Below, piece after piece: positions 1 to 64,000 of a stretch of DNA of 64,000 nucleotides (positions within the stretch are counted from its first letter, which is position 1; every line of letters starts with the position of its first letter). Below the pieces are notes generated by a model. It did no database searches and was not told where the DNA came from. It saw only the letters and a list, made by a program, of their open reading frames with translations. The translations under genes and the position numbers were made by a program. Source of the DNA: Macrostomum lignano (lineage: Eukaryota); NCBI GenBank assembly GCA_002269645.1, contig NIVC01001515.1, positions 124,001 to 188,000 of the forward strand, written 5' to 3'.

Positions 1-1981
1 GGCCTGCAATCGGCTCCCGATTTTGCAAGCAACATCATATATAAAAATAAGATTCCGTGCTGCTGGCTGGTTGCGTAGATAATACTTTAGGCAATATTCA
101 GCATAGGCGAGACGCTCGCCATTTGACCGAATATCAGCACAAGCACCAATAAAATTGTGACGGCAGCTGATAGCGAAGAAACCGTGGATATCGAGTCCAG
201 CTCTGCCGCCACGTACCAAGTCACCAGCATGAAAATTAGAACAAGCATCGTTTGTCTGGTTACTGGAAGCATCTGTTGATCTATTTTCCGGTACATGGAC
301 AAACGGAGCTGGCAAAACTCCGTTAGATGGTAGAACGTCCTGTTTATTGCCGGCAGAGCTCTTGCGCCGAAGACCAAAAATGCCGTCAGCTGCTAGAATA
401 GTAGGACGCTCGGTGCACTCCTAAACAATTAGAACCGTGGCGATTTTTACGACTAATGCAGATACGTTGCATAATAACATTTTTGCTAATTCAACAAACA
501 AATGCGGTCGCTTTTTAGGACATTTAAAAAATAAAGTGCCCCGAACTTTTCTCAATTCTGCCTGTACAACTATAAAAAACAAGAAAGTGTAAAATAATTA
601 TTATACTTACACTGTTTGGACACAGCATGCAATTCGTCGGCCAAAAAGTGACATCCAGAATTAACTGACGGTAGCGCTGCATAGTGCCATGACGATAAAA
701 GGATTGATAGAGGTTGTTAAAATTCTGAAAATAGCAACATGTGAGTCATTAAACAAGTATTTAACCTTTGTTGTGACAATTTTTTTATTCATTCTAAGCC
801 TAACAAGGCTTCATTCGAAAGTTTCCTCTATTTACGTATTAAGGAAAAAGGAAAGTCATGGACAGTATGCTCAGCTTACGTACCGTTAGCTGGGCCCTTG
901 AAAATGTCCCAGAGAGCAGAATCGTCCGGAGAGCTTTCCATAACGACAATGTCCCTTCGCACATTAGACTGTCGATAAGTTCAAGCAATCTAATGTCCAC
1001 GAAAGAGACAGGATCCTGTTTGCTGATTGGGAAGTAGCCCTGCTTCAGGAGACTATCCGTCGAGCAGTTCGCACAGAGGGCAAAGTCAGCAGAGATTTCT
1101 GCAAAAGTCGAAAAAGTGTAAAAACACATCTCATGCAGAAAGAATGCATATTAAAGTACACTATAGGTTGAGAAGAGTTATATTCTTTTATTTCACGTGT
1201 AATATTACGTAAAGAATCTGATTCTGAACATCACCGAAAAATTATAGCAACTCTTACCCCCATGCTCGTCAATAAGCGAAATGGCGAAAGTGTGCCCAGC
1301 TACAGTCGACTCTGAGCAACAAGTCATCTTGGGCCTCGTTGGAGCTGCTTCGGTTGAAAACAAATTGCCCTAAGAGTTGAAAGGTAAAGAATTTACATTA
1401 CTTTGTGAGGGCACCAAATTTTCATTAATTTGATGAGCTGGCCTTAATATTCAATTATGGGAATGTAAGATATAAAATTAGAGTACTTAAAAATTGTGAT
1501 ACAAAATATAAAAGGAGTAAATTACATTCCACTCCAGGAATCGATGCGGAAGGAATTGACCATGTGACAACTCTTTGCAATCCGAGCAAAATTGGACTCT
1601 GCAGTTGCAGCAAAAAAATGTGGCGAAGTTGCATCGGCATCTAATACACATGGACTGCAGAAAGAAATACTTGAAGTTCAACGAATATGTCACAGGATTC
1701 TCCGAGATGTCCCAGGGGATGGTCGACGCCACTGTTGACTCTAGATCTTCTGACGAGTGTACTTCTGACGATGATGATGGAAATATATAATCAGCACCTT
1801 CGCCACGAACACCACTACCACGATCGCCTCCTCCTCTGCCACGAGCACCTCTACAAGGAGCGCCACCGCCATGAGCACCTCCGCGAGAAGCGCCACCGCC
1901 ACGAGCACTGTAGCAAATATAATGGTGAGTGCCTTCACCTCGGACCCCTCTGACATAAAGTTTCACGGCGTGCCTCCTCAT
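1..1981 (-). mobile_element. Spliced KDZ (Kyakuja-Dileera-Zisupton) transposase gene, 3'-truncated by the window edge; exons ~1981-1526, 1369-1258, 1098-884, 676-611, 420-<1
   Basis: Phase-consistent GT-AG joins give 423 open codons. Order: RGG-rich N-terminus; Cys/His cluster (CIRCRC..FCCNC..CSDC..H..HRFLEWN/GNLF); CxC-type segment (CANC..LLKQGYFP..P..LLELIDSL); CMLCP; then the 420-1 exon read manually as ..AADGIFGLRRKSSAG..CSNFHAG..LDIHGFFAISCRHNF..GERLAY..YDVAC. These match the DG, CxH, GE and YD(I/V)xC motifs I recognise from KDZ transposases. The first-exon start is approximate. Confidence 0.85.
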
Positions 1982-2092
1982 TTGAGACGATGCGCTCTGA
2001 AAGCTAAGTATGAAATATAATTTTATATTTACTCATATGGAATAGCTAGTTTTGCCATCGCATGACTAACTCCACAACTTGTATAAGCACGT

Positions 2093-5000
2093 GAGAGCAG
2101 GGTGTAGCTAAGGAGAGCAGGGGGTTGCTAGGGAGAGCAGGGTGTAGCTAAGGAGAGCAGGGGGTTTCTAGGGAGAGCAGGGTGTAGCTAAGGAGAGCAG
2201 GGGGTTGCTAAGGAGAGCAGGGTGTAGCTAAGGAGAGCAGGGGGTTGCTAGGGAGAGCAGGGTGTAGCTAAGGAGAGCAGGGGGTTGCTAGGGAGAGCAG
2301 GGTGTAGCTAAGGAGAGCAGGGGGTTGCTAAGGAGAGCAGGGTGTAGCTAAGGAGAGCAGGGGGTTGCTAGGGAGAGCAGGGTGTAGCTAAGGAGAGCAG
2401 GGGGTTGCTAGGGAGAGCAGGGTGTAGCTAAGGAGAGCAGGGGGTTTCTAGGGAGAGCAGGGTGTAGCTAAGGAGAGCAGGGGGTTGCTAGGGAGAGCAG
2501 GGTGTAGCTAAGGAGAGCAGGGTGTAGCTAAGGAGAGCAGGGTGTAGCTAAGGAGAGCAGGGGGTTTCTAGGGAGAACAGGGTGTAGCTAAGGAGAGCAG
2601 GGGGTTGCTAAGGAGAGCAGGGTGTAGCTAAGGAGAGCAGGGGGTTGCTAGGGAGAGCAGGGTGTAGCTAAGGAGAGCAGGGGGTTGCTAGGGAGAGCAG
2701 GGTGTAGCTAAGGAGAGCAGGGGGTTGCTAGGGAGAGCAGGGTGTAGCTAAGGAGAGCAGGGGGTTTCTAGGGAGAGCAGGGTGTAGCTAAGGAGAGCAG
2801 GGGGTTGCTAGGGAGAGCAGGGTGTAGCTAGGGAGAGCAGGGGGTTTCTAGGGAGAGCAGGGTGTAGCTAAGGAGAGCAGGGGGTTGCTAGGGAGATCAG
2901 GGTGTAGCTAAGGAGAGCAGGGGGTTGCTAGGGAGAGCAGGGTGTAGCTAAGGAGAGCAGGGTGTAGCTAAGGAGAGCAGGGGGTTGCTAGGGAGAACAG
3001 GGTGTAGCTAAGGAGAGCAGGGGGTTGCTAAGGAGAGCAGGGTGTAGCTAAGGAGAGCAGGGGGTTGCTAGGGAGAGCAGGGTGTAGCTAAAGAGAGCAG
3101 GGGGTTGCTAGGGAGAGCAGGGTGTAGCTAAGGAGAGCAGGGGGTTGCTAGGGAGAGCAGGGTGTAGCTAAGGAGAGCAGGGGGTTTCTAGGGAGAGCAG
3201 GGTGTAGCTAAGGAGAGCAGGGGGTTGCTAGGGAGAGCAGGGTGTAGCTAAGGAGAGCAGGGTGTAGCTAAGGAGAGCAGGGTGTAGCTAAGGAGAGCAG
3301 GGGGTTTCTAGGGAGAACAGGGTGTAGCTAAGGAGAGCAGGGGGTTGCTAAGGAGAGCAGGGTGTAGCTAAGGAGAGCAGGGGGTTGCTAGGGAGAGCAG
3401 GGTGTAGCTAAGGAGAGCAGGGGGTTGCTAGGGAGAGCAGGGTGTAGCTAAGGAGAGCAGGGGGTTGCTAGGGAGAGCAGGGTGTAGCTAAGGAGAGCAG
3501 GGGGTTTCTAGGGAGAGCAGGGTGTAGCTAAGGAGAGCAGGGGGTTGCTAGGGAGAGCAGGGTGTAGCTAAGGAGAGCAGGGGGTTTCTAGGGAGAGCAG
3601 GGTGTAGCTAAGGAGAGCAGGGGTTGCTAGGGAGATCAGGGTGTAGCTAAGGAGAGCAGGGGGTTGCTAGGAGAGCAGGGTGTAGCTAAGGAGAGCAGGG
3701 TGTAGCTAAGGAGAGCAGGGGGTTGCTAGGGAGAGCAGGGTGTAGCTAAGGAGAGCAGGGTGTAGCTAAGGAGAGCAGGGGGTTGCTAGGGAGAGCAGGA
3801 TGTAGCTAGGGAAAGCAGGGGGTTGCTAGGGAGAGCAGGGTGTAGCTAGGGAGAGCAGGGTGTAGCTAAGGAGAGCAGGGTGTAGCTAGGGAAAGCAGGA
3901 GGTTGCTAGGGAGAGCAGGGTGTAGCTAGGGAGAGCAGGGGGTTGCTAGGGAGAGCAGGGTATAGCTAGGGAAAGCAGGGGGTTGCTAGGGAGAGCAGGG
4001 TGTAGCTAGGGAGAGCAGGGTGTAGCTAAGGAGAGCAGGGGGTTGCTAAGGAGAGCAGGGTGTAGCTAAGGAGAGTAAGGTGTAGCTAAGGAGAGCAGGG
4101 GGTTGCTAGGGAGAGCAGGGTGTAGCTAAGGAGAGCAGGGGGTTGCTAGGGAGAGCAGGGTGTAGCTAAGGAGAGCTAGGTGTAGCTAAGGAGAGCAGGG
4201 GGTTGCTAGGGAGAGCAGGGTGTAGCTAAGGAGAGCAGGGGGTTGCTAGGGAGAGCAGGGTGTAGCTAAGGAGAGCAGGGTGTAGCTAAGGAGAGCAGGG
4301 GGTTGCTAGGGAGAGCAGGGTGTAGCTAAGGAGAGCAAGGTGTAGCTAAGGAGAGCAGGGGGTTGCTAGGGAGAGCAGGGTGTAGCTAAGGAGAGCAGGG
4401 GGTTGCTAGGGAGAGCAGGGTGTAGCTAAGGAGAGCAGGGGTTGCTAGGGAGAGCAGGGTGTAGCTAAGGAGAGCTAGGTGTAGCTAAGGAGAGCAGGGG
4501 TTGCTAGGAGAGCAGGGTGTAGCTAAGGAGAGCAGGGGTTTGCTAGGGAGAGCAGGGTGTAGCTAAGGAGAGCAGGGTGTAGCTAAGGAGAGCAGGGTGT
4601 AGCTAAGGAGAGCAGGGTGTAGCTAAGGAGAGCAGGGGGTTGCTAGGGAGAGCAGGATGTAGCTAGGGAAAGCAGGAGGTTGCTAGGGAGAGCAGGGTGT
4701 AGCTAGGGAGAGCAGGGGGTTGCTAGGGAGAGCAGGGTATAGCTAGGGAAAGCAGGGGGTTGCTAGGGAGAGCAGGGTGTAGCTAAGGAGAGCAGGGGGT
4801 TGCTAGGGAGAGCAGGGTGTAGCTAGGGAAAGCAGGGGGTTGCTAGGGAGAGCAGGGTGTAGCTAGGGAGAGCAGGGTGTAGCTAAGGAGAGCAGGGTGT
4901 AGCTAGGGAAAGCAGGAGGTTGCTAGGGAGAGCAGGGTGTAGCTAGGGAGAGCAGGGGGTTGCTAGAGAGAGCAGGGTATAGCTAGGGAAAGCAGGGGGT

Positions 5001-5560
5001 TGCTAGGGAGAGCAGGGTGTAGCTAAGGAGAGCAGGGGGTTGCTAAGGAGAGCAGGGTGTAGCTAAGGAGAGTAAGGTGTAGCTAAGGAGAGCAGGGGGT
5101 TGCTAAGGAGAGCAGGGTGTAGCTAAGGAGAGTAAGGTGTAGCTAAGGAGAGCAGGGGTTGCTAGGGAGAGCAGGGTGTAGCTAAGGAGAGCAGGGGTTG
5201 CTAGGAGAGCAGGGTGTAGCTAAGGAGAGCTAGGTGTAGCTAAGGAGAGCAGGGGTTGCTAGGGAGAGCAGGGTGTAGCTAAGGAGAGCAAGGGGGTTGC
5301 TAGGGAGAGCAGGGTGTAGCTAAGGAGAGTAGGGTGTAGCTAAGGAGAGCAGGGGGTTGCTAGGGAGAGCAGGGTGTAGCTAAGGAGAGCTAGGTGTAGC
5401 TAAGGAGAGCAGGGGGTTGCTAGGGAGAGCAGGGTGTAGCTAAGGAGAGCAGGGGGTTGCTAGGGAGAGCAGGGGGTTGCTAGGGAGAGCAGGGTTAGCT
5501 AAGCTAGGGAGAGCAAGGGGTAGCTAGGGCGAGCATTGTGTAGCTAGGCAGAGCTGGGAT
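2093..5560. repeat. ~3.4 kb G-rich minisatellite of 20-bp units (GGAGAGCAGGGTGTAGCTAA alternating with GGGAGAGCAGGGGGTTGCTA; 40-bp dimer)
   Basis: Directly visible tandem array that degenerates at ~5500-5660. Confidence 0.97.
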
Positions 5561-7645
5561 TAGCTAGAAGGAGCAGTGGATTAGATAGACAGCAAGGGAA
5601 TAAGAAGGGCAAGCTAGGGTAGGTTAGGTAGGGAAAGTAGAGAAGTAGCTAGGAATGCAACTAACAAGGGAAAGATAGTTGAATGATTAGGTTTGTTGCT
5701 AGTAGCCAGTGGCATGGACAAGATTTTTCTTTGGTTGGGGTAGTGGTCTAAGCTTTTGCTTTAGAATCAAATATTTGTCCTAGGTCTTATAGTCACAGAT
5801 GAGCTATTGTAGTGTTATTGTGCTAATTCAGTTTTATTTATATATATTAGTTAATTATAAACTAATAATTAATCTATTATCTAGACAATTTGTTTTAAAA
5901 AATAAAAAAAATTATTCTAATAACTAATATACTAGATGAAATATTTGTCTATCAATATAGTTAAGAAATACAGTTTATAGCATTATTAATTTCTACTGTT
6001 AGGAAAAAATACCTGGAAGCAAATCTACATCATATCTGTGCATGCAATTAGACTCTCAGTAGCTGAGTTAGGCCTTAATTAATACTATTTTCACAGCCTG
6101 TTTCTGTTAGTGATAAAGTTCATATAATTTAACGAGTTACCCTAATTAAAACTAGGCTATCCAGCTTTGCTTTAAACCCAGAATAGTTCTGTAGTAGCAA
6201 ATTATCAATATGCATAACTAACAAAGCTAATCTGTCTGTTAAAACATTTTTATGCCCCTAAGCAATACGAAGCAGGCGGAAAATATATAGAGTATAATAG
6301 CCTCGTGCAGAAAGAATAGGCCCTAAGTAACGAATGCTGACAAAAGCTCTCATACTTCATAGCCTTAAAGTCACGAAATGTATATGTGATATATTCAAAA
6401 TAATCAATTAAATAAGCTTGTTAATATTAATGCTACTATTGCTTTGTATAATTTGTCTGGATTTACTTTATATTGAAAAAATACTTTTTAAATTAAACAT
6501 GCGCAATTTTTTTTTCTAATAAAGCGGAGCGCAGTAACTTATTACTAGACGGGTATAAAGCGGAGCATAAAGCGCGCTGTAGTGCCGCCCAGGCGCCAGT
6601 TGTATCACGCTCTACTACCGTCTAGACGGTTGACTATAGGGTGTAACGAGAGTATTTCAGAACACAAACAGGCGCGACGTAAACAAAGTAAGCAGTTTAA
6701 CAAAATCCAGCCTAATATTTATTTAAAAAATATCTATTGCAATATTTACCTAATTTTTTTCAGATAAAAACTACTTTTACGGGTTTGTATAAAACATTTA
6801 TTTTTATAATACTTTATTTAGTTTCTGATTCTGCGTCCGTACAGTTCCGTAAAAGTAAAGATTAACAAATGGGTAGGAAATTTATTAAGAGGTGTATTTT
6901 GTGCTTTAAAAATGTTTTTTTGAGACCACTTAACGGAAATATAAAAAATTGTATAAAAAATTACCAATTGAAACAACAAATTTTTTTCTACATTTTCTGA
7001 CTCCCCAGTTTTGACTTTAACCGTATCACCTTTAAAATTTAGTGAGTAGGCCAACGAAATAGTACACATAAATAAAAATGTTTCGGTAAAAGCACAAGTG
7101 TTTGTAAAGCATAGCTTTTATTCGAAGCTCTTGTTGCTGTAGTGCTTACTAATAATATTTCGCTGAAAAAGTCATTGTTGTGTTATACATATAGTCATTT
7201 TGAATCTTTTTTCAATATAGCCTATTCGAGGAAACCAATTAACTGGCTTGGTTCCGCTGGCTGAAAGTGATTACGTACCAGTGATGTTTATGGCTTATGC
7301 CCTTGTCCACCTGTGTCTCCGTTTATTAACGTTTAGGCCCTAGTTTTATAAAGAATAAATCAACTACTTATTCTGAACTAAAAAAATATTGCTACAGCCC
7401 TATTTTTTATGTTTAGCACGTCAGACGTCACTAATATACTAGTATACTACTGTTTTAATTAGTTTAGAAATTATATTTCTAGGCTGATTGTTCGGCCTAA
7501 GTTGGTGATTCCGCTTTATTTAGATAAAATGGCTCGGTATAAATTTACACCTATGGAATTTAATTCGTGTGTTTGTAAATTTTAGTATTTTTGTAACTTT
7601 TACTTTAGTATATAGAAAACCGAAGTTCTGTTTCTACAACTGTGA

Positions 7646-21039
<13,394 letters not shown>

Positions 21040-21234
21040 GGTGGGCAAGGTGGTCAGCTGACCCTCCCCAACATTTTTTTGGACGGGCGTTCGTTATTCA
21101 TCTTTTGGAGTTGACAAATTCATTAGGTGATTTCATTTCTCCGACAAGCTTAACCCTAAGCCTAAACCTAAGCCTGAGTGTAACCCTAACGGAGATATGA
21201 AGTTTCAAAATTGTGAAAGAGGCTGCTAAACTGA

Positions 21235-21555
21235 AGTGTCGAAGATATGAAGTGTCGAAGATATGAAGTGTCGGAGATATGAAGTGTCGATGATATGAAG
21301 TGTCTGAGTTATGGAATGTCGGAAATATAACGTGTCGGAGATATGAAGTGTCGGAAATATGAAGTGTCGATGATATGAAGTGTCGAAGATATGAATTGTC
21401 AGAGATATGAAGTGTCGGAGATATGAATTGTCAGAGATATGAAGTGTCGGAAATATGAAGTGTCGGAGATATGAAGTGTCGATGATATGAAGTGTCTGAG
21501 TTATGGAATGTCGGAAATATAACGTGTCGGAGATATGAAGTGTCGGAGTTATGAA
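21235..21555. repeat. 14-16-bp minisatellite (GATATGAAGTGTCGGA)
   Basis: Directly visible, downstream of the ASAP stop codon. Confidence 0.9.
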
Positions 21556-22699
21556 CCCCCCCCCTAAATTTGTAATAGGCTTTATACAACGCTTTCATCG
21601 ACAACTTTCAAATCTAGGTGGTCAAGAAGTTTAGCTGACCTAATCGCTGCATACGTAAATGCATATATAGCTTGTACATGCACAATAAAAGCATATCTAC
21701 CGAAAATCGGTTTTTTGCAAAGCACTTCCTATAATGATATTCCTCTGATCCTAGTTCGTAATCGCCATTGCAAATTTTTGATATTTTCGATATTTTGCTA
21801 ACGAATTGCTACAAATCAGAGTTTTGAATCTTTTGTAATTATGCCGCTATTGATCATTTCTAGAATTTTTTATACACTATTTATCAAAGTATGTATTAGC
21901 AAAGTTGATTTGTTATGCGCCTTCCAACAGTTTCCAATGAATTTATTTACTTATTTCATGTGATCTAGCCTACTAATAGTATGCAAGAAAAGTATTTATT
22001 TGTTCAGTATTTTTACATTCATTATTTGCCACTCTATTCCCATTTTCCCATTTTGTCTATATTTGGATCTGCGCCATGCCACTACTGCTCACTACTTTTA
22101 TTCTTACTACTATTGTTCTTCTATGAGTAGTATGTATGGGTCTTCCATTCAATATTATATTTATATAGTAACTAATTATACAGGCTCTATGCTAATTTGC
22201 ATTTCTCTTGATCTGATTAACCTCTGCGCTAACACTCGAACTTTTATTATTTACTTAGCCAAAGTTTTTTTATAAACTTGCTGCCTGCAACAGTTATTGT
22301 ACAATGCCTATTGTTTTCACTATAGTTATTTAACACGCGGCTGTAATTACTGGTAATCTTTATATTGCTTCAAATTGTTTTTTTAAACAGTATGCACTTT
22401 TTTTACTTATTAAAATGGTAAGTGTATTTTCTCGGGATGCCTCTTATACTCATATATTATACATAAATCTGATTCCGCATGCCCGTACCGACCTATCAGC
22501 ATGTGGCTGAGGCCGTGTGCCAATGTCTATTTGACTCGACCCTTGTTTGCAGTTTTCATTATTTTATTTTATTTCTAAGTTTTCAGATACAGAAGTTTTT
22601 TCTTTGATTTAAGCATTTTGAACTAGATTAGATCAGCTCCGGATCACCCGCGAATCTCCAATGCTCTCGAATGTCCTGTGAGATTTAGGTGTTGCGAAA

Positions 22700-23580
22700 A
22701 GTTAGTCTTGTGAAGTTAAGGTCCTGTGAAGTTTAGGTCTTGTGAGGTTTAGGTCTTTTGAGGTTTAGGTCTTGTGAGGTTTAGGTCTTGTGAGGTTTAG
22801 GTCTTTTGAGGTTTAGGTCCTGTGAAGTTTAGGTATTGTGAGGTTTAGGTCTTGTGAAGTTTAGGTCTTGTGAAGTTTAGGTCTTGTGAAGTTTAGGTCT
22901 TTTGAAGTTTAGGTCTTGTAAAGTTTAGGTATTGTGAAGTTTAGGTATTGTGAAGTTTAGGTCTTGTGAGGTTTAGGTCTTTTGAGGTTTAGGTCTTGTG
23001 AAATTTAGGTCTTGTGAGGTTTAGGTCTTGTGAGGTTTAGGTCTTGTGAAGTTTGGTCTTGTAAAGTTTAGGTCTTGTGAAGTTTAGGTCTTGTGAGGTT
23101 TAGGTCTTTTGAGGTTTAGGTCTTGTGAAATTTAGGTCTTGTGAGGTTTAGGTCTTGTGAGGTTTAGGTCTTGTGAAGTTTGGTCTTGTAAAGTTTAGGT
23201 CTTGTGAAGTTTAGGTCTTGTGAAGTTTAGGTCTTGTAAAGTTTAGGTATTGTTTAGGTCTTGTGAAGTTTAGGTCTTGTGAGGTTTAGGTCTTGTGAGG
23301 TTTAGGTCTTGTGAAATTTGGTCTTGTGAGGTTTAGGTCTTGTGAGGTTTAGGTCTTGTGAAGTTTGGTCTTGTAAAGTTTAGGTCTTGTGAAGTTTAGG
23401 TCTTGTGAGGTTTAGGTCTTGTGAAATTTAGGTCTTGTGAGGTTTAGGTCTTGTGAGGTTTAGGTCTTGTGAAGTTTGGTCTTGTAAAGTTTAGGTCTTG
23501 TGAAGTTTAGGTCTTGTGAAGTTTGGTCTTGTAAAGTTTAGGTCTTGTGAAGTTTAGGTATTGTGAGGCTTAGGTCTTAT
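22700..23580. repeat. 16-bp minisatellite (GAAGTTTAGGTCTTGT variants), ~55 copies
   Basis: Directly visible. Confidence 0.95.
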
Positions 23581-23889
23581 TAAATTTTAGTCCGATGATA
23601 TTTATGCGTTTTGAAGTTAGGTGAGATTTTAACTTTGAAATTTAGTTCTTTCAAAAGCACCCGCTACGATAATATTGTATGATTTCCGCATCGGGAATTC
23701 GGAAAGCGTACACTTCACTGGTTTCGTAGAAAGTGAAACTTTTTTTAACAAGATGAAAACGGACAAATGTACTAAGCTGTTAAGCTGTCTTTGGCTCTTG
23801 AAGTCAAGCTTAATTATTGATAATTGCCTGATAGTTGTCATCTGCAAGGTAAATCAGAAAGAATCTATGTCCTGTTTGCAAATTGATGC

Positions 23890-24360
23890 ATGAACTTCAA
23901 CCAAAGCTCGGCGGGCCCGGCCACCGCCACAACCTACGTGACCGTCTCCGGTGCCACTAGTGGCGTTGGGATGCTTCAACAGCAGCAGCATCAAACGGTG
24001 ACCACCTGCATCCCACTGTCCTCAGCTGTCCAAGGCGGCGTCTCCGTGCCAGTCTCCGTGTCGGTCTCCGGCGGAACCCCGTCCGTGACTGTGCTGGCTC
24101 CGGCAGGCGGCCCTGGCCACAGCGCCCAGGTCATTCACGGGCACTACATGCCGCAGATCAGCGCCGCCCAGATGCAGCAGCAGCAGCAGCAGCAGACCCA
24201 TCTGGCTACAACCAGTCAGCTGTCCGTATCGCAGCCTCAACGAGTTACTACAAATATTGCAACCGCGCCTCCTGGCGCCACCGTCATTGCCGCGCCCGCC
24301 GCTACGTCCCCCGCTGCCGCTTCTGCGACCGGCCTGGCCGCCACTGCCAATGCCAACAAG
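23890..24360 (+). CDS. Isolated exon-like ORF encoding a low-complexity Q/T/V/S/A-rich sequence; partner exons not found
   Basis: 157-codon GC-rich ORF with CAG poly-Q runs in AT-rich surroundings. It ends at AAC AA|GTAAAG, a plausible donor overlapping the stop. Confidence 0.45.
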
Positions 24361-24479
24361 TAAAGCTCAGCCCAATCCTGCTTTTCTGACCGCATTCACC
24401 CACCCCAACTGTCTCCCTACATTCACCCCAGCTGTCATCTCAAATTCACCCCAGTTGTCATCTCACACTCTCCCCTGCT

Positions 24480-25010
24480 GTCACCTCACTTTTACCGCAG
24501 CTCCGTCACCCCAGCTCCGTCACTTCACATTCTCCTCAGCTCCGTCACTTCACATTCTCCCCAGCTCCGTCACTTCACATTCTCCTCAGCTCCGTCACTT
24601 CACATTCTCCCCAGCTCCGTCACTTCACATTCTCCCCAGCTTTGTCACCACATTCTCCCCAGCTTTGTCACCACATTCACCCCAGCTCCGTCACCACATT
24701 CACCCCAGCTCCGTCACCACATTCACCCCCAGCTGTCACCCCGCATTCACCCAGCTGTCACCTCACATTCACCCCAGCTGTCACCTCACATTCACCCCAG
24801 CTGTCACCTCACATTCACCCCAGCTGTCACCTCACATTCACCCCAGCTGTCACCTCACATTCACCCAGCTGTCACCTCACATTCACCCAGCTGTCACCTC
24901 ACATTCACCCCAGCTGTTACCTCACATTCACCCCAGCTGTCACCTCACATTCACCCAGCTGTTACCTCACATTCACCCAGCCCCGACCACATGGAGCCCC
25001 CAGCTGGCCG
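24480..25010. repeat. 22-23-bp C-rich minisatellite (TCACCTCACATTCACCCCAGCTG and variants)
   Basis: Directly visible. Confidence 0.9.
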
Positions 25011-25794
25011 ACCTGGCTTCAGCATTCACCCCCAGCCCCGTCACCACCAGCTGTCAGGTAGTCCACCTCAGCTCCGTCACCTGGCAGCCCCAGCTGTCAC
25101 TCCACCTCAGCTGTCAGGTTGAAAGCTGTCAGGTTCCCTCCTCAGCCCTTCATGCGTCATTTTCACTGCCCCAGGTAGCCGTCACTTCACCCCTCAGCTG
25201 TCACCACCCCCCAGCGCACCTCATACCCCAGCGACCTCAAATGCCTGTCATGCACCTTTCTCCCATCCCTGTCATTCAATTTCAGGTCATTCTCTGTCTA
25301 GGCATTACCTTGCCCCTTAAGCATGTCATGCAACTTCTGAGTCCGTCATTCAATTTCTCTGATATTCAATATGATCATCCATTCTAGTGTATATTTGTAA
25401 TGTTTTGTACATTTGTCTTAAGCCTCTTTTTAGGCCGGACCTGTACCAGATCCCAGTGTCTGTAGGAATTCAGTGTAGTATTTAAGTGTATATATCGCTG
25501 GCGGCAAATCTAATACCCCTTTCTGTTCTATCCTGTAATTATCAGCTTAACGGCAATCATTCGCAGTTGATTGCGCCGTGGAAGCCACAATGCGTGAAAG
25601 TTTGTAGCGCTAAAAATAGATACTAAAAAACAGTATGTTGTATAACTTTAAACTTTATAAAGTTATAAATTATAAGTTGTAAAAATAAGTCTAAGCGAAT
25701 TTCAGGATTTTAATTAATTAATCAGGCGCAATCAAAGTAAATGCACCAATGTACATCAGTGCAATGTCATTAACTTTATACTAGAAATCCAGCG

Positions 25795-26275
25795 CCATTT
25801 CATTCGAGAGGGACGCTATTTCATTCGAGGGGCACCATTTCATTTGAGGGTGCCATTTCATTCGAGGGGGGCGCCACTTCATTCGAGGGGGGCGCCCATT
25901 CATTTGAGAGGGTGCCACTTTATTTGAGGGGGTGCCACTTCATTCGAGGGGGCGCCCATTCATTTGAGGGGGCGCCACTTCATTCGAGGGGGCGCCCATT
26001 CATTTGAGGGGGTGCCACTTTATTTCAGGGGGTGCCACTTCATTCGAGGGGGCGCCACTTCATTCGAGGGGCGCCAATTCTTTCGAGGGGGCGCCATTTC
26101 ATTTGAGGGGGCGCCAATTCATTCGAGGGCGCCAATTCATTTGAGGGGGTACCGCTTCATTCGAGCGGTTGCCACTTCATTCGAGGGGCGCCATTTCATT
26201 CGAGGGGGCGCCATTTCATTCGAGGGGGCGCCATTTCATTCGAGGGGCGCCACTTCATTTAAGTGGGCGCCATTT
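25795..26275. repeat. ~20-bp degenerate minisatellite (CATTTCATTCGAGGGGGCGC)
   Basis: Directly visible. Confidence 0.88.
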
Positions 26276-26564
26276 TTGCGCTCGTGTGTGGTACCCTGCG
26301 TGGAACGCTTGAGGCAGCGGAGGCATTGGTTATCTTCTGTGCGGCTGGCGTTGAGTGCAGCCCAATTCGTAGGCTTAGTTAATAACTATCAAGAACTTGA
26401 AGTCCGCACAACAAGGACGACAATATTTTGTTAAAATACAATCAAATACATACAACACATACAATCAAAATTGTTTTTTGGTTTTACATAACGTTTCGAT
26501 TTAATCTCATTGCAAGGTCAGTAACAGTGATTTACAGGGTCTGACAGTCGTGTCAATCTCTGCT

Positions 26565-54180
<27,616 letters not shown>

Positions 54181-54540
54181 GGCTTCAATCTGAATTTTTA
54201 TGCCCGTCTGCGTTCGAGCTGCTGTCAAACGCCTAGGAGTAAATATTGAGCGACCCGTATTGGGATTTAGCCGGCTCAACCCCTCCTCCTCCCATTTATT
54301 CCATTAGTGCGGACTGCCTGGCCCGGGTTTGAGGTTGAGGATAAGTTTACTGACTGCCCATTGGTCTGGGATTCTTGGCTGAGCTGTTTGGCGATTCTTT
54401 GGCCCGCAAATGGGGGACACGGGCCTAATGGAAATTAAAAAGTCGCCCTAACAATGCCTGTGATAGAAGGCATTGAACGTGTGGCTCACTTTCAAGTTGT
54501 CAGGCGTAATGCTTCCTATATTTTATTTTTCGATTTGAAA

Positions 54541-55236
54541 AGGAGTCGGCAAACTTCTCTTTACCTAACGGGCCAAATAGAGAACTTAGCACATGACTGC
54601 GGGGCAGAGGAGGGAATAGAGAAGAGAAAAGAGAGGGGTGAATCAAGGCGATGGAATAAAGCAGAAGAGAGGAGACGAGAGGAGAGAAGAGAGACAAAAT
54701 AGAAGAGGAAAGAGAAGAGGAGAGGAGAGGAGAGGCGAGTAGACGCGAGGAGAAGAGAGGAGAGTAAAGGAGAGGGGAAGAGAAGAGAGGAGGGGAGAGG
54801 AGAGGAGAGGAGAGGAGAGGAGAGGAGGGGAGAGGAGAGGAGATAGGTGAGTAGATGAGAGGAGAGGAGAGGAGAGGAGAGGAGAGGAGAGGAGAGGAGA
54901 GGAGAGGAGAGGAGAGGAGAGGAGAGGAGAGGAGAGGAGAGGAGAGGAGAGGAGAGGAGAGGAGAGGAGAGGAGAGGAGAGGAGAGGAGAGGAGAGGAGA
55001 GAGAGGAGAGGAGAGGAGAGGAGAGGAGAGGAGAGGAGGGACGAGGAGGGGAGAGGAGAGGAGGAGAGGAGAGGAGAGGAGAGGAGAGGAGAGGAGAGGA
55101 GAGAGGAGATGAGAGAAGAGGAGAGGAGAGGAGAGGAGAGGAGAACAAAAGAAGATGGAGAGATAAGAAAGAAGAGAGCTGAGAAGAGACACAAACCTTA
55201 AGCGTATTATTGTGAAGTTTCAAAGGAGCCGGGGAC
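54541..55236 (+). mobile_element. Second copy of the hAT-like element with a (GAGAG)n array
   Basis: AGGAGTCGGCAAACT start; ACCTAACGGGCCAAATAGAGAA..CTGCGGG and ATTGTGAAGTTTCAAAGGA flanks match 42448-43715. Confidence 0.55.
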
Positions 55237-55986
55237 CTCGAATAGAGAGGCATAGCTAGAGAGGTATAGAGGCAAAAATGTTTATAAATTTTATTATCAA
55301 AAAACTTTTCTTTATTGGTGACTACTGAGCAGTTGACGCTCAAACAGCACTACTAACAGTAGTCTGTCTAGCTTGAATCTAGTAGCTAGGATATGGCGGG
55401 AAAAATGATATTCAAAGATCGCTAAACAGCTAACTATCCTAACTAGCAATCAAAAACACTAATGACATGGCTAAGCCTGGATTTAGTTGAAAAAGGCTGT
55501 AACATTATCCAATTCTATTTTATTGGAGTCGCAATTTTATAGCGTAAATTAGCAAAATTTCTCAAAGAAAACAGTAAAAGTCCAACCCAGCAAGCAAAGC
55601 CTTGGTGACGGAACCTTGAGCCACTCCCCGTTGGTCGATGACGCCAACTTTAATTATCAGTTTCATCGCGGAGAAAAGACGCGGTGCCCAAGTGGCTTTT
55701 CTGCGCGGTATCTGCCCAGGAGAGAGAGAGAGAGAGATGCGAGCATAGATGAGCAGCGCGCGGCGACTCGGATCTCTCGAAGCTCGATCATCCTTAATAC
55801 CGACTCCCACAGGACCCTCACCGTGTAAGCAAGGCCTTACTTGGCCCAACAACCCAACGATTTATGATCCTCGAACAAGGCTAAAGCGGGCGGCCTCAGT
55901 TAGCGGGTCCCGGCCAGTAGCGATAAGGCTTTAATCTCTATGCAAACAGCGAGCTGCGTGCGAACGGCATCAGCAGCCTGGCGCTC

Positions 55987-56030
<44 letters not shown>

Positions 56031-58927
56031 GAAGAGTCTCCAGATAGTGAGAAACTGCAGCAGTGCCCGTCCTGTGTCCGCTTTCCGGGTCTTGCGTGAG
56101 TTATCACCGCCCACCCCCTATCTGCAAGACGCGAACTCTTGCTGGCCCAGTACCAATGCTGCCTCAGTGTGCCCAAGACGGACTCTCAGTGCTAGCCGGG
56201 TCGTAGTAGGAACAGTGCAGGAACACGATTCTTATTGGGAATCTTTAATCTCCATTTCATCGCGTCACAGGTTTCAAAAGGACTCCTCAATAGAGTTTAT
56301 TAAACTTAAACACCTAAGCAGTTTAGTAATTCGGGATGACTCTGACAACTTAGTGGTTTTTATTTTTTCCGTAAGCCCGTAGGCACCGCCCCATTTGTTA
56401 TTCTTTTATCTTCTGTGGTCTCATTTATCCTTGTTCATAATTACGGAGCGGCCGCGCATTTCACTCGATTTTTGGTGAGCAATCCATCAGCATCACTAGC
56501 TGAGCATGCAAATTTACTAGGGGGGGGGTACTAAATATAAAAGCCTGCTGCCTTTAATTCTTCATCGGGGTCAGCGGAGGCGCATCGTCGCAGGAAATGA
56601 GCAAATCAGTCACGAAATGAAGCCCTAGAGAGAGAGAAATGATCAGTTCTCAGTCGAATGCGGAGGACACGAAGAAGCCGATAGGCTTTTGAGAATGGGG
56701 CGGAAATTGCTATGCTCCATCTGGAAGCAACAGAAACACTGCATGCTAGCCACAGCTTTGTGCACTTTCTCTAGCTCGTCTTTCTTGAACTGATGAGTTC
56801 AGCTGGGCCGGGGGGAGCGCAGGAAAGCATGGGTTGGAGGCCTCAGCTGGGAGCTGCTCAGATTTCTGCGATAAGCCGCCATGCAGCACTGGAGAAGTGC
56901 AGCAATCTTTATTTATTATCTTTTTAATCTGGCTGGGAACCGGATCTCAGGCCAACAACTCAATTGATTTAGTTGGAAACTGCATCTCCATGACTGATGG
57001 CTTATTGACAATACGCTCTCGGTTTTTATTCGTGTTCAGGATCCCGAAGGTTCATCATGCCTGTGAGTCGGGGTCGAGTGTGTACTTTACTTATGTACAT
57101 CGGGCCACGCCCAATCAATGTGAATCGGAGGGGTGCTGCAATCTATGGTTACTGATTGCGGTTTCCAGTGACTATTTAGCTCGCAGGTTTAAGACCTAGC
57201 TCGTACATCGCAGCGGCCGGAATTTCTGACGAGAAAAGGGCGCAGCAGCTGCTTCGTTATGCGGCCGGAGAAAAACTGCAGAATGTAGTTCAGGAGAACC
57301 AGATCGCGGCAGGTGAGGGTGACAAGGACCTCGCGAAAAGCATCCAGCAACACTGGGAAGGAAAGAACAACATTTTCTTCCTCCGCTTCAAATTTGAGAC
57401 CTGTCGACAGCCCGCAGAAGAGTCAGTGGACCAGTGACACCAGCGACTGCGCAAGGCAGCGGATGCCTGCAACTTTGGACATCTGCGAGACTCTCTCATT
57501 CGCGACCCCGACTCACAATGCCTGTGAAGGTGAATGTCTCATTATTGGGGATTGATGGCTTATTAATCCGGAAGTAAAACCGTTAAATACCACGGCTAAT
57601 GCCTTAGCAACTAATCGAAAGTAGGAACTGATAGGCCGCAAGTCTGCTGCTAGCTGGTGGAGCGCAGGGGAATGGTTTAGAATTCCGCATAAGCCTAAGC
57701 TTCACTTCGAAGCTAATGGCTGGGGGCTCTGCCTTTGCTTCCTGGCTAAGGGCAATTAGCACTGTGAGCAGCGATACACCTGACTCTCTGTATCGCATTT
57801 CGGGTCCCAGGTGGGCGCATAAGTACTCTAAGTGCAATCGCTCTCCAATATTTTGTTATTTCTTCCATTTGTCAAAACAGACAGATCTCCTAGCTCTTCT
57901 AGATATCGACTTTAGCCTTTAGTATTGCATTTGGACATTTTTTCCACGTCATTGTAACTTAAATATATCTATAACTTTGTCACGTGACTATTAAAAAGTT
58001 CAATCCCGATTGGCAGTAGCAGCGGATGCACTTTAATTAAGAAAATGCCTGCATTGGCCATGGCTTAAGCCTCGGTGTTGCAGCAGCTAGCAGGCTGCCT
58101 TCTATTGTTTGCACGCGCACACAACACGAGAGAGAGAGAGAGCGAGTCACCCAGAGCTGGGCTGTCCAAACAAGGCAGCACGAGCCAATCTCAAGTAGCG
58201 CTGAAAGTCTGCAAGGTTAGCGGAATGAATTTCAGCGGATGGCCCGCTCCATCCAGCTGCATTCAGCTACGAGAGAGGGGAGAATTCTCTTCGCCAACAA
58301 AACTGCAGAGCTGCAGAATCGAGCCAAGTGCGCGCGGACTTGAAATAGGGACAAAAGTGCACGCAGAGAAAGAGAGTGCAAGTGTTTGCCAGAGAATGGA
58401 TGGGTCAGATCTAGGAGACAGACAGAGGGACCTGAAGCAGGGTGAAGAAAGTGCATTTAAGCCGCTTGTCTCTACACGAGCTGCCAATCTATAAAATCCA
58501 TCGGGGTCGGTTTTGATTGCTTTTCCGCCTCTCTTCCGCAGCCAAGGACTGAATCGGTTTTGTGCTCGTCTTCTTCGAGCTGCGCCTCTGCCAGTAGCGG
58601 AACCCCCGACCCCTGGCTGTCAGCACTGATTTCTGCCGAGCTGATTTATCTCGAAATCATTCTCTTTGATTTGAAAAATGGAAGCGACTTTGGTTTGCTT
58701 TGTCGCTACCTTTTGTTTCAATCTTCATTATCCTGGCCTGCAGCCCCTGACACCAAACTCTATGTCGATTTTTCTGCCTCCTGACAATTCCAATTTCCTG
58801 TCTTGCCTTTTCTGGTGCGCCTGACTTTTCTGCTCTTTGATTCTGCTCTCTTTTTTTGTTAATCTCTGCATAGCCTGCACTTGGCGTTGTACTTTTCATA
58901 GGGAACAAATAATCTCAGCGAACTCAC

Positions 58928-59010
58928 CCGCCTTGGTGACTGCGCGCCGCTCCGCCTGATGAATCGCTGACGTCTTCAACTAGAATTTTCACCTGCCGAG
59001 CCGTGGCCAT
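58928..59010 (-). CDS. Candidate alternative first coding exon of the DGK gene (MATARQVKILVEDVSDSSGGAARSHQG)
   Basis: ATG plus 27 open codons ending GG|GTGAGT in phase 2, matching the phase-2 acceptor of exon 50271-50160. Confidence 0.5.
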
Positions 59011-60661
59011 CCTCTTTGAGCTTTGGCCTTCTCCCGATAGAAGCAATTCGTAGATTGAGAGCTAAAGATGGGCGCGCGGCTTCTGGCCCATTAACACTCG
59101 GACAGTGCACTACTGGGCCAAGTTGGTGGGAATTATTAGGATTCTATTGGTCAGGTGTGGATGCAAAGCCCTTAGCAGCGAGTTCCAGTGCGCCGCATCG
59201 CCCCAAGGGCTTAGGTACACAGAAATTACTGAGGATGTGAGCGGAGCCAGCTGGGATTTGGGAGCCGGGCGCGATAAACTGCGCTCTGAAGTGCAGTTAT
59301 TTGAGGTTGAAAAATAGCTCACAGTCCCAATGGGCTGGCTAGGCTGGGGAATAAATGCCTGGGTGGGAATGAGGAGTCTCAAAGTGTGGGAAGTGGAAAC
59401 TGGGGGATGCAGAATGGGAGATGCAGTTCCGGGATGCTAAGCTGAGCTGCCCCCAGCCAATGGACGACAAGATGGGGGGCTGATTTCCTCAGACACTCCC
59501 ACCCCTCCCACAAGCTCCCGCAACCACCCGAGGGCGTCGACTCCCGAGGAAAGTCGCTCGGGAAAGAATGGCAACTGTCAGGCTCGGGAGGCTGCACGGG
59601 AAGCCGGCGTGAATGACGCGGCAGGAATAAGGAATCGATATTCCGGCCTGCTAGCGGCCTGCTCCAATTAGACGGTCCTCCACAGCAGACTCCATGCTCC
59701 GGTGGCCAGCCATCGCTCTGAATCTGAAATTCTATGTCGCATTTTTCAATTTTTTTGCACGCATCGGATTTCCCGCTTCCGTGAATCTCCACGCCATTGT
59801 GCTGAGCGGATGACAGAAGGCTTTATAATTGAGCAGGCTTGCCGCGGTTTACTTTTGAGTGTTCGCGTTTGCATTGAGCACGTGAAACTGCACAAGTTAA
59901 GCGGAGTACAGGTGAATAGGCTGCTTACGTCACCCCTCACGCCACCCTAGGATGGGAGCTGCGAATCCAGCAGTGCCAGCAGTCTGTGGCCTTGGATGCG
60001 CCACACTTTGGCACACCTTGCTAAATATTTCTATACTATACATGTAGCTCTGTTTATTCTTTATGATAGATGGAGGTTCTGTCATACCACGCGACTGCTT
60101 GCAGTCCGAGAAGAAGCTCATTATTTAACTCTAAGACCACAGGACGCTGCACTACAGACACTAAAAACAAGATGTGTCAACTCACTATAGATTTTTTCGC
60201 TAGATTCTTCACAAAAAGCCGGTTTCGCCTCAAGACTGTTTCACTAGGCTGATTAAAGTTTTGCTCATGTCTCGAAGCGAAAAACGATTTCGGCAAAGCT
60301 AACTTGGTAAACAGAGACAAAAAAGTCCATGATGCCGAAATTAAATGCAAATGTTTTGAGAAAAGAAATTGAAAAATCGTATTCGATTTTTCTGTGCTTT
60401 ATAATATGCGAATTGCTCAGGAGTAAATGCTCCTACTTGGATTAATTGAGCAACCGCTCACTTTTCTTACGAAAAAAGATAAAGATTTATCTCAAACTTC
60501 GAGCAGACTTTCAGCCACCCGAGCTCAGTCGATTGGAGCCATAGACAAATTGGTTATGAAATTCGGGCCTTTCCTTTTCTTTACGGTTTAAACATAGCAA
60601 TCTAGGTCTGTAGATTGTAGATTGTACCATGACCTTTGTGCCCGCTGGGCACTTATTAATA

Positions 60662-60798
60662 GTACATTAATACCTATGCTTTAAGGGCGTTAATGGGAAA
60701 ATCAGAGGGCGCCTAACGGCTAACGGCTAACGCCTAACGGCCTAACGGTGCCCTCTGATTTTCCCATTAACGCCCTTAAAGCATGGGTATTAATGTAC
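60662..60798. mobile_element. 137-bp hairpin MITE: 49-bp inverted arms (1 mismatch) around a (CTAACGG)n loop
   Basis: GTACATTAATACCTATGCTTTAAGGGCGTTAATGGGAAAATCAGAGGGC and its reverse complement at 60750-60798. Confidence 0.8.
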
Positions 60799-61330
60799 AA
60801 TACTATTCCTATGCTTTAAGGGAACGAACAAGGCTCGCCTCACAAGCAAGATATGCTAAGGTGGTAGAAAAAATGTCAACTCAATACGAAAACGCCGAGA
60901 TGCTCCACCCTTGTATGCTTAAATAAAGCCAAGAATCCAGAATGCCAAGTATGCCAGAAACTTCACACTTGCGTGAGAAAAGCGAATCAGCCTTCTGTAA
61001 TCATCCTCGCTCAAAGCATCCATAGTAAATCACTACAAGTGCACTTTTATTCGGACAGGTGCTCTTTCTGCAACAAACTCAGTCTTGCTACCAGAGCTTG
61101 AGGCCAGAGTTTACTCCGTATAGCCAGCGCCCTCTTAGCAAGCCAAGCAAATTTACTGCTGTCAAATGAGAATTCTCAATTTGGTTGGCTTAACTATTAG
61201 CTTGGCTGACCCAACCAGTACATGTATAGCATGTATCTATGGTATACCATGTAGTTTATGGTACAGTAGCAGTCGGAACTATCTAGCTTTCCCATTATAG
61301 CCCTTAAAGCCAAGTTATATGTAACGGTAA

Positions 61331-61752
61331 TATAGCTTTTGTCATGCTATCTCAGCCTAGGGACATCCAAACTCAGCCAGCCCCATTCCGCAATGCGTTT
61401 TTTGGCTCGAGCTAGTCGAGTTTTACCATAGACATGCTTCTTAAGGCCATGCTATCTCAGCCTGGGACATGCAATCTCAGCCAATATAGATTTCAATTGC
61501 AAACAGATCTCAATGCTATCATTTCTGTAACGTGACATGAAATGGCAACAAACAGCAATGAATGAACGCAGCAAGAAAAGTCAGTAAGAATCTGAAAAGT
61601 GGCTGAGATTGCATGTCCCAGGCTGAGATAGCATGGCCTTAAGAAGCATGTCTATAATAAAACTTGACTGGCTTACGTAAAAAATCGCACTGTTGAGATG
61701 GGCTGGCTGAGTTTGGATGTCTCTAGGCTGAGATAGCATGACAAATACTATA
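61331..61752. mobile_element. Foldback element: ~150-bp inverted arms, ~115-bp spacer, each arm containing two direct subrepeats
   Basis: 61338-61483 is the reverse complement of 61600-61745; subrepeat CATGCTATCTCAGCCT..GACAT.CAA.CTCAGCCA. Confidence 0.82.
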
Positions 61753-62770
61753 CAACACCCATAAAGCATGAGTATTAATTATGTTGTACCATAGACATTC
61801 GGGGAGCTTAGCGCAGGCTCTGGTGTGCCAGCGACCCAGGCTCGATTCCAAGTGCAGTCACATTAATTTGGGGCTGAATCGGAATCTCGGCTTGGCTCTG
61901 CTCGTGGAATTAACGACCTTGAGAGCCAACCCCCCAAGGCGCAGTGAAGTGTACATGTCTAACGATAATATAAAGTTAGGGCCACTGTACACTCCTGTGT
62001 GAGTGTGTGCCTGTGCGTATGTATCCGCGCGCTTGTATGCCTGCTCAGGGGAGTCGGCGGAATGGGCAGTAATGCCTCTCGCCGGTTGTGTGCCTATGTC
62101 GCTTAAAGTGCGCCAGGGTGCACACAACCCCCTGCCTCTAAAAAAACCATAGACATTCTCGCCTAAGTTGCACTTTGAGAGTGAGAGACGGAGGAACGGG
62201 GCAGGACCCACTACCATAGACTATTTTTTGTTTTCTATAAATAAGCGTCTACGAGCGTATCAGAAGCTTCCAGACAGTTAATGGAGTTAACTTCAAGCCT
62301 ACAATTTTCTGGCGGCTAATGGAGTTTTGACCATAGAAAGCTCGTTACGAGCGTATATCAACTGTTTATCATATTTTCTCTTTTGCTCAACTAGTTGGAG
62401 TTAATGGTCTAAGCATGGTCTAAACATACTACCTGGAGAGTTCTTGAATATCATTCTTATTTGATTCAATTTCAATCAAAAATCAATCTTGCACGCTGGT
62501 GAGGGTGAGGGAAGAGGGGTAAGGAGATTGCAACTGAAAGTTACGCTCGCAGTTGCCACTATAAAAAACTAAGAAACGGTTTCTCTAACCAACCCGTCAG
62601 TTCTTCCTCCCGAATATGGACATGGAAAGACAGAAGGAATGACTGCTTCCCATGTTGAACGAAATCGCTGACGACGATTTAAAGAAGCTGCTAGCGACTG
62701 ACCCGAGGTAGAGCGCAAGTCTGGATAAACTGGAGAGCCTTGATCAGTGGAAGCCTGCCGGTTCCTATTC

Positions 62771-63303
62771 TATAGCATTTTGCAGTCAAGTTTGAACTGC
62801 GGGCATTCAAATTAGACGCTTGACCAGATCTCACTGCTGGCACAAATGCTATCTATGGCCTAGACAAAATCACACTGGTGGGCACTCAATTTAGACAAGG
62901 GGCATTCAAATTAGACAAGTTCTCAGGCGCATTGGCTGGGCAATTCAAGATCGTGTTGCGTCTGTTGTACACTGATGATCTCTTGACATCCAACATGTTG
63001 GCAATTTCAGCCACAGAGTCACCACGTTGGCATGCCCCAATAATGAGGTCACGCTTCTCTCTGGAAATTCTTGCATAGCGACGAATCGGATTGTCCATGG
63101 TCTTTCTCTCTGGCACACATAGACTTTCCGCTGCTTGTCTAATTTGAATGCCCGTTGTCTAAATTGAGTGCCCGTCAGTGTGTTTCAGTTTGTGCCACAG
63201 ACATAAAGTTCTGCTTGACTTGGGGACGGATTCTGAAATTTGGCTCTTCCCTTCTTGTCTAATTTGAATGCCCGCAGTTCAAACTTGACTGCAAAATGCT
63301 ATA
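62771..63303 (-). mobile_element. Internally deleted Tc1/mariner (IS630-like) element with perfect 47-bp TIRs and a residual HTH ORF
   Basis: TIRs at 62771-62817 and 63257-63303 with TA termini; subterminal GGGCA(T/C)TCAA..TAGACAA repeats; ORF from 63098 (-) MDNPIRRYARISREKRDLIIGACQRGDSVAEIANMLDVKRSSVYN resembles a Tc1-type HTH. Confidence 0.85.
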
Positions 63304-64000
63304 TTTATTCAACAAGCATTGTGGTTGCAGTCCGATCTGGATTGCTTCGCCATCTTATGAAACTGGCACGAGTGGCCATAGACATTTAAGCCAGAAAAAC
63401 CGACCACTGAGCACCATTTGTAATATTTTTAAATCTTGCTAAGTAAACGGCCTTTCCTACCGTTTGCTGATTTTTGATGAACTTTTATAAAGTCGGAGTG
63501 AAGTCTCGTCCCTTATATAATCAGAAATTTAGCCTATGGTCCAACCGAGCTGTATAAAGCTCGCCATTAATTCCGTGACTGCAATCTGAGGGAACTCTTA
63601 GCTTAAATCATTGCTTTAGCTTTTTTAAAAAAACTTTCGACTTCTTTCTCTAACTTGTCAAAGCAGTTCATTAATTGCTTTCAGCTTAGCTTGAGAATGT
63701 TTACCCTAAAGAATTACTAGTCATATCTGCCCAGCATTTTTATTAAAGTTGCGTTACCTATTCTGTGGAATTTTCTGTGCAAAACCCCATCATTGCTTTG
63801 TTTGATTTGACTGCCAATTCAATCTGCCAATTCAAATCAGCATTGTTCTAGTGACAAAGGATTTCTAAAGTAGAGTGACGAGTAAAATGAATTGAAAGCG
63901 AAAATTTGATTGATTGAAACAACAACAAAAACTGTATTGTCAAATATTCAGATTGAATTAATGTTTTTTAGACAACGCCAATTCAAATGCAGCGTTGACG

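Follow-up and report, generated by a model that had tools for sequence, protein, structure and literature searches.

The left end of the window (the whole 64-kb stretch of DNA analysed here) carries, on the minus strand, the 5' part of a multi-exon gene which, judged from its sequence, is an intact, intron-containing transposase gene of the KDZ (Kyakuja-Dileera-Zisupton) superfamily, cut by the window edge (Table 1). Its outermost in-window exon corresponds to a frame running from 420 to 1 (-, frame 0), which stays free of stops for 140 codons and contains the motifs DGIFGLRR, CSNFHAG, LDIHGFFAISCRH, GERLAY and YDVAC. Both the frame and the motifs had been reported in the first-pass annotation and were confirmed by minus-strand translation; after mononucleotide shuffling of window 420-1, 20 of 20,000 shuffles still lacked a stop. 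The hydrophobic ORF at 87-377 (-), which had been set aside as misleading, is present as well, in a frame different from that of the KDZ exon.

Splicing of the five exons yields 1317 nt, that is, 439 codons from the ATG at 1981 with zero stops, whereas 423 codons without lesions had been claimed; the freedom from stops stands and the count does not. The four phase-consistent introns proposed at the same time proved to be bounded by GT-AG, and the RGG-rich and Cys/His-cluster exons were also found as described. The GC content of the exons (42-52%) differs from that of the introns (27-33%), a contrast that real introns are expected to show. The portion of exon 5 lying in the window encodes 60% of the KDZ catalytic domain, counted from its N-terminus. 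It bears the first D (DGIFG, codon 387-385) and the second D (YDVAC, codon 36-34), with CRH and GER between them, and the catalytic E of the core falls past window position 1. The TATAAAA motif, about 20 nt upstream of the start of the deposited model (see below), is a possible core promoter. No second KDZ copy was found in the 64-kb window, nor were any Rfam families or tRNAs. A diacylglycerol kinase exon pointed to a metazoan source, without narrowing it further.

Table 1. Features of the KDZ gene and its 5' flank in the window (window coordinates; aa, residues counted from the ATG).
Feature	Position	Strand	Remarks
Exon 1	1526..1981	-	152 codons from ATG; donor gtaatt at 1525
RGG/RG-rich low-complexity N-terminus, aa 26-62	1796..1906	-	model pLDDT <50
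30-nt coding tandem repeat, overlapping part of the RGG stretch	1838-1908	-	
B-box-like Cys/His zinc cluster (putative), aa 110-147	1541..1654	-	CxxC..CxxC..CxxC..H..H
Intron 1	1370..1525	-	156 nt, GT-AG, phase 0
Exon 2	1258..1369	-	112 nt
Intron 2	1099..1257	-	159 nt, GT-AG, phase 1
Exon 3	884..1098	-	215 nt
CxC-like cluster (putative) and 'GYFP' motif, aa 167-247	1327-926	-	encoded by exons 2 and 3
Intron 3	725..883	-	159 nt, GT-AG, phase 0
Exon 4	611..724	-	114 nt; 3' end is the conserved C..C (CMLCP) immediately before the catalytic core
Intron 4	421..610	-	190 nt, GT-AG, phase 0
Exon 5, first 420 nt	1..420	-	full exon 504 nt, continues past the window edge
Short 5' flank/leader	1982..2092	-	TATAAAA at 2027-2021
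40-nt minisatellite, ~87 copies	2093..5566	.	adjoins the 5' end of the gene

An exhaustive HMMER search over 1.84 billion representative proteins returned 96 matches at E <= 1e-3, the best of them a deposited protein of 777 aa (P0121) showing 100% identity to all 439 in-window residues. P0121 is encoded on contig NIVC01001515.1 of GCA_002269645.1, the Mlig_3_7 assembly of Macrostomum lignano, and had already been deposited with a precomputed KDZ domain, so that the gene is not hidden, contrary to the first-pass annotation. When fitted to locus L001, which reproduces window 1-12002 in exact reverse complement and adds 11.7 kb beyond the left edge, P0121 occupies 8 exons separated by 7 GT-AG introns, the first four of which are the same four derived from the window sequence alone. 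The remaining 338 codons lie beyond the window at L001 12003-13695, the window holding the 5' 57% of the gene. The leftward extension that had been recommended thus recovered the rest of the catalytic residues (E491/E494), but neither terminal inverted repeats (TIRs) nor a target site duplication (TSD).

The deposited CDS starts at 2002, 21 nt upstream of the ATG and without a Met, a start that would fit an ORF derived from a transcript. The GenBank annotation of M. lignano is a StringTie/TACO/de novo transcriptome product built from RNA-seq assemblies, and transcripts overlapping repeat annotations were dropped from it by a filter (PMC5730564). The junctions read from the window coincide with those of a model from this RNA-seq-built set, which lends them support of an indirect kind. 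A further record, P0227, is a mis-modelled version of the P0121 locus from an older assembly, with a C-terminus identical at 303 of 304 positions.

The Pfam KDZ profile (PF18758) matched the in-window product with 49 bits, as against a gathering score of 26.6, the match covering residues 307-437 on profile positions 4-132 of 217. The last exon by itself scored 52.9 bits (E = 5e-14), and for full-length P0121 the score rose to 124.7 bits, with the alignment extending over profile positions 4-217 of 217. The proposed check against Pfam therefore came out in favour of KDZ, while the CxC models remained under their cut-offs of about 27 bits: CxC1 reached 20.6 bits in the window (19.4-20.6 overall) and CxC2 18.9 bits (18.9-19.7 overall). 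Nevertheless, the cysteine columns C205, C208, C300 and C303 align with those of homologues that do pass CxC1 and CxC2, such as P0129 from Priapulus. For the exons described earlier as CxC-like, the label is weakly supported by the HMMs. In the case of the putative B-box-like cluster, the zf-B_box profile gave 17.2 bits for the in-window product, its cut-off being 24.1; the Cys/His columns concerned are kept in 87-96% of the homologues, and UniRef calls the paralogues 'B box-type domain-containing'. No match to CxC7 was obtained, either with the in-window product (E <= 1) or with the full protein (E <= 0.01).

P0121 was aligned with 18 homologues and then with 62 (63 sequences in all). In the larger alignment 39 columns reach a conservation of 80% or more, and in 36 of these P0121 shows the consensus residue. 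The 36 include D318 (DGIFG), C392-R-H394, G407-E408, Y434-D435 (YDVAC), H465, H469, C473-Q474, D489-G490-E491 and E494-R495, and the Cys/His columns of the N-terminal clusters are at consensus too. Among the three exceptions, one is the start Met, which is absent from the deposited model, and another reflects a gap placed next to C300 by the fast alignment, C300 and C303 both being aligned in the 19-sequence alignment. The sole real exception is W497N, at a position where W is found in 93% of relatives.

The AlphaFold2 model of the full protein (pLDDT 73.5, pTM 0.69) has residues 1-115 disordered, and a model of the core only was obtained with a pLDDT of 82 and a pTM of 0.84. The latter follows the order beta1-beta2-beta3-alpha1-beta4-alpha2-beta5-alpha, in which D318 lies on beta1, D435 directly follows beta4, and the long helix that comes next opens with E491. 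The predicted layout resembles that of RNase H-like DDE enzymes, a likeness drawn from topology and from the literature on the family. Foldseek searches against the PDB with the whole model and with the core found no significant neighbour (best E for the core 0.16), and RNase H-fold proteins were present solely among the weak matches of the core model; a sequence search of the PDB gave just a weak B-box match to PML (E 0.15).

The nearest sequences to P0121 are P0122 (BOX15_Mlig004599) and P0123 (Mlig001681), with 35-36% identity and E values of about 1e-60. Both represent M. lignano families with multiple copies, the highest locus tags being g29 and g20, respectively, and copies of this type are >99% identical across >10 kb. 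The genome of M. lignano harbours numerous distinct KDZ lineages. At 35% amino-acid identity the synonymous sites between the window gene and these paralogues are saturated. Farther relatives, with 20-31% identity, are uncharacterised proteins of mostly 800-950 aa from Priapulus, Patiria, Branchiostoma, Apostichopus, Tubulanus, Lytechinus and a catfish. A study on Pristionchus reported Zisupton-like genes across the same taxonomic spread, including lancelets, echinoderms and other marine invertebrates (PMC9297572). No match was obtained in a phage protein collection, as is expected for a eukaryotic locus.

The copy number of the window gene, which had been left as a point to be checked, was assessed at the level of annotated proteins, where there is one copy rather than several near-identical ones. 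The 90% cluster of P0121 has one member, located on one contig, and no protein 50-99% identical to it is on record in the protein collections. A word-indexed search conducted without the RGG region returned three proteins, namely P0121, P0227 and one fungal KDZ protein. Collections of 5.8 to 15 billion proteins, whose coverage of Macrostomum is uncertain, gave no orthologue with >50% identity in other species.

Upstream of the KDZ gene, on the opposite strand, lies a gene for an ACAP-like ArfGAP protein (BAR, PH, ArfGAP and ankyrin domains). The two genes are divergent and 5.6 kb apart, and the DNA between them consists of the minisatellite, which extends over 3.5 kb, and AT-rich DNA; in the 10 kb downstream of the KDZ gene no gene is called. 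No flanking inverted repeats were found within 10 kb on either side, where the only matches were chance ones of 10-11 nt, although short TIRs would escape notice in a single copy. Likewise, no TSD was identified at the window gene and no SET homologue was found near it. As for the multi-copy KDZ unit, no TIRs were found in the examined DNA, the right end of the unit lying outside it. Codon composition was compared as GC3, which is 0.48 in the window gene, 0.42 in the repeated paralogues and 0.55-0.77 in four neighbouring host ORFs. Six of the seven introns of the window gene are private; the P0122 family has 2 introns, and intron 1 is common to both, at the same alignment column and in the same phase.

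Taken together, the locus is best read as encoding the transposase of a solitary KDZ DNA transposon of low copy number, a reading whose chances are put slightly above even. The protein would begin with a disordered, RGG-rich N-terminal stretch, after which come a zinc cluster of the B-box-like type and a cluster of CxC-type cysteines, the latter presumed to recognise DNA or chromatin. Next would be a DDE core of the RNase H-like type (D318, D435 and E491/E494, numbered as in P0121) and a long C-terminal region made up of helices. In a cut-and-paste reaction the transposase would bind the ends of the element, the acidic triad would hold the metal ions for cleavage, and the element would then reintegrate. 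The core would presumably be catalytically competent and the element mobile, within limits that are equally presumptive. The reading is favoured by the clearly repeated nature of the nearest relatives, by the wealth of KDZ lineages in the genome and by a GC3 closer to that of the elements than to that of host ORFs. Against it speak the annotation of just one copy despite the redundancy of the assembly, the lack of detected inverted repeats and of a SET partner, and the presence of six private introns. In addition, the model has passed the repeat-overlap filter; this counts against a transposon only weakly, as the multi-copy P0122 family passed too.

Much of this contrary evidence would suit a domesticated KDZ transposase, that is, a single-copy Macrostomum host gene which has lost the element ends while keeping a working DNA-binding part and nuclease core for some host function. 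Such an origin is considered less likely than a transposon. Mlig_3_7 contains 180 Mb of duplicated non-repeat blocks (PMC5730564), and a gene that is annotated once despite this redundancy, belongs to an RNA-seq-built set filtered for repeat overlap, shows no TIRs within 10 kb on either side and lacks the SET partner of its mobile sister families would be in keeping with such an origin. Its private introns, its ordinary divergent intergenic site next to the ArfGAP gene and the TATA-like motif fit the same picture, and so does the intact frame of 777 codons with all catalytic columns kept. However, the kept DDE triad is uninformative in this respect, and single intact copies are, as a prior matter, common among low-copy transposon families. 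The codon composition is element-like and unlike that of the neighbouring host genes, and the orthologue with >50% identity that a host gene might have in another species was not seen, within the uncertain Macrostomum coverage of the collections. If the gene were domesticated nonetheless, it would encode a host-retained nuclease/DNA-binding protein of the same stock as the SET-carrying mobile families, and no earlier case of KDZ domestication would have been described from flatworms.

It is improbable that the locus is a stranded relic, i.e. a transposon copy that was stripped of one end or of both, for instance via the 3.5-kb minisatellite, and is now transcribed and neutral with its lesions still to come. 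The TIRs that were not found would be explained in this way, and the satellite array does begin as close as 111 nt upstream of the ATG; the replacement of a near-invariant residue (W497N) and the expansion of a tandem repeat in the N-terminal coding region would be in keeping with this reading. Yet all 777 codons and 14 splice sites are free of lesions, and identity to the nearest relative is no more than about 36%. With zero lesions and so distant a relative, the gene must either have resided long under constraint or have arrived very recently. Finally, the notion that the frame is open by chance or that the gene is an artefact of mis-splicing, for which the sole support is that the frame is cut by the window edge, deserves practically no credence in view of the KDZ match (E = 5e-14), the 96 homologues and the identical deposited model.

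With the solitary, low-copy transposon retained as the preferred reading, the significance of the locus is twofold. Raw sequence read without tools had sufficed to recover a spliced transposase gene correctly. In biological terms little is added by it, since multi-exon KDZ/Zisupton genes are already on record as widespread among marine invertebrates and the protein had already been deposited with a KDZ domain; the gene is a further member of a family already recognised as multi-exonic and common in invertebrates. Of more interest is the contrast offered by one genome, in which a single-copy, seven-intron KDZ gene exists alongside multi-copy sister families with a SET-domain gene; this would be a tidy system for following how a transposase lineage gives rise to a cargo-carrying element or to a host gene.

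When compared with known systems, the window gene conforms to the KDZ family in most respects. KDZ transposases bear CxC1/CxC2 clusters at the N-terminus (PMC12730594), and P0121 matches the family profile over its full length and shares the D, CRH, GE, YD..C, H..H..CQ and DGE..ER motifs. The order of a cysteine cluster placed N-terminal to the KDZ core is the same as in fungal P0228 and Priapulus P0129, both of which pass CxC1 and CxC2. The window protein differs in that its own CxC1 and CxC2 matches are under the cut-offs, its RGG-rich N-terminus is private and W497 is replaced by N. Fungal KDZ elements, moreover, have a TET/JBP partner, whereas the window gene is without one.

The P0122 and P0123 families reside in the same genome and share with the window gene the succession of a B-box-like cluster, CxC, KDZ and a helical C-terminus. 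They differ by their many >99% copies, two introns and an AT-hook-like RGRPR N-terminus, and also by a SET-domain gene downstream and a conserved 159-nt satellite upstream, the window gene having no SET-domain gene. The two sister families are 47% identical to each other, and each keeps the downstream SET-domain gene and the homologous 159-nt satellite. By analogy with the fungal KDZ-TET/JBP elements, the retention of SET gene and satellite in both families suggests a cargo-carrying KDZ element. If the unit is mobile, the SET association would parallel the fungal pairing of KDZ with TET/JBP as a transposon-borne chromatin modifier.

The earlier designation 'KDZ/Zisupton-type' holds for KDZ, as the profile scores indicate, and finds less backing for Zisupton in the narrow sense. 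Zisupton elements resemble the window gene in having a multi-exon transposase gene that looks like an ordinary host gene, in their KDZ catalytic domain and in the taxa where relatives occur. However, Zisupton proteins are reported to comprise 1000-1400 aa, encoded by 18-31 exons in Pristionchus (PMC9297572, PMC12730594, PMC12062965), that of platyfish exceeds 1000 aa and carries a C-terminal CxC7 cluster (PMC12062965), and the elements are delimited by TIRs and 8-bp TSDs (PMC12730594, PMC12062965). The window gene, in contrast, encodes 777 aa in 8 exons, gives no CxC7 match and was found with neither TIR nor TSD. Membership in Zisupton sensu stricto is therefore not established: the gene is multi-exonic, but the CxC7 cluster is missing, and at 777 aa the protein stays short of the >1000 aa, or >1300 aa, used as a yardstick. 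Zisupton-derived genes also exist in vertebrates (PMC3424704), HMGXB3 being the domesticated relative named in the first-pass annotation, and they provide a precedent for KDZ/Zisupton transposases turning into single-copy host genes.

The RGG-rich N-terminus of the window KDZ transposase consists in part of a 30-nt in-frame tandem repeat, which is a coding minisatellite expansion; the paralogues of this protein lack the repeat and carry an RGRPR AT-hook-like motif in its place. Upstream of the gene, 111 nt from its start codon, lies a 40-nt minisatellite with a strong G/C strand skew (0.62-0.64), the repeats of which are built from two 20-nt half-units in alternation. The KDZ locus also has an earlier M. 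lignano gene model, P0227 (UniRef A0A1I8IPJ3), which carries the name “CARD domain-containing protein”. The first 80 residues of this model are translated from incorrect frames of exons 1 and 3; it corresponds to the real protein only over its 303 C-terminal residues, where a single residue differs at the junction of exons 6 and 7.

Features in the window and at L001, the locus of the window KDZ gene (reverse complement of window 1-12002 plus 11.7 kb past the window's left edge)
Feature	Position	Strand	Remarks
30-nt in-frame tandem repeat	window 1838-1908	-	2.4 copies, 85% match
40-nt minisatellite	window 2093-5566		~87 copies, 92% match
ACAP-like ArfGAP gene	window ~7646-19781	+	N-terminal exon at 7646
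ArfGap exon	window near 18100-18325	+	ACAP-like gene
Ankyrin repeats	window 19140-19781	+	ACAP-like gene
Diacylglycerol kinase gene	window ~38375-41031	-	
DAGK_cat exon	window 39727-40221	-	diacylglycerol kinase
C1-like exon	window 40519-41031	-	diacylglycerol kinase
Tandem arrays (examples)	window 16708-18059, 29600-32379, 44110-48442, 52161-53184		
Short interspersed repeat, copy 1	window 10794-11014		= L001 989-1209
Short interspersed repeat, copies 2 and 3	L001 14106-14361, 23291-23559		
Inverted-repeat/palindromic elements (two)	L001 16928-18860, 19196-20066		beyond window's left edge

By a rough sum, tandem arrays (46 TRF rows, periods of 4-136 nt) make up about one third of the 64-kb window, a load that agrees with the simple/tandem repeat content of 15% reported for M. 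lignano (PMC5730564). Many of these arrays lie within introns of host genes and give rise to long spurious ORFs. The annotated ACAP-like product (972 aa) matches BAR_3, PH and ArfGap.

A short interspersed repeat was detected in three copies at L001; they are 83-93% identical and occur in both orientations, and one is located ∼410 nt downstream of the KDZ gene's stop codon. Each copy contains a tRNA-like GGGGTTCGATTCCCGAC box, and the repeat is probably a tRNA-derived SINE or MITE. Of the two inverted-repeat/palindromic elements located 3-6 kb downstream of the gene, one has 200-nt inverted repeats at its ends, which are 96% complementary and separated by 1.5 kb, and the other forms a nested palindrome of ∼870 nt; both are unrelated to the KDZ gene.

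Outside the window, the two multi-copy KDZ families of M. lignano (loci L002-L006; contigs NIVC01001944, 000910, 002504, 003192 and 001431) share only 47% identity with each other, and copies within a family are >99% identical over >10 kb. In each family the transposase gene is followed 0.7-2 kb downstream by a SET-domain gene (PF00856) and preceded, a few kb upstream, by a 159-nt satellite array that is homologous and ∼80% identical between the families. One copy (L002) harbours a 3.3-kb insertion (5330-8659), missing from L003 and L005, with a 6-bp overlap at its junction that may represent the target-site duplication of another mobile element. The ends of the KDZ+SET unit were not found at L002-L006. 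By analogy, the unit may constitute a large KDZ transposon with a histone-methyltransferase-like passenger, the proposed arrangement of transposon and passenger gene being analogous to that of fungal KDZ with TET/JBP.
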